Source: Candidatus Spongiisociaceae bacterium
Lineage (GTDB): Bacteria; Actinomycetota; Acidimicrobiia; Spongiisociales; Spongiisociaceae
Length of the DNA stretch: 64,000 nt
Direction: 5' to 3'
NCBI GenBank assembly: GCA_965219685.1
Contig: CBDCOH010000002.1
Coordinates: forward strand, 1,056,001-1,120,000
Shown here in pieces: positions 1 to 64,000 of the stretch (position 1 is the first letter of the stretch; every line of letters begins with the position of its first letter). The translations under genes and the position numbers were made by a program. The notes beneath the pieces are model-generated. The model worked only from the letters and a program-made list of their open reading frames with translations, did no database searches and had not been told where the DNA came from.

Positions 1-844
1 GCCCCGAACAGGTCTGGCAGGCACCGTAAGGGCTGTTGAATGAAAAGGAGCGCGGCTCTAGTTCATCGAACGACAGGCCGCAGTCGGTACAGGCCAGGTG
101 CTGGCTGAAGGTCAGTTCGTCACCGCCGATGATGTCCACCACCGCGATGCCCCCGGTGAGGTTCAGGGCGGTCTCCAGCGACTCGGTGAGCCTGCGCAGT
201 CCTCCCCGTCCAGCGATCAACCGGTCCACTACCACCTCGATCGTGTGGGTGTAGTAGCGGTCGAGCCTGATCCGCTCCCCCAGGTACATGATCTCCCCGT
301 CCACCCGTGCCCGGCTGAAACCCTGCCGAGACAGGTCTTTGAACAGTTCCTCGTACTCCCCCTTCCGTCCCCTGACGATGGGAGCGAGAACCTGGAATCG
401 GGTTCCCTCTTCGAGGTCCGAGATCTGGTCGACGATCTGCTGGGGGGTCTGGCGCGCCACCATGCGTCCGCACTCCGGGCAGTGGGGCCGGCCGATCCGC
501 GCATACAGCAGGCGGAGGTAGTCGTGTATCTCGGTGATGGTGCCGACTGTCGATCTCGGATTGCGGCTGGCGGTCTTCTGGTCGATCGAGATGGCGGGCG
601 AGAGGCCTTCTATGAAGTCCACATCGGGCTTGTCCATCTGGCCTAGGAATTGGCGTGCGTATGCCGACAGGCTCTCGACGTAGCGCCGCTGTCCCTCGGC
701 GTAGATCGTGTCGAACGCCAGGCTGGACTTGCCCGAGCCCGACAGCCCCGTGAACACGATCAACTGATCGCGGGGCAACTCGATCGAGATGTCCTGGAGG
801 TTGTGCTCGCGCGCTCCGCGAACGATCAGCTTGTCTCTCGTCAT
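1..844 (-). CDS. uvrA: Excinuclease ABC subunit A, 5' part (runs off the window's left edge)
   Basis: Not in the ORF track. Manual translation from ATG 844 gives [90 protein letters not shown], the canonical UvrA N-terminus. An in-frame alternative ATG lies at 889. Confidence 0.97.
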
Positions 845-903
845 CGTGCCCGGGTGGTTTGCTGGGGGAAGCGGTGGTGGCGACGCCATGGTAGTGGCTG
901 GTG

Positions 904-1043
904 GAATGGTGAATGGTGAATGGTGAATGGTGAATGGTGAATGGTGAATGGTGAATGGTGAATGGTGAATGGTGAATGGTGAATGGTGAATGGTGAATGG
1001 TGAATGGTGAATGGTGAATGGTGAATGGTGAATGGTGAATGGT
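904..1043. repeat. Perfect heptamer tandem array (GAATGGT)20
   Basis: Counted directly: 140 bp in the divergent intergenic region between uvrA and the large helicase gene. Confidence 0.98.
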
Positions 1044-1114
1044 ACCAACTCTTGACGGTACTCGACTACCGAGCTAGGACCCGGCTGCGACGAGCCAGGT
1101 GGTCGCCGTTCACC

Positions 1115-1158
1115 GGCAACTGGCAACTGGCTGGCTGACCGCTGCTCACTGGAACACT
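1115..1158 (+). repeat. Degenerate heptamer-like run GGCAACT-GGCAACT-GGCTGGCT-GACCGCT-GCTCACT
   Basis: Seen directly, abutting the TAGAAT hexamer (1159-1164) upstream of the 1174 start. Confidence 0.55.
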
Positions 1159-1173
1159 TAGAATCGCCGGTCT

Positions 1174-4100
1174 GTGAACGGTTCGGATCAGTATGTGGTC
1201 TTCGACTTGGAGACGAACGCGGACCGGCCCGAGGCGGCCGAGCACGAAATCATCCAGATCGGCGCGGTTGCGGCGTCGGCAGCCGGTGAGTTGGATTCGT
1301 TCGAGAGTTTGGTCCGGTCGCAGCGGAGGCTGCCGCCGAGAATCACCGAGCTGACCGGATTGGAGTACGGGGACCTTGCCGGTGCACCCTCCCTCGAGCA
1401 GGTACTGAGCAGCTTCTTCGGCTGGGTGGGTGATCGGCCGTTGATCGCTCACAACGGTTTCGGCTACGACTTCGAGGTCCTCGACGCGGCCGCGGCTCGG
1501 ATCGGGCTCGCTCCACCGGCCGGGCCTCGTCTCGACACCCTGGAGTTGGCGCACCTCGTGTTTCCCAGGGCCGGATCGGCGATCCCGGGCGTGGACGGCA
1601 GCACCCCGCCGGCGGGTAGGAGCCTCGATCAGCTGGCTCACCTGTACGGGGTTGCGGGCCGGGACCGCCATGACGCATTGAACGACTCGCGGATGACCCG
1701 GTCGGTCATGGTCGGACTGCTGGAGGACATGGACCGGGCCACGCCGGCGCGGCGCCTGCAGCGATGGATCCTCCGAGTGGCGGGTCATCCGTGGTCCCGG
1801 TTCCTGGCTCCGGAAGCGGAGCCGCCCTCTCTCGCAGAGGTGGTTCCCCCAGCGGCCGCGGGCGCCCGCTCGCCGCCCACGGGGCGTTTCGACATCGGGA
1901 CGGTGGTCCGGTCCTTTCAAGCGGGTGGCCGCCTGATGACCGGCGCCAGGACGCCTCGCCCCCAGCAGGCCGAGATGGCCGGACTGGTGGCAAGAGCCTT
2001 GTCGAGTTCCGGCTCGCGCTGGATGATCGAGGCGCCGACCGGTACCGGCAAGACTCTCGCCTACCTGGTCCCCGCGATCGAGATGGCAAGAGCGTCCGGC
2101 CGTACGTCGGTTATCACCCCGCACTCCCGGGTGCTGCAGGACCAGATCCTGGCAACCTTGGAGGAACTGAAGGAGGAGATCGGTCCGTTCTCGACGGTGG
2201 TGCTGAAGGGACGGCAGAACTACGTCAGTCTCAAGGCGCTCGATGCCGAACTCGCCGGCCTGGAAGGTGAGTCGCGGCGGAATCCCGCCCTGAGCCCCGT
2301 TGCGCTATCCCTGGCCATGATTAGCGGTTGGGTGTCGGAAACCCCGACCGGTGATTGGGCCGACCTGCGAACGGCAGCGGTTGCTGCCCGGTTGCGTCCC
2401 CTGCGGTTCTTCCGGTGGAAGCTCCGGGTCAACACCCGCCCGGGCCTGATTCTGACCCCCCTCGACGCACTCGACTTCCATCGCCGGGCTTTGCAGGCCG
2501 TCAAGACGGCCCACGTGGCGGTCCTGAACCATGCGCTGCTGGCCACGGGTCCGGAATTGGAGGAGAACCGCTTCAACCTCGTGATTGACGAGGCCCACGG
2601 CCTCGAGGACTCGGCCACCGCGGCGGCCACGCTGGAGGTGAGTAGAGAACAACTCGAGCAGTTGTGCGACGCCTTATGGGACGGCCGGGTCCGGCGCGGT
2701 CTCGCGGTGAGGCTGGCGACCGCCACCGGAGCGGGACTCAGGGACCCGAGGATCGACAGGATCCGGACCGCGACGGCCGCAGCCCGGGTTGCCGTCGAGC
2801 GCTTCTCGAACCCCCTCACCGACTACCTGCGTGACCGGACCGGGGTGTCACGGGAACAGGCGGTCCGTTACGGCGCCGCGTACCGCATCCGCCGGGGAGT
2901 GGACACCCGCCACCCCGCATACCGGGAGGTCCTCAGGACGGGTGGCGCCCTGAGGAACGCGTTGCGCCAGGTGGTCGGAGCCCTCGATGGGATCACGGTG
3001 CCGGAGAAGCCGGCCGGCCGCTACCGCCGCGACGCGTTGGAGGACGAGATATACCGTCTCGTCCGCGAAGTCCGGGATGCGGACCGCCTCGTCGACTCGG
3101 TTCTGCGGGCTGCCGGCCAGCTGCGTCTCTTCGACGACCACCTGGCCGAGCATGAGTTGGTCGAGTGGATCAACGTAGCCGAGGTCTCCTTCGAGGCCAC
3201 CGAGGGCGGAGTTCCTGAGGAGGATCTCGATAGCGCTGCGGCGAAGATCCCGCCGGGACGATGGCGGTGGGCGCTGCGGCGCGCTCCCCTCTCGGTGGCG
3301 GGGCTGCTGGCTGATCTTTGGGATCGGGCTCACGCGGTGTTGCTGACCTCCGCCACCCTGCGTTCCGGTGACGACTTCGGCTACCTGGTCGGTCGGCTCG
3401 GACTCGGCAGTGCGGAGTCCAGGGTGATCGGCACACCCTTCGAGAGGCTCTCCGAGCAGCACCTGCTTCTGCTGACCGATTACCTGCCGGCTCCCCGCGG
3501 TGGGCTGATGGACCGCTTCACGGAGATTGAAGCCACGGAGATCCCTCGACTCTTCGTTGCAGCAGATGGCGGGGGGATGGCTCTGATGACGGCGCGCAAC
3601 CGGCTCGACTACGTTCGGGACCACTCCCGTCCCCACCTGGCCCCGCTGGGAATCGAGTTGCTGGCGCAGGGAGACGCATCGTCGCCGGTTCTGGTCGAGC
3701 GGATGCGAGACAACCAGCCGGCATGCCTCCTGGGACTCAGATCCTTCTGGGAGGGCGTTGACATTCCGGGGAACGCCCTCAGGCTGCTGCTGATCGAGAA
3801 GGTGCCGTTCGACTCGATCGGCGATCCTGTCGTGAGCGCCCGGACGGAGTTTCTCGAGCTGGCGGGGCGGGATCCCTTCGCCGAATACATGGTGCCGAGG
3901 GCGGCCATCGCCTTCGCACAGGGTGTGGGACGGCTAATCCGTAGGGAGGACGATCGGGGAGCGACCGTTGTGCTCGACAACCGGCTGCGCCGCCCGGTTC
4001 CCTACCGCGACGTTCTGCTCCGCAGCCTCTCCGGGCCACCTGCCCGGAGGGACATCGATACTCCCGGCGAGGCGTACGCGGCGATTACTGACCATCTGGA

Positions 4101-6294
4101 CATCGCCCTCGACTCGGATCGGTGGGAACGGATCGGGCGGATCCCGGGTGTCGAGACGCTGTCCCGTGCTGCACTCGAGGTGGATGGGGACGACCTTTCC
4201 GACGGGGAAGCCATCGACCGGGTCTTGGAGACAGCCCGGGAGTGGCTGGGATTCGACAGGTGGCGCCCCGGCCAGCGGAGGATCATGATCCGTTTCATGC
4301 GCGGCGAGGACACGGTGGCTGTTCTCCCGACCGGCTCCGGGAAGTCCGTGACCTACCAGATACCCGCCCTGGTGTCGCCGGGCGTGACGTTGGTGGTGTC
4401 GCCGCTCATCGCGCTGATGCGGGACCAGGTCGACAACCTGCGCGCCCGTGGGGTCACCGAAGCCGCCGCCATATATGCGGGGGTAGGTCAGGCGGAGCAG
4501 GAGGCGATCCTGCGGGCGGCGGCGGCCGGACACATCAAGCTGCTGTACGTGAGTCCGGAGCGGCTCTGGTCTCCGGTGTTCCGGTCGTGGCTGGCGGGTG
4601 TCGACGTGGCCCGCGTGGCGGTGGACGAGGCCCACTGCATATCGATGTGGGGTCACTCCTTCCGGCCGGAGTACGCGATGATCCCGAGGGCCATCGCCGA
4701 AGTGACCGGCGGCCGCTTGCCCGTTCTCGCCGTGACCGCGACCGCTACCTCCGAGGTGCTGGAGGACATCCGTGAGTTGCTGGGAGTGTCGGCGGAGCCG
4801 CTGGTCGGTTCGGTCAACCGACCGGAAATCCGCTACTACGTGGAGCGGTGTAGCAACAGGCGGGACCGGGAGCTCCGGGTGGCGCAGGTGGTGGAGGCCT
4901 TTCGCCGGAAGAGCGCCATCGTCTACGTCCCGAGGGTCAGGGACACCACCCTCCTGTCGGGCTTGTTGAGGACCTTCGGTCATCGGGTCCGGCCATACAA
5001 CGGCGAGATGGAGTACCCGGAGCGCCAGCACACCGAGGACGCCTTCCGCCACGGAGAGATCGACGTGGTGGTGGCCACCAAGGCATTCGGCCTCGGCATA
5101 GACAAGCCTGACATCGCCCTCATCGTGCATCTGGAGATGCCTGCCTCGATCGAGGAGTACGTCCAGGAGACGGGACGGGTGGCTCGTGGCGCAGCCGATG
5201 GCAGCGGGCCCGAGACCGGAGCGGCCGTGCTGCTGGTGACCCCGAGGGATTGCGGCATCCACGACTTCTTCGTGAAGTCGTCGGTTCCCAGACTCGACGA
5301 CATCCGGCGCGAATGGAACAGGCTCGACGTCGGGATGAACTACATCGATCCCGGGAGCGAGGCATCCCCGGCCGGGGACGCGGGCGGCGACCGGGATCAG
5401 GCCAGGGCGCTGGCCCTCCACTACCTTGACCAGGTGGGAGCGCTGCGGCGGCATCGCGACTTCGTCCTCCGCGGGCGGATATCCGTCCTGGAGGATACGG
5501 AGGGACGGATGAGCGATCTCCGGCTCCGGCGGCCGGATCTGGCGCGCCGAGCCGAGTCGATCGTCGGCGATAAGGTGGCGGGTTCCCGCGACTACCACGG
5601 CCTCCGGGCGAGCGAGAGGCTCGACATGGACCCTCCCGAGATCGAAGCTGTCCTGTTCGAACTCCAGAAGAGAAGTGTCTGCGGTTTCACCGGCTGGAGG
5701 TACGGGTGGAGTTTCGAGCGTCGGGCCGGAATCGAACCCGACTGGCACCTTCTGCGGAGCCTGATCCGCCAGCGGCGCGAGACGATGGAGGAGAGGGCTC
5801 GCCGCGCACGCCGGCTGGCACATGGTTTCCGGGGGTGCCGCCGCCGCGAGATGTTGCGTTACCTGGGCGAGCCTGATCCGGCCTTCGGGGTGTGTGGCGG
5901 GTGCGATGCCTGCACGCCTGACCTGCCCCGCCCCTGGGAGCGGATCGATATCCGGGCCTCCGACGTGCGGGACGCGATCCAGGAGACCGCGCTGGTCACG
6001 ATCCTGCTGCTAGTCGACGATGTGGAGCGGGGCCGGTTCTCCCGGTCGAATCTGGTCCGGGCGTTGCGGGGCGATGGCGGAGGGCCTCACCCGCTCCCCC
6101 GCCAACTCCTGCTGCACGGTTGCTTCGATCGCCTGGGGATGCTTGAACGGCAACAGGTGGATGAGTTGGTGGACGACGCGATCCGCGACTGCCGCATCGA
6201 AGAGGTCGAGGTGGCATACGACGGTCGCGTCTACACGAGCCTGTGCTTGACCGCCGACGGCCGGGAGCTCCTCAGGGGCCGCTACGCGGGTTAG
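1174..6294 (+). CDS. Multidomain protein: DEDDh 3'-5' exonuclease + DinG/YoaA-type SF2 helicase + RecQ-type SF2 helicase with Zn module and RQC-like C-terminus
   Basis: Exonuclease motifs [21 protein letters not shown]. DinG motifs [48 protein letters not shown]. RecQ motifs [63 protein letters not shown]...CGGCDAC. Confidence 0.92.
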
Positions 6295-6387
6295 GAGGGG
6301 GCTGGTCTCGGTTGGAGGCCGTATAGGCTTCTAACCTGGCCTTTTGACTGCGGAGAGAGGGTGTCTGTTAGGTAGTATGCCCCGCTG

Positions 6388-8202
6388 ATGGCGTTCCTGA
6401 TACCCGAGAACATACCGAGCCTGTCCACGGTGCCGGAGAGGCTTAGTCAGGTGGCGAGGGCGTTGAGGGATTTCACGCCCCACGACACGACTGTCTGGCT
6501 CAGGGACCAGGACGCGGGTGCCCCGTACCTGGAACTGCTCGATCCCGGGGCGGGGATCCTCGTAGTCCAGGCCCCGCGTATCAGGACCGTGACGCGCAGG
6601 CGCCGCCCCGGGTGGCGCACGTTCGACGAGGAGGAAGTCGTCCGGATACGGGACGACGTGGCTGAGCGTGCCGAGTACCTACGCAAGGGCGTCGACAGGG
6701 CTCTGGTCAGGTCACTGCCGGTGGAGCCGGTCCTGGCAGTCCCGGACCACGACGAGGTGACGGTTCCCGCCGTGGGTCCGAAGGATGCCAAGTTGCCCAT
6801 CCTGGCCCGTTCCGATCTGGCAGAGAGCAGTCTGCAGCCCGCGATCCGCCGGATTCTGGGGGCCACGGACCGCCCGGGGCTGAGTGCGCAGGAGGAGAGC
6901 CGGGCCCGGGCGGTGATGAACCCGGAGGTGGTCATCTCCCCGGTCGTCGTCGGATCCGGAGCCGAGGGGTTCGAGACCTTGCCTCTCTTCCAGGATCCCG
7001 ACATCGCGCCCGAGGATCTGATCCGGGTGATGGATCGCCAGCAGGAGCGGGTCTCGGAGCACCTCGGTTGGGGATACCGGATCCTGCGAGGAGTGGCGGG
7101 AAGCGGCAAGACGCTGGTGCTCACCCACCGGGTACGCCACCTGCACCGGTTCTTTCCCAACTACCGGATCCTGCTGCTCTGCTACAACCGCCTGCTCGCC
7201 AATGCGCTGCAGTTGATGGTTGATCCGAGCGAGCGAATAACGGTCACCAACATCGACCGGCTCGCCTACGATCTGGCCGGAACCGGGCGGCGCCCGTCCG
7301 ACTTCGGGGAGTTGCGGAGGTTGGCAGCGGAGAAGGCGGCCCGGCTCCCGGAGTCCCGGCGGTACGACGTGGTGCTGGTCGACGAGGCGCAGGATTTCGA
7401 TCACCCCGGCTTGGACCTTGCGTACTCGATGCTGAAACCGTCGCGCCGCGATCTGCGGGCCTCCGGACAGGGGATACGGTCCTACCGCGCCGGCCACTTC
7501 GTCATGGCGCTGGACAGTGCCCAGAACGTGTACCGGAGGAGCATGACGTGGAACCCTCCGGGGGTGACCGGCAGGGGACGCACCACGGTTTTCCGGCGCA
7601 ACTACCGCAACACGCGGGAGATACTGTCGTTGGCGTGGAGACTCCTCGAGGGAGCGCCAGCATGGTCGTCGGAGTCCCGCGCCTCGGAAGACGTGCGCGG
7701 GAGGATCTCGCCGGAGGCCGCCCCGCGGAGCGGCCCGATGCCCAAGTTGCTCGACTGTCCGCACCTACGGGGCGAGGCCGGAGCAATCGCGGACGAGGTC
7801 GAGCGCCTCCTCGACGACGGAGTGGACGTTGGGGAGATCGCCGTCATGTACGGCCATCACGATCTCGAGAACCGGCTGGAGCAGGAGTTCAGGCGGCGGC
7901 ACCTTCCCTACTTCCACGTCCAGGAGAGGGACAAGAGAGGTTACAAACCCAACCGCGACAAGGCTGTCAGCGTACGGGACAAGGTTCGGGTGTCCACCCT
8001 CCAGGGTCTCAAGGGTCTCGAGTTCAGCCGGGTCCTGATCGGAGGCGTCAACCAGGTCTACGTTCGTGACGTTCCCGAAGATGAGCAGGAGACCGCGGTC
8101 AAGCGATTGCTCTACGTGGCTATGACCAGGGCGATGGACGAACTCGTGATCACTGTCTCGGGTGACGGCGCGATGGGAAGCGCTCTGCGAGGAGTGCGCT
8201 GA
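6388..8202 (+). CDS. NERD-like (degenerate) N-terminal domain + UvrD/Rep-like SF1 helicase
   Basis: MDRQQE...GVAGSGKT Walker A, VDEAQDF Walker B, DSAQNVY, RNYRNT, KGLEF, LYVAMTRA. The N-terminal LLDPGAGILVVQ segment resembles the NERD core. Confidence 0.88.
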   Translation: MAFLIPENIPSLSTVPERLSQVARALRDFTPHDTTVWLRDQDAGAPYLELLDPGAGILVVQAPRIRTVTRRRRPGWRTFDEEEVVRIRDDVAERAEYLRKGVDRALVRSLPVEPVLAVPDHDEVTVPAVGPKDAKLPILARSDLAESSLQPAIRRILGATDRPGLSAQEESRARAVMNPEVVISPVVVGSGAEGFETLPLFQDPDIAPEDLIRVMDRQQERVSEHLGWGYRILRGVAGSGKTLVLTHRVRHLHRFFPNYRILLLCYNRLLANALQLMVDPSERITVTNIDRLAYDLAGTGRRPSDFGELRRLAAEKAARLPESRRYDVVLVDEAQDFDHPGLDLAYSMLKPSRRDLRASGQGIRSYRAGHFVMALDSAQNVYRRSMTWNPPGVTGRGRTTVFRRNYRNTREILSLAWRLLEGAPAWSSESRASEDVRGRISPEAAPRSGPMPKLLDCPHLRGEAGAIADEVERLLDDGVDVGEIAVMYGHHDLENRLEQEFRRRHLPYFHVQERDKRGYKPNRDKAVSVRDKVRVSTLQGLKGLEFSRVLIGGVNQVYVRDVPEDEQETAVKRLLYVAMTRAMDELVITVSGDGAMGSALRGVR

Positions 8203-8242
8203 GCATTCGGGTTACTCCGGTCGCCGGGAGAAGGCAGGTCTC

Positions 8243-9010
8243 TCAGCTGGGCTCGAAGATGGTGAAGGTTCCCTTCTGGTCGTCGTTCACCACCGCGAAG
8301 CGGCCGACCATGATGTCGGTCACCGGGACGCAGACATCGCCACCCAGGCTCGTCACCTTGGCGGCGGTGGCGTCAGCGTCCTCCACCTGGATGTAGACCA
8401 TCCAGTGGGGCGGTATCTCTCCCCAGTTCTCGTCCATCTCCAGCATCCCGCACACCGGAAACTCGCCGATCGAGGCGAGGTGGTAGTCGCCGCCCTGAGG
8501 TATGGGCATGCTGCTCCAACTCCAGTTGAACAGGCTCGTGTAGAAGTTCTTGGATGTGGCGAGGTCACGGGTGTAGACCTCGTTCCAGGCCAGTGAACCA
8601 GGACTGCGGATGATCTCCGCCCCTCCGAACTCGAGGGCCTGCCAGAGAAACACCGAAGCGCCGGCGGGATCCTGCATCAACGCAACTCGCCCGTTGCCCA
8701 CATCGGCGGGTCCCATCATGAACGTCGCCCCCAGGGAGCGCGCGTGTTCGGCCGTGGCGTCGAGGTCATCGACGGCGAGGTAGGAGAACCAGTGGGGTGG
8801 GACCCCCTCGGGCAGCATTCCCGGCATTGCCGGTCCGAGCGCCCCTACCGCATTGCCTTCCAGGTTGAACACTGTGTACAGCATGCCCGAATCGCCCATG
8901 GGGGTGTCCGTCCAATCCCAACCGAAGAGACTGCCATAGAAAGCCTTTCCCCGATCCGGATCGGGAAGGTAGATGTCCATCCAGCAGAAGGTGCCGTGCG
9001 GATGCTTCAC
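8243..9010 (-). CDS. VOC/glyoxalase family protein (two-domain, Rv0577-like)
   Basis: GTFCWMD..FYGSLFGW and GSLAWNE..FYTSLFNW repeats; PPHWxxY motifs. Confidence 0.9.
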   Translation of the reverse strand: MKHPHGTFCWMDIYLPDPDRGKAFYGSLFGWDWTDTPMGDSGMLYTVFNLEGNAVGALGPAMPGMLPEGVPPHWFSYLAVDDLDATAEHARSLGATFMMGPADVGNGRVALMQDPAGASVFLWQALEFGGAEIIRSPGSLAWNEVYTRDLATSKNFYTSLFNWSWSSMPIPQGGDYHLASIGEFPVCGMLEMDENWGEIPPHWMVYIQVEDADATAAKVTSLGGDVCVPVTDIMVGRFAVVNDDQKGTFTIFEPS

Positions 9011-9147
9011 GTTGACTCCTTGTCGGTAGAAGTTACGCGCGCGGCGACCGGGGTCGCTGCGGCTCGTTCATCCTAAGCGGATTCGTGGGTTAGGTTGCCG
9101 GCCGCTCGGAGCGTCGGGTGCCCGGCCGCGTCTACTCCGAACCACGC

Positions 9148-10551
9148 TCATAGGTTCAGCGTCGCATCCCAGGCAGCCTGTCGTTCGCGGAGTTCGGCGT
9201 ACCGTTCGACCGCGGATCGGTCAGGTTCCAGTGGATCGCTCGCAGGAGGGGTAGGGACCCTCACGCCCAGGCGCTCCAGCACGAATACCGCGGCGCCGCG
9301 CAGAGAGGCTTCCGGGTCCGTGGCGGCCCGGACGGGGCGGCCCAGGACGTTTGCCAACCGCTCCAGTTCGGAACGCGAGCGGCACCCTCCGCCCGACACC
9401 ACGATATCCACATTCCCGCGGCCGACTACCAGGTCGGCGATCTCGGCGATGCGGCAGTAAGTCGCCTCGGTGATCGCCTGGTAGATGTCGAGGGCGGTGG
9501 TGGACTGGCGAATCCCGGTGATTGCTCCCGTGACGGACCCTCTCCAGCGCGGTGCCCGTTCACCACTCCAGTAGGGCAGCACCGTGAGTCCGTGCTCGGG
9601 AAGCGGGCGCGCTGCCATGGCGGCATCCAGCGCGTCTCTGTCCGGTAGCTGCAACTCGCGCATGCACCATGCCCGGACGTTTCCTGCGTTGGACGTCGCC
9701 CCCCCGATGACGAACCGCTCAAGGTCGAGGCGATACGTGAACAGACCGAACGGAGGGTCCGGGCCGGCTCGATCCGACACCACACGGAAGGCAGCCGAAG
9801 TGCCGAGGTTGATGGTTGCCCGAGGGTGGTGGCCGGCACCGCTCCCCAGGTTCGAAGCTGCTCCGTCCCCGATGGCCGGGAACCACCCGGCCGATCCGAT
9901 CGGGCCCTCCGCGGGATGATCAGATACGCGAGGCAGTTGGTCCTGCAAGATCCCGCACCGATCGAGGAGCGATCCGTGCCAGGTCGGTCTCCCGGTCTCG
10001 AAGAGCCCTGTGCCCGAGGCCATGGACACGGAGCAGGCGTTTCCGGCCCCCAACTGCCACCAGAGCCACTCCGCGGCGCCCAACCAGTGTCTGCTGGAGG
10101 AGAACTCCCGTGGATGGGTTCGGGCCAGCCACCGTAGCTTGGCCGGCCAGTACGAAGGACGGAGCATGCACCCGGTCCTGGCATGGACCCGACGCTCGTC
10201 GATCTCGGTCCTGAGAGCGGCTGCGTCCGGGGTCGAGCGGGTATCGGCCCAGGTGAGGATCGGTGTGGATGCCCTTCCGTCGCGGTCCGCCCCGACCAGC
10301 GAATGCCACATGCAGGATGCTCCAACCGCCCGGATCCGCGATACGTCCACCCGGCGCGTGCAGCGTTCGATGATCAGACCGACCGACTCGAGTAGTGCCT
10401 CGGGATCCAGGATCGCCCCGCCGTCTGACCCGGTGGCCAGACCGGTCGGAACGGAAGCCACGGACCAGTGCAGTGGGTTGGCGGCTTCGTCGAACAGAGC
10501 GGATCTAAGCCGCGAGGTTCCTATGTCCAGGGCGAGAATCAGATCACCCAT
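9148..10551 (-). CDS. FGGY-family carbohydrate kinase (gluconokinase-like)
   Basis: LALDIGTS, WHSL, TWADTRS, ASGTGL, GDGAASNLGSG, GERAP, EASLRGAA. Confidence 0.9.
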   Translation of the reverse strand: MGDLILALDIGTSRLRSALFDEAANPLHWSVASVPTGLATGSDGGAILDPEALLESVGLIIERCTRRVDVSRIRAVGASCMWHSLVGADRDGRASTPILTWADTRSTPDAAALRTEIDERRVHARTGCMLRPSYWPAKLRWLARTHPREFSSSRHWLGAAEWLWWQLGAGNACSVSMASGTGLFETGRPTWHGSLLDRCGILQDQLPRVSDHPAEGPIGSAGWFPAIGDGAASNLGSGAGHHPRATINLGTSAAFRVVSDRAGPDPPFGLFTYRLDLERFVIGGATSNAGNVRAWCMRELQLPDRDALDAAMAARPLPEHGLTVLPYWSGERAPRWRGSVTGAITGIRQSTTALDIYQAITEATYCRIAEIADLVVGRGNVDIVVSGGGCRSRSELERLANVLGRPVRAATDPEASLRGAAVFVLERLGVRVPTPPASDPLEPDRSAVERYAELRERQAAWDATLNL

Positions 10552-10660
10552 CCGAGGCCCTCGTCATCGTTCAGGCTCGCCGATGGCGACGACGGAGCCA
10601 GAGTCCGGTTTCGTTGGCCGGCTGGACGCGACCGACACCGCGGCTCCCTGTCAGACGGAG

Positions 10661-11614
10661 CTAACCGCGCGGACCGCTGGCGGCTCTTGCCACCAGGGCT
10701 TCCTTGACCTGCGCGCCGGCCTCCATGTCGGAGGATCTCACCACAATGGAGTCCACTCCCAACGCCACCAGCCGTTCGAAGCCGGCCGCCACTTCGGCCA
10801 GCGACCCTACCTGCATGTACGGCGACGCCCTTACCTGTTCAGGGGGCACGGCATGCGCGGCGGCGACTGAGTCGACCAGTCCGGACGACCGGTCGTCCAC
10901 CGCGACCCGGAACAGGAGCATGTCGATGGCCGCGCTCCGACGGCTCTCCCGCCGAGCGGTCCGGACCTTGCGTTCCACCTCCTCGAATGTGGCCGCGGCG
11001 TTCGTGGCCGGCATGTCGGCGCGCCGGCCGCTGGCGAGGGAGATTCCGATGGACACCACATCCGCCAGTTCGGCGGCCGCTCGGAGCAGCTTCGGGCCTC
11101 CCCCGCCCACGATGATGGGCGGGTGCGGTCTCTGTACCGTCCGGAACATCGGTTTGAGGCGGGCCCGGTACCACTCGCCTTGATGGTCGACCTCCTCGCC
11201 GGTCCAGCATGCCCTCACGAGCTCCACCGCCTCGCGGAGCCTGGAGATTCGAGCTCCAGGGCGGTCCATGTCGAGACCCACCGCGCGGTAGTCGGCGGGC
11301 CACCAGCCGGCGCCCATCCCCAACTCGACCCGACCCTCCGACAGGACATCCAACGCGGCGAAGTCTCGGGCTACCAACGCGGGGTGCCGGAGGTCGTTGG
11401 CCAGCATGTATGCGCCGACGCGGAGGGATGTGGAGGTCGCGACCGAGGCCAGAGTGGGAACAGGAGATATCACCTCGTTGAAGTGGTCTGCAACGTAGAA
11501 CGCATCGAATCCCAGAGCCTCGGCCCGCTTTGCGACCTTGACCACCGGTTCCGGCCCGATCGGGGGCGCGAAGAGAACTCCGAACTTGGGAACCCTCCCG
11601 TCCAGCGTGCTCAC
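10661..11614 (-). CDS. LLM-class F420-dependent oxidoreductase
   Basis: AEALGFD..VADHF, LRHPALVAR, LSEGRVELGMGAGW, PPIIVGGGG. Start moved to GTG 11614; the ORF-track extension looks spurious. Confidence 0.88.
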   Translation of the reverse strand: MSTLDGRVPKFGVLFAPPIGPEPVVKVAKRAEALGFDAFYVADHFNEVISPVPTLASVATSTSLRVGAYMLANDLRHPALVARDFAALDVLSEGRVELGMGAGWWPADYRAVGLDMDRPGARISRLREAVELVRACWTGEEVDHQGEWYRARLKPMFRTVQRPHPPIIVGGGGPKLLRAAAELADVVSIGISLASGRRADMPATNAAATFEEVERKVRTARRESRRSAAIDMLLFRVAVDDRSSGLVDSVAAAHAVPPEQVRASPYMQVGSLAEVAAGFERLVALGVDSIVVRSSDMEAGAQVKEALVARAASGPRG

Positions 11615-11864
11615 CACAGGTTCGATACAGCGTGTTGCGGCGGCTCCGCCGACCCGCACGGGGTCGGCCGCTCGACGCGTGTTTCCACCGTCTTCGTGGT
11701 AAGCCCGTGGACCTGGTCGACCTGCTCCAAGGCACGGAAGGTACCACGCCTCGCGAACCGCAGTCCCGTTCTCCGCCTGCCCGAGGAGGGTGCAGGGCCT
11801 CCCTTTGCGCCGATGCTCGCCCGGAGGGTCTCGCGGTCGGTGTCTTTCCACACGGGATCGAGGC

Positions 11865-13877
11865 TCAGCCCGTGACCTCGCTGAGTTCGCGCATCTCGCG
11901 TCGCAGTTCTGCTACCTCGTCCCTCAGGCGAGCCGCGTACTCGAAGCGGAGTTCCTTGGCAGCTTGGCGCATCTCGTCTTCCAGGCTCTGGATGAGGCGG
12001 CCCAGGTCCTCCCCGGCTAGTTCGACCGGGGCCCGGATCTCCGTGTCGTAGCGTCGCCTGTCGCGCTGGGCCGATCCGCCCGATGAGACCAACTCCAGGA
12101 TGTCGGACACCTTCTTGCGTATCGTCTGGGGATCGATCCCATGTTCCTCGTTGTAGCGCAGTTGCAGGTGGCGCCTCCGGTTGGTCTCGCCGATGGCTGA
12201 CCTCATCGAGTCGGTCACGTCGTCCGCGTACATGATGACCCGACCCGACACGTTGCGGGCTGCCCGGCCGATGATCTGGATCAGGCTGGTCTCCGAACGG
12301 AGGAATCCCTCCTTGTCGGCGTCGAGAATCGCCACCAGCGACACCTCCGGGAGATCGAGGCCCTCGCGGAGGAGGTTGATGCCCACCAGGACGTCGTAAT
12401 CGCCGAGGCGCAGATCCCGCAGCAACTGGATGCGTTCGAGCGTGTCGATCTCCGAGTGGAGGTAGCGGGCCCTCACGCCCATCTCCAGCAGGTAGTCGGT
12501 GAGATCCTCGGACATCTTCTTGGTGAGGGTCGTGACCAGGACCCGCTCGTTTGCCACCGCCTGGGCGCGGATCTCGTGCAGCAGGTCGTCGATCTGGCCC
12601 TTGGCGGGACGCACCATGACTTCGGGATCCACCAGACCGGTTGGTCGCACTATCTGCTCGACGATGTTGGCGGAGTGCCGGCGTTCGAAGGGGCCGGGGG
12701 TGGCGGACATGAAGACCACTTGGCCGGTCTTGTCCAGCCACTCGTCGAAGCGGAGCGGACGGTTGTCTACGGCCGATGGAAGCCGGAACCCGTGGTCCAC
12801 CAGCACGTCCTTGCGGCTGCGATCTCCCTCGTACTGGCCGTGTAGTTGCGGTATGGCGACGTGGCTCTCGTCGATGATCGTGATGAAGTCGTCCGGGAAG
12901 TAGTCGAGCAGCGTGTATGGCGCCTCGCCGGGGGCCCGGCCGTCTATGTGGCGGCTGTAGTTCTCGATCCCGGAGCAGAAGCCGACTTCCCGCATCATCT
13001 CCAGGTCGTAGGTGGTACGCATGCGGAGGCGCTGTGCCTCCAGGAGCTTCCCCTTGTGCTCGAGTTCGGACAGTCGTTCCGCCAGTTCCAGCTCGATTCC
13101 CACCATGGCCTTCTCCATACGCTCCCTCGTGGCGGCATAGTGGGTGGCGGGGTATACCCACAGTTCCTTCATCTGCTCGATGATCTCGCCGGTCAAGGGG
13201 TTCATGCGCACGATCCGTTCGACTTCGTCACCGAAGTACTCCACCCTGGCAACGGTCTCCTCGTAGGCTGGGAAGACCTCGAGCGTGTCACCCCTAACCC
13301 GGAACCGTCCCCGGACGAGGTTCACCTCGTTCCGCTCGTACTGGATGTCGACCAGCCTCCGGATGGCCTCGTGGAGGGGGTACTCCACCCCGGTCACCAG
13401 ACGCAGGACCTGTCCGGCGTACTCCTCGGGACTCCCCAACCCGTATATGCACGACACGCTGGCCACGATCACCACATCGTCCCGGAAGAGCAGCGACGAG
13501 GTGGCGGCGTGGCGGAGCCTGTCGATCTCGTCGTTGATGGTCGCATCCTTCTCGATATAGGTGTCGGTCTGCGGTATGTAGGCCTCGGGCTGGTAGTAGT
13601 CGTAGTAGGAGACGAAGTACTCGACCCGGTTCTCGGGGAAGAACTGGCGGAACTCGGAAGCCAACTGGGCGGCCAGGGCCTTGTTGGGGGCTATCACCAG
13701 CGCCGGTCTCTGGGCACCTTCGATTGCCCACGCGATGGTCGCCGACTTGCCCGATCCGGTTATGCCGAGAAGGGTCTGGAAGTCGTCTCCCCTTTCCACG
13801 CCTTCGACCAACGATGCGATGGCGGCGGGTTGGTCCCCCGCCGGCCGGAACTCGGAGTGGACGCGGAACTCGGCCAT
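11865..13877 (-). CDS. uvrB: Excinuclease ABC subunit B
   Basis: [30 protein letters not shown] beta-hairpin, DESH, GRAARN, C-terminal UVR coiled coil. Confidence 0.99.
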
Positions 13878-13891
13878 GGCATGAGAGTAGT

Positions 13892-13993
13892 GAATGGTGA
13901 ATGGTGAATGGTGAATGGTGAATGGTGAATGGTGAATGGTGAATGGTGAATGGTGAATGGTGAATGGTGAATGGTGAATGGTGAATGGTGAAT
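13892..13993. repeat. Perfect heptamer tandem array (GAATGGT)14 + GAAT
   Basis: Counted directly; fills most of the coaE-uvrB spacer and ends 2 nt from the TACTCT hexamer (13884-13889). Confidence 0.98.
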
Positions 13994-13997
13994 TATG

Positions 13998-14014
13998 CTA
14001 GCAACTAGCAACTA
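13998..14014. repeat. (CTAGCAA)2+ heptamer overlapping the coaE stop codon
   Basis: ctagcaactagcaacta; near-identical to the tract at the trpA 3' end. Confidence 0.75.
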
Positions 14015-14579
14015 AACACGCGATCAGTCTATCTACTTCGGTGGCGAGAGAGGGCTTGGTGCCGCTGTTGTCGAGCACCAGGTCTGCTCGCGAGAGCCAC
14101 TCCTCCCGGCTCGGCTGGGCGGCCATGCGTGCGTCGATGTCTCGGTCCGACATGCCGCGGTGTCTGAGCCGGCGCCTCCTCGATTCGGCGGGAGCGTCCA
14201 CCGCGACCCGTACCCAACTCGGATCGGCCAGTTCCTTGAGAAGCGGGATCTGCACGGCCGCCGGACGTGCGCCCACTTCAGTGGCCCAGTGTTCGACGAG
14301 ACGGCGGATCGCGGGGTGGGTGAGAGCTTCGAGGTCCGCCAAGGCAGACGGATCATCGAAGACGATGCGTCCCAGCAAACCCCGGTCCACCCTGCCGTCG
14401 ACAACAGCCTCGGGCCAGCGCTCCGCTACTTGTGCCGCCACCGGATGTCCGGCTGCCAGGACTTCGTGTCCCAGGTGGTCGGTGTCCAAGACCGAGAACC
14501 CCCTCTCGGCCAGCATCCGGCCGACCTCAGACTTGCCCGAACCGATGCCGCCGATAATAACGACGCGCAGCGGTCTCAT
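13998..14579 (-). CDS. coaE: Dephospho-CoA kinase
   Basis: GGIGSGKS, VDRGLLGRIVF, LEALTHPAIR, RMAAQ; conserved rpsA-coaE-uvrB order. Confidence 0.96.
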   Translation of the reverse strand: MRPLRVVIIGGIGSGKSEVGRMLAERGFSVLDTDHLGHEVLAAGHPVAAQVAERWPEAVVDGRVDRGLLGRIVFDDPSALADLEALTHPAIRRLVEHWATEVGARPAAVQIPLLKELADPSWVRVAVDAPAESRRRRLRHRGMSDRDIDARMAAQPSREEWLSRADLVLDNSGTKPSLATEVDRLIACLVASC

Positions 14580-14640
14580 GAAAGCTCCCTAAGTCAGGCC
14601 TAGCAGCCGATGCACCGGACCTTCCGATGGCAAGCCGGTG

Positions 14641-16062
14641 TCAGCGCCGCCCGATTCCCCGTTCCTTGAGTTCCTGCAGGATGGCCTCGAGTGACGCATC
14701 CACGTCGAAACTGCGAGGTTCCTCCCGCTTGTCCGCCCGTTCGAATTCGGAGACGGTGGGTCGGCGACGTCTCGGTGGGCGGTGGCCCGCCTGACGGGCC
14801 GTGAACTCCGGCAGGGCCTGCTTGATGGAGAAACTCACCCGGCGTCTACCCTCGTCCATCTCGGTCAGCTTCACCCGTACGTTCTGGCCGATTGACAACT
14901 CCAACTCCGGGGACTCGACGCGGTGCATGGCGATTTCGGAGACGTGCACCAAGCCCTCCACCCCGTTGCCGACGGCCACGAATGCACCGAACGGGACCGT
15001 CTTTATCACCGTGCCCTCGATGATCGACCCGACCTCGTGCTCGGAACTGAACGCCTGCCACGGATCGGGGGTCGTCTGCTTGATGGACAGCGATATCCGT
15101 TCCCGGTTGCGGTCGATGTCGAGAACCCTTATCTCGACTTTCTGTCCGACCCGCACGACCTCGGAAGGGTGGTTCACATGTTGCCAACTGAGTTCGGACA
15201 CGTGTACCAGTCCGTCCATCCCGCCGAGGTCGACGAACGCGCCGAAGTTGACCACGGACGACACGACTCCGGTCCGTACCTCACCCTCCGTCAAGGCGTT
15301 GAGGAAGGCGCTCCGCTGTTCGGCCTGGGCTTCCTCGAGGTAGGCCCTTCGGGAGAGAACCACGTTGTTGCGGTTCCGGTCCAGTTCTATGACCTTGGCC
15401 TCTATCTCCTGTCCGACGAACGGCTCGAGATCGCGGACCCGGCGCAGGTCGACGAGCGAGGCAGGTAGGAATCCACGTAGCCCGATGTCAACAATGAGAC
15501 CACCTTTGACCACCTCGATCACGGTTCCCCGAACCGTGCCCCCTTGTTCCCGGACAGCTTCGATCTGGCCCCAGACGCGTTCGTAGAGTGCCCGTTTCTT
15601 GGAGAGGATCAACCGGCCCTGTTCATCTTCCTTCTCGAGGACCAGGACCTCGATCTGGTCTCCGATGGACACGATCTCGCCGGGCGCCACATTCTTACGG
15701 ATGGATAGTTCCTTCAGCGGTACCACGCCTTCGGACTTGTATCCGATGTCGACCAGGACTTCGTCCTGCTCGATGTTCACCACCGATCCCTCGATGATGT
15801 CGCCCTCTTTGAACTCAAGGACGGTTTCGGCGATAGCTGCTTCGAAGTCCTCCGGACCGAGGTCGTCGGGCAGCGAACTGACGCTACGGGCCTTGATCGC
15901 CGGTGGACCTAGACCGGGCTGTGTTCCTGGACTTATCGCTACTGCCAGAGACGGAGCGACCGAGGGTGGGTTCGGGTTGTTCTCAGCCTTCGGTTCCTGG
16001 GCGGGAACCGGCCGCGGAGGGACGCTTCCCGTTGATCTGGGCGGGTTTGTCGACGGTGACAT
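14641..16062 (-). CDS. rpsA: 30S ribosomal protein S1
   Basis: Four S1 repeats (VDIGYKSEG, GLRGFLPAS, FGAFVDLGGMDGLVHVSELSW, EGLVHVSE). Confidence 0.97.
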   Translation of the reverse strand: MSPSTNPPRSTGSVPPRPVPAQEPKAENNPNPPSVAPSLAVAISPGTQPGLGPPAIKARSVSSLPDDLGPEDFEAAIAETVLEFKEGDIIEGSVVNIEQDEVLVDIGYKSEGVVPLKELSIRKNVAPGEIVSIGDQIEVLVLEKEDEQGRLILSKKRALYERVWGQIEAVREQGGTVRGTVIEVVKGGLIVDIGLRGFLPASLVDLRRVRDLEPFVGQEIEAKVIELDRNRNNVVLSRRAYLEEAQAEQRSAFLNALTEGEVRTGVVSSVVNFGAFVDLGGMDGLVHVSELSWQHVNHPSEVVRVGQKVEIRVLDIDRNRERISLSIKQTTPDPWQAFSSEHEVGSIIEGTVIKTVPFGAFVAVGNGVEGLVHVSEIAMHRVESPELELSIGQNVRVKLTEMDEGRRRVSFSIKQALPEFTARQAGHRPPRRRRPTVSEFERADKREEPRSFDVDASLEAILQELKERGIGRR

Positions 16063-16285
16063 CTAGTGCTCTGCGCTACGGAGGGCCGGGGCTTCGGTAA
16101 TGCCGGACCTTTCGATGGATACTCGGGCCGGTTCAACGGCAATTTCAGATTCGAACATTAGTGGGTATGGACCTCCAGGCAGGAACGACCGCGCAGCTTT
16201 ACGCAAGGCCGGTGTCGGCAGGTTACCACCTTGGGCACGTCCTCTGCATCTCGTTTGAGAGCGGCGCTCCGAGTGATGCGCAGTT

Positions 16286-18955
16286 TCATCCTTTGACAGA
16301 AGCGAGATCGGACCCGATCGCAACCTCGACGGTAAGCGGTACGTCGAGTTCGACGACCCCTTCCATGACTCTTTTGACGAGCCGGGTGGTGTCTTCCACC
16401 GCCTCGTGCGCGGCCTCGAGAACCAACTCGTCGTGGATCTGGAGGAGCATCCTGGCCGCTCCCTCCGCAAGCCTGCGGTCTAGGTCGATCATCGCCATCT
16501 TGATCACGTCCGCAGCCGATCCCTGGACCGGAGCGTTGAGAGCCATCCGTTCCCCCATCTGGCGTATGCGGTAGTTGTCCGAGGAGAGCTCCGGGAGGTA
16601 GCGGCGCCGGCCGAACAGGGTGGTCGTGTAGCCGTCCCGCCGGGCCGCCCTGACTACCGACCGCAGGTAGTCGCGGACGGCGGGGAACTGGCGGAAGTAG
16701 GTGTCCATGTGCTCCCGGGCTTCCTCACGGCTGATCTTCAGGCGATCAGCCAGCCCGAACGCCTCCATCCCGTAGAGGAGGCCGAAGTTGATCGCCTTGG
16801 CGCGTCTCCTCAGATCGGGGGTAACACCGTCCGTGGGGAATCCGAACACCCGGGCGGCTGTCGCGGTGTGGATGTCCTCTCCTGCCGCGAAGGCCTCCAG
16901 CAGCCCAGGGTCCTTGGACAGGTGAGCAAGGATCCGCAACTCGATCTGCGAGTAGTCGGCCACGATGAAGTCGTAGCCCGGCGACGCGACGAAGGCCCGC
17001 CGCAAGGTACGCCCGGTTTCCGAACGCACCGGTATGTTCTGGAGGTTGGGACGGTCGGAGGACAGCCTTCCCGTTGCCGCACCCGTCTGGTTGAAGTGGG
17101 CATGGATACGTCCGTCCTGGCTGACGAGGGGCATGTATCCGTCGATGTAGGTACTGCGGAGCTTCTCGATCTCGCGGTAGCGGAGGAGGCGCGCGACGAT
17201 CGGGTGAGAACCCTCGAGCTTGGCCAGAACCGAGGCGTCGGTGCTCGGCGCGCCCTTGGGTGTTTTCTTGATCACGGGCAAGCCGAGCGTGCCGAACAAC
17301 ACTCGGCGCAACTGAAGCGTCGAGTTTATGTTGAAGGTCGCCCCGCCCAGATCGTGTATCTCTCTCTCGAGGGTCGCCAATTCTCCTCGTAGCCTCTCCC
17401 CCATCCCTTCGAGGTATTCCCGATCGACCTTGATGCCTGCCAATTCCATCCGGGCCAGCACAGGAACGAGCGGCAACTCCATCTCGTGGAACAGGTCGAC
17501 CTGGCCCCGTTCCGCGAGCTTGGCCTCCATGGCATGGCGTAATCGGCCGGTTGCGACCGCCCTGCTCCCCGCCGTCTCCAGGTCTGGACCGATCCCGAAG
17601 TCCAGCATTCCCTGACCGCTACCGGCCTCGGCGTCCTCATCGCTGAGGTCTACTCCCAGGTAGCGAGCCGCCAAGTCCTCCAGGGTGTCTGATCGGGCAG
17701 CGGGATCGATGATGTAGCCCGCCAGCATCGGATCGAACCGCAGACCCTCCAAGCGGAAGCCGAGCTGGAACAATTCACGGAACAGCTTCTTCGAGTCGTA
17801 GCAGGAGATGGCGATCTCCGGATCGGACAGAGCAGCCCTCAGGTGTTCGAGTTGAGTGATGGGCACGAAGAACACCTCGTCGACCGCCAGGCTTTCCGAA
17901 TCCGTGCCCGGCCGGTCTTCACCTGCGGGGTGCGCCTCGGGCGCGGTGAGCAAGCCGGCGAGGGTTGCTCCGTCGTGCACGGGCTCGATCACCAGGCCGG
18001 GAACGGCGCCGAGCTCGGCCACCCGCCCGGCCCTCTGGAGGACCTTCACATCCACGTCGATCGGGGTACCCGAAGGTTCGGACACCCCGTCCACCGTTTC
18101 GAGGAGCCGGGTCCAGAGCGTGGAGAACTCGAGGCGGTCGAAGACTTCCTTGGTGGTGTCGCGGTCCGGGACGGACAGGCGAACCTGCTGGTCGTCCAGA
18201 CCCAGATCCAAGCTGTCCACCAGCGCCATCAGGGTCCGGTTCATGAAGACCTGTTCCTTGTGGGAGGCCAGGTTCTGGCGCAGCCGCGGGGTGTGGCGGT
18301 CGATCTGCTCGAATATGCCCTCCAGATTCTCGTAGGTCGACACCAGACGGGCTGCAGTCTTCACGCCGACGCCTGGGACTCCGGGCAGGTTGTCCGAGGT
18401 GTCCCCCCGGAGGGAGGCATAGTCGAGATACTGGTCCGGCCGGACCCCGTACTTCTTCTCCACCCATGCCGGGTCGACGAGGACGGTGTCGCTGATCCCC
18501 CGCCTCGTGTACACCACCTTCACCTGCCGGGTCACCAACTGGAAGCTGTCGCGGTCGCCGGTGACCACCAGCACATCCCAGCCATCGGCCTCGGCCTGGC
18601 GAACCAGGCTGGCAATCACGTCGTCCGCCTCGTAGCCGGGGCTCTCGACTTGGGTGATCTGCATCGCGTCCAGGACTTCACGGATCAGCGGCAACTGGCT
18701 GCGGAAGCGGTCCGGCGTGGAGCGACGCTGGGCCTTGTATTCGGGGTACTGCTCGGTGCGGAAAGTCGTACGACCCACATCCCAGGCCACCACCATCCCT
18801 TCGGGGTCGTGGTCACCCAGCAGCTTGATGAGCATGGAGGTGAAGCCGAAGACAGCATTGGTCACCTGCCCCGACTTGGTGGCCAGATCGGGTGGAAGGG
18901 CGTAGAAGGCCCGGTAGGCCAGGCTATGCCCGTCAAGAAGCGCCAAAGTAGGCAT
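16286..18955 (-). CDS. polA: DNA polymerase I
   Basis: LLDGHSLAYRAF, GYEADD, GDTSDNLPGVPGVG, TGRLSS..PNLQNIP, DYSQIELR, KAINFG, QIHDEL. Start taken at ATG 18955, 6 nt downstream of TACGAT. Confidence 0.98.
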   Translation of the reverse strand: MPTLALLDGHSLAYRAFYALPPDLATKSGQVTNAVFGFTSMLIKLLGDHDPEGMVVAWDVGRTTFRTEQYPEYKAQRRSTPDRFRSQLPLIREVLDAMQITQVESPGYEADDVIASLVRQAEADGWDVLVVTGDRDSFQLVTRQVKVVYTRRGISDTVLVDPAWVEKKYGVRPDQYLDYASLRGDTSDNLPGVPGVGVKTAARLVSTYENLEGIFEQIDRHTPRLRQNLASHKEQVFMNRTLMALVDSLDLGLDDQQVRLSVPDRDTTKEVFDRLEFSTLWTRLLETVDGVSEPSGTPIDVDVKVLQRAGRVAELGAVPGLVIEPVHDGATLAGLLTAPEAHPAGEDRPGTDSESLAVDEVFFVPITQLEHLRAALSDPEIAISCYDSKKLFRELFQLGFRLEGLRFDPMLAGYIIDPAARSDTLEDLAARYLGVDLSDEDAEAGSGQGMLDFGIGPDLETAGSRAVATGRLRHAMEAKLAERGQVDLFHEMELPLVPVLARMELAGIKVDREYLEGMGERLRGELATLEREIHDLGGATFNINSTLQLRRVLFGTLGLPVIKKTPKGAPSTDASVLAKLEGSHPIVARLLRYREIEKLRSTYIDGYMPLVSQDGRIHAHFNQTGAATGRLSSDRPNLQNIPVRSETGRTLRRAFVASPGYDFIVADYSQIELRILAHLSKDPGLLEAFAAGEDIHTATAARVFGFPTDGVTPDLRRRAKAINFGLLYGMEAFGLADRLKISREEAREHMDTYFRQFPAVRDYLRSVVRAARRDGYTTTLFGRRRYLPELSSDNYRIRQMGERMALNAPVQGSAADVIKMAMIDLDRRLAEGAARMLLQIHDELVLEAAHEAVEDTTRLVKRVMEGVVELDVPLTVEVAIGSDLASVKG

Positions 18956-18970
18956 GGAGGAATCGTAGCC

Positions 18971-19008
18971 CGTGGCTGGTGGCTGGTGAGTTGATGGGCT
19001 GATGGCAG
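18971..19008. repeat. Degenerate heptamers (minus strand CCATCAG/CACCAGC type) upstream of the polA -10
   Basis: cgtggctggtggctggtgagttgatgggctgatggca seen directly. Confidence 0.55.
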
Positions 19009-19077
19009 TAAGCGAGGTATGAATAACCCATATTAACGAATATAGACGGTCACCGGCCACGGGCCGGGGCGCGTCGA

Positions 19078-19300
19078 CGTGAGCTCTCAAGGGTACGGAT
19101 CAACTTCTTGCCTCTGGCGGAGCCGCGTCAACCTCTCGAATGGGGATTGGTCGCGGCACATGAGCTGGCACACGTGCTCGGGGGCTGTTGGATCTGTATC
19201 TCTCCGACGACTCTCTGCGCGATCATCTCGAGCCGCCCCTGGACAAGAGGTGGGTGGCCAACCAGATCGGCTTGATGGGTCTTGGGCCGACTTGGGTCAG
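19078..19300 (+). pseudogene. Frameshifted zinc metalloprotease fragment (HExxH, M6-like)
   Basis: AAHELAHVLG is followed, across a G5 run at 19180-19184, by LLDLY...IGLMG in another frame; no plausible start. Confidence 0.5.
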
Positions 19301-19631
19301 AGCGTCTGAGTCGGCGGCTACGCCATCACAGTCCGTTCCTCCGACGATCACTCGGGAGCGGGTCAACGTCAGAGGGAGTGATCACATGGCCCACGCGCAT
19401 ACGATCCGCGAACCGGCCCAACAGCCACAACCCCACCTGGCTGCCACCACCCACCTCGACGCTCAACGCCGAGCTGCTGTTAGCCTTCACCGTACGGGTG
19501 CCCTCCTGACTGCGATCACGGACGAATACTCCACCGCCCATAATCGCAGGTCAGAAGGGCATTCGCGTGTCAAACCACCCACCCCACCACCAACCCCATG
19601 AAGAATTGAGGCTAGTAGGAGGAGTTGAGTT

Positions 19632-19880
19632 ATGACGAACGAGCGGGAGTTGCTGGACCGGATCACGGTGCGGCCGGAGGTGTTCTGCGGGAAGCCCATC
19701 ATCAGGGACATGCGTATCGCAGTGGAACACGTCCTGGCGATGCTCGCGGCCGGGGATACACCCGCAACGATCTTGCACGAGTACAAGTACCTCGAACCGG
19801 AAGACATCCAAGCCTGCCTGGTATTTGCCCACCGCTCCCTGGCCGGTGAGCAGGTACATGAGCGTTTGGCGGTCCGGTAG
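19632..19880 (+). CDS. DUF433 antitoxin (VapB45-like)
   Basis: RITVRPEVFCGKPIIRDMRIAVEHVL..EYKYLEPEDIQACL; AGGAG RBS. Confidence 0.92.
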   Translation: MTNERELLDRITVRPEVFCGKPIIRDMRIAVEHVLAMLAAGDTPATILHEYKYLEPEDIQACLVFAHRSLAGEQVHERLAVR

Positions 19881-19886
19881 CAGGCG

Positions 19887-20264
19887 ATGAAGTTTCTCCT
19901 CGACGTCTGCGCGTCTTCAGTAACCATGAGGGTCATGCTGATCGGCCTGGGTCACGATGTGTCATCGGTCGCAGAGTGGGACCCGAGAGCTTCTGATGCG
20001 GAAGTTCTGGCGATGGCGTTGGAAGAAGGGCGGATACTGATCACCGAAGATAAGGACTTTGGCGAGTTGGTGTTCGTACGAAGGCTGCCCTACTCGTGCA
20101 TCATCCGGTTCGTTGACATGCGGGTCGAGGAGAAGGTGTCAGCGATGGGAAGTCTTCTCGAGCACCAGGCTGATTCGATGCTTCCAGGAGTCTTGATAGT
20201 GGTGACTCGGAGTCGGGTGCGCGTGCGCCGTGGACGAGTTCGAGAGCGAGGTGGTGCTCGGTGA
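19887..20264 (+). CDS. DUF5615 PIN-like toxin (VapC45-like)
   Basis: MKFLLD, GHDV, SDAEVL, RILITEDKDFGEL. Confidence 0.92.
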   Translation: MKFLLDVCASSVTMRVMLIGLGHDVSSVAEWDPRASDAEVLAMALEEGRILITEDKDFGELVFVRRLPYSCIIRFVDMRVEEKVSAMGSLLEHQADSMLPGVLIVVTRSRVRVRRGRVRERGGAR

Positions 20265-20275
20265 AGCCTTGGTAC

Positions 20276-20575
20276 TGGAGTTGCCCCGGTTTTGTGGACA
20301 GTTTTCGGCTTGCGGTCTAGGTCGTGGGTTGGTGGCTCCTTTCGTAGTCGGCGGGTGAGTGGTATCCGATGGTGGAGTGCCGCCGGCGGGTGTTGTAGAA
20401 CCCTTCGATGAACTCGACGATGGCTAGGCGGGCTCGGGTTCGGTTCGGGAAGCGAACCCGGTGGAGGAGTTCGGTCTCGAGGGTGGCGAAGAACGACTCG
20501 GCAACTGCGTTGTCATAAGCGTTGGCTTTCCGTCCCATGGAGGGGATGATCCCGGCCTGGCGGCAGCGGGCGCCG
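20276..20575 (-). mobile_element. IS3-family remnant: right end plus transposase C-terminus
   Basis: Terminal TGGAGTTGCCCCGGTTTTGTGGACA (20276-20300); translation SMGRKANAYDNAVAESFFATLETE...FYNTRRRHSTIGYHSP. Confidence 0.88.
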
Positions 20576-20858
20576 AATGTCGCCGACGCGAATGTTGGGA
20601 CACCACCTGCGCGTAGGGTCACCGGGTAGTCACCGTCCAGCGCGGTCTTGCGATAGTCGAACGCTTTGGCCCGTGCTTCGGCCAGGCTTACATAGGGGTA
20701 GCGGCCTAAGCCGAGGTCGTGGCGTTTCCCGTTTACGGTTCCCGCCAGATCCAAGCATTCGATCCAGACGGCTGGACACGAAGGATCAGGCCGTGGGAGT
20801 CTCCGTACTTGCCTGGCTTGGTAACTGAACGCACCCATGCGGCTGTTCGTCTTGGCAC
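20576..20858 (-). pseudogene. P4-type tyrosine integrase N-terminal arm-binding domain remnant
   Basis: MPRRTAAWVRSVTKPGKYGDSHGLILRVQPSGSNAWIWR, then a frameshift, then GTVNGKRHDLGLGRYPYVSLAEARAKA...VPTFA; joined directly to IS3 sequence. Confidence 0.85.
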
Positions 20859-21033
20859 AATTCCGCCATTTCCGTCCCCCTTAGCCTCCCACATTGCGAT
20901 GGAACTACCAGAAACGGGCGGGAATAGCCAGCAACGGAGCGGCTCGCGTGTAACTGTGTACCCAGTTGAGGTGGGGGCTCAGAAATAGCCCTTTACCTGC
21001 GCTTATAGGGTGATCCGAAACGATTAGAAACTC

Positions 21034-21119
21034 GGTACCGGGAATGGGACTCGAACCCATACGCCCTTGCGGGCACCGGATTTTGAGTCCGGCGCGTCTA
21101 CCAATTCCGCCATCCCGGC
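21034..21119 (-). tRNA. tRNA-Leu (CAA)
   Basis: Reverse complement GCCGGGATGGCGGAATTGGTAGACGCGCCGGACT-CAA-AATCCGGTGCCCGCAAGGGCGTATGGGTTCGAGTCCCATTCCCGGTACC; long variable arm. Confidence 0.97.
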
Positions 21120-21275
21120 GAGGGGACCCGATCTTACCCGGCCGGGCCTGCTGGTCGGAGCAGGTCTCCTTCAGCCTTCCGACACGCTGGTGGGCGCTGG
21201 CCGGTTACCATGTTCAGCAATTCTCGGGGGCACTAACGGTAAGCGTCGATAGTGCCGCAGCTCACTTCCCAGGTC

Positions 21276-23057
21276 ATGGATCAGTCTCGCATACGCAACG
21301 TCGCGATCATCGCCCACATCGACCACGGCAAGTCCACACTGGCCGACCGGTTCCTGGAGTTGTGTGGTGCCGTGACGCCGCGGGAGATGCGGGCGCAGTA
21401 CCTCGACTCGATGGAACTCGAACGGGAGCGCGGGATCACCATCAAGTTGCAGAGCGTCCGCCTGTCCTACGGGCCGTGGTGGATCAACCTCATCGATACG
21501 CCCGGCCACGTCGACTTCGGTTACGAGGTGTCCCGATCCCTGGCGGCGTGCGAGGGGGTGATCCTCCTCGTGGACGCCGCGCAGGGGATCGAGGCCCAGA
21601 CTCTGGCCAACTGCACCATGGCCCTCGAACACGACCTGACCATCGTGGCAGCGCTCAACAAGGTCGACCTGCCGGCCGCCGACCCCGACCGGGTAGCGAC
21701 CGAGATCGAGCAGGTGATCGGGATTCCGGCCGAGGACGTCCTGCGGATCTCGGCGAAGACCGGTGAGGGCGTGCCCGAGTTGCTGGATGCCGTGACCGAG
21801 CAGGTTCCGGCCCCCGCTCACGGCGCGGATGCGGAACTGCAGGCGCTGATCTTCGACTCGCACTTCGACAATTACCGCGGGGTGGTCAGCTCGGTGCGGG
21901 TCATGCAGGGGACCCTCCGGACCGGTTCCCAGGTTCGGTTCATGCAGACGGGAGCCACCCACGGGGTGCAGGAGGTCGGGGTGCGTACCCCGGCTCCCTC
22001 CAAGGTTGGGGAACTGGGTCCGGGTGAGGTCGGATACCTCATCGCGGGGGTCAAGAACACAGCCGAGGCCCGTGCCGGCGAGACGGTGACCGAGGCCCGG
22101 AATCCCGCTTCCGGTCCCCTGCCGGGGTACCGCGTGCCCAAGCCGATGGTGTTCTGCGGGCTTTACCCGGTCGACGGGGACGAGTACCTGAACCTACGGG
22201 ACGCCCTCGATCGGCTCAGGCTCAACGACTCCAGCTTCAGCTACTTTCCGGAGACCTCGACGGCCCTCGGTTTCGGGTATCGATGTGGTTTTCTCGGGCT
22301 GTTGCACATGGAGATCATCACCCAGCGCCTCGAGCGCGAGTTCGCCTTGGACATAATCGCCACCAAGCCCTCCGTGGAGTACCGGGTCAGGACCACCTCG
22401 GGGGAGGTGCTGGCCGTTGACAGCCCCAGCCGCTTGCCACCCGCCGGCGAAGTGGCAGCTATCGCGGAACCCATGCTGCTGCTGAGCATCATCGCCCCGG
22501 CCCGGTACACGGGAAGGCTGATGGACCTGTGCCAGACCCGTCGGGGCCGCCTCGATCGCATGGACTACCTGTCGACGGAGAGGGTGGAGTTACGATACCG
22601 CCTGCCCCTGTCCGAGGTGGTCACCGACTTCTACGACCAGCTGAAGAGCCGGACGCGCGGGTACGCGAGCCTGGACTACGAGGCGGACGGCTACGAGGAT
22701 GCCGACCTGGTCAGGGTCGACATCATGTTGCAGTACGAGCCCGTTGATGCCTTCAGCGCCATCGTCCACCGGAGCGGCGCCTACGCCTACGGCCGGACCA
22801 TGACCGCCAAGCTCAGCGATCTGATCCCGCGCCAGCAGTTCGACGTACCGATCCAGGCCGCCATCGGCAGCCGCGTCATCGCCCGCGAGACCGTCAAGGC
22901 CTACCGCAAGGACGTGACCGCCAAGCTGTACGGCGGTGACGTGACCCGAAAGCGCAAGCTTCTGAGCCGCCAGCGAGCCGGCAAGAAACGCATGAAGGCG
23001 ATCGGCAACGTGGACGTTCCTCCGGAGGCCTTCATCTCGGCGATGCGCATCCAGTAG
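21276..23057 (+). CDS. lepA: Elongation factor 4
   Basis: [54 protein letters not shown]. Confidence 0.99.
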
Positions 23058-23165
23058 GGCTGACGACGAACTCCCGCGCCGTCACCGGAAGGAGCGAAGG
23101 GGACCCTCTCCCATTTCGTGTTCGGCCGGGACCGAGAGGTTCGGGTGCCGCCGTGACTAGACGAT

Positions 23166-23202
23166 CACCAACCAGCAACTAACACTAGTAACTAGCAACT
23201 AA
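23166..23202. repeat. Degenerate (CTAGCAA)n heptamer tract overlapping the trpA stop
   Basis: caccaaccagcaactaacactagtaactagcaactaa. Confidence 0.7.
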
Positions 23203-23997
23203 TCCGGGAGAGATGGCCCGGGCGAGGGCTCGGGTGGCGGACGCGATCTCCGGGATGGGGTCGTCCGAGTCGAGCGCCCTCCGCACCAGGGCCGACCCGA
23301 CGATGATGCCGTCGACGTGGGGGGTGAGGGCGGCCGCCTGCTCGGGGGTTCCTATCCCCACTCCCATCACGAGGGGCACATCGGTCACAGCCCTGATCCT
23401 CTCCGCGAGCCGGCGAGGCACATCCGACACCGTGTCGCGCTCTCCGGTGACTCCCATTGCAGCCACCCCGTAGATGAACACCGGGTCGCGGGCAGCGATC
23501 CTTGCCAGCCGGTCGTCGTGGGTGGTGGGCGCGGCGAACAGCACCAGGCCGATACCGGCCCGCTCGCAGGCCTCGATCACGGGTCCGGCTTCCTCCAGCG
23601 GCAGGTCTGCGACGATCAGTCCGGATGCTCCGGCATCGGCGGCCCGCCCAGCGAACTCGTCCGGGCCGACCCGGAACACCGGGTTGGCATAGGACATCGC
23701 GAGTGACGGTCGCGCGGTTGCCTCGACGACCCGGCGAAGGATGTCGAACCCGCCGCTCAGCGTCATACCCTGCTCGATCGCTCTCTCGCTCGCCAACTGG
23801 ATGGTGGGCCCGTCCATTAGGGGGTCGCTGTAGGGAATACCGACCTCGAAGGCGTCCGCCCCGGCCTCGGCCATCGCTACGAAGGTGTCCACCGTCGCTC
23901 CCGGGCTCGGCAGGCCGGCGGTCATGAAGGGCAGGAACGCGGTGCGTCCCTGCCTCCTGACGTCTGCGAACAGCCTGTCCAGGTCCTTCCGGCTCAT
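23185..23997 (-). CDS. trpA: Tryptophan synthase alpha chain
   Basis: EVGIPYSDPLMDGPTIQ, GVTGER, DGIIVGSA. Confidence 0.97.
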   Translation of the reverse strand: MSRKDLDRLFADVRRQGRTAFLPFMTAGLPSPGATVDTFVAMAEAGADAFEVGIPYSDPLMDGPTIQLASERAIEQGMTLSGGFDILRRVVEATARPSLAMSYANPVFRVGPDEFAGRAADAGASGLIVADLPLEEAGPVIEACERAGIGLVLFAAPTTHDDRLARIAARDPVFIYGVAAMGVTGERDTVSDVPRRLAERIRAVTDVPLVMGVGIGTPEQAAALTPHVDGIIVGSALVRRALDSDDPIPEIASATRALARAISPGLVASY

Positions 23998-24001
23998 CCG
24001 T

Positions 24002-25210
24002 TCACCCTATCCCGGTCTTGGCAGCGATCATCTCGACATCCTTGTCTCCGCGCCCGGAGAGGTTGATCAGCACCGTCCGGTCCCGCAGGGCGTCGGCCTC
24101 CTTGGCCACCCAGGCCACCGCGTGAGCCGACTCGAGGGCGGGGATGATCCCCTCGGTACGGGAGAGCAGGTCGACCCCTCCCAAGGCCTCGTCGTCCGTT
24201 ATGGACACGTACCGGGCCAGTCCGGCGTCTGCGAAGTAGGCGTGCTCCGGTCCCACCCCCGGATAGTCGAGACCTGCCGAGATGGAGTGGGCCTCGAGGA
24301 CCTGGCCCTCGTCGTCCTGGAGCATGTACGTGCGGGCGCCGTGGAGGATCCCCGGTGAACCGGCGCCTATCGAGGCTCCGTGCCGTCCGGTCTCGATCCC
24401 GTGACCGGCCGCTTCCACGCCGATCAACTCCACCGCTTCACGACCCGCGAACGGGTAGAACATGCCTATTGCGTTGGATCCCCCGCCCACGCAGGCCACG
24501 ACCACATCGGGCATCTCCCCGCGGAGTTGGCCGATGCTCTCCTCCCCGATCACCTTCTGGAACTCCCGCACGATCCATGGGAACGGATGGGGTCCCACCA
24601 CCGACCCGATGATGTAGTGGGTCGTTTCCACGGTACGCACCCAGTCGCGCATGGCCTCGTTGACGGCGTCCTTGAGGGTTCCGGCCCCGGAAGTGACCGG
24701 AATCACGTCGGTACCCAGCATGCGCATTCGCTGCACGTTCAGCGCCTGGCGATCGATGTCCTTCTCGCCCATGTAGACCAGGCACTCCAGGCCGGCGTAG
24801 GCCGCGGCGGTAGCTGTAGCGACGCCGTGCTGGCCGGCGCCCGTCTCGGCGATCAGCCGGGACTTGCCCATGCGGGTGGTGAGCAGGGCTTGGCCCAAGG
24901 CGTTGTTTATCTTGTGGGCGCCGGTGTGGGCCAGATCCTCCCGCTTGAGGAGAACGCGGACGCCGATCTCGCTGGACAGATGGTCCGCGCCGTGAAGCGG
25001 GGTGGGTCTGCCCGTGTAGCTGTGCAGCAGATCGTGGAACTCGCTCACGAAGCTCGGGTCGATCCAGGCATCGGCGAACTCCGCGGCCAGTTCCTTCAGG
25101 GCCGGCATGAGGGTCTCGGGTGCGAACATGCCGCCGTAGTCACCGAACCTGCCCCGTTCGTCCGGCCGATCCAGCCTGGGGCCCGGAGCGGTCGCGGGGG
25201 TTACCGTCAT
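24002..25210 (-). CDS. trpB: Tryptophan synthase beta chain
   Basis: [50 protein letters not shown]; ATGA overlap with trpF. Confidence 0.98.
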
Positions 25211-25821
25211 GAACCTTCCTCCACCCGTTTGGCGTTCCTTACAAAGCTGTGGATCCTGGCAGGATCCTTCACTCCCGGGGCAGACTCTAGGCCGGACGAG
25301 GCGTCGACACCCCATGGACGGTGACGGGCCACGGCCTCGGCCACGTTCGCGGGGTCAAGACCCCCGGCCAGCACGTAGTGGCTTCCGGGCGGGGGGAGCC
25401 ACTCCAGATCCACTCGCTTGCCGGTTCCGCCCAGCCCTTCCGGTGAGTAGCCGTCGAGAAGGGCGGTCTGTCCGGGAGGGATCGTCCGGAGGTCCACCGG
25501 ACCCCGCACCCGGTGCGGCCGCAGTACGAAGGCCCCCGCCCCGGCTGCGGCGTGGGCGGCTTCGGATGCGTGGTCACCGTAGGGTTGCACGCCGGCGGCT
25601 CCCACGCGGTCCAGCAGCGCCACCAACTCCTCGGGGCGGGTGTCGAGCGTGAGGATCACCGCAGGTACCCGGGACTGGGAGGCCAGCCGGGCCGCCTCGT
25701 CGATCTCCACGTATCGGGTCGTTCCTTCGATCAGGTTCAGGCCCACAGTGTCCGCACCCGCTTCTGCAGCGGCCTCGAGGTCGACGACGGTTCGCATCCC
25801 GCAGACCTTCACCCAGGTCAT
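25207..25821 (-). CDS. trpF: Phosphoribosylanthranilate isomerase
   Basis: [33 protein letters not shown]. Confidence 0.95.
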
Positions 25822-25822
25822 G

Positions 25823-26584
25823 TCACCCCCTGAGACCCGCGATGGCCTCGGCGGGATCCGCCGACCTGGACAGGTACTCCCCCACCAGCAGCGCGTCGTA
25901 TCCCGCGTCTCTGAGGCGGGTAGCGTCCTCCGGGCCCTTCACCCCGCTCTCGGCGACGCGTATGTCGACCCCTTCCAGCAGCGGTGAGATCTCCTCCGAG
26001 GTGGCCAGATCCACGTTGAAGGTCCGAAGGTCCCGGTTGTTGACGCCCACGATCCTGGCCCCCGCATCCAATGCCCTGATCGCCTCCTCGCGGCTATGGA
26101 CCTCCACCAGGGCTGCCAACCCGGCTTCTTCGGCTGCCCGCAGCAGCTTGGCGAGGAGAGGGTCGTCGAGGATCGCCACGATGAGCAGCACCGCGTCGGC
26201 TCCCATCGCCCTAGTTTCCCAGACCTGTGACGTGTCGAGCGTGAAGTCCTTGCGCAGCGCCGGCAGCGACGTGGCCGACCGGGCCGAGCGGAGGTCTTCG
26301 GGGCCTCCCATGAAATGGTCCGGCTCGGTCAGGACCGACATCGCGGATGCTCCGCCCGATTCGAAGGCAGCGGCCCGTTCGGAGGGATCCATCCCGGCGT
26401 TGATCACCCCTTTCGAGGGTGAAGCTCGTTTGAACTCGGCGATGATCGACAGTCCGGGCCCGGCAAGTGCACCGGCGAAGTCCCGTGGCGGCGGCAGGCT
26501 CGCCGCCGACTCACGTAGTTGCATCTCGCGTGCCTGTATCGAGGGGAGTCGGCTGCGAACCGATCCGAGAATATTGTCGAGCAT
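25823..26584 (-). CDS. trpC: Indole-3-glycerol phosphate synthase
   Basis: IAEFKRASPSKG, SVLTE, LRKDF, GVNNRDL, AESG. Confidence 0.97.
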   Translation of the reverse strand: MLDNILGSVRSRLPSIQAREMQLRESAASLPPPRDFAGALAGPGLSIIAEFKRASPSKGVINAGMDPSERAAAFESGGASAMSVLTEPDHFMGGPEDLRSARSATSLPALRKDFTLDTSQVWETRAMGADAVLLIVAILDDPLLAKLLRAAEEAGLAALVEVHSREEAIRALDAGARIVGVNNRDLRTFNVDLATSEEISPLLEGVDIRVAESGVKGPEDATRLRDAGYDALLVGEYLSRSADPAEAIAGLRG

Positions 26585-26645
26585 GGTCGTGAAGGCTACT
26601 CGGCCCCGACCTGATCGCTGTGCGCTCGGAGGGGAGCGGGTCCTC

Positions 26646-27581
26646 TCAATGGGTGAGCAGTGGCAGCTGCTCGACCGTCCCCCTCGCGCTCCCCTCTTCC
26701 CAGGACACCGTTACCTGCGTCCCCGGCGGGGCCTCCCGCCGGATCAGGGCCAGGGCGACCGGGACTCCGGTTGACGGGCTCTCCCCCACCGATGTGAGTG
26801 TTCCTACCACCTTGCCCGCATGTGTGACCTTTGCCCCGGAGGGCGGGGCCGGCCCTTCGAGCATCCGCACCCCCCTGAGGTTCCGGTTCACGCGCCCCCG
26901 GCTGTCGATGCGCGCCACCAGTTCCTGGCCGAGGAAGCACCCCTTGGTGAACGACACGGCCTCGGGGACCAGACCGGACTCCTGGGGGATGGTCTTGTGA
27001 TCGATGTCGAGGCCGAAGCGGGGTTCTCCGGTCTCGATTCGCAGCGTGGTATGGGCATGCCGGCCGATGGGCTGCAGACCGCGGTGCTCCAGGTCGGAGA
27101 CTCCGAGACCGGCGACCAGGCGATGACGGAGCGGCTTTCCGCTCACCTCCGCCACCAGGATCCCGTCCTCGTCGGTCCAGCCGCCGGCGACGTCGAGCAT
27201 GGACGGGGCCGGACCCCATACATCGAACACCTCGCGGGCATCCGGCACCAGATCGACATCCACCCGCAGGCGCCAGCGTGACAGGGTCCGGATGGTCTCC
27301 TCCCGGCGGGCGGCTCCGGTCACGATTCCCACCCGGTCCTCTCCCCGCAGCAACCACAGCAGCGCCTCCAGTTTTCCGCGGGGCTGGAGAAGGAACGACC
27401 GCGCCACACGTCCCGGCGGCAGGGCCTCGACGTCCTGGCTGAGGATGTTCTGGAGGAAGGCGACCGTGTCTGGTCCCACGGCCCAGAACAGTCCGCTCAC
27501 TCCCCCCACGAACCCGGCGTCGTGGCGGCCTACCGCGTACTCGACGGCGGGGTCGCCGAACGACTCGGGCCACGGGCTCAC
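26646..27581 (-). CDS. YgfZ/GcvT-family folate-binding protein
   Basis: SFTKGCFLGQELVARI signature; GTG start overlaps the trpE stop. Confidence 0.9.
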   Translation of the reverse strand: MSPWPESFGDPAVEYAVGRHDAGFVGGVSGLFWAVGPDTVAFLQNILSQDVEALPPGRVARSFLLQPRGKLEALLWLLRGEDRVGIVTGAARREETIRTLSRWRLRVDVDLVPDAREVFDVWGPAPSMLDVAGGWTDEDGILVAEVSGKPLRHRLVAGLGVSDLEHRGLQPIGRHAHTTLRIETGEPRFGLDIDHKTIPQESGLVPEAVSFTKGCFLGQELVARIDSRGRVNRNLRGVRMLEGPAPPSGAKVTHAGKVVGTLTSVGESPSTGVPVALALIRREAPPGTQVTVSWEEGSARGTVEQLPLLTH

Positions 27582-29062
27582 ACCGACTCCGCGCCCACGA
27601 TCGCCGCCAGAGCCGCGGCGGCCTTGGCCTCGGTCTCCCGGTACTCGGTCGTCGGGTCCGAGTCGGCTACCAGGCCCGCCCCCGCCTGGATCCAAGCGGT
27701 GCCATCTGCGATTACCACCGTTCTCAGACAGATCGCCGTGTCGACGTTCCCGCTGAAGTCCAGGTATCCGGCTGCGCCCGCGTACGGTCCCCGTGTCACG
27801 GGCTCCAACTCGTCGATGATCTCCATGGCCCGGACCTTGGGAGCACCGGACACGGTGCCGTGCGGGAACACCGCACGGATCACGTCGACGGGCCCGTGGC
27901 CGTCTCCCAGGCGTCCCGAGACGCCCGACACGATGTGCATCACGTGGGAGTACCTTTCCACCACCATCAGGTCGTCCACCTTGACCGAGCCGAAGTTGCA
28001 CACCCTGCCGAGGTCGTTACGGGCCAGGTCGATGAGCATGACATGTTCCGCCCTCTCCTTCGGGTCGGCCAGCATCTCCTTCTCCAGCGCAAGGTCCTCC
28101 TCCTCGGTGGCGCCGCGGGGTCGGGTCCCGGCGATGGGCCGGGAGTAGACGGTTCCGTCCCGGACCCGGGTCATGAGCTCGGGTGACGAACCGGCCACGG
28201 TGACCTCCGGATGGTGGAGGTAGAAGAGGAACGGGGAGGGGTTTATCAGGCGCAGCGCCCGGTAGATGTTGAAGGGGTCGCCTTCGAAGGGGGTGGCGAG
28301 GCGCTGGCTCAGCACTACCTGGTAGGCGTCACCGGCCCTTATGTAGTCCTTCACCACCCTGACGGCGTCCTCGAAGACATCCCGGGTCATCGTCGACGTG
28401 AACGACGGCCGGCTGGAGGTGGACCGGTGGAAGGGCCCGGCCGGCCGGTAGCGAAGGGCCATGCCGAGGCGGTCGGCCGCGGCGCGAAGGCGGTCGGCCG
28501 CGTTCTCGTAGGCGGCGTCGAGATCCTCCTCGAGGTCCGTGAAGACATTCCGGACGAGAGTGATGGTCTGGCCGAAGTGGTCGAGCGCGGCCAGACTGCC
28601 GACGAACTGCCACATCATCTCTGGCAGGCCCCGGTCGTCGGCGGGCTGGTCGGGTAGGTGCTCGACGTAGCGGACCATGTCGTAGGAGAGGTATCCCACC
28701 GCTCCCGAGTGCAGCGGTGGAAGGCCGGCGATCGGGCCCGTGTCGTAGCGGGCCAGCAACTGTTCCAGAACCGTGAGCGGGTCGCCGCCGGGGAGTTCGA
28801 GGCGAGGATCGTCCACGCGGGTGACCCCGTGGTAGCTGGTGACCGTGAACACCGGATCCCATCCGAGGAACGACCACTGCGCCCACCTCTCGCCCCCCTC
28901 GAGGGATTCGAGCAGGAATCCGGGCCGGTCGCCGACCAGTTTGCCGTAGACACTGACCGGGGTCTCCCGGTCGGACAGCAACGACATGGTCACCGGAACC
29001 ACGGGTAAAGACTCCGCCATACGGCGGAACCCGGCAAGGTCGGGGCTTATCTCCATGGCCAC
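27578..29062 (-). CDS. trpE: Anthranilate synthase component I
   Basis: FLLES, QVVLSQR, SSPE, PIAGTRPRG, KERAEHVMLIDLARND, GTVSGAPKVRAM, QAGAG. Confidence 0.95.
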   Translation of the reverse strand: MAMEISPDLAGFRRMAESLPVVPVTMSLLSDRETPVSVYGKLVGDRPGFLLESLEGGERWAQWSFLGWDPVFTVTSYHGVTRVDDPRLELPGGDPLTVLEQLLARYDTGPIAGLPPLHSGAVGYLSYDMVRYVEHLPDQPADDRGLPEMMWQFVGSLAALDHFGQTITLVRNVFTDLEEDLDAAYENAADRLRAAADRLGMALRYRPAGPFHRSTSSRPSFTSTMTRDVFEDAVRVVKDYIRAGDAYQVVLSQRLATPFEGDPFNIYRALRLINPSPFLFYLHHPEVTVAGSSPELMTRVRDGTVYSRPIAGTRPRGATEEEDLALEKEMLADPKERAEHVMLIDLARNDLGRVCNFGSVKVDDLMVVERYSHVMHIVSGVSGRLGDGHGPVDVIRAVFPHGTVSGAPKVRAMEIIDELEPVTRGPYAGAAGYLDFSGNVDTAICLRTVVIADGTAWIQAGAGLVADSDPTTEYRETEAKAAAALAAIVGAESV

Positions 29063-29155
29063 ACGTTACCGACGAGCAGAGCCGATCCAGAACCGGACCA
29101 ATCCCGACGGTGAGTCTCAGGCCGCGTCTGTGGACACGGCTTCCTCTGACGATCC

Positions 29156-29590
29156 CTACTCCTGGCGGTCAAGCCAGGTTTGCAGGGTCTGGGTGGTCCA
29201 AGTGGGAACGCCGGTGCCCAAGAAGTCGTTGTCGTTCGTCCAGATCGCTCCGTCCAGTGCCAGGGCACAGGCCACAGCCGGCCAGTCGGACTGATCGCGT
29301 TGTGATCGGGCCAGTGCCTCGTCCCTGAACGGGTAGTAGATCTCGGTGGCGACAACCGCCAGATTGTTGTCGACCGAATGGAGGCTCACCACTACCAGAT
29401 CATCACGGTCGACGGTGCTCAGACCTCGAGAGGATGCAAAGGCGCCTATACGTCGGGGTAATTCCACGTGCACCTCGGCCAGCATGTGTTCGGGGATGAA
29501 CAGTTCCAATCGGGGGTCCCCAAGCCTTTGCCTCCCCTTTGCCCGTAGAAGGTCCCCCACCAGCACGCTGGTGTCGACCACGAGCAGCAT
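29156..29590 (-). CDS. PIN-domain toxin (PIN_3-like)
   Basis: LVVDTSVL...RDQSDWPAVACAL..IWTNDNDF. Confidence 0.9.
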   Translation of the reverse strand: MLLVVDTSVLVGDLLRAKGRQRLGDPRLELFIPEHMLAEVHVELPRRIGAFASSRGLSTVDRDDLVVVSLHSVDNNLAVVATEIYYPFRDEALARSQRDQSDWPAVACALALDGAIWTNDNDFLGTGVPTWTTQTLQTWLDRQE

Positions 29591-29847
29591 CAGGCCTTCT
29601 GGTAGTCGTCGGGCGCCAGAGCGCGAACGAGTTCCTCCTCGCTCAGACCGGTGGTTTCCAGAACCCGTTCGACCACCTCTCCAACGCGATCGAACGACTC
29701 GATGATCTCTGTTCGGTTGTGCTTGGGTGTCGGAACCGGCACGAAGAACCCGACCGGCTTGCCGTTCCGTTCGATCCGGATCGTCTCACCGAGCTTCATC
29801 AAAGTGGTTGCATGATCCCTGAATTGCCTGATCCCGACAGCGCGCAC
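29590..29847 (-). CDS. Phd/YefM-like antitoxin
   Basis: The real gene is the C-terminal 85 aa of the long ORF: (M)RAVGIRQFRDHATT..IERNGKPVGFFVP; GGGGAGG RBS; stop overlaps the toxin start. Confidence 0.85.
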   Translation of the reverse strand: MRAVGIRQFRDHATTLMKLGETIRIERNGKPVGFFVPVPTPKHNRTEIIESFDRVGEVVERVLETTGLSEEELVRALAPDDYQKA

Positions 29848-29975
29848 GGAAGACCTCCCCGATGTGACCACTAGTGTAGCCACGGCACCCTGGGTGGGTG
29901 TGGTCCCCGAGGTGCTCGCCGCCAGGAACGGCTTGTCTCCCGATCTATCCCGTTCCGTGGCTCTTGGTAGGTTCT

Positions 29976-32900
29976 TCAGCGGAAGTTGCGGGCTTGTAGC
30001 CGGTCGGTCGGGAGGGGGGTGAAGCCTCTGGCCACCAGGTTGGTCACGCCGTCGCGGTATTCGAGGATGCCCCGGATGATCAAGCCGGGGTTGCGGCGGG
30101 CGACCCTGCGGTGTTCCATCCAGATCTCCGGTAGCACCACCACGTTCAGCAGGCCGGTCTCGTCCTCGAGGTTGAAGAAGACGATGCCTCTGGAGGTGGC
30201 CGGACGCTGCCGGTGGGTGACCACTCCTCCTACCTCGATCCGGACGCCGTTGCGGCGTATTTCGAGTGCTTCGGCGACGGGGATACATCCGAGTTCCGCC
30301 AGCCGGGGGCGGGCGAAGTGCATGGGATGCTTGACCGACACTCCGGTGGCCCACAGTGATGCCTGGTGGACCTCCCGGTCCTTCATCGGCGCCAGCCGGG
30401 GCGGGTCCAGTCCGGGTACCAGCGGTAACCGCTCGGGACCGGCCCCGGCCATGGCGCCGGCCATCCACATGCCCTGGCGGGGGGATATCCCGAACGATCC
30501 GAAGGCGCCGGCGGCGGCCAGGCCCTCGAGGGTGTCCACCGCCAGCCCGGTGCGGTGGGCGAATTCGGTGGGATCGGAGAAGGCGCCACCGATCTGGCGG
30601 GCTGCCAGGATCCGTCTCGCCTCGGCTTCTCCCAGGTTGCGGACGTATCCCAGCCCGAGCCGGGCCGCCACCGGCTCCCGGATGGCGTCTTCGACCGGGC
30701 CCCTCCCGCGCCGCCAGCGCATCCCGAAGTGCTCCACGATGTCCTCCTCGGCGCACGCATGCGGTTCGACGGTGCACTCCTCCAGAGAGCGGTTCACGTC
30801 GGGGTCCAGCACCACCACCCCGTGGCGGAGGGCGTCCTGGACCAGGGAGTTCGGGGAGTAGAAGCCCATCGGCTGGGCGTTGAGCAGTCCGACCAGGAAC
30901 TCGGCCGGGTAGTGGTAGCGCAGCCAGGCCGACATGTAGACGATGTAGGCGAACGACACCGAGTGGCTCTCGGGGAAACCGAACGAGGCGAAACCCTGCA
31001 GCTTCTCCCAGATCTCGCGGGCGGCGGCGCCTGTCACTCCCTTGGAGCGCATCCCCTCGAACACCTCCTCCTCGAGTTGTGCCATCGCCTCGTCCGATCG
31101 CTTGTGGGTCATGGCGGAACGGAGCCGGTCGGACTGGCCCCCGTCGAAACCGGCGCACACGCGGGCCAGTTCCATGAGCTGCTCTTGGAAGACCGGCACG
31201 CCGAGGGTGCGCTCCAATATCGGTCGGGCCAGCGGATGGGGGTAGCGGACCGGTTCCTTCCCGTTGCGCCGACGCAGGTATGGATGGACCGAGGCGCCCT
31301 GGATGGGGCCGGGACGGATCAACGCCACCTGCACGGCCAGGTCGTAGAAGGTCCTGGGTTTGAGGCGCGGCAGGGTGGCCATCTGGGCCCTGGACTCGAC
31401 CTGGAACAGTCCCACGGTGTCGGCCCTGGTCAGCATCTCGTACACGGCTGGTTCCTGGGGAACGGTGGCCAGGTCGATCCGGTCGCCGTGGGCATCCTCG
31501 ATGATGTCCACGGTGAGATGCAAGGCATTCAGCATGCCCAGGCCCAGCAGGTCGAACTTGACGATCCCCATGGCGGCGCAGTCGTCCTTGTCCCATTGCA
31601 GCACCGTCCGGTTCTCCATGCGTCCCCACTCGACGGGCACCACCTGCCACAGCGGGCGGTCGGCGATGACCATGCCTCCCGAGTGGATTCCCAGGTGTCT
31701 GGGGAACCCGTCGAGGCGGCGGCAGATGTCGTAGACGAGTTCGGCGGTCAACCCGGCCGGGAGCGGATCCTCCAAGGGCAGTTCCGTGGGAGCGTGAGTG
31801 TCCACGTACCTGGTCATGCCGTCGGCCTGTGCCTGGGTGAAGCCGAAGGCCTTGGCCACGTCCTTGAGCACCGAACGGGCCCGGTAGGTGATCACGTTGG
31901 CGACCATGGCAGCCCGTTCCCGGCCGTACCGCCGGTAGCAATACTGGATGACCTCCTCGCGGCGCTCCGCCTCGAGATCCAGGTCGATGTCGGGGGGGCG
32001 GCCGCGTTCCTCGGAGAGAAACCGTTCGAACGGCAGGCCCAGGCGGATGGGGTCGACCCGGGTGAGGTCAAGGCAGCGGCAGACGGCCGAGTCGGCGCCC
32101 GAACCCCGTATCTGGCACATGATGTCCTGATCCCGGGCGAAGTTGACGATATCCCATACCACGAGGAAGTAGCCGGGGAAGCCGAGGCGGTGTATGACGT
32201 CCAGTTCGTACGTCAGGCGGGCGACAGCTCCCGCCTCGACTCCCCCTCCCCCGTCGGGGTATACCTTCCGGGCGCCCTGGAAGGTGAGATGGCGCAGGTA
32301 GTCCATTTCGGAGCGGAACCGGTCGGGCATGGGGAAGTCGGGCAGCCGGGGTGCTACCAGTCGCAGGTCGAAGGCCATTTCCCTGCCCAGCGAGGCGGCC
32401 TGTTCCACCGCTCCCGGATACTTGCGGAACCGGGCCGCCATCTCGTCGGGTGATTTGAGGTAACGCTCGTCGGTAGCAGGCCGGAACCCGTCGTGCTCGG
32501 TGAGGGAACGGCGCCCTCCGATGGCTGCCAGCACCTCGGACAGATCCGCGTCGCGCCGGTCGGCGTAGTGGACGTTGTTGGTGGCCACCGCGGGCAGGTT
32601 CAGCCGGGCGGCTATCTCCCATAGAAGGTCGTTGCGGCGGTCGTCCTCCGGCATGCGGTGATCCCAGAGCTCGATGTGGAGACGTTGCCCGAAGATCTCC
32701 CGCAGGCGGGAAGCAGCCCGGAGAGCCGCCACCTCGTCACCCCGCTGCGCTGCCCGCGGGACCGCTCCCATTCCGCATCCGGTGAGCGCCACCAGACCAC
32801 CCTTGGCGGCGGCATTGGCCAGGTCCTCCCATCGGTAGACGGGGCGGTCCTTCTCCCCCCGTAGCTGGGCCAGGGAGACCAGACGGCTCAACCGGGCGTA

Positions 32901-33317
32901 CCCCTCCGGAGAGGGTGCCAGTACCACCAGGTGTTCGGCTCTGCTGCTGTCCGCTAACGGCTTGGTCCGGTGGGTCCGACGGGTTCTCAGACCGTTGCGC
33001 CGGGCACGTTCGTCCGTCGGGATCGGGATACGGGTGGCGTCGCGCCGGGCCGCCTCCTCGAAGGGCGATGCAACTCCCTCGTCGGGTGAACCGATGGGCG
33101 GGAGCGAGAGTTCCACCCCGTACGCAGACGGCAATCCGATCTCCCTGGCGGCCTGCCAGAACCGCACCAAACCGTAGAAACCGTCATGGTCGGTGATCGC
33201 CAGAGCCTCGTACCCGAGTTTCGCGGCCCGTTCCACCATCCGTTCGGGCTGCGAAGCCCCGTCCAGGAACGAGAAGTTGGAATGGGCATGCAGTTCGGCA
33301 TAACGCGGACCCTTCAT
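29976..33317 (-). CDS. dnaE2: Error-prone DNA polymerase III alpha subunit DnaE2
   Basis: YAELHAHSNFSFLDGAS PHP domain, PPDIDLD, PRHLGIHSGG, QWDKDD, FGFPESH, C-terminal ARNFR (SRDFR-type). Confidence 0.97.
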   Translation of the reverse strand: MKGPRYAELHAHSNFSFLDGASQPERMVERAAKLGYEALAITDHDGFYGLVRFWQAAREIGLPSAYGVELSLPPIGSPDEGVASPFEEAARRDATRIPIPTDERARRNGLRTRRTHRTKPLADSSRAEHLVVLAPSPEGYARLSRLVSLAQLRGEKDRPVYRWEDLANAAAKGGLVALTGCGMGAVPRAAQRGDEVAALRAASRLREIFGQRLHIELWDHRMPEDDRRNDLLWEIAARLNLPAVATNNVHYADRRDADLSEVLAAIGGRRSLTEHDGFRPATDERYLKSPDEMAARFRKYPGAVEQAASLGREMAFDLRLVAPRLPDFPMPDRFRSEMDYLRHLTFQGARKVYPDGGGGVEAGAVARLTYELDVIHRLGFPGYFLVVWDIVNFARDQDIMCQIRGSGADSAVCRCLDLTRVDPIRLGLPFERFLSEERGRPPDIDLDLEAERREEVIQYCYRRYGRERAAMVANVITYRARSVLKDVAKAFGFTQAQADGMTRYVDTHAPTELPLEDPLPAGLTAELVYDICRRLDGFPRHLGIHSGGMVIADRPLWQVVPVEWGRMENRTVLQWDKDDCAAMGIVKFDLLGLGMLNALHLTVDIIEDAHGDRIDLATVPQEPAVYEMLTRADTVGLFQVESRAQMATLPRLKPRTFYDLAVQVALIRPGPIQGASVHPYLRRRNGKEPVRYPHPLARPILERTLGVPVFQEQLMELARVCAGFDGGQSDRLRSAMTHKRSDEAMAQLEEEVFEGMRSKGVTGAAAREIWEKLQGFASFGFPESHSVSFAYIVYMSAWLRYHYPAEFLVGLLNAQPMGFYSPNSLVQDALRHGVVVLDPDVNRSLEECTVEPHACAEEDIVEHFGMRWRRGRGPVEDAIREPVAARLGLGYVRNLGEAEARRILAARQIGGAFSDPTEFAHRTGLAVDTLEGLAAAGAFGSFGISPRQGMWMAGAMAGAGPERLPLVPGLDPPRLAPMKDREVHQASLWATGVSVKHPMHFARPRLAELGCIPVAEALEIRRNGVRIEVGGVVTHRQRPATSRGIVFFNLEDETGLLNVVVLPEIWMEHRRVARRNPGLIIRGILEYRDGVTNLVARGFTPLPTDRLQARNFR

Positions 33318-33339
33318 TCCCCCAGGCTAGTCAATCTAC

Positions 33340-33353
33340 CGAACACATGTTCG
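33340..33353. promoter_or_regulatory. LexA (SOS) box CGAACACATGTTCG upstream of dnaE2
   Basis: Matches the actinobacterial/Firmicutes CGAAC-N4-GTTCG consensus; lies upstream of a TAGCCT-N6-ATG leaderless-type start. Confidence 0.93.
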
Positions 33354-33436
33354 ATCAATCCAAAGCCTTCTGTAGTGGGTATGGGGGAGGATCCAAGCCC
33401 GTAGCCCTCACCGTAAAGGCCTTCATTGGGCTAATG

Positions 33437-33480
33437 GGCCTATAATACACTTAATATTTATGCTAATATGAATATAGGCC
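33437..33480. promoter_or_regulatory. AT-rich inverted repeat GGCCTATA-N28-TATAGGCC containing TATAAT
   Basis: Seen directly upstream of the AAA ATPase; probable promoter/operator. Confidence 0.55.
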
Positions 33481-33499
33481 ACAGAGGTATGGGGAGCTG

Positions 33500-34936
33500 A
33501 TGGTTATGTGGGAACCGGCGCCCGAGGATCTGATCAGGGTTGTCAGCGAGCAGAACCCTTGGCGCTTGCTGGGTCGTGTGCCGTCGTCACTGGCTCCCCC
33601 GACGGAACGACCACTGGCATCCTCGCTATGGAAGCGGCTCCTCAGTGACCGGCCGAGACGCTACCAGTTGATACTGGGACCGCGCCGGGTTGGCAAGACT
33701 ACGGTTCTCTACCAGACGGTCCGCCACCTCCTAAACGAAGGTGTCAACCCTGGGCACATTTGGTGGCTGCGGATGGACCACCCGCTATTGATGCCGTTCG
33801 CCCTCGGTTCGATCGTACGTTCAGCGATGGATGTCCTGGATGCCGATGACGCGGCGCCGCTGTATCTGATGCTCGACGAGTTGGTGTACGCCAAGGACTG
33901 GGATCTGTGGCTTAAGACGTTCTACGACGAGCGATGGCCGGTACGGGTGGCCGCCACTTCCAGTGCTACCGCCGCGCTACGCGAGCGCCGATCAGAAAGC
34001 GGTGTGGGTAGGTGGTCAGAACGGTATCTAACTCCCTACCAATTCCCCGAATACCTTGACCTGGTGGGTCAGCGCTACGAAATCGACCCCGGTCGGACCC
34101 TCGCCGAGACGCTCCGATCCTTGCGGCAAGGCCGGTACGCCAATCTCGACCTTGTTGCGGCGCGCCGCAGGTTCATGCTGGTAGGAGGATTTCCCGAACT
34201 GCTCGCTGCCGACCGTGCAAGGGAACGCCCCGATGAGGATATCGTCCTCGAGTCTCAGCAGATCCTACGAAGCGACGCGGTAGAACGGGCTGTATACAAA
34301 GATATCCCCCAATCGTTCGGTGTCGACAACCCGATCCTGTTGGAGAGACTGTTGTACGTGCTGGCAGCACAGATGGTCGGGATACTGTCTCCTTCCAAGA
34401 TCAGCCGCGAGTTGGGTATGTCACAGCCCACCTTCGATCGGTACCTGTCGTACCTTGAACGTGCTTTCTTGGTGTTTACTCTCCCTAACTACTCGGGGCG
34501 GGAGGCAACCGTCCAGAAGAGGGGGCGTAAGCTGTACTTCTACGACGGTGCGGTCCGCAACGCTGCCCTCCAGCGGGGCCTAGCCGTGCTTGACAATCCC
34601 ACCGAACTCGGATTCCTGATCGAGAACCTCGTTGCCGCCTCGCTGCAGGCACACGCCCTACGCTCAGGAGTCCGTCTGCACCATTGGCGCGAAGGCAACA
34701 ACGAAGTTGACCTGATATACGCCCACCCGACGCAGCCGCTCGCGTTCGAGATAGCGTCCTCCCCTGGCCACAGCCGTTCAGGACTTCACCATCTCATCCA
34801 AAGGCACCATCGATTTAGGGGAGGTTGCTATCTGGTAGCACCCCAAGCCTCCGTCATCCATCCGGACGAGACCGGGATCGGCACCTTACCCCTCGACATC
34901 TTCCTGCTCGCCATCGGTACCCAATCCAATCCATAA
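33500..34936 (+). CDS. AAA_14 ATPase with HTH and DUF4143 (PD-(D/E)XK-like) C-terminus
   Basis: QNPW, GPRRVGKTT, LDE, GGFPE, KLYFYD, ENLV, EVDLI..FEI. Confidence 0.88.
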   Translation: MVMWEPAPEDLIRVVSEQNPWRLLGRVPSSLAPPTERPLASSLWKRLLSDRPRRYQLILGPRRVGKTTVLYQTVRHLLNEGVNPGHIWWLRMDHPLLMPFALGSIVRSAMDVLDADDAAPLYLMLDELVYAKDWDLWLKTFYDERWPVRVAATSSATAALRERRSESGVGRWSERYLTPYQFPEYLDLVGQRYEIDPGRTLAETLRSLRQGRYANLDLVAARRRFMLVGGFPELLAADRARERPDEDIVLESQQILRSDAVERAVYKDIPQSFGVDNPILLERLLYVLAAQMVGILSPSKISRELGMSQPTFDRYLSYLERAFLVFTLPNYSGREATVQKRGRKLYFYDGAVRNAALQRGLAVLDNPTELGFLIENLVAASLQAHALRSGVRLHHWREGNNEVDLIYAHPTQPLAFEIASSPGHSRSGLHHLIQRHHRFRGGCYLVAPQASVIHPDETGIGTLPLDIFLLAIGTQSNP

Positions 34937-34955
34937 GCAGGCACCTGGCACCTGA

Positions 34956-36422
34956 TCAGTCGTAGAGGCCGACTATGGAGACCTGTTCGCCGGTTACGCG
35001 GCATAGCATGGCGCCTGCCGAGGTGACGATCTGGTAGAGGTCGCTCGGCTCCTCCTCGGCCCACCACCGGCCCATCCTTCGCCACGGACCCGCCCAGGCC
35101 ACCACCGGTTCCCACCGGCTGGCCAGGCGTACCCGGGTCGGGATGCCGGCGTCCCATTCCACATCCAGGTGTTGGGGACGGGGTGGCACCAGGCTCGGCG
35201 ACGGTTTGGGAACCTTTCCCGGCCATGGGGAACCGGGGTTACGTGCCGGTTCGGGGAACTCCTCCCCCCAGCGTGTCCACTGCACCCGCTCGGCGGGATC
35301 CCGCCCGCCCTGGGGCCGCGCCTCCAGCACCGAGTCCGGACCCAGGATGGTCCGGGTTCTCTCCAGCGCCCGTTCCGCCTCGATCCGCGCCGCGGTCGCC
35401 TCGAACAGTCCCGGCTGGTATCCCTCGTCGGACAGGTCGGCCGGGGCGAGCTTCAGGCGGGCCAGACCGCCCGGCACCCCGCCGGTCTCGGTCCATGCGC
35501 GGAGTTGCCACCAGACCCGTTCGGCCAGCGCCCGGTCGTCGAACGGTTCGGCACTCCTCCATATCCGCGATCGTGTGACCCCTTCGGCTGCTTCCGCTTC
35601 CACCTCCACCCGATGGGGCGCGATCCGGTGCTGTTCCAGCAAGCTCATTAGAACCCCGGCCAGGTGGCGGGCGGCGAATCCCACCTGCTCGAGTAGGAGG
35701 AGCGGCTCCTCGAATACCCGCTCGACCACCAGGTCGGGTGGGATGGGCCGCGGCGCGACCATCCGGTCCTCGCCGCTCGCCAGCCGGTGTGCCTTCAAGC
35801 CAGGAACGCCGAATCGGGAGGCCACTGCGTCGCGCGGAAGGGCTGCCAGGCCGCCGAGAGTGGTGACCCCCAGCCACCGGAAGGTGGCGATCAGTTCGTC
35901 GGTGGCCAAAGCGGATATGTCCAGCCCGGCCAGGAAGGCCCGGTCATCCTCCACGATCAGCTTCGATCGGGCGGATCGGGCGGCCCAGTACGCCGCGAAG
36001 GGACCTCCTGCCACCCCGAACCGGCCTCCGTCCGCCAGACGACCCACAGCCCCGGCTACCCGGTCCACCACAGCCTTCTCCCCGCCGTAGTAACGGATCG
36101 CTCCGTCGATCCGGATGAAGATCCAACCGGGTTCTATCACCTCGACTCGGGGAATCAGGTCCTCGACGGCAGCCAGTAGCGGTTCGAAGCGGCGTGTCTC
36201 ATCGGCCGGGTCGCGATCTAGGGACAGAGCCGTCGGGCAGAGCGCCTCGGCGGTACGACGCGCCATACCGGCCTTCACCCCCGCCTCCCGCGCCGGGGCG
36301 TTGACGGCCGCCACCAGGGAGCGGCCGTCCCGGGTTCCTACTACGAAGGCCGGTCTACCCGGCGGCGCGTCCGGCCTGCGGAGCACCCAGTCCGGAAACC
36401 ATACGCACAGGATGCGAGCCAT
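34956..36422 (-). CDS. imuB: Y-family polymerase-like mutasome scaffold ImuB
   Basis: CVWFPDW, AREAGVKAGM..AEALCP, LGVTTLG, WAGPW..RWW; lacks catalytic acidic residues. Confidence 0.92.
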   Translation of the reverse strand: MARILCVWFPDWVLRRPDAPPGRPAFVVGTRDGRSLVAAVNAPAREAGVKAGMARRTAEALCPTALSLDRDPADETRRFEPLLAAVEDLIPRVEVIEPGWIFIRIDGAIRYYGGEKAVVDRVAGAVGRLADGGRFGVAGGPFAAYWAARSARSKLIVEDDRAFLAGLDISALATDELIATFRWLGVTTLGGLAALPRDAVASRFGVPGLKAHRLASGEDRMVAPRPIPPDLVVERVFEEPLLLLEQVGFAARHLAGVLMSLLEQHRIAPHRVEVEAEAAEGVTRSRIWRSAEPFDDRALAERVWWQLRAWTETGGVPGGLARLKLAPADLSDEGYQPGLFEATAARIEAERALERTRTILGPDSVLEARPQGGRDPAERVQWTRWGEEFPEPARNPGSPWPGKVPKPSPSLVPPRPQHLDVEWDAGIPTRVRLASRWEPVVAWAGPWRRMGRWWAEEEPSDLYQIVTSAGAMLCRVTGEQVSIVGLYD

Positions 36423-37002
36423 CGTCCTCCACCTCCACCACGACCCGCCGACCCGCGGCGCCCTTCCCGGATAGCTCGAGGATCAGGGTGCGGCGGTCCA
36501 AGCGTCCATGTCCCCTCCCGGCGCCTTCCCATACCTCCTGGGCCACCTGCACACGCAGGTAGGCCAACCCGGGGGGGAGCCGGCCCGCCAGCGGGCGCAG
36601 GATCACCATTGCGTCTCGGGTCCGTGTCTTGGCGCCGAGGCGTCGCAACACCGAGTCCCGGATGCCACCGGGAACTTCGGCATAGATCGCCTTGACCCCG
36701 TCGAGCAGGGCGGCGACGGCACGTGGCCACCGGGCCGGGTCGTCGCATCGCACGACCGTCAGCCCGTCGGGCGGGATACCCACCTCCCACGCCGACAGGG
36801 GGCATATCCACCCCCGGGCGTCCACCACCACCCGATGCGGATGCGGCGTCCCGGCCAGCATCGAGAAGCCGACCCGGGTAAGACCCGAGCCCGTGGATCC
36901 TTCCAACCCGACGACGCGCCCGGGTTGGATAGCCAGCAGGTCGGTGTTTCCCCGTACCGGCATGGCCGGCACCGTCACTACCGCCGCCGCACTACGAGCC
37001 AT
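36355..37002 (-). CDS. imuA: ImuA'-like RecA-fold accessory protein
   Basis: Degenerate P-loop GSTGSGLT, AVAALLDG, RRLGAKTR; directly upstream of imuB and behind a LexA box. Confidence 0.82.
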   Translation of the reverse strand: MARSAAAVVTVPAMPVRGNTDLLAIQPGRVVGLEGSTGSGLTRVGFSMLAGTPHPHRVVVDARGWICPLSAWEVGIPPDGLTVVRCDDPARWPRAVAALLDGVKAIYAEVPGGIRDSVLRRLGAKTRTRDAMVILRPLAGRLPPGLAYLRVQVAQEVWEGAGRGHGRLDRRTLILELSGKGAAGRRVVVEVEDDGSHPVRMVSGLGAPQAGRAAG

Positions 37003-37066
37003 TGTCTACCTGTTTCTCCTGGTGGCGCCTACTCCCCCGCCATCCGACAGGACCGCACAGTATAGA

Positions 37067-37080
37067 CGAACATATGTTCG
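37067..37080. promoter_or_regulatory. LexA (SOS) box CGAACATATGTTCG upstream of imuA
   Basis: Perfect palindrome, 2 nt from the TATACT -10 (37059-37064, minus strand). Confidence 0.95.
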
Positions 37081-37082
37081 GT

Positions 37083-37110
37083 GAATGGTGAATGGTGAAT
37101 GGTGAATGGT
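37083..37110. repeat. (GAATGGT)4 array abutting the imuA LexA box
   Basis: Counted directly; an imperfect inverted copy ccaccaattcac follows at 37121-37132. Confidence 0.95.
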
Positions 37111-37131
37111 GTGCCGATCGCCACCAATTCA

Positions 37132-37884
37132 CTAAATCTCAGCTAGGCGCTCCAGTCCCAGGCGGATCATCCATTCGCTGATGAGGCTTGACAGGTCGGT
37201 GATCCTCCCGGTGATGAACAGCCATCCGAACACGATCATGAGAAGTCCCGAGACCACGTTGATCTTGCGGAGGTGACGCTGGAGCAGCCGGATACCGGAG
37301 TAGACCTTGGTCACCCCTATGCCGGCCGCGATGAACGGTATCCCCATGCCCATCGAGAAGAGGAACAGCAGGAACATTCCTCTCACGACCGTCTCCTGGG
37401 TTGCGGCCTGGGTGAGGATGGCGGCGAGGACAGGGCCGATGCACGGCGTCCATCCGAACCCGAACGCCATACCCATAACGAGAGGTGCCCATCCTCCAAG
37501 ACGGGATGGACGGACCTCGAGCCGGCGTTCCCTCGCCAGAAAGGCCAAGCGTGGCGAGTTGCCCAGTGCCATCACCAAGATGACCAACCCGAACAGCACG
37601 ATGAGCCATCCCGCCACCTGCGTGATGAGGGTCTTGTTCCGGAGCAACAGGCCTGCGATCGAGGTGGCCCCGGCACCGAGCAGTACGAACACCACGGTCA
37701 GGCCTGCTACGAACAGCGCGGTGACCCGCAGCATCCGGACGGTCGAGGCTTTCCCTTGCTGGAGTTCGGCCACCGAATACCCGGACATGAGGCCCAGGTA
37801 GCCCGGAAGCAGGGGAAGGACGCAGGGTGATACGAATGAGAGAGCCCCGAACACGAAGGCACTCAGGAAACTGGCTGGTTCCAC
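37132..37884 (-). CDS. ccdA: Cytochrome c biogenesis protein CcdA
   Basis: SFVSPCVLPLLPGY and FGWTPCIGPVL. Confidence 0.93.
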   Translation of the reverse strand: MEPASFLSAFVFGALSFVSPCVLPLLPGYLGLMSGYSVAELQQGKASTVRMLRVTALFVAGLTVVFVLLGAGATSIAGLLLRNKTLITQVAGWLIVLFGLVILVMALGNSPRLAFLARERRLEVRPSRLGGWAPLVMGMAFGFGWTPCIGPVLAAILTQAATQETVVRGMFLLFLFSMGMGIPFIAAGIGVTKVYSGIRLLQRHLRKINVVSGLLMIVFGWLFITGRITDLSSLISEWMIRLGLERLAEI

Positions 37885-38095
37885 ATTCCTCTCCGAAGGC
37901 TGGCCGGGTTTGTTGCCATGCTCTCATCTTTGCAGGTGGGACGATCAACCGGTGAATGCCGGGCCGCCGGCGGCGGGCTCCGCGGGAGTGTAAGCCTCAC
38001 TAACCTACGTACATGGCCCAAGCCATACCGACGCGCCTCGGCACCCGGGCCGATCCCACCCCCCGCGATCCGGCGGAACCCCGGCAGATGACACC

Positions 38096-39328
38096 ATGAT
38101 CGGTCGCCTGATCCGGCTGTTCGGCCCGGTATCCGGGTACCGGCGCCAGGATCGTCGCCTGCTCGGTCTGATGTACCTGGTCGGCCTCTTCCAGGGCTAC
38201 GCGCAGACCCAGGCCGTGAACACCCTCCCGTTCGTCCGGATCGCCTTCGGGTTGAGCGGGGCGGAGATGAGCCGCCTGTTCGCCATCGCTCGGATCGGCG
38301 CCCTGGTCGCCGTGGTGTACGCGGTGCTGGGTGATCGGTGGGGACGCCGCGGCCCCTTCCTGCTCTCCTACCTGATGCTGCTCCTGGCGACGGGCGCCAC
38401 CGCCTTCGCCGTTGCGCCTTCCCTCTACGCCGCTCTCCAGATCTTGGCCAGGATGGGATCGGCTGCGATGGCGATGCTGGCCACCGTCCTGCTGGCCGAG
38501 CAGGTTCGCTGGGACAACCGGGCATGGGCGATCAGTTTCTACGCCACCGCGGTCGCCCTCGGATCGGGTGCCGGCCTTCTGGCGCTCCCGCTGGCGCAGA
38601 TGAACGAGAATGGCTGGCGGTTGCTCTTCGGTGCGTCGGTTCTCGGCCTGCCGTGCTACTTCCTCTTGAGCATGCGGTTGGGAGAGAGCCAGATCTTCCG
38701 GTACACGGAACGTCACACCCTCTTCATATACCCGCTGATCGGCCGCTACGCCGGACGGTTCTGGCTGGCTGCCCTCTACGGCCTGTCCATCAGCGCTTTC
38801 TCGGCGGTAGCTGTCACGTTCGCATTCGAACGGCTGGTCAACGAGTTGGGCCTCGCGAGTGCGGAGGCGGCACGGATCATGCTGATCGGAGGTACTGCCG
38901 GCGGCGCCGGCTACTTCCTGGGAGCCAGGATGGCGGACGCACTCGGCCGCAAGCCGACCATCATCGCGGCCCTCCTCACCGGTCTGGCGGGCGGGGTGGG
39001 TTTCTACTGGTGGACCAGTCCCAACCTGCTGCTGGTGTTCACGGCGCTCTCGGCATTCGGCAGTTCGGCCGCGATACCCGTCAGTGCCGCCCAGCGCACC
39101 GAACTGTTCCCCACCGAGATACGCGCCACCGCCAACCAGTGGCTCCACTCGGTGGCTGTGCTGGGATCGATCCTAGGCCTTTCGATCGCCGCCTACACGA
39201 TCGATCTGTGGAACCTGTCCCTCACGGTCACCGCGCTCGGGTCGGGTGTGGTGCTGGCTGTCATCCTCCAGACGTTGATTCCCGAGACGCTCGGAAACGA
39301 GATGGGTCAGGTGACCACCCGAACGTAG
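38096..39328 (+). CDS. MFS transporter
   Basis: About 12 hydrophobic segments; GDRWGRR, ADALGRK, ELFPTEIRATA. Confidence 0.9.
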   Translation: MIGRLIRLFGPVSGYRRQDRRLLGLMYLVGLFQGYAQTQAVNTLPFVRIAFGLSGAEMSRLFAIARIGALVAVVYAVLGDRWGRRGPFLLSYLMLLLATGATAFAVAPSLYAALQILARMGSAAMAMLATVLLAEQVRWDNRAWAISFYATAVALGSGAGLLALPLAQMNENGWRLLFGASVLGLPCYFLLSMRLGESQIFRYTERHTLFIYPLIGRYAGRFWLAALYGLSISAFSAVAVTFAFERLVNELGLASAEAARIMLIGGTAGGAGYFLGARMADALGRKPTIIAALLTGLAGGVGFYWWTSPNLLLVFTALSAFGSSAAIPVSAAQRTELFPTEIRATANQWLHSVAVLGSILGLSIAAYTIDLWNLSLTVTALGSGVVLAVILQTLIPETLGNEMGQVTTRT

Positions 39329-40587
39329 CGCCAAGCCAGCGGTAGGAGCCGCGCCAGCATGAATACCACCAGCGCCATCCAGATCCCGCCGATGGATGTC
39401 GCGGTGACCAGCAGGACGCAGGTGAGGGCGGAAGCTCCTGTCATTGCCACCGCGAGGAACCTGAAGTCGGCGGCGCCGATCATGATGCCGTCGAGGACGA
39501 ACACCACGCTGTTCAGGGGCTGGCTGATGGCCACGATGGGCATCAGCGAGGCAACCATGATGATGACCGACCGGTCGGAGGTGAACCAGCCTGGGAGGAG
39601 GTCGCGCAGCAGCCAGAAGGACACCGCCAGCACGACTCCCCACACGACACCCCACACCAGCATCCGTCTGGACAGTCGCCGGGTTGAGTTCCGATCTCTC
39701 GCCAGATGAGCTGCGACGAGGTTCTGGGCGGCGATGGCGACGGAGTCGACCACCAGGGATAGGAAGAACCAGATCTGCGCTGCCACCTGGTGGGCAGCCA
39801 CCTGGCTGACCCCGAGACGGGCAGCAGAAGCGGTTGCAACGGTGAGGGTCGCCACGAGCAGCAGGGTCCGGATCAAGAGGGACGATCCGGCGCTGACCAA
39901 CTCCCTCATATCCTCCCAGCGCGGGCGGATCCAGCGGATCGGCAGACCGGTGTGACCCGTGACGAACAGGTAGGAGAATGCTGCCGCACCGGCGGACTGG
40001 GCTACGACGGATGCGTAGCCGGCGCCGACCAGACCCCATCCGAGCCCGAATATCAGGATCGGGTCCAGTACCACGTTGATCAGGCTCAATCCGAGGCTGA
40101 CGAACATCGGGGTCCGGGTGTCTCCGAGCCCGCGGTACACCGCGTGACCGACCGTTAGCGCAAGCAGGGCCGGAAGGCCGAGCCCGCGGATACGTAGGTA
40201 CGTCACGGCCGCCCGTTCCACCTGCGGGGCCGCGCCCATCAGCCGTACCAGTTGCGGCGCGGTGGTCTCGATCACCAGCAGGCCCGCGACGACCAGCAGG
40301 GCCGCGATCAGGATCGACTGGCCCGCCAACACCGCGGCCCGATCCCGGTGCCCGGCCCCGACGGCTGCGGCGATCAGTGGAGTGCTTGCGTAAGCCAGCG
40401 CGATGAACACGAAGAAGGCAAGGTTGAGCAACCCGGTGACGACTCCGAGTGCTGCTAGAGGCTCCTGTCCCAAGCGCCCGACGAAGGCGGTGTCCACCAG
40501 CGAGACGAGCGGCTCAGCGGCCAGCGCGCCCAACGCCGGAACCGCCAGCCGGAAGATGGCCCTGTCGTCATCGTTCACCGGGAACAT
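39307..40587 (-). CDS. MATE family efflux transporter (DinF-like)
   Basis: LAVPALGALAAEPLVSLVDTAFVGRLG, RGLGDTRTP, AAHQVA, VLDGIMIGA. Confidence 0.92.
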   Translation of the reverse strand: MFPVNDDDRAIFRLAVPALGALAAEPLVSLVDTAFVGRLGQEPLAALGVVTGLLNLAFFVFIALAYASTPLIAAAVGAGHRDRAAVLAGQSILIAALLVVAGLLVIETTAPQLVRLMGAAPQVERAAVTYLRIRGLGLPALLALTVGHAVYRGLGDTRTPMFVSLGLSLINVVLDPILIFGLGWGLVGAGYASVVAQSAGAAAFSYLFVTGHTGLPIRWIRPRWEDMRELVSAGSSLLIRTLLLVATLTVATASAARLGVSQVAAHQVAAQIWFFLSLVVDSVAIAAQNLVAAHLARDRNSTRRLSRRMLVWGVVWGVVLAVSFWLLRDLLPGWFTSDRSVIIMVASLMPIVAISQPLNSVVFVLDGIMIGAADFRFLAVAMTGASALTCVLLVTATSIGGIWMALVVFMLARLLPLAWRYVRVVT

Positions 40588-40737
40588 CGTGCGGGAGCTT
40601 ATGGTGTCGCGGCGGAAAGCCCGAGTCGACATGATCCCCGGCCGGTCGGGTTGCTGTGGGAGGGGCCGCTGCGTTCCTCGGCTCAGGGTGTCTCAGGAGC
40701 ATCTGTGCGCCCAAACGCGCTCTAACCTTGCACCCGT

Positions 40738-41430
40738 ATGGCGGCAGGCGAGAAGCGGGCGGACGGGACCGTTCCCAGCCCGAAGGAACGGGGCTTTGCT
40801 CGGCGTATCGTGAACCGGCTGGCGATTCGATACCCCGAGATCGGCACCGCGCTGCGCTACGCGAACCCCTTCGAGTTGCTGGTCTCCACAGTGATATCGG
40901 CTCAGACCACGGACGAGAACGTGAACCGCGCCACCCCCCGATTGTTCGCACGGTGGCCGACCCCGGATGACCTGGCTGTGGCCGACCCGGATGAGGTGGA
41001 GCAGGTGATCTTCTCGACCGGTTTCTACAGGCAGAAGACCCGGTCGATCATCGCACTGTCCCAAGACCTCGTGGACCGCTACCACGGAGTGGTCCCGGAC
41101 GACATCGACGAGCTGGTGACCCTCAAGGGGGTGGGCCGCAAGACCGCCTCCGTGGTCCTGGCGGAGGCCTTCGGGCAGCCGGCGATCGCCGTCGACACCC
41201 ATGTGAGGCGGATCACCAACCGGACCGGGCTGACCCGCCACCAGGATCCCACCAAGATCGAGCAGGATCTGAAAGCGCTGGTCCCCAAGCACGAGTGGCA
41301 ACGCCTGTCCATGCGCATCATCCAATTCGGCCGGGACATATGCGAAGCTCGCCGGCCCAAGTGCTGGCGGTGCGACATCCGGAGGCTCTGTCCCTACGAG
41401 CCCAAGACACCGGTTCCGGACTCTTCCTGA
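40738..41430 (+). CDS. nth: Endonuclease III
   Basis: SAQTTD, LKGVGRKTA HhH motif, AVDTHV, C-x6-C-x2-C-x5-C. Confidence 0.96.
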   Translation: MAAGEKRADGTVPSPKERGFARRIVNRLAIRYPEIGTALRYANPFELLVSTVISAQTTDENVNRATPRLFARWPTPDDLAVADPDEVEQVIFSTGFYRQKTRSIIALSQDLVDRYHGVVPDDIDELVTLKGVGRKTASVVLAEAFGQPAIAVDTHVRRITNRTGLTRHQDPTKIEQDLKALVPKHEWQRLSMRIIQFGRDICEARRPKCWRCDIRRLCPYEPKTPVPDSS

Positions 41431-41491
41431 ATTCCCCGGAGCCCGGGACCGGGGGTCCGTGACGGCTCCACGACAGGGTAACGTTCGGCGT

Positions 41492-42052
41492 ATGGACCTG
41501 GAACGGTATGTCGCCGAACGATCGAGCGTGAACGGTGACATCGTCAACGTCGACACGTTCGTAAACCACCGGGTCGATGCCCGGGTGATGGCGGAGATCG
41601 CCGAGCGGATCGTCGCGATAGCCGATCCGCTCCGGCCCGACGTGATCGTCACCGCCGAGGCGAGCGGGATTCCGCCCGCCCTGCTGACCGCGGCAGAGTT
41701 GGGATTGCCCATGATCTATGCCAAGAAATACGTCCTCCCCGGGCCGAGGGAGGCGGTGAGCAGGGAGGTCGGGTCCGCTACCAAGGGTTTCGAGTACACG
41801 ATCGAGATCCGGCGCCGGGTGATGGAGCCCGGTCTCCGGGTCTTGGTCGTCGACGACTTCCTGGCTCAGGGAAGGACCGCGCTGGCCCTGGGCGAGATCG
41901 TCGAGGAGCTCGGATGCCGGATGCTGGGAGCGGTGTTCGCGATCGAGAAGTCCTGGGTGAGGGGACGACGGTTGCTGGAGGACCGCGGCTGGCCGGTCTG
42001 GTCGGTGATCGAGATCATGTCCGTGGACGGGGGCGTGATCCGGTTTGCCTGA
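41492..42052 (+). CDS. xpt: Xanthine phosphoribosyltransferase
   Basis: VDTFVNHRVD, TAEASGI, VVDDFLAQG, IEKS. Confidence 0.88.
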   Translation: MDLERYVAERSSVNGDIVNVDTFVNHRVDARVMAEIAERIVAIADPLRPDVIVTAEASGIPPALLTAAELGLPMIYAKKYVLPGPREAVSREVGSATKGFEYTIEIRRRVMEPGLRVLVVDDFLAQGRTALALGEIVEELGCRMLGAVFAIEKSWVRGRRLLEDRGWPVWSVIEIMSVDGGVIRFA

Positions 42053-42515
42053 AGGGGCGATATCGCTGGCCCGGATCGTCGACCTGCTCCGGGCACATAC
42101 AGGCAACGGTTGCTTCGCCTGCGGCCTTGCCAATCCGATCGGGCTCCATGTCGACGGATTCGTGGAACAGGGCGGGGACATCATGGCGCGTTTCACGGCA
42201 CGTACCGACCTTCAGGGAGTGATAGGGGTTCTCCACGGTGGGATCGCCGCCACGGCTCTGGACGAGATACTGGTCTGGGCGGGGATCATCCAGGAGAAGG
42301 TACTGACAGTCACGGCCAAACTTGATCTGCGCTACCGGCGTCCCGTGAGGAATCTGGACGGACCCATCGAGTTGCGGGCGCGGGTCGACGAGCGCCGCGG
42401 CAGGCGGTTGCGTATGAGCGGAGAGTTGGACGCGGGCGACGGGAGGGTGGCCGTGTCCGCCTCGGGGCTCTACCTGGTGAGCCACAACGTGGCAGACCTG
42501 ATGGAGTCCGCCTGA
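42045..42515 (+). CDS. PaaI-family thioesterase
   Basis: CFACGLANPIGL, HGGIAATALDE, TAKLDLRYRRPV. Confidence 0.88.
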   Translation: MPEGAISLARIVDLLRAHTGNGCFACGLANPIGLHVDGFVEQGGDIMARFTARTDLQGVIGVLHGGIAATALDEILVWAGIIQEKVLTVTAKLDLRYRRPVRNLDGPIELRARVDERRGRRLRMSGELDAGDGRVAVSASGLYLVSHNVADLMESA

Positions 42516-42567
42516 GGGTCGTGCAGCGGGGAGGGGGCGGAGTGGCGGTGGGTTCCGGCCTCGGGTG

Positions 42568-42888
42568 CTACCGGAGTCCTTCCCCGCCTTCCCGGGAGTC
42601 TCCGTAGTAGGCGAACACATCCGCCCACCGCCGGCGTCGCTCGATGCGGTCGACGAGCCGGGACACCAGCCGGATGCATAGGGTGACCACCAGCAGGCCG
42701 AGGAAGATCCGGCCCGCCAGGGTAGGACCGGTCATGTATGCCGCGTCACACTCGTTGAGACCCCCCTCGCAAAGGCCGTATCCGGTGCCTCCGGTCAGGA
42801 GGTCGACCAGTATGGCCGGGGGGATAACGGCCAGGATAAGGGCGCCGAGGATCAGGAACCCGCGCAGGGCCTTGAGGAAACCGACCAC
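42568..42888 (-). CDS. Small membrane protein with two TM helices and a Cys pair
   Basis: Two hydrophobic stretches flanking GLCEGGLNEC. Confidence 0.6.
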   Translation of the reverse strand: MVGFLKALRGFLILGALILAVIPPAILVDLLTGGTGYGLCEGGLNECDAAYMTGPTLAGRIFLGLLVVTLCIRLVSRLVDRIERRRRWADVFAYYGDSREGGEGLR

Positions 42889-43101
42889 GTCACCAGTCTA
42901 GAAGGGTGTCGAAAGCGAAACTCGCAGGGGGTCGACGGGTTGGTGGGCGACATGGCCCGAGGTTGTGGGATCGTACACGCACCTTTCTACAGGATCTCAA
43001 GCCTCGTCCGGGCGTCGCGAGCCGGGAAACACACCGCAGAGCGAGTGTCCATATCCGGGGCCGGTGGTGCTCTTGCGCTACCAGCCGCCAGACACCGCGA
43101 C

Positions 43102-43983
43102 TCAGCCCTCCTCGTCCTGGGCTGCGAAGATCGAGTCGTACCCGCCCGACCAGTCCGGAGGGATAAGGCACGGCCGGGGGTCATGATGAGCCCACCGGGC
43201 CGGCTGTCCCCTAATGACCTTGCCGGTGTTGGCGGTCGGCTGAGGATGGGCGGTGTAGGGGAAGGCATCGGCCGAGGCGTAGGCGTTGAGCAGGAGCGGC
43301 CTGCCGCTCGGCCGGCTGGTAGGGGGCGAGCCGTGGACGGTGCGGCAGTTGTGGACCGTTATCGAACCGGCCGGGCCCGTCAGGTAGTCGACGCTGCCGG
43401 CGTCCACGGTGGAGGCGTCCTCCGCCGACAGGCACCCCACCCAGCCCCCGTCCTCGTCGTACTGGTCGAACAGGGGGCCGTTGTGGCTGCCGGGGACCAC
43501 CATGAGAGGTCCGTCGTCCATGCCGGTGTCGGCCAGGTAGGTTCCAATCGTGAGCGGGCTGTAGTTGGTGTGGGGGTAGAACTGGATGTCCTGATGCCAC
43601 TTGACATCGTCGGAGCCGGCGTCCCACTTGAAGTTCAGCTTGGAGTGGTGGAAGACCACGTCCGGTCCCACGAGGTCGGCGGCCACATCCGCGATGAGGC
43701 CCGTGGCGAACCCCCAGTACTCCTCGTGGAGCCGGTCCGGCATCTTGAGCCGCCTGATCTTGGGAGAGTCGGCGCTGTGATCGTCGGCAACGTCGTAGTC
43801 CTCACCGGACCCCGTGATCGAACGGCTCTGCTCCACGAAGTCGTTGGTGACCTCGTTGAGCCGTTTGATCGTTGCGTCCGGGACCAGCGACTCGACGGTG
43901 ACGTACCCGCGCTCGAAGTACGACTCCCTTTGGTCCTGGGTCAGCGCTCTCGGAGGCTCGGCAAGAATCTGTTCCGGTGTCAT
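43102..43983 (-). CDS. Phytanoyl-CoA dioxygenase (PhyH) family protein
   Basis: WHQD, GPLMVVPGSH, HNCRTVHGS. Confidence 0.92.
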   Translation of the reverse strand: MTPEQILAEPPRALTQDQRESYFERGYVTVESLVPDATIKRLNEVTNDFVEQSRSITGSGEDYDVADDHSADSPKIRRLKMPDRLHEEYWGFATGLIADVAADLVGPDVVFHHSKLNFKWDAGSDDVKWHQDIQFYPHTNYSPLTIGTYLADTGMDDGPLMVVPGSHNGPLFDQYDEDGGWVGCLSAEDASTVDAGSVDYLTGPAGSITVHNCRTVHGSPPTSRPSGRPLLLNAYASADAFPYTAHPQPTANTGKVIRGQPARWAHHDPRPCLIPPDWSGGYDSIFAAQDEEG

Positions 43984-44015
43984 GACGGCAGGTCCCTAGA
44001 TCGCGTGGTTCGTGC

Positions 44016-44813
44016 TCATACGGCTACCGGGGCTCGGATCGCCGGATAGGGGTCGTAGCCGCGCACCCGGAAGTCATCGTAGGAGAACGAGTATAGGTCT
44101 CTGGGCTCAACCGGCAGGTCCACGCGAGGCAGCGGACGCGGCCTCCTGGCCAGCTGTCGGGTGGCCTGCTCGAGATGGTTCGTGTAGAGGTGCACATCCC
44201 CGAACGTGTGGATGAACTCGCCTGGCCGCAGACCGGTGACCCCGGCCACCATCATCAGCAGAAGCGCGTAGGAGGCGATGTTGAAGGGAACGCCGAGGAA
44301 GATGTCGGCGCTGCGTTGGTAGAGCTGCAGGCTGAGACGGCCGTCCGACACGTAGAACTGGAACAGCACGTGGCAGGGGGGAAGGGCCATGCGGGGAAGG
44401 TCTGACACGTTCCAGGCGGAGACGAGCAGCCGGCGACAGCCGGGGTCGGTCCTGATCCTCTGCACGACGTCGGTCAGTTGGTCGATGGTCTCGCCGTCAG
44501 CGCCGGTCCACGAGCGCCACTGGACTCCATAGATCGGTCCGAGATCCCCGGAGAAGGGATCGGCCCACTCGTTCCAGATCGTCACCCCGTGATCGTTCAG
44601 ATAGGCGACGTTGGAGTCCCCGTTGAGGAACCAGAGCAACTCGTGTATGACCGAGCGGACGTGCACCTTCTTGGTGGTGAGCAGGGGGAACCCGTCGTCG
44701 AGGTCGAAACGGAGTTGCCTTCCGAAAAGGCTGTACGTGCCGACGCCCGTGCGGTCCTCCTTCCTGATCCCGTTGTCCCTGACCTCTCTGAGCAAGTCCA
44801 GGTACTGCTGCAT
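44016..44813 (-). CDS. thyA: Thymidylate synthase
   Basis: [40 protein letters not shown]. Confidence 0.98.
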
Positions 44814-44917
44814 CGTGCCTCCGAATCACAACCTTGTAATAAAGATAGCCGATCAAGCTAGCGCCTCGACCACGCACGTCGGTGGCGATGGCCTCCATGC
44901 CTTCGCCTGGAGGTCGT

Positions 44918-45658
44918 TCAGAACGCGCTCGACTCTCTCCACTGTTCGAGCACCGCCGGATCACCTTCGACCTGAAGGTTCCCGAGAGGGGTCCGGCTCC
45001 AGAGATACGGGTACAGGTCGGATGCCGTACCGGATACCGTGCAGTCTGCCTTGCCAGGTTCCCGACGACCATGGGCAGTCTCCGGTCCGAACACGGCGGT
45101 CCAGCCTCGATCCACGTCCGTGGCGAACACGCCCAGGGTCATCTCGGTGGACGCGCTCGGGCTCCGGCCCGGGCGGCCGATGAACCATACGAGCAACTCG
45201 TCGATCCCGTCGGCCGCGAGTTCAGGGTCGAAGCCGGTCACGGCGCCGTCCGCAAGTTCCGCGTCGACCCTGTGGATGGAGGTCTCGTGCGTTTGGCGCC
45301 GGGCCCAGAAGTCCCGCGGCGAAGGCGCGTCCATGATGGTCCAGCACCGCAGGTCGGGAGGAGCGCTCGCCAGGGCCGCGACCACGCGCTCGTGTCCTTC
45401 GCGGAACCAGCCGGCAAGACCGGTGTCGGAGGGCCATCCCCCGGGAATGACCTCCTGGCGACTGCTGGGCGGTTCCGTCCGGCCATCCGAGATCATGAGC
45501 CCCGCCCAGCGATGGACCCAGCCGGTGTGTCGCACCAGGTCGCGGACCAGCCAGTCCGGGCAACTGGGCACCGGTACGTCGGGACCGACCCGGCCGACGA
45601 CCTCCGCCATCCGCGCCCCCTCCCTGCGGAGGGCATCCATCCAGGTCCCGAAATCCAT
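44918..45658 (-). CDS. Mycothiol-dependent maleylpyruvate isomerase family (MDMPI)
   Basis: VPSCPDWLVRDLVRH, FWARRQTHETSIHRVDAE, DGIDE. Confidence 0.9.
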   Translation of the reverse strand: MDFGTWMDALRREGARMAEVVGRVGPDVPVPSCPDWLVRDLVRHTGWVHRWAGLMISDGRTEPPSSRQEVIPGGWPSDTGLAGWFREGHERVVAALASAPPDLRCWTIMDAPSPRDFWARRQTHETSIHRVDAELADGAVTGFDPELAADGIDELLVWFIGRPGRSPSASTEMTLGVFATDVDRGWTAVFGPETAHGRREPGKADCTVSGTASDLYPYLWSRTPLGNLQVEGDPAVLEQWRESSAF

Positions 45659-45663
45659 ACCCG

Positions 45664-45879
45664 CTAGCCGCCCGCCAGCGGGATGCGTAACACCAGATGG
45701 TCGTCCTCCACCGACCAGGCCGCGCTACCGACCAGCATGTAGTCGGTGTGGTCCCGTTCGGCCTGCTCAATGAAGGCCCGGCGTCCCTCCCCCGCAACGG
45801 GCGGCAGGCCGCGCTGGCGGACCGCCTCGGCCCGTGAACGGAACCGCTCGAGCATCGCGTCGACATCGAACTGAGCCAA
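45664..45879 (-). CDS. Small hypothetical protein
   Basis: Compact ORF with a GGAGGGA-like RBS, 5 nt upstream of the MDMPI start. Confidence 0.7.
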   Translation of the reverse strand: MAQFDVDAMLERFRSRAEAVRQRGLPPVAGEGRRAFIEQAERDHTDYMLVGSAAWSVEDDHLVLRIPLAGG

Positions 45880-45971
45880 GTTGTTCCCTCCTACGAATCG
45901 GTGTCAACAGTAGCCGGTGGTCGGTGGGATACGAGGAGGACCGGGATGGCTCCGACCCGGCTGCTCAGGTT

Positions 45972-47087
45972 TCAGGGAACGGGTGTGACCACGACGGGTC
46001 CGAAGGGATCGGGAATACGGGGAGGCTTCCGTTCGGCAAGCGAACGCAGCCCATCGGTGGCTATGTAGTAACGGCCCCTGCGTTCTCCGACGGCCTCCAG
46101 GAAGCCGAGATCCACGAGTCTCCTTAGGTCCGACGTGGCCACCCGTTCGCTGACATCGGCATAGTCCACGTGATCGGCTCGCCGTAGCCGGAATCCCATC
46201 GCCGCGTTGTAGAGGGAGCCCATGTTTCGTTCGTCTAGACGCGCCCGGGAACGCGACTCGGATATCCGGTCCCACACCCGGTCGGCCTCCTCCACCCTCC
46301 AAGCCATCAGGTGGGCTCGGTAGTGATGCGCGGTGAGGACGAAACGGATCCAGGGTCGCGTATCCCGTACCGGGTTCCGGTTATTACCTCCGACATCAGC
46401 CAGGACCTGGTAGTAGGTGGGAGTGTTGTGTCCCAGATACTCCTCGATGCTTGAGAAGCGCGGATCCAGGGCACCTTCGCGTCCAAGGACGAGGGTCTGG
46501 AGAGCACGCGACATCCGGCCGTTCCCGTCCTTGAAGGGGTGGATCATGATCAGGTTGAGATGCGCCATCGCAGCCCTTATCAGCAGTTCACCCGGGTTGG
46601 TTTCATCGTTCAAGTGGTCCATCAACTCGTCGGCCAGAACGGGCACAACCTCAGGGTCGGGCCCCTGGTACTCGCCGACGAAGATGTCCCCACGCCGGTA
46701 CCGGCCGGGTTCACACTCCGGATCGTGCTTCATCATCAGGTAGTGGATGCTCCGGACAAGCGAGGTGTTGTAGGAGAAGTGAGGATCGCCGGCGAGCTGG
46801 ATGATGAACGTCATCGCTTCTTGATAGCCACTCACGGCCTCCCAGTCGGTCCGGGTTGCCTCGAACGGGTCGGATTGATCCACCGCGGCTTTGGCATCGT
46901 CCCGGCTCACGTGGTGTCCTTCGATGCCGGTGGAGGCGCGGATGTTCCCGGCCGCGACCAACCTACGGAGCAGGCCGTGCCAACGGCGCGGTTCGTGCAG
47001 CAGGTACTGGAGACGGCGCCGGACTTCCTCGATCGAGTCGATCACCTCGCATTCCCGCTCGTCGAGCATGGGCGCTTGGAACAACAC
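45972..47087 (-). CDS. Fic-family protein with C-terminal HTH
   Basis: HPFKDGNGRMSR Fic motif, ASTGIEG inhibitory-type helix, ATSDLRRLVDLG HTH; start likely GTG 47087. Confidence 0.92.
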   Translation of the reverse strand: MLFQAPMLDERECEVIDSIEEVRRRLQYLLHEPRRWHGLLRRLVAAGNIRASTGIEGHHVSRDDAKAAVDQSDPFEATRTDWEAVSGYQEAMTFIIQLAGDPHFSYNTSLVRSIHYLMMKHDPECEPGRYRRGDIFVGEYQGPDPEVVPVLADELMDHLNDETNPGELLIRAAMAHLNLIMIHPFKDGNGRMSRALQTLVLGREGALDPRFSSIEEYLGHNTPTYYQVLADVGGNNRNPVRDTRPWIRFVLTAHHYRAHLMAWRVEEADRVWDRISESRSRARLDERNMGSLYNAAMGFRLRRADHVDYADVSERVATSDLRRLVDLGFLEAVGERRGRYYIATDGLRSLAERKPPRIPDPFGPVVVTPVP

Positions 47088-47115
47088 TTCCGTAATTCCT
47101 TGATAAAGAGAAGTT

Positions 47116-47134
47116 CTTCCTATAATAAAGGAAG
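47116..47134. promoter_or_regulatory. Near-palindrome CTTCCT-ATAATAA-AGGAAG upstream of fic
   Basis: Seen directly in the AT-rich leader; putative autoregulatory operator. Confidence 0.45.
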
Positions 47135-47217
47135 GTATCGACGAGGCCAAGCCCGCCCAGGGTTCAGAATCCCGAGTCGGTTGCCTGCTCCTCCCGGTGG
47201 CCGGGAGGGAGATTCAT

Positions 47218-48348
47218 CTACTTGGGTTCCTCAGCTTCCCCGGCGGTCGGCGTGGAATCCTCGGGCTGCCGCTGGCCGATGCCCTCGTCGTATACGTCGT
47301 ACCGCTGGAGGTATGTGGACACGAAGGCCTGGATAATGGCGGCTGCGGGCAGAGCCACCAGCGCTCCAAGGGCTCCGAGCAGGGCGGCGCCGACCAGCAC
47401 GGATCCGAATGCCACCGCGGCGTGCAAGGACATCGTGCGGGCGGTAATCCGGGGGGCGAGCACTATGTTCTCTATCTGCTGGTACACAACCAGCACCGCT
47501 ACAACTACGAGAGCGGTCACCGGGCTCACCGTGAGCGCGACCACCACGGGAACCACCGCGGCAAGGTAGGTTCCTACGGCCGGGATGAACTGGGACACCA
47601 CCCCGACCCAGATGGCCAGGGCAAGCGCGAAAGGGACACCGATTATGAGCAGAGCGATGTAGGTGAAGGCCGCTGAGACGAGTGCGAGGAGAGCTCGCGA
47701 GTAGACGTACCCGCCGGTCTTCTGGATGGCGATTTCCCAGATACGGACGACTTCCGCCTGGCGCTCAGGACGGAAGAGCGACAGGATCAGGCGACGGAAC
47801 CGGGGTCCCTCCGCCAGCATGTAGAACGTGAACAGGGTGATCGTGAACAGCTGCACCACCAATCCGAGCACCTTGCTGCCGATCCCCAGGATTCCGCTGG
47901 CAAGAGAGGCAGCGTAGGTTTGGAGAGCACCCTGCAGGTCGATCATGTCAGCCGAGAGGTTCGAGAGGTTCAGGTCGATGTTGAAACGATCGGAGAGGAA
48001 GCTGCTCACGCTCCCGAGCCACTCAGGCACGTTGGATGCCAGCGACGCCATCTCGATGACGAGTGGTGGCAGGGTGACGGCGACGAACAGGAGGACGAGT
48101 ACTACCGACAAGGAGAAGACCAGCCCGGTCGCCAGGCCCCTCTTCCAGCCGCGCCTGGCCAGGAAGTTGACCGCGGGTTCGAGGGCGAACGAGATGAAGA
48201 ACGAGAGCAGCAGGCTCAGGAGCAGGCTTCGGAGCCGTCCTAGAGACCAGACGAGGGCCATGGTGCCGAGCACTGTGATGACCAGCAGGCCGAGCAAGCG
48301 GGGGATCCAGGGCGGCATTCCGTCGGGGCGACGGGCGGTGTCCTCCAT
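47218..48348 (-). CDS. AI-2E family transporter
   Basis: LEPAVNFL, FIPAVG, YQQIEN..PRI, GALVALPAAA. Confidence 0.92.
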   Translation of the reverse strand: MEDTARRPDGMPPWIPRLLGLLVITVLGTMALVWSLGRLRSLLLSLLLSFFISFALEPAVNFLARRGWKRGLATGLVFSLSVVLVLLFVAVTLPPLVIEMASLASNVPEWLGSVSSFLSDRFNIDLNLSNLSADMIDLQGALQTYAASLASGILGIGSKVLGLVVQLFTITLFTFYMLAEGPRFRRLILSLFRPERQAEVVRIWEIAIQKTGGYVYSRALLALVSAAFTYIALLIIGVPFALALAIWVGVVSQFIPAVGTYLAAVVPVVVALTVSPVTALVVVAVLVVYQQIENIVLAPRITARTMSLHAAVAFGSVLVGAALLGALGALVALPAAAIIQAFVSTYLQRYDVYDEGIGQRQPEDSTPTAGEAEEPK

Positions 48349-48461
48349 TCCGGCGAGCCTAGTAGGGCCCAATGAGTTCGTGCGGTTGCTCGGGGCGCCG
48401 GCTCGGAGGGCGTCGATAGAGTAGAACCGAAACCGGCGCCGAGACTGGGAATCCCTTCACT

Positions 48462-50405
48462 ATGGAAGCACAAGGAGTTGTCTGGCGGGCAAGCGAAGAG
48501 GACGTAGCCCGCTCGCGTACTGCGGAGTTCATGGCCCTACACGGAATCGATAGCTTCGAGGAGTTGGTCTGCCGTTCCACCGACGACATCGAGTGGTTCT
48601 GGGAAGCGGCCGTCGCGTACCTCGGGATTCCTTTCCCGACTCCCTACCACACCCTCGTCGATGCCTCAGAGGGGCCTGCTTTCCCCCGCTGGTTCCTGGG
48701 CGGGCGTGTCAACGTCTCGGAGGCCTGCGTGGACCGATGGGCCGCTCAGGACCCGGATCGGGTGGCGTTGCTTGCCGAGCGGGAGGACGGTGTCCAGCGT
48801 TCCTACAGCTTCGGGGAGTTGCTCGAGATGGTGGAGCGGGCGGCCGGCGCTCTAGCCCAGGCCGGTGTCTCCAAGGGCGACACCGTGGCGGTGTACCTGT
48901 CGATGGTGCCGGAGGCGGTGGTGGCGATGCTGGCTGCCGCTCGCATAGGAGCCGTCTACGTGCCGATCTTCTCCGGTTTCGGCGCTGAGGCGGTTGCCTC
49001 CCGCATCGAGGCCTGCGCCCCGTCGGTGGTTGTCACGGCCGACGGCTACACCCGGCGCGGCAGACCCATCGCCATGAAGGAGGTAGCGGACAGGGCCCTG
49101 GAGATGGCGGGCGTGACACCGTCGGTGCTCGTTGTCTCCAACTCGGGACGAACCGACACGCCCATGACCCGGGGCCGCGACCGATGGTGGGACGAGGCAC
49201 TCGAGAGCGCCGAGCGATTGCCGGCGATGGCCACATCCAGCGAGGATCCCGTCCTGCTCGCCTACACGTCCGGCACCACCGGCAAGCCCAAGGGAGTGGT
49301 CCATGTGCAGGGCGGGCTCACTGCGAAGCTGGCGGTCGAAGGCGCGTTCCAGTTCGAGATGCAGCCCGAGGACCGGGTGATGTGGATGACCGACATGGGC
49401 TGGATCATGGGACCCTGGACGGTGATGGCCGGCATGGGCAACGGGGCCTCGGTGGTCTGCTACGACGGAGCTCCCGACTACCCGACGCCCGGTAGGCCGT
49501 GGGACCTGGTCGGATCGCTCGGCATCACCATCCTGGGTATCTCGCCCACCCTGGTGCGGGCCCTGCAACCCCACGGCTCCCATCACGCGGCCGACGCCGA
49601 CTTCTCCACGCTGCGTGCGTTCGGCTCCACCGGCGAACCGTGGAACCCGGCCCCGTGGTGGTGGCTGTTCCGCGACGTGGGCGGCGAGAGGTACCCGATC
49701 ATCAACATCTCGGGGGGGACCGAGGTCGGCGCGTGCCTGCTGTCGGTCAACATCCTCCAGGGGATCAAGCCTGTCTCGTTGGGCGGTCCCTCCCTCGGGA
49801 TGGCTGTGGACGTCTACGACCAGGAAGGCCGCCCGATCCGGGAAGAGGTGGGCGAGTTGGTATGCACCAAGACATGGCCGGCCGTCACGCGGGGTTTCTG
49901 GGGAGACGACGACCGCTACTTCGGCACCTACTGGGACCGCTGGCCCGACGTATGGGTGCACGGAGACTGGGCGACGATCGACGCCGACGGCTTCTGGTTC
50001 CTCCACGGACGGTCGGATGACACGCTCAACATCGCAGGAAAGCGGATCGGTCCGGCGGAGGTCGAGTCTGCGGTGGTGGCCCATCCCGATGTGGTCGTGG
50101 CGGCGGCGATCGGTGTTCCCGATCCGGTCAAGGGCGAGGTGATCGCGGTCTTCGTGGTGCCCGCACGCGAGGGAGACGGCGACCGGCTAGCGGCCGAACT
50201 GTCCGATATGGTCGTTAGGACTCTCGGCAAGCCGTTCCGACCCGCCGCCATCAGGTTCGTGGACGACCTACCCCGCACGCGGTCGGCCAAGATCATGCGC
50301 CGCGTGGTCCGGGCCAGGGCGCTGGGCAAGGACACGGGCGACCTAACCAGCCTTGAGAACCCGGCCGCGGTAGAAGCGATCAGCCGCCTTGACATCGGCG
50401 GTTAG
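48462..50405 (+). CDS. Acetate--CoA ligase / AMP-binding enzyme
   Basis: YTSGTTGKPKG, TGEPWN, SGGTE, HGD, GRSDD, LPRTRSAKIMRR. Confidence 0.93.
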   Translation: MEAQGVVWRASEEDVARSRTAEFMALHGIDSFEELVCRSTDDIEWFWEAAVAYLGIPFPTPYHTLVDASEGPAFPRWFLGGRVNVSEACVDRWAAQDPDRVALLAEREDGVQRSYSFGELLEMVERAAGALAQAGVSKGDTVAVYLSMVPEAVVAMLAAARIGAVYVPIFSGFGAEAVASRIEACAPSVVVTADGYTRRGRPIAMKEVADRALEMAGVTPSVLVVSNSGRTDTPMTRGRDRWWDEALESAERLPAMATSSEDPVLLAYTSGTTGKPKGVVHVQGGLTAKLAVEGAFQFEMQPEDRVMWMTDMGWIMGPWTVMAGMGNGASVVCYDGAPDYPTPGRPWDLVGSLGITILGISPTLVRALQPHGSHHAADADFSTLRAFGSTGEPWNPAPWWWLFRDVGGERYPIINISGGTEVGACLLSVNILQGIKPVSLGGPSLGMAVDVYDQEGRPIREEVGELVCTKTWPAVTRGFWGDDDRYFGTYWDRWPDVWVHGDWATIDADGFWFLHGRSDDTLNIAGKRIGPAEVESAVVAHPDVVVAAAIGVPDPVKGEVIAVFVVPAREGDGDRLAAELSDMVVRTLGKPFRPAAIRFVDDLPRTRSAKIMRRVVRARALGKDTGDLTSLENPAAVEAISRLDIGG

Positions 50406-50465
50406 CGGTCTGCCTTCGGAGAACCGCTAACTCGTTCGCATCACCGGCGGAGGAGACCGCAGTGG

Positions 50466-50557
50466 TCAGTCCTCATCTCCTTGGACCAAGAGGGCATCGA
50501 CTGCAGCCCGGCGGCTCTGCGGATATCGTAGAGGTACTTCTTGGACTCAAGCTTCAT
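50466..50557 (-). pseudogene. HEPN/DUF86 toxin remnant (internal deletion)
   Basis: MKLESKKYLYDIRRAA begins overlapping the MNT stop, then jumps to a C-terminal-like VDALLVQGDED* in another frame. Confidence 0.7.
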
Positions 50558-50855
50558 AGATGGGAGTCCTGGTCCGTTTTACTGATCGGAGGAAGTAGGG
50601 ATTCCTTACGGCAGACTCCACCACCAGATCAACGGGTCGCCCGAAGAGCCGTCCGAGAGCTTCCAGTAGGCCGAAGTAGCTGTCCGCATAGTTAGCGCGA
50701 GCCGCTGGCTGGAACTCGACCAGAAAGTCCAGATCCCTCGCGTCCGGATCGTGTCGGCCGGTCGAGCCGGACCCGAACAGGTCAAGTCGGCGGACCCCGT
50801 AATGAAGGCACAAACGCCGCAGCTCGCCGGTTCGTTTCTCAACAGCGGGGATCAT
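50547..50855 (-). CDS. Minimal nucleotidyltransferase (MNT) antitoxin
   Basis: LDLFGS..DLDFLVEF, FGRPVDLV, NPYF. Confidence 0.92.
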   Translation of the reverse strand: MIPAVEKRTGELRRLCLHYGVRRLDLFGSGSTGRHDPDARDLDFLVEFQPAARANYADSYFGLLEALGRLFGRPVDLVVESAVRNPYFLRSVKRTRTPIYEA

Positions 50856-51004
50856 CTCGTGCTCCTCCGTCCTCATCCGCTCCGCCCACCTGCCCATGCC
50901 ATCTCTGCGTTCCTTGCGTCCGGTCTACTTTCGCCATCCCACGGGCATGATACGAGACCACGTTGGAGCGGACATCTCGACGACTGGTGGCGGATCGGTG
51001 TTGC

Positions 51005-51328
51005 TCAGCGGCCCTGCCGTTCCATCACATAGCGTGTCACGCGCAGGATCTGTTCCTCGTTCAGGGTTCCCCGGAAGGACGGCATCCGGCCGATCCCGGC
51101 GGAGATCGACTGGACGAAGTAGCGCTCGGGCTTGTCGATGGAGCGGGCGTCCTCCCCCACCAGGGCGAGCCCGGTCCCGCCCTGCAGATCCTCGCCGTGA
51201 CAGCGGGCGCACACCTGCACGTAGATCTCCTGCCCGGTTGCGTCCTCGGGCACTCCCCCGCCGCCGCACGCATAGATCAGGAGCGTCATGGCGGCGACGA
51301 TCCCCACTCTCAGAACACGGACAATCAC
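51005..51328 (-). CDS. Lipoprotein c-type cytochrome
   Basis: Lipobox-like IYAC, CARCH heme motif, MPSF. Confidence 0.88.
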   Translation of the reverse strand: MIVRVLRVGIVAAMTLLIYACGGGGVPEDATGQEIYVQVCARCHGEDLQGGTGLALVGEDARSIDKPERYFVQSISAGIGRMPSFRGTLNEEQILRVTRYVMERQGR

Positions 51329-51696
51329 GACGCCCTGTTGCCCCGGATCGAGTTGAGGTAGTTGTAGATCGTGATGCGGCTGACGCCCATCAGGTCGGCG
51401 ACCTCCTCTATGGACTTGCGCAGCCGGAAGGCTCCCCGCTCGTCCAGGAGGCGGACCGCCACCTGTTTCTGCACCCGTCCCAGGTCGGTCAGCTTGCCGC
51501 CCAACTCCGTCTCCACCTGGCCGACCATGCGATCGAGGACGTTGTGGAGGGACAGGATCCTTACTCCCGCCACCACCCGTCCCTCCCACTCCAGCGGGAC
51601 CGAGTTCCCGTCCATGCTGGTCGGCTCCACTATCTCCGCGCCCAGCGCGTCGGTCAGCGGCCGGATGGCCTCGATCAGCGGGTGCTCGCCACTCAT
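51325..51696 (-). CDS. HTH_22 (YheO/DauR C-terminal-like) transcriptional regulator
   Basis: VRLLDERGAFRLRKSIEEVADLMGVSRITIYNYL. Confidence 0.85.
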   Translation of the reverse strand: MSGEHPLIEAIRPLTDALGAEIVEPTSMDGNSVPLEWEGRVVAGVRILSLHNVLDRMVGQVETELGGKLTDLGRVQKQVAVRLLDERGAFRLRKSIEEVADLMGVSRITIYNYLNSIRGNRAS

Positions 51697-51923
51697 GGTG
51701 TGACGGTCATGTTGACCGACACCCGGCTTGCGCCGGCGTCCATCGCCGCCCGGACGCAGTCGACGGCGGCGTGGAACACGATCTCGAGCGAGCCCTCTAT
51801 GGCGGTGCCGAACGGACCGATGTCCGGCCCGTAGGGCGAGAGGACGTCGATGGCTGCTTGGACATGGGGACCCGGGTTCCCCTCCTCGAACGGTTCTACG
51901 GTGAACTCGGCACGGGCCGGCAA
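51693..51923 (-). CDS. Small thiamine-binding/YkoF-like (MTH1187) protein
   Basis: AEFTVEPF..IGPFGTAIEG; TTG start with GAAGGA RBS. Confidence 0.7.
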   Translation of the reverse strand: MPARAEFTVEPFEEGNPGPHVQAAIDVLSPYGPDIGPFGTAIEGSLEIVFHAAVDCVRAAMDAGASRVSVNMTVTP

Positions 51924-52098
51924 TCCTTCTCCTTGATCGCCCGGCAAGGGTATACGGATAGATGATTCTACCGAAGTAACGTTGCGCACTCCGCAGTTTT
52001 TTGACAAAATGTAAAGCGAGTGGTCGCAGACCGACCACCACACCGAGCTTCCGGCTGATGTTCGATCAGTAGGGAGCCTGATTCGGTTGGAGGACGCC

Positions 52099-54681
52099 AT
52101 GACCCTGATCGCCCACAGGACGATAGGTTTCAGGCTCAACGGACGTGATGTCTCTGTTCGGGCCGACCACCCCCACCTGCTGTCAGCGCTCCGCGAGGAA
52201 CTCGACATCACCTCGGCCAAGGACGGCTGTGCTCCGTCAGGTCAGTGCGGATGCTGCACGGTCCTGGTCAACGGCCGGGCTTTCGTGGCCTGCGTCCTGG
52301 CCCTTGAGAAGGTGGCGGGCAAGGAGGTCGTCACCCTCGAAGGATTCGACCCGGTCGAACGTGACCGTCTGGCCTCCGCCTTCGCAGTCACCGGCGCACT
52401 CCAGTGCGGCTTCTGCACGCCGGGGATCCTCGTCAGGACCAAGGCGCTGATCGACCAGAAGGGTTCCCGGCTCAACAAGCGGGTCACAGCCGGGAGGTTG
52501 GGAGCGCACCTCTGCCGCTGCACCGGTTACACGAAGATCTTCGACGCGATCGACATGCTGGCCTCCGGCGAGATCCCGCCGCTGGAGACGTCGGGCGGGA
52601 TCGGCAAGTCGGGTATCAAGTACGAGGCGTTGGAGCTGGCCCTGGGAGACCGCGACTACATCGACGACATCCGCTTCGACGGCATACTCCACGGGGCATT
52701 GCGGCTCACCGACCACGCCCGAGCCGACGTGGTGAGGATCGACACCGGTCCGGCGGAGGCCATTCCGGGCGTGCATGCCGTGTTCACCGCGGCCGATGTG
52801 CCCGGGGAGTTGCGGGTGGGCCTCATCCACAAGGACTGGCCGGTGCTGATTCCGGAGGGTGGGCGTACCTCCTACTACGGGGACGTTCTGGCCATCGTCG
52901 TCGCCGACGACAGGCTGGCGGCCCGCGAGGCGGCCGCGGCCATCGAGATCGAGTACCGCGTGCTGAAGCCGTTCACCGATCCGGCCGAGGCGGTGGCCTC
53001 CTCGGAGGACGCGGTGTGGGGCCTGGAAGGAAACGTCCTGTCCGTTTCCAAGTACCGGCGGGGGGACTTCGAGTCCGCATACGAGGCGTCGCCCCACAAG
53101 CTGCATGAGACGTTCGTCACCCAGCGGGTCGAGCACGCCTTCCTGGAGCCCGAGTCGACGCTGGTGGTTCCGGCGGGGAATGGGCGGTTGATGCTCTACT
53201 CCGGTGGCCAGGGGGTATGGGACGACCGCGACCAGGTGGCCTCGGTGCTGGGAGTCGAACCCTCGCAGATCACCGTGGAGCTCATCTCGAACGGGGGCGC
53301 CTTCGGCGGCAAGGAGGACATGGCCAACCAGGCGCAGACGGCCCTCGCCGCCCACCTGCTCGGTCGCCCCGTCAAGTGCACACTGTCGAGGGAGGAGTCC
53401 CTCCGCATCCACTCCAAGCGCCACCCCATCCGCATCGAGCTGTGGGCGGGCTGCGACAGCGACGGCAAGTTCACCGCCCTCAAGGCCCGCATGCTGGGCG
53501 ACTCGGGTCCCTACGCCTCTGTGGGTATGAAGGTCCTCGAGCGGGCCGCGGGGCATGCCAGCGGTCCCTACGTGGTGCCCAACATCGACGTGAAGGCCGT
53601 TGCGGCCCGCACCAACAACCCGGTGTGCGGCGCGTTCCGGGGCTTCGGCGCCAACCAGGCCCAGTTCGCCATGGAGGGAGTGATAGACCGCCTTGCAGAG
53701 CAGGTCGGGATCTCGGGCTGGGAGATGCGGAGTCGCAACGTCATCGAACCCGGGGTCGTCTGGGGTCCGGGCCAGGTGATGGACGAAGGCTGCCGGGGCG
53801 CCCGCGAGTCGCTCAACGCGGTCAAGCCTCATTACGACGCGGCCCGGGCCGCGGGCAAGGCCGTAGGGGTCGGACTGGGTCTCAAGAACAGCGGTCTGGG
53901 GAACGGCTTCAAGGAGGTGGCGCGCGCGGTGGTCCGCTTCACACGGGACGGGGCCGTCGAGGTGCGGCACTGCTGGACCGAGATGGGTCAGGGCATCCAT
54001 ACCGTGGCCCAACAGGTGGCGGCCGAGGAGTTGGGCATCGATCCCAAGCGGATCAGGGTGATCGTCGACACCAGCCGCGAACTCGGGGCCGGGCAGACCA
54101 CCGGCTCCCGGGGCACGCTGATGGGGGCGGGAGCGGTACAGGCCGCCAGCCGCGCCGCTGACGCCGGCGGGAGACTTCCCGATGTCGACTACCACGGCGA
54201 ATACCGGATCGACTGGACCAACTCGCTCAAGGAGGGTCTGGCGAACCCGACGATCCACTCCGCCTTCGGCTATGCGTCCCAGCTGGTCATAGCCGACAAG
54301 GCGACCGGGAAGATCGAGCGGGTGGTGGCCGCCCACGACGTGGGCCGGGCCATGCACCCGGTGTTGTGCGAGGGCCAGATCGAAGGCTCGGTCCACATGG
54401 GCCTCGGCTATGCACTGACCGAGGACTTCCCGGCCGACGACCAAGCCCGCCCCACCAACATGACGCTGCGCAGCCTGGGGATCATCCGCCCCAAGGACAT
54501 GCCGTACGTGGACGTGATCCTGGTCGAGGTCCCCCAGCCTCGCGCCCCCTACGGCATCAAGGGGGTCGGTGAGATTGGGCTGGTCCCGACCGCCGGGGCG
54601 GTGGCGGCTGCACTGCACGAGGTGGACGGGCAATGGCGGAATCGCCTTCCCATGGGTGTCCACCAGCCGGTCACCAAGTGA
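52099..54681 (+). CDS. Molybdenum hydroxylase, xanthine dehydrogenase family (2x[2Fe-2S] + Moco domains fused)
   Basis: GCAPSGQCGCC, QCGFCTPG, LCRCTGY, EHAFLEPE, GGAFGGKE, GAFRGFG, EMGQG, KGVGE. Confidence 0.93.
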   Translation: MTLIAHRTIGFRLNGRDVSVRADHPHLLSALREELDITSAKDGCAPSGQCGCCTVLVNGRAFVACVLALEKVAGKEVVTLEGFDPVERDRLASAFAVTGALQCGFCTPGILVRTKALIDQKGSRLNKRVTAGRLGAHLCRCTGYTKIFDAIDMLASGEIPPLETSGGIGKSGIKYEALELALGDRDYIDDIRFDGILHGALRLTDHARADVVRIDTGPAEAIPGVHAVFTAADVPGELRVGLIHKDWPVLIPEGGRTSYYGDVLAIVVADDRLAAREAAAAIEIEYRVLKPFTDPAEAVASSEDAVWGLEGNVLSVSKYRRGDFESAYEASPHKLHETFVTQRVEHAFLEPESTLVVPAGNGRLMLYSGGQGVWDDRDQVASVLGVEPSQITVELISNGGAFGGKEDMANQAQTALAAHLLGRPVKCTLSREESLRIHSKRHPIRIELWAGCDSDGKFTALKARMLGDSGPYASVGMKVLERAAGHASGPYVVPNIDVKAVAARTNNPVCGAFRGFGANQAQFAMEGVIDRLAEQVGISGWEMRSRNVIEPGVVWGPGQVMDEGCRGARESLNAVKPHYDAARAAGKAVGVGLGLKNSGLGNGFKEVARAVVRFTRDGAVEVRHCWTEMGQGIHTVAQQVAAEELGIDPKRIRVIVDTSRELGAGQTTGSRGTLMGAGAVQAASRAADAGGRLPDVDYHGEYRIDWTNSLKEGLANPTIHSAFGYASQLVIADKATGKIERVVAAHDVGRAMHPVLCEGQIEGSVHMGLGYALTEDFPADDQARPTNMTLRSLGIIRPKDMPYVDVILVEVPQPRAPYGIKGVGEIGLVPTAGAVAAALHEVDGQWRNRLPMGVHQPVTK

Positions 54682-55697
54682 ACACCACAGCTGGTCTCGT
54701 CTGTGCCCATCATCACCTCTACTCCGCGCTGGCGCGCGGGATGCCCGCTCCCCCTCAGGTGCCCACCACATTCCAGGGCATCCTCGACCAGGTCTGGTGG
54801 CGGCTCGACACCGCCCTCGACCTCGAGATGATCCGCTGGTCGGCCATGCTGGGCGCCCTCGAGGCGCTCGAGTCGGGCACCACCGGGATCGTGGACCACC
54901 ACGAGTCACCCAACGCCATCGAAGGCAGCCTGTCGGTGATCGCCGACGCCTGCGCCGAGGTGGGCGTCCGGGTACGGCCTTGCTATGGCGTGACCGACCG
55001 GCACGGACCGGACGGGGCCCGCCGCGGTCTCGAGGAGAACCGCCGCTTCCTGTCGGAGGGCGGGGAGGGAATGGTGGGGATCCACGCTGCGTTCACATGC
55101 GAGCAGGGGACCCTCGAGGAAGCCGCGGCCCTCGCCGATGAACTCGACGCCGGCGTGCATGTCCATGTCGCCGAGGGACCGGAGGATGAGGCGGGACCCG
55201 AGCGACTCGACGGTCTCACGCGGGACGAGTGGCTGCTCGCCCACGGAGTTCACCTCGCCACGGACCACGGTCTGAGTGGGACCATTCTCCACAATCCGCG
55301 GTCCAACCTCAACAACTCGGTCGGGTACGCCGACCCGGCCCGCTTCTCCAACCGGATCGCGCTCGGAACCGACGGGATCGGCGCCAACATGATCGAGTCC
55401 TTCCGCCTCGCCTACGTGATGCACCGGTCGGTCGACGTGGCCGCTACCCCCGAGACTGCATGGAGTTGGATGGAGAACGGATGGGATCTGATCCCCGAAT
55501 GCCGTAACGACCTGGTCACGTGGAGCTACGACCCGATGGATCCCTGGCACGTGGCGTTCACGTCCGGGATCCGGCCCCTGGGGGTAGAGGTGGACGGTGA
55601 GGTGATGTTCAAAAACGGCTCACCCACCAGGGTGGACGCCGCCGAGGTTCGCGCCAAGGCGCGCGAGCAGGCGACCCGGCTGCATGCCAGGCTTTGA
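54678..55697 (+). CDS. SsnA-like amidohydrolase
   Basis: CAHHHLYSALARG, DHHES, HVHVAEG, AHGVH, HNPRSN, LGTDG. Confidence 0.88.
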   Translation: MNTTAGLVCAHHHLYSALARGMPAPPQVPTTFQGILDQVWWRLDTALDLEMIRWSAMLGALEALESGTTGIVDHHESPNAIEGSLSVIADACAEVGVRVRPCYGVTDRHGPDGARRGLEENRRFLSEGGEGMVGIHAAFTCEQGTLEEAAALADELDAGVHVHVAEGPEDEAGPERLDGLTRDEWLLAHGVHLATDHGLSGTILHNPRSNLNNSVGYADPARFSNRIALGTDGIGANMIESFRLAYVMHRSVDVAATPETAWSWMENGWDLIPECRNDLVTWSYDPMDPWHVAFTSGIRPLGVEVDGEVMFKNGSPTRVDAAEVRAKAREQATRLHARL

Positions 55698-55719
55698 CTA
55701 CGTGGTTTAGGAGGGTGCG

Positions 55720-57510
55720 ATGACAGCTCCGAATGGAGTCCACGAACCGCTCACGCCTTTCGGTCTCTCCGACCTGCTCGACCGGATCGCCTACGAATGG
55801 GACTCGCGTCGCCGCATCTTCGACCTGCCCATCGCCCGCTTCTTCAACGTGTCCGAGGGTCCCGACATCTCGATCGACTTCCTGGGACGACCCGCCGCCA
55901 CGCCGGTGGGGCCGGCTGCCGGACCGCACAGCCAGATGGCGCAGAACATCATCCTGTCGTGGCTCGGCGGGGGCCGGCTGATGGAACTCAAGACGGTGCA
56001 GATCCTCGACGAACTGGAGATCGGGCGACCCTGCATCGACATGGAGACCATCGGCTACAACATCGAGTGGAGCCAGGAACTGAAGATCCCCCAGTCGCTC
56101 GAGGAATATGTCAAGGCCTGGATGATGCTCGAGATCATGCGCAACTGGGAGGAACTCACCCCTTACATCGGCAGCGATCCGGGTCCGTGCATCTTCGACC
56201 TGTCGGTCGGGTACGACCTGGCGGGAATCTCGACCGACCAGGTGGCCTGGTTCATCGACTCGATGATGGACGCCACCGAGGAGATCGAGCGTCTCCGGCC
56301 CGAGATTGACGGGAAGTTCACCCGGTTCCGCGACCTGGAGTTCCCGTCCCGCATCGCCGACACCGTGACCCTGTCGACGTTCCACGGCTGCCCACCCGAT
56401 GAGATCGAGTCGATCACAAAGCACCTGATCACCCGCCACGGGCTGGACGTGATCGTGAAGCTCAACCCCACCCTGCTCGGGTTCGAGCGGGTCAAGGAGA
56501 TCGTGCAGCAGACCCTGGGGTACGAGTCCACGGTGCTGCGCCGAGCGGACTTCGACAACGACCTCCAGTTCGACAGAGGCCTCGAGTTGATCGGCGAACT
56601 GCAGCGCTTTGCCGAAGACCACGGGCGCCGGTTCGGTGTCAAGCTCACCAACACCCTGGTCGTCGAGAACACCAAGGGGTTCATGCCCGATGAGACCATG
56701 TACCTGTCGGGGCCGCCGCTGCATGTCGTGTCCACCACGCTCTTGGGCGAGTTGCACAAGGCCCTGCCGGGGAGGCTGCGGATCGACGGTCAGGACGGCC
56801 CGGTGCAGGTGTCGTTCTCGGCAGGTATCACCAAGGAGAACCTCCCGGATGCAGCCGCGCTCGGGCTGGCACCGTTGACGATCTGCTCGGACCTCCTGAA
56901 GCCGGGCGGGTACGGGCGCATCAAGCCGATGCTGAAGGCACTGCAGAAGGTGATGGTCGGTGCAGGTTCGGGATCCCTGTCCGATTGGCAGGCCCATCGG
57001 GGCGCGCTGTCGAACGGGAGAGGAGCGGTGGCCGCCTACATAGCCCGGCTCCACGACCCGGCCACCAACGGGCGCTACACCCTGGAGGGCAACTCGAAGC
57101 TGCCCAGGGCCGTGGACCACGACCTGCAGATGTGGGGATGCGTGGCATGCAACTTCTGCGTCACCGTCTGTCCCAACGACGCCTTCTTCCGGATACCCAC
57201 CCCGCCCGAACTCGACGCGGTGGGCCTGCAGCAGTACCTGGTGTTGGCCGAGTTGTGCAACGAGTGCGGCAACTGCATGGTGTTCTGCCCCGAAGCGGGC
57301 GACCCGGCCGTCATCAAGCCCCGGCTCTACATGACCGAGCACCGCTTCCAGCAGGAGACCGAGCAGGCATTCCTGGTCCACCAGGATCCGGACGGCTACT
57401 GGGTACAGCCCAACGCCGAGGGCGCCCAGTGGACCGGCGACCTGCTCCTCCTGCTGAACGGCGCCGAGGGCTTCGTGCTGCCCCCGTCCACAAAGCCGGT
57501 CAGGAAGTAG
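55720..57510 (+). CDS. YgfK-like protein (DHOD/DPD-like barrel + C-terminal ferredoxin), shortened
   Basis: GPAAGPHSQMAQNI, ELKTVQ, YNIEWSQE, STFHGCPPDEIE, KLNPTLLG, GVKLTNT, MYLSG, CVACNFCVTVCPN, CNECGNC..FCP. Confidence 0.88.
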   Translation: MTAPNGVHEPLTPFGLSDLLDRIAYEWDSRRRIFDLPIARFFNVSEGPDISIDFLGRPAATPVGPAAGPHSQMAQNIILSWLGGGRLMELKTVQILDELEIGRPCIDMETIGYNIEWSQELKIPQSLEEYVKAWMMLEIMRNWEELTPYIGSDPGPCIFDLSVGYDLAGISTDQVAWFIDSMMDATEEIERLRPEIDGKFTRFRDLEFPSRIADTVTLSTFHGCPPDEIESITKHLITRHGLDVIVKLNPTLLGFERVKEIVQQTLGYESTVLRRADFDNDLQFDRGLELIGELQRFAEDHGRRFGVKLTNTLVVENTKGFMPDETMYLSGPPLHVVSTTLLGELHKALPGRLRIDGQDGPVQVSFSAGITKENLPDAAALGLAPLTICSDLLKPGGYGRIKPMLKALQKVMVGAGSGSLSDWQAHRGALSNGRGAVAAYIARLHDPATNGRYTLEGNSKLPRAVDHDLQMWGCVACNFCVTVCPNDAFFRIPTPPELDAVGLQQYLVLAELCNECGNCMVFCPEAGDPAVIKPRLYMTEHRFQQETEQAFLVHQDPDGYWVQPNAEGAQWTGDLLLLLNGAEGFVLPPSTKPVRK

Positions 57511-57548
57511 GAACCCGTCCCGGTTCGTAGCGGCAGAGGGAGTGACCG

Positions 57549-58001
57549 ATGAGCCACACGATGGAGGATGTACGCCGCTTCGTCGGCGCTGACCACGGCC
57601 TGTCGGTGGTCTCTTTCGGGCGTCCTGACCAGTCCGTCCATTCCACCGTTGTCAACGCAGGTGTGATGGACCACCCGGTGACCTGCGAGGAAGTGGTGGC
57701 CCTGGTGGTGAGGGGTAACACCGTCAAGCTCCGCCACTGGCGCCACACGCCGCGGGCCGGCATCGTCTTCCGGTCCGGTTGGTTCTGGGCGGGCGTAGAG
57801 GGAACTACCAGCATCATCGGCCCGGATGATCCGTTCGAAGGGTTCGAGCCGTCAGCAGTGCCGCAGTTGCTCCGCGACGTGTTCACGGCCGCCGGGGGGA
57901 CCCACGAGGACTGGGACGAGTACGACCGCGTCATGGCGGCCGAGCGCCGGGCCGCGGTCTTCATCCACCCGACCCGCATCACCGGAGTCGGCCGACCCTG
58001 A
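57549..58001 (+). CDS. PPOX-class F420-dependent (pyridoxamine 5'-phosphate oxidase-like) protein
   Basis: VVNAGV, WAGVEG, LLRDVFTAAGGTHEDWDEYDRVMAAERR. Confidence 0.88.
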   Translation: MSHTMEDVRRFVGADHGLSVVSFGRPDQSVHSTVVNAGVMDHPVTCEEVVALVVRGNTVKLRHWRHTPRAGIVFRSGWFWAGVEGTTSIIGPDDPFEGFEPSAVPQLLRDVFTAAGGTHEDWDEYDRVMAAERRAAVFIHPTRITGVGRP

Positions 58002-58053
58002 ACCAAAGACCGGGAGTAGGCCAGGCGCTCACGAGGCTGTCGACCAACCGCGG

Positions 58054-58857
58054 CTAGGGCGGTGTTTCTCCGAATCTCTCGAACCGCCCCATGGCATCGG
58101 CATGGGCTGCAAGCGCCGCCTCATCGAAGTCGGCCCGGGGTCGGGGCTCGAGGTCGAAGTTCCCGTACTCGTCGATTCCTCGCACGAGCATGGCCGACTC
58201 GCGGACCCCCTCGGTCTGCCGCACATGGGTCGGTAGGTACCTGAATGCGATGCCGATGCGGCGGTCCGATGATGCGTTCGGCCGGGATCCGTGGACTACC
58301 AGGACATGGTGGAGCGAGGCTTCCCCGGCGGACAGCCTGAGATCGACTCCCTCGCTCTCGTCGACTTCGACCATCACCTCCTGTCCTCGAGAGAGCAGGT
58401 TGTCTTCTCCGAAGGTGTCGTGATGTGAAACCTGGCCCTGCAGGTGGCTCTCGGGCACGACGCGGACACACCCGTTCTGGTCGGTGCTGTCGGTAAGTCC
58501 CAGCCAGGCTGTGACGACCTCCGGAGGTTCGAGCCCCCAGTAGGTCGAGTCCTGGTGCCACGACACGAAGCCCGGGTCGTGAGGTTCCTTGATGAAGAAG
58601 TCGGTCGACCAGCACAGGATGTTGGGTCCGATGACTGCTTCGACAGCATCCAGGATCCGCGGATGTCGGATCAGCCCGTCGAGCCAGGTCCAAACCAGGT
58701 AGGTCTTGAAGCGGTATCTATCGGGCAACCCCTGGTGCTCGGCCTCGAAGGCCTCCAGGCGCCGGCGGCACTCTCGGGCTTCATCGGCCGAAAGGACCGG
58801 GACCGGGAAGTAGTAGCCATCGCGCCGGTAGGACTCGCTTATGCTGCTGTCGGACAT
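58054..58857 (-). CDS. Phytanoyl-CoA dioxygenase (PhyH) family protein
   Basis: FFIKEP..VSWHQDSTYW, NGCVRVVPESH, HGSRPN..RRIG. Confidence 0.92.
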   Translation of the reverse strand: MSDSSISESYRRDGYYFPVPVLSADEARECRRRLEAFEAEHQGLPDRYRFKTYLVWTWLDGLIRHPRILDAVEAVIGPNILCWSTDFFIKEPHDPGFVSWHQDSTYWGLEPPEVVTAWLGLTDSTDQNGCVRVVPESHLQGQVSHHDTFGEDNLLSRGQEVMVEVDESEGVDLRLSAGEASLHHVLVVHGSRPNASSDRRIGIAFRYLPTHVRQTEGVRESAMLVRGIDEYGNFDLEPRPRADFDEAALAAHADAMGRFERFGETPP

Positions 58858-59028
58858 GGTCGATGCTCTCCCCTGTCGAACCCTAGCCGGGTGAGCAGGC
58901 TGCTCCGATCGTCCGCAGGCGGATGTGGCCGCGCTGATGAACCGGTTCGCCCGGGAGCCGGGAAGTGCCGATCCGCGTTCATATCTGTCGTGGAGGACTT
59001 CGGCGTTTCCGGGCCGATGCCTAGAAGG

Positions 59029-59895
59029 TCAGACTTCGAGAGTGAGGGCAAGCTCTGCCCGCGCCTCCTCGGTGGTCGGCAACAGCGGGGCTCGGGCGCG
59101 TCCGGCGCGCAGTCCTGCCATCTCCGCAGCCGCCTTGACGCCCGGGATCCCGTGGCGCGCCACCCCGTCATTCGCGGCCGTCAGGCGATGCTGCATCCCC
59201 ATGTCGCCCGGAGGATTCTCCAGCGCGGCTGCCACCACCTCCAGGCTCAGCCGGGGCACGTAGTTGACGGCTGCCAGGATGGCGCCATGGGCTCCCGCGG
59301 CAAGGCTGAGGGTCACCGCCGGGGCCGCTCCGTTGTAGAGGGCGAAGTCGTCCGGTAGCCCGGCCAGCATCCGCTGGACGCGGATGGTGTCTCCACTCGA
59401 GTCCTTCATCCCCACCACGTTCGGGTGTTGGGCCAGTTCCCACACCGTCTCGAGCGGCATGGAGTAGGCGGTCACTATCGGCACTGAATAGAGGAAGACC
59501 TGAAGCGGCGACTCATCCGCGACCTCCCGGAAGAAGGCAGTCACGAAGTTGGTGCGGTTGCGGGAGAGGGTGGTGGGGGTCAGCACGAGTACTGCGTCGG
59601 CACCGCCCTCGGCCGCTTCCGCGATCTGGCTTGCAGCGATCCGGTTTGTCTCTGCATTGATCCCGCACAGTAGGAAGGCGTCATCGCCCCCAGCCTCTCG
59701 TGAGGCCGCAGCCAGCCGCCGGCGTTCTCCCGGCTCTAACAGGGGACCCTCACCGGTGGAACCGGCCAGCACGAATCCCTCGTATCCCAGTTCGCCCAGG
59801 AAGGCCACGTTGTGGCGGTGGGCATTGAGATCGAGGTCCTGGCGGTCGTCGAAGGGTGTGATGATGGCGGGCATAGCCCTTGGGAATGGCTTCAT
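59029..59895 (-). CDS. Dihydrodipicolinate synthase/HOGA-family aldolase
   Basis: ITPF, GSTGE, LYSVP, GMKDSSGD. Confidence 0.9.
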   Translation of the reverse strand: MKPFPRAMPAIITPFDDRQDLDLNAHRHNVAFLGELGYEGFVLAGSTGEGPLLEPGERRRLAAASREAGGDDAFLLCGINAETNRIAASQIAEAAEGGADAVLVLTPTTLSRNRTNFVTAFFREVADESPLQVFLYSVPIVTAYSMPLETVWELAQHPNVVGMKDSSGDTIRVQRMLAGLPDDFALYNGAAPAVTLSLAAGAHGAILAAVNYVPRLSLEVVAAALENPPGDMGMQHRLTAANDGVARHGIPGVKAAAEMAGLRAGRARAPLLPTTEEARAELALTLEV

Positions 59896-60168
59896 GAGGC
59901 CCGGATCATAGTTCCCCGATAGCGGTGGCCGTTGCTGGCCCGGTCGATGATCGGGGGAGCAAGCGGGATGGCTCTCCCGGGAGCCTTACCATCCTCGGCT
60001 GGCGGTACCACCACGCAGCCCACCAAGGCAAGCGCATCGACCCCGACTCCCGCAGCGCCTACGATTCCCACGAACCAGGCGAACCATTTCGAGACCGAGC
60101 GCTGGCGAGCCCATAGCCCCGTTAGTTATTCTCTCGCGCTTTGGATTGCCCTCGCCTGGAAAGTTCTT

Positions 60169-60194
60169 CTTTAGATTATCATGATAATCTAAAG
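60169..60194. promoter_or_regulatory. Perfect 26-bp palindrome CTTTAGATTATCATGATAATCTAAAG
   Basis: Checked base by base as self-complementary; ends 3 nt before ATG 60198. Confidence 0.85.
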
Positions 60195-60197
60195 CTA

Positions 60198-61349
60198 ATG
60201 TTTCGACGGTTACTATCGTTACCGCTGGCCGGCAGGGAGACCTTCTTCCTCTGGGGTCCGCGTCAGGTGGGCAAGACCACGCTGCTCAGGGAGTGTTATC
60301 CCGACGGCGTTTGGGTCGACCTGCTCAAGGCCGACGAGTTCCGCCGCTATACGGCGCGTCCCGAACTGCTGCGCCAGGAACTCGAGGCGGTGGGTCCGGA
60401 CCCGTCCCGGCAGGTGGTCATCGACGAGGTCCAGAAGGTCCCCGCACTACTCGACGAGGTGCACTGGCTGATCGAGAACCGGGGGCTGTGCTTCGCGCTG
60501 TGCGGTTCGAGCGCGCGCAAGGTGCGGCGCGGCGGCGCCAACCTGTTGGGCGGGCGCGCCCTGCGCTACGACCTGCGGGGCCTCACCTCAGGGGAGATCG
60601 GGGAGGCATTCGACCTCGACCGGGCGCTCAACCACGGCTACCTGCCCAGGATGTACCAGTCCGCCCGGCCCAGGCATCTGCTCGATGCCTATATCGGCGA
60701 CTACCTTCGTCAGGAGATCGCCGCCGAGGGCCTGGTGCGGAACCTGCCCGCCTTCTCGGACTTCCTCGACGCCGCCGCCCTGAGCGACGGTGACCCCGTC
60801 AACTACTCGAACATCGCCCGCGACTGCGGTGTGTCCGGACCCACGGCCAAGGCGTACTTCGGCATTCTTGAGGACACGTTGCTGGCCCGCCGGCTGCCGC
60901 GGTGGCGGAAGCGGGCGAAGCGCCGCCTCGCGGGGGCGCCGAAGCTCTACTTCGCGGATGTGGGTATCGTCAACCGTCTGGCCCGCCGTGGCCGGCTCGA
61001 ACGGGGCTCGGACCGGTACGGCAAAGCGTTCGAGAACTGGGTCTTCCACGAACTCTTCTCGTACGTCGCATACCGCGACCTCGACGAGGAACTGTCTTAC
61101 TGGAGGCTTCCCAGCGGCATCGAGGTCGACTTCGTGATCGGCGACATGCGGCTGGCGATCGAGGCGAAGGCGAGTGCCCGGATCAGCAGCCATCACCTCA
61201 AAGGGCTCCGCATCCTGGCGGAGGAGCATCCCGGCGTCCGCAGGATCATGGTTTGCCTCGAACCCCGCCCGCGCCGCACCGACGACGGCATCGACATCAT
61301 CCCGGCAACCGACTTCGCCCACCGCCTCTGGCAAGACGACCTCGCCTGA
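60198..61349 (+). CDS. AAA_14 ATPase with DUF4143 C-terminus
   Basis: GPRQVGKTT, IDEVQK, CGSSARK, KLYFADVG, FENWV, EVDFV..AIEAK. Confidence 0.92.
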   Translation: MFRRLLSLPLAGRETFFLWGPRQVGKTTLLRECYPDGVWVDLLKADEFRRYTARPELLRQELEAVGPDPSRQVVIDEVQKVPALLDEVHWLIENRGLCFALCGSSARKVRRGGANLLGGRALRYDLRGLTSGEIGEAFDLDRALNHGYLPRMYQSARPRHLLDAYIGDYLRQEIAAEGLVRNLPAFSDFLDAAALSDGDPVNYSNIARDCGVSGPTAKAYFGILEDTLLARRLPRWRKRAKRRLAGAPKLYFADVGIVNRLARRGRLERGSDRYGKAFENWVFHELFSYVAYRDLDEELSYWRLPSGIEVDFVIGDMRLAIEAKASARISSHHLKGLRILAEEHPGVRRIMVCLEPRPRRTDDGIDIIPATDFAHRLWQDDLA

Positions 61350-61403
61350 GACACGCCGAAACGAACCGGGAGCGGCAACCGCGATGTCTCGGCATTGCGA
61401 ACG

Positions 61404-61870
61404 TTACGGCCAGCGGTGAACTCTCGGGCCAACCGGCGCGAGCACGGCAGGCAGCTTCGCGAGATCGTCTGGATCGCCCGTCAGAGTGTTGCCGTCCCGC
61501 AGCCGGAGGGCGAGTTGGACGAGATGACCGTCTGCGACATCCGATGAATGAGAGAGAGCCAGGAGCCGATCGACCGACGGACCGTCATCAAGCGAGTGCA
61601 CCGTCACTGTCTTGAGCAGCGCGGTCAGGCGGCCCTGCCGGGACCCATCCCGCCACACCTGGGGCTACTACCGGATGGCTGGCATGCAGCCCAGTACCTG
61701 AGCGAGCGACCGCGGTGAGATGAAGCGTATGGATTCGTCGCCGCGGCCGACCGATGTCAACACCCAGCGTCGAGGATCACAGTCCGTACGCCGCGCCATT
61801 GCTGCTAGCGCTTCCTCCTTCACCGGACCAGCTTCGGCGTGCGAAGCCTCGAGAAGGACTCGAGGGGCGA
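61404..61870 (-). pseudogene. Decayed VapBC-type TA pair
   Basis: Antitoxin tail HAEAGPVKEEALAA; toxin pieces (M)ILDAG/VL..RGDE, QVWRDGSRQGRL and LTGDPDDL lie in different frames. Confidence 0.65.
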
Positions 61871-61979
61871 CGCGTCGCGGCCGGTCAGCCGCCAGTGATC
61901 TCAGAGCCTGGCGGATGGCGTGCGACTTGCCCCCGAACAGCGGTGCGAACCCGTCGAGGATCTACTTGTTGTGGGCATC

Positions 61980-62331
61980 GAGCCGGACGGTCGTAGTGGA
62001 GGGAGCCCGTTTACATGTTGTGGTCTCCGTAGGCGCTCGACCGAGCATCGTCATCACCGTCTATTGGGTTGCTCCTTGAAGGAGAACCGGATGCAGGTTC
62101 GCTATGACTCGGAAGCCGATGCGATCTTTCCTCTTGCTGCACGCCGCCCACGGCGAGGAAGCCGGCGGGAGGCGGCTCGACGATACCCGCATCGCCCACC
62201 TCGACCGCTCGGGCCGTGTCTTCGCGTGCGAGTTCCGGTCCGTGAGCCAAGGGGTTTCCCTCGACGGAAGCGACGACGCAACCCTGATCCGTGAAACGCT
62301 CCGGCCCGTGAACCAGATCGCAGTCGCCTGA
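61980..62331 (+). pseudogene. Decayed DUF4258-like toxin tail + frameshifted DUF2283 antitoxin
   Basis: LHVVV..IVITVYW*, then MQVRYDSEADAIF (ATG 62091) continuing in another frame as LDRSGRVFACEF. Confidence 0.65.
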
Positions 62332-62466
62332 CGGCAGGTTGTCGAGTTGCCTCGCTCCGAACCAGGCCTTGGGTCTGCGTCGAGAAGGCCACCGTCGCAG
62401 GACAACACCTGACAACCCACCGAACGGAGCCCTGCCAACCGGATGCCGGGCACGGCGTAGGCGGCC

Positions 62467-63027
62467 TCACTCGCCGAAGAGGGCGCTTACCTCGCATGAG
62501 AACCCGGGTAGGACGTCCGCTCCGTCGAGGGTGGCGTCCTCGCCGAGTGTCGACACTGGGAGACCGGGACGGTACACGTCAACGGTGCGCGTAGCCGGAT
62601 CCACCACCCAGACCAGACGGACGCCGTGGTTCAGCCACATCCATGCCTTGTTTCGGACCTCCCGCCTGCTGTCATTGGGCGACACCACCTCCGCCACCAG
62701 GTCGGGAACCGTCTCCGAGTACCCGGTCACCCGCATCCCCGCCGGTACCTTCTTCACCGAGAAAAACGCGACATCGGGCTCCCGCACGGTGTCGGGATCG
62801 CGTTCCAGCCAGACACCCGCATCCGAGCCCGTCAACCGTCCCAACCGCCGGGGCTTGACGAAACCACCCAGCTCAGCGCCAAGGTTCATCACTATCTCGC
62901 CGTGTTCCTGTCCGGTCGGCCTGGTCTCGTGTAGTACCCCCCGGATGAGCTCGCCGCGCACGCCACTGCTGTCGAGACGGAGCAACTCACCTGCGGTCAA
63001 TAGCTTGGCGTCGGTGGCCGTTGTCAT
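62467..63027 (-). CDS. Uma2-family endonuclease
   Basis: ELIRG, H..I, VREPDVAF, PDLVAEVVSP, GVRLVWVVDP, DVLPGF. Confidence 0.93.
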   Translation of the reverse strand: MTTATDAKLLTAGELLRLDSSGVRGELIRGVLHETRPTGQEHGEIVMNLGAELGGFVKPRRLGRLTGSDAGVWLERDPDTVREPDVAFFSVKKVPAGMRVTGYSETVPDLVAEVVSPNDSRREVRNKAWMWLNHGVRLVWVVDPATRTVDVYRPGLPVSTLGEDATLDGADVLPGFSCEVSALFGE

Positions 63028-63094
63028 GTCCGTTCAATTCCTGATCGCGTCATTGTAGACAATACGATAGTTTACGTAAGGGCCGTCCCACATT

Positions 63095-64000
63095 TCATCC
63101 GAGTCCGGTGAGGCTGTTGAACTCCTCTATGAGTCGGTCGATGGGGTCGGCCAAGGTCTGGATGCTGGTCCAGTAGTCGTCGTCGTACCACTGGGCCTGG
63201 ATCTCCTCGTATGTCTTGCCCTGTTGCTCCACCCAGGTGTAGTACTTGAGGTTGTGGATGCGCTTGCGGTCGTAGTAGCCGAGTTCGTGGACGTGTTCGG
63301 TGGAGGCCCCCAGCAGGTGGCGGTGGTAGGCGGCCACCGCGTCGTGGGTGGTGAACGTGCCGCGGTCCTCGCTGAGTTCGTGGAGCCGGCTCCGGTACAT
63401 GTCCATCGAGTCGGTGGCGATGGTGACCACTATGTCCCGGCTGGTCATCTCGTAGTACTTGGCGAGTTTGACGGCGGACAGCAGGTTGGCGGCGCCGGAG
63501 ATGCCGAGCAGGGGAAGGCTTCCTAGGACATCGGGATCTACTCCTTGCGATGCCAGGTACTCCCGGCCTGGCGCCTCGTTGAACAGCCGGGTGAGGGACA
63601 TGGCGGCCTCGTCGTCGAGCCCGATGGCGAGGTCGGTGTTCTTGACGTTGTGGACCCAGGGGATGTGCTTGTCGCCGATTCCCTCGATGCGGTGCTCCCC
63701 GAAGCCGTTCAGCAGCATGGTGGGACACTGGATGGCCTCACCCCCGGCGATCACCGAGCCGGGGAATCGCTGCTTCAGGTAGTCGCCGGCGGCGATGGTT
63801 CCGGCCGAGCCGGTGGTGACCGCGAACCCCCGGAACCGGTCGCGCTCGCCCATCACGTCGTCCAACACCTCCTCGACGGCGGGGCCGGTGACCGACACGT
63901 GCCACAGGTAGTTTCCGAACTCGTCGAACTGGTTGAAGATCATCAGGTCCTCGCCGGAGGCGGCCAACTCGTTGCACTTGTCGAAGATCTCCTTGACGTT
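63095..64000 (-). CDS. Fold-type II PLP-dependent enzyme (cysteine synthase-like), 3' part
   Basis: FNQF, TGSAGTIAAGD, HRIEGIGDKHIP, GISG, TDS; the 5' end lies outside the window. Confidence 0.85.
   Translation of the reverse strand, partial: NVKEIFDKCNELAASGEDLMIFNQFDEFGNYLWHVSVTGPAVEEVLDDVMGERDRFRGFAVTTGSAGTIAAGDYLKQRFPGSVIAGGEAIQCPTMLLNGFGEHRIEGIGDKHIPWVHNVKNTDLAIGLDDEAAMSLTRLFNEAPGREYLASQGVDPDVLGSLPLLGISGAANLLSAVKLAKYYEMTSRDIVVTIATDSMDMYRSRLHELSEDRGTFTTHDAVAAYHRHLLGASTEHVHELGYYDRKRIHNLKYYTWVEQQGKTYEEIQAQWYDDDYWTSIQTLADPIDRLIEEFNSLTGLG

Follow-up and report, generated by a model that had tools for sequence, protein, structure and literature searches.

A linked gene pair encoding an Exo-DinG-RecQ fusion and a UvrD-like helicase with a putatively inactive NERD domain in Candidatus Spongiisociaceae

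The fusion gene and its product

The window analyzed here is a 64,000-nt stretch from a Candidatus Spongiisociaceae bacterium, a marine actinobacterium (GCA_965219685.1, contig CBDCOH010000002.1, positions 1,056,001 to 1,120,000, forward strand). It contains two genes of the same orientation, which together with all their features described below lie on the plus strand. ORF A (P0001; positions 1174 to 6294) has a GTG start, at the position of the ATG starts of its orthologues, and encodes a 1706-aa Exo-DinG-RecQ fusion. ORF B, the partner gene (P0002; 6388 to 8202), has an ATG start and encodes a 604-aa UvrD-like SF1 helicase with an apparently inactivated NERD domain.

The fusion begins with a DEDDh 3'-5' exonuclease domain (residues 8 to 175, positions 1195 to 1698; Pfam RNase_T, E = 2.7e-22) with catalytic residues D11, E13, D99, H166, and D171, and residues 4 to 493 match PDB 8zef, a solved 3'-5' exonuclease DinG. 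A DinG/XPD-type SF2 helicase module follows (residues ~260 to 960, positions 1951 to 4053), spanned by the PADLOC typeIV_DinG model and assigned by Pfam to ResIII/DEAD (261 to 335) and Helicase_C_2 (793 to 951). It has the Walker A motif APTGTGKT and the motif II DEAH and no Fe-S cysteine cluster, its sole cysteines being C498 and C851. The NCBIfam models DinG, YoaA, and dinG_rel, including the Exo-DinG equivalog, all match ORF A with scores under their own cut-offs. The RecQ helicase core (residues ~1013 to 1390, positions 4210 to 5343) passes NCBIfam recQ_fam (TIGR00614; 282 bits versus a cut-off of 219.8), matches the RecQ structures 4tmu (E = 6e-74) and 1oyw (E = 4e-69), and carries PTGSGKS and a further 17 motif residues. 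Pfam places DEAD at residues 1032 to 1197, Helicase_C at 1241 to 1338, and RecQ_Zn_bind at 1523 to 1581. Lobe 2 of RecQ is separated from the Zn-binding module by a family-specific insert of ~120 residues (~1400 to 1520, positions 5371 to 5733), which has no Pfam match. In the AF2 model of residues 1340 to 1706 (pLDDT 80), it is predicted to form two helix/beta-hairpin units and may adopt a winged-helix-like fold. The Zn-binding module, with the invariant cysteines C1555, C1574, C1577, and C1580, and an RQC-like winged helix complete the chain (positions 5740 to 6291; Pfam and Foldseek). Foldseek matches this C-terminal part to BLM, WRN, and RecQ cores and to the WRN/BLM RQC domains (target TM 0.67 to 0.75).

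The catalytic motifs are conserved in all 22 full-length copies of the family: the exonuclease retains its DEDDh residues, each SF2 module its Walker A and DEAH motifs, and the Zn module its four cysteines, with the exceptions of one DEAN in place of DEAH and one PTGFGKS. Judged by its sequence, ORF A is one chain with an intact DEDDh exonuclease, a DinG-type ATPase/helicase without an Fe-S cluster, and a complete RecQ core with Zn and RQC modules. The triple fusion described in the earlier note is thus confirmed by Pfam, NCBIfam, and conserved motifs.

The N-terminal part resembles Exo-DinG of Bacillota (B. subtilis and S. aureus DinG; TIGR01407 dinG_rel, PRK08074; PDB 8zef), which also joins an N-terminal DEDD(h) 3'-5' exonuclease to a DinG/XPD-type SF2 helicase without an Fe-S cluster. 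TIGR01407 scores 332 bits on the fusion, below the NCBIfam cut-off, and representatives of 890 to 990 aa match residues 6 to 950 with 33 to 37% identity. Unlike these proteins, the fusion adds a complete C-terminal RecQ and is followed by a dedicated SF1 partner gene. With bacterial RecQ (TIGR00614/TIGR01389; PDB 1oyw, 4tmu) it shares the helicase core, the four-cysteine Zn module, the RQC-like winged helix, and an aromatic-rich DEAHC..WGH.FRPEY motif. However, its RecQ makes up the last third of a 1706-aa chain and carries the insert, put at ~120 to 180 residues in this comparison, and no HRDC domain was detected in this part. Human WRN is likewise a single polypeptide with both a DnaQ-like 3'-5' exonuclease and a RecQ helicase, and the fusion's RecQ core matches WRN structures (E ~5e-42). 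The likeness is an analogy of architecture only and implies no orthology, as WRN has no DinG module and human FANCJ and BLM are separate proteins.

The partner gene

Pfam recognizes UvrD_C, AAA_19, and UvrD-helicase in ORF B but not NERD, even when residues 1 to 204 were searched alone at E <= 1. The Bacillaceae homologues of ORF B carry Pfam NERD (residues 15 to 107), and hhalign of the partner alignment (A3) against these homologues (A4) covers the full length (probability 100, E = 5e-68, 568 columns). In this profile-profile comparison, the NERD residues D46, E60, and K62 lie opposite Y47, Q61, and P63 of ORF B. Y47 is nearly invariant in partner alignments A1 and A3, and P63 is invariant in A1 and nearly so in A3, with V in the partner of the distant genome G609. 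The replacement of D/E/K supports the earlier proposal that the NERD (PD-(D/E)xK-like) domain at residues ~14 to 118 (positions 6427 to 6741; hhalign and AF2) is catalytically dead. The AF2 model of this domain has an alpha-beta-beta-beta-alpha-beta order (pLDDT ~55 to 80). The compact SF1 helicase core (residues ~205 to 596, positions 7000 to 8175), delimited by Pfam AAA_19 and UvrD_C and by invariant columns, carries the Walker A motif GVAGSGKT, the Walker B motif VLVDEAQD, and the motif VI VAMTRA. Its best Foldseek matches are the SLFN11 helicase, UvrD, PcrA, and Rep.

The NERD-UvrD helicases of Bacillaceae and Paenibacillus (PADLOC C3a187) are collinear with the partner over ~600 aa and share its compact SF1 core and an N-terminal MA..(V/I)PE.I motif. 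They keep the catalytic D...E.K and pass Pfam NERD, whereas in the window's family these positions read Y/(E,Q,S,A,D)/P and NERD is not matched. Their loci, examined over distances of up to 10 kb, contain no Exo-DinG-RecQ gene.

Promoter-like elements

As the earlier note had pointed out, a TAGWAT hexamer ends exactly 9 nt before each start: TAGAAT (positions 1159 to 1164) before the fusion GTG and the -10-like TAGTAT (6373 to 6378) before the partner ATG. The former belongs to a promoter-like site, CTGACC-18-TAGAAT (1135 to 1164), which was the one sigma-70-like site found within positions 900 to 8500, against 0.4 expected. A TANNNT hexamer lies 7 to 10 nt before the partner start at all 21 family loci at which the ORF caller found the partner and 8 to 9 nt before the fusion start at 12 of 13 clade A loci; in clade B, the partner's hexamer falls within the 3' end of the fusion coding sequence. 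On these sequence grounds the hexamers and their 9-nt spacing are more than chance. As a -10 element, TAGAAT would yield a leaderless or near-leaderless fusion mRNA, and TAGTAT would act as an internal promoter from which the partner is transcribed as a leaderless mRNA; each gene appears to have its own -10 element for this purpose. No LexA-box-like site (<=3 mismatches) was found in the intergenic region, positions 1127 to 1173.

Linkage, distribution, and inheritance

The fusion is present in 20 of the 29 genomes of the window's own family, with 23 copies in total, and three of these 20 genomes (G212, G206, and G225) carry two diverged copies of the entire pair. The partner lies directly downstream on the same strand in 23/23 copies, and none of the nine fusion-less genomes has a close partner, so that presence and absence of the two genes are perfectly correlated over the 29 genomes. 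The linkage persists over ~50% sequence divergence and changing contexts, and in clade B the partner start abuts or overlaps the fusion stop (gap of 0 to 1 nt in 7 of the 9 listed loci). The pair also occurs in six further Acidimicrobiia, Acidimicrobiales, and Ca. Poriferisodalis MAGs and recurs in G609, where the fusion is ~30 to 34% and the partner 37% identical. Among the best 150 cluster representatives, 72 are of fusion length. These many full-length homologues, and the linkage in the family and in G609, answer the earlier concern that the gene might be a one-off fusion or a chimeric assembly.

The same data bear on whether the fusion and the partner are mere neighbors with independent functions and separate promoters. 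The hexamer of its own before each gene is compatible with such an arrangement. So are the distant fusions in G187 and L206, which have no partner directly downstream, and the partner's relatives in Bacillaceae, Proteobacteria, and other groups, which at 72 of 80 loci have no Exo-DinG-RecQ gene nearby (up to 10 kb). However, the strict linkage across divergence and contexts, its recurrence in G609, the perfect presence/absence correlation, and the abutting genes of clade B make independence very improbable.

The fusion and partner trees contain the same main groups, clade A tracks genera g1 and g2 with synteny kept, and the pair has been lost in some g2 species. Inheritance within the family looks largely vertical. 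Beyond the family, the fusion occurs sporadically: 3 of 201 genomes of the class sample, the window's own included, have it, as do 2 of 121 genomes of the order of G187. It was not found among 400 other genomes of the phylum at E <= 1e-85, a stricter first look that makes this count a floor.

The DinG and RecQ complement of the genomes was also compared. The DinG-type Helicase_C_2 domain lies inside the fusion in all 20 fusion genomes, the lone extra match being a weak one in G206 (927-aa frame, E = 5e-8), and four fusion-less family genomes (G213 to G216) have a stand-alone DinG of 669 to 698 aa. Neither a fusion nor a DinG-type match was found in G217, G220, G224, and G227 (83 to 96% complete), and the fusion-less G222 (97% complete) has a weak DinG-type match only, indicating that the function is dispensable. 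The window's own genome has no Helicase_C_2 match other than the fusion and no other RecQ-family match above the cut-off, and a second recQ-like stretch is divided between two frames. An ordinary RecQ of ~700 aa is also present in most fusion genomes.

Genomic neighborhood

Divergent from the pair, and as context outside the module, lies the N-terminal part of uvrA, cut by the window edge (positions 2 to 1126, minus strand; Pfam UvrA_inter). Downstream are genes for a glyoxalase, an FGGY kinase, and a luciferase-like monooxygenase, then uvrB, rpsA, and polA. The placement between uvrA and metabolic genes given in the earlier note therefore holds for the window but not as a general feature, as uvrA/uvrB adjacency was seen at only 4 of 23 loci. 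Metabolic flanks (clusters c2-c2-c14-c6) are common to loci of both genera. In 129 flank-gene clusters, the top Pfam families are ABC permeases, amidohydrolases, SDRs, and regulators, and the 25 commonest include neither an integrase nor a transposase family.

These surroundings are relevant to a two-gene anti-phage or anti-plasmid defense system, in which the helicases would survey invader DNA ends or replication intermediates, the DEDDh exonuclease would degrade them, and the dead-NERD/SF1 partner would have a sensing or regulatory role, much as in the helicase-nuclease pairs Hachiman and Gabija. The genomic position varies, clade A showing three or more contexts and clade B several, as might be expected of such a system, but clade A follows the genus tree with its synteny kept. 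The deep divergence of the sporadic fusions outside the family, the two diverged pairs in three genomes, and the losses in genus g2 also fit defense, whereas the fusion as sole DinG-type module where present, with a stand-alone DinG where it is absent, argues against it. The fusion of G187 has as its neighbors a DNA methylase (N6/N4), a ResIII helicase, a giant RecQ-UvrD protein, and an SNF2 protein of 2624 aa. EH_Signature, SNF2, and SF1 genes precede a relative of the partner in a Zorya-like operon of an Obscuribacterales MAG, in which we would assign ZorC and ZorD. The PADLOC candidate model C3a187 ("NERD+UvrD") matches the partner (E = 4e-40), and a few flank genes match mad2/3/8, SoFic, MTase_II, and PD-Lambda-3_B, with a PDC-M55C match adjoining the G206 copy. 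However, only 2 of 10 large flank proteins searched one by one matched PADLOC models (E <= 1e-8), and metabolism and transport dominate the flanks. The pair's DNA is present in sponge metagenome runs, and sponge symbionts are rich in defense genes; the pair was not found on viral contigs. Thus, of the patchiness and defense-island setting suggested earlier, the sporadic occurrence outside the family and the G187 island stand, but the flanks are mostly metabolic. As to the defense role itself, metabolic flanks, largely vertical inheritance, and the sole DinG-type module point to genome maintenance at least as much as to defense, which we regard as unlikely though the leading rival.

Comparison with known systems and proposed role

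The pair matches no named system, as the earlier note had suspected. PADLOC gave domain-level matches to generic helicase and exonuclease models only (DpdF, type IV DinG, PsyrT, and C3a187), and our literature search found no paper describing an Exo-DinG-RecQ fusion with such a partner. Gabija (GajA/GajB) and Hachiman (HamA/HamB) also set a UvrD-like or SF2 helicase beside a nuclease-bearing protein, and PADLOC GajB models match the C-terminal motifs of the partner (E down to 4e-14; short helicase motifs only), but the pair has neither the OLD/TOPRIM nuclease of GajA nor the DUF1837 nuclease of HamA.

RecBCD, AddAB, and AdnAB likewise combine several helicase motors and nuclease activity in one operon. 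DinG-family helicases move 5'-3' and RecQ-family helicases 3'-5', and the earlier idea of a bipolar, RecBCD-like end processor would rest on these textbook polarities. In a double-strand-break end-resection machine of this kind, DinG and either RecQ or the SF1 partner would run on opposite strands while the exonuclease degraded the 3' strand. The nominally opposite motors and the nuclease in one operon, the strict co-inheritance of the genes, and the partner's Foldseek matches to RecD of RecBCD and to Dna2, among many SF1 helicases, are in keeping with it. However, resection machines make 3' tails with RecB-family nucleases, and the pair has none: its motors are SF2 (DinG and RecQ) plus one SF1, its only nuclease is the DEDDh 3'-5' exonuclease, and its sole PD-(D/E)xK-like domain appears inactivated. 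We therefore consider end resection improbable.

We tentatively favor repair or replication stress over these rivals, because the fusion is the sole DinG-type module of its carriers, fusion-less relatives have a stand-alone DinG, inheritance is largely vertical, and the neighbors are mostly metabolic. The Exo-DinG part would load on 3' ends or a displaced strand and trim single-stranded DNA or R-loop RNA, which is what B. subtilis Exo-DinG does. The latter, the closest characterized protein, is described in PMC12525004 as mainly a 3'-5' exo(ribo)nuclease on single-stranded DNA and R-loops. On the other strand, the RecQ part would unwind forks, D-loops, or G-quadruplexes in the 3'-5' direction. 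The dead NERD domain of the partner would be a docking module for DNA or protein, and its SF1 motor would clear proteins or hybrids, like PcrA/UvrD. In eukaryotes, WRN unites an exonuclease with RecQ, and the XPD/DinG-type 5'-3' helicase FANCJ cooperates with the RecQ helicase BLM; by analogy, the overall logic of the pair resembles WRN and the FANCJ-BLM pairing.

Several observations were counted against a maintenance role. Two diverged pairs, as in three of the genomes, are unusual for a housekeeping gene, and the list also includes the dispensability, the ordinary RecQ alongside, the sporadic occurrence outside the family, the G187 context, the missing LexA-box-like site, and the rarity of uvrA/uvrB adjacency.

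On balance, genome maintenance is our leading interpretation, held with less than even confidence: the pair may be a single nucleic-acid-processing module, conserved in Acidimicrobiia and inherited on the chromosome, that acts at stalled or blocked replication forks. That the two genes are kept together in dozens of relatives indicates a real, undescribed DNA-processing machine.

Domain architecture of the Exo-DinG-RecQ fusion

ORF A of the window (1174-6294, plus strand, GTG start) encodes P0001, a 1706-aa fusion protein, and is co-oriented with ORF B, the gene of the partner helicase P0002. Pfam places in P0001 an RNase_T domain (residues 8-175), a DinG-type helicase pair (ResIII/DEAD, 261-335; Helicase_C_2, 793-951), a RecQ-type pair (DEAD, 1032-1197; Helicase_C, 1241-1338), and a RecQ_Zn_bind domain (1523-1581; 27.8 bits; cut-off, 25).

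The exonuclease-then-DinG domain order and the accompanying motifs are present by Pfam and motif check, and the DEDDh residues D11, E13, D99, H166, and D171 as well as the DinG APTGTGKT and DEAH motifs are conserved in 22 copies. The NCBIfam DinG, YoaA, and Exo-DinG models all matched P0001 strongly and all scored under their cut-offs; scores were 331.9 bits for TIGR01407 dinG_rel (cut-off, 547.7) and 356 bits for PRK08074 DinG (cut-off, 789). Among solved structures, residues 4-493 matched an entry named 3'-5' exonuclease DinG and residues 715-940 matched Escherichia coli DinG. Unlike the Fe-S DinG/XPD helicases of the E. coli DinG type, P0001 has no four-cysteine 4Fe-4S cluster, as there are zero cysteines between motifs Ia and II (~300-470). 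C498 and C851 are the sole cysteines within residues 260-960, which indicates that the DinG part is of the Fe-S-less Exo-DinG kind.

The RecQ core passed the RecQ family model TIGR00614 (282.4 bits over residues 1023-1339; cut-off, 219.8) and fell short of the E. coli-type RecQ equivalog TIGR01389 (354 bits; cut-off, 640), where the match spans only profile positions 5-363 of 591. Against solved structures this core matched bacterial RecQ (E, 6e-74) and also human RECQ1, BLM, and WRN. The zinc module retains four invariant cysteines and is displaced by an insert, with ~120 extra residues preceding it. An AF2 model of residues 1340-1706 (pLDDT 80) resembles the zinc-binding and RQC part of BLM, WRN, and RecQ, and a Foldseek search with this C-terminal model matched the WRN and BLM RQC domains. 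Pfam gave no match to an HRDC domain in P0001.

The partner is a UvrD-like helicase with a degenerate NERD domain

ORF B (6388-8202, plus strand, ATG start) encodes P0002, a 604-aa compact UvrD-like SF1 helicase with a core of ~400 aa. The Pfam UvrD_C and AAA_19 models pass, and Foldseek matched P0002 to the SLFN11 helicase, UvrD, PcrA, and Rep. Matches to the pcrA, uvrD, and rep models are confined to the last 60 to 70 residues, at 35 to 51 bits against cut-offs above 900. Judged by sequence, P0002 is UvrD-like and not UvrD, as its similarity does not reach equivalog level, the 1B and 2B domains included.

The Pfam NERD model (PF08378) found nothing on P0002 residues 1-204, even at an E value of ≤1. 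The earlier note had called this region a dead NERD domain, and profile-profile comparison bears that out. Collinear homologues from Bacillaceae and Paenibacillus (~620 aa, 25 to 28% identity) carry a Pfam NERD domain at residues 15-107, and hhalign aligned the partner family with this NERD-bearing family over the full length (probability, 100; E, 5e-68; 568 columns). The catalytic D46, E60, and K62 of the Bacillaceae homologues align with Y47, Q61, and P63 of P0002. Y47 is nearly invariant across the partner family, the middle position can be E, Q, S, A, or D, and P63 is invariant in partner-family alignment A1 and nearly so in alignment A3, the exception being V in the partner of genome G609. 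The partner alignment has 21 rows rather than 23, since the partner ORFs of loci L065 and L077 were missed by the ORF caller; the partner of L084 is split (185 and 445 aa), and its first ORF alone entered the alignment. The family-wide loss of catalytic residues, combined with full-length homology, indicates that the NERD domain is degenerate and predicted to be catalytically dead across the whole partner family, not just in the window's genome. The extreme N terminus of the partner, MAFLxPENIPS (6388-6420), is conserved as far as the MAxTVPETIxS of the Bacillaceae NERD-UvrD proteins (L105-L143), which suggests a functional N-terminal motif.

These nuclease assignments bear on the idea that the pair is a RecBCD-like end-resection machine. 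The pair has just one live nuclease, a 3'-5' DEDDh enzyme, and its PD-(D/E)xK-like domain is dead; we therefore regard this reading as improbable.

Distribution of the fusion

A homologue search with P0001 returned 442 relatives, and most of the best 120 are 1650 to 1790 aa long and share its Pfam set, with identities as low as 48%; they carry the name RecQ family ATP-dependent DNA helicase, and Candidatus Poriferisocius (Acidimicrobiia) is the source of one. Within the window's family, 20 of 29 species genomes carry the fusion, in 23 copies. The full RNase_T-DinG-RecQ architecture thus recurs at full length, and the many relatives of the same length and Pfam set, together with the 23 family copies, rule out a one-off or chimeric fusion. 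The family copies fall into two old clades, A (60 to 92% identity) and B (51 to 56%), and three genomes hold both.

A class-level sample gave a full-length fusion in 3 of 201 genomes (the window's own, one relative, and G187 at 34% identity), and in the order of G187 it was found in 2 of 121. No fusion was found at an E value of ≤1e-85 in a sample of 400 other genomes of the phylum; this was a stricter first look, so the count is a floor. For the genomes searched, a general actinobacterial feature is ruled out. A search with residues 1-1200 covered 1.84 billion cluster representatives; of the best 150 matches, 72 are proteins at least 1500 aa long, and in 71 of these a DinG-type Walker A motif precedes a RecQ-type DEAH[CS] motif; Exo-DinG proteins of ~900 to 990 aa rank below them. 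The ESM Atlas holds three fusion clusters, with 347, 72, and 56 members. The fusion family is real, fairly large, and taxonomically patchy.

No viral contig scanned carried the fusion-partner pair. A phage-borne pair was rejected, as these contigs gave just DinG-alone relatives (31 loci, query ~232-989) and three weak partner relatives. In the metagenome scan the matches listed were mostly ordinary recQ genes, and one distant full-length fusion was among them (L206, 30% identity).

Several copies look damaged. The G182 partner (L066) and the G204 fusion (L077) each have one in-frame TAG, the G210 partner (L084) is the one split into 185 and 445 aa, and the second fusion of G206 (L080) is split into 516 and 1225 aa. 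Assembly errors or decay could account for them, and full-length counts exclude the L080 fusion (1214 aa, cut or split).

Linkage of the two genes

The earlier note proposed that the fusion and the UvrD-like gene belong together, and within the family they do so without exception. A partner homologue lies directly downstream on the same strand in 23 of 23 fusion copies, and none of the nine family genomes without the fusion has a close partner. Weaker SF1 matches elsewhere (31 to 33% identity, ORFs of 771 to 950 aa) belong to other helicases. In clade B the fusion stop abuts or overlaps the partner start, with a gap of 0 to 1 nt in seven of nine listed loci, and in clade A the gap is 24 to 194 nt. 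The fusion and partner trees have the same main groups, and the arrangement is kept through ~50% divergence within the family and to ~30 to 37% identity outside it. In G609, from another family of the same class, a 592-aa partner begins 40 nt after a 1785-aa fusion (~30 to 34% identical) and has 37% identity along its full length (E, 1e-102).

This pairing does not hold everywhere. A scan with the partner alignment, one genome per species, gave 80 loci, of which eight have the fusion directly upstream. These eight are from Acidimicrobiia, Acidimicrobiales, or Ca. Poriferisodalis MAGs; two were already counted and six are new. The other 72 partner-like loci lack the fusion (Bacillaceae, Bradyrhizobium, Gallionella, and others; 25 to 35% identity). 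Downstream of the G187 fusion, the next gene encodes a 2624-aa SNF2 protein, and the distant L206 fusion has no plus-strand ORF in the remaining 0.9 kb. A predicted complex of P0001 residues 1340-1706 with P0002, with alignments as input, gave an ipSAE of 0.00 in two runs without controls, a result that counts neither for nor against an interaction.

Genomic surroundings and start-proximal hexamers

In the window the pair lies between a divergent uvrA and genes for a glyoxalase, an FGGY kinase, and a luciferase-like protein, followed by uvrB, rpsA, and polA. This position is common only to the three closest loci (92, 71, and 71% identity). The other clade A loci, in both genera, share a different metabolic neighborhood, and clade B loci differ again. 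Flanking genes were represented by one protein of at least 110 aa per cluster (129 of ~230 ORFs). Across these 129 clusters, ABC permeases, Fic, amidohydrolases, SDRs, and regulators are the Pfam families that occur most often. PADLOC matches in the flanks were few (mad2/3/8, SoFic, MTase_II, PD-Lambda-3_B, and single others); they were traced to their loci for 10 proteins only, and of 10 large flank proteins tested singly, two gave a PADLOC match. The exception to these flanks, which are mostly metabolic overall, is the G187 fusion, which lies in a defence-like island.

Hexamers had been reported 9 nt before both start codons, and their position is exact (TAGAAT, 1159-1164; TAGTAT, 6373-6378). 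The pattern TANNNT also recurs before starts across the family: it lies 7 to 10 nt ahead of the partner start in 21 of 21 loci, within the 3' end of the fusion coding sequence in clade B, and 8 to 9 nt ahead of the fusion start in 12 of 13 clade A loci. The ATG starts of clade A orthologues align with the window's fusion GTG. The sole sigma-70-like site in 900-8500 is CTGACC-18-TAGAAT (1135-1164). We infer that each hexamer would serve as the -10 element of an mRNA with little or no leader, with predicted transcript starts at ~1171-1174 and ~6385-6388.

LexA/SOS control of the pair was rejected, as the intergenic stretch 1127-1173 has no box-like site at ≤3 mismatches and matches lie elsewhere. 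Two near-perfect LexA-box-like palindromes occur in the window, at 33339-33354 (CCGAACACATGTTCGA, 1 mismatch) and 37066-37081 (ACGAACATATGTTCGG, 2 mismatches).

Comparison with known systems and related helicase assemblies

The pair joins known helicase and nuclease families in a combination that is both new and conserved. Gabija has the OLD/TOPRIM nuclease GajA beside GajB, whereas P0001 has no GajA-type match, and the PADLOC GajB matches on P0002 are short (residues 529-592). The DpdF, PsyrT, and type IV CRISPR DinG models cover just the RecQ core (1013-1386) or the DinG module (260-960) of P0001, and no cas, dpd, or psyrA genes were seen within 20 kb of the pair (Pfam on seven neighbors). 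PADLOC gave no system-level match for the pair, and literature searches that did not extend to subscription journals and supplementary files turned up no account of an Exo-DinG-RecQ fusion or of the pair. The initial impression that this is not a named system therefore holds, as PADLOC matches are at the domain level only and the papers searched do not describe the architecture. Database labels are generic: the fusion is mostly annotated RecQ family ATP-dependent DNA helicase, and the partner AAA family ATPase or 3'-5' exonuclease. The family is thus present in public databases and unrecognized.

A second giant family (1756 to 2000 aa) combines a RecQ-like SF2 core (~290-640) and a UvrD-type SF1 helicase (~1100-1620) in one chain (L088:4936-10224, minus strand; L089:7093-12519, L087:5712-10982, and L085:2733-8735, plus strand). 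These proteins occur in the window's family and in genomes G167 and G187, in the latter within the same island as the triple fusion, and have a weak exonuclease-like N terminus aligned to P0001 residues 90-235. In a Rosetta-stone test, the similarity of RecQ-UvrD proteins of 1760 to 2000 aa from these genomes to P0001 and P0002 was limited to the RecQ core (37%) and to SF1 motifs that match weakly (25%; E, 7e-5), which rules them out as a fused form of the pair. Their recurrence in the same genomes may point to a wider, unexplored family of RecQ-centered helicase assemblies in Acidimicrobiia.

The G187 island (G187:C36:196000-225000; L085/L086) is an operon-like run encoding a 2000-aa RecQ-UvrD protein, a 1016-aa ResIII helicase, an 887-aa N6/N4 DNA methylase, small ORFs of 184 and 144 aa, the 1759-aa Exo-DinG-RecQ fusion, and the 2624-aa SNF2 protein. 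The run has the look of a restriction- or DISARM-like island of a kind not yet described. In an Obscuribacterales MAG (L099:2591-12478, plus strand), genes for an EH_Signature protein (454 aa), SNF2 (1160 aa), and an AAA_11/AAA_12 SF1 helicase (789 aa) stand in a row ahead of a partner relative (825 aa); we take this row to be a Zorya-like set with extra helicases. In an Acidimicrobiales MAG (L100:7968-11800, plus strand), a 681-aa DEAD/Helicase_C SF2 helicase gene overlaps the start of a 599-aa partner relative by 13 nt, which may be a minimal pair of an SF2 helicase and a NERD-like SF1 helicase without exonuclease or DinG.

A defence role for the pair is a serious rival to genome maintenance, although we hold it only tentatively. 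The patchy wider distribution, the duplicated pairs in three genomes, the loss of the pair in some species, the G187 fusion island, and the partner relative in a Zorya-like neighborhood all speak for it.

Relation to housekeeping helicases and possible function

In the window's genome (96.7% complete), the fusion is the sole RecQ-family match above cut-off and the sole Helicase_C_2 match. Outside the window, at G000:C2:3972589-3973288 (minus strand), a recQ-like stretch is split over two frames, covering family positions 11-85 and 86-237 of 470. This is probably a decayed ordinary recQ, which would leave the fusion as the sole intact RecQ of this genome. Most fusion genomes retain an ordinary ~700-aa RecQ. 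The DinG-type module is within the fusion in 20 of 20 fusion genomes, with one weak extra match in G206, and a stand-alone DinG (669 to 698 aa) is present in each of four genomes, from three genera, that lack the fusion. In genus g2, four genomes have neither the fusion nor a DinG-type match, and G222 has a weak match only.

We favor a genome-maintenance role for the pair, with a confidence just short of an even chance, based on the strict ancient linkage, the intact motifs in all four enzymatic modules, the largely vertical inheritance, and the complementary pattern with stand-alone DinG. In such a role, the exonuclease-DinG part would trim 3' ends or R-loop RNA, the RecQ part would unwind forks, D-loops, or G4 DNA, and the SF1 partner, docked via its dead NERD domain, would clear proteins or hybrids. 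DinG helicases move 5'-3' and RecQ helicases 3'-5'. More speculatively, the pair may represent an undescribed multi-motor class in which a 3'-5' exonuclease and two opposite-polarity SF2 helicases have an obligatory SF1 teammate whose NERD has become a docking or sensing domain. It would then either clear R-loops, G4 DNA, and stalled forks as a bacterial "WRN plus FANCJ-BLM in one chain" or recognize invader replication intermediates as a new anti-phage system.

Exonuclease, DinG, RecQ, and UvrD-like activities usually reside in separate proteins, which come together at stalled forks, R-loops, and recombination intermediates. In this pair three of them are hard-wired into one chain and the fourth is tied to it. 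If the parts act together, the pair would be a natural experiment on opposite-polarity helicases cooperating with a 3'-5' exonuclease, a question still open for human WRN, BLM, and FANCJ, and biochemistry and cryo-EM would gain a compact system. If it is a defence system, its helicase-exonuclease architecture would be a new one, and its NERD domain would exemplify the recycling of a nuclease into a noncatalytic module.
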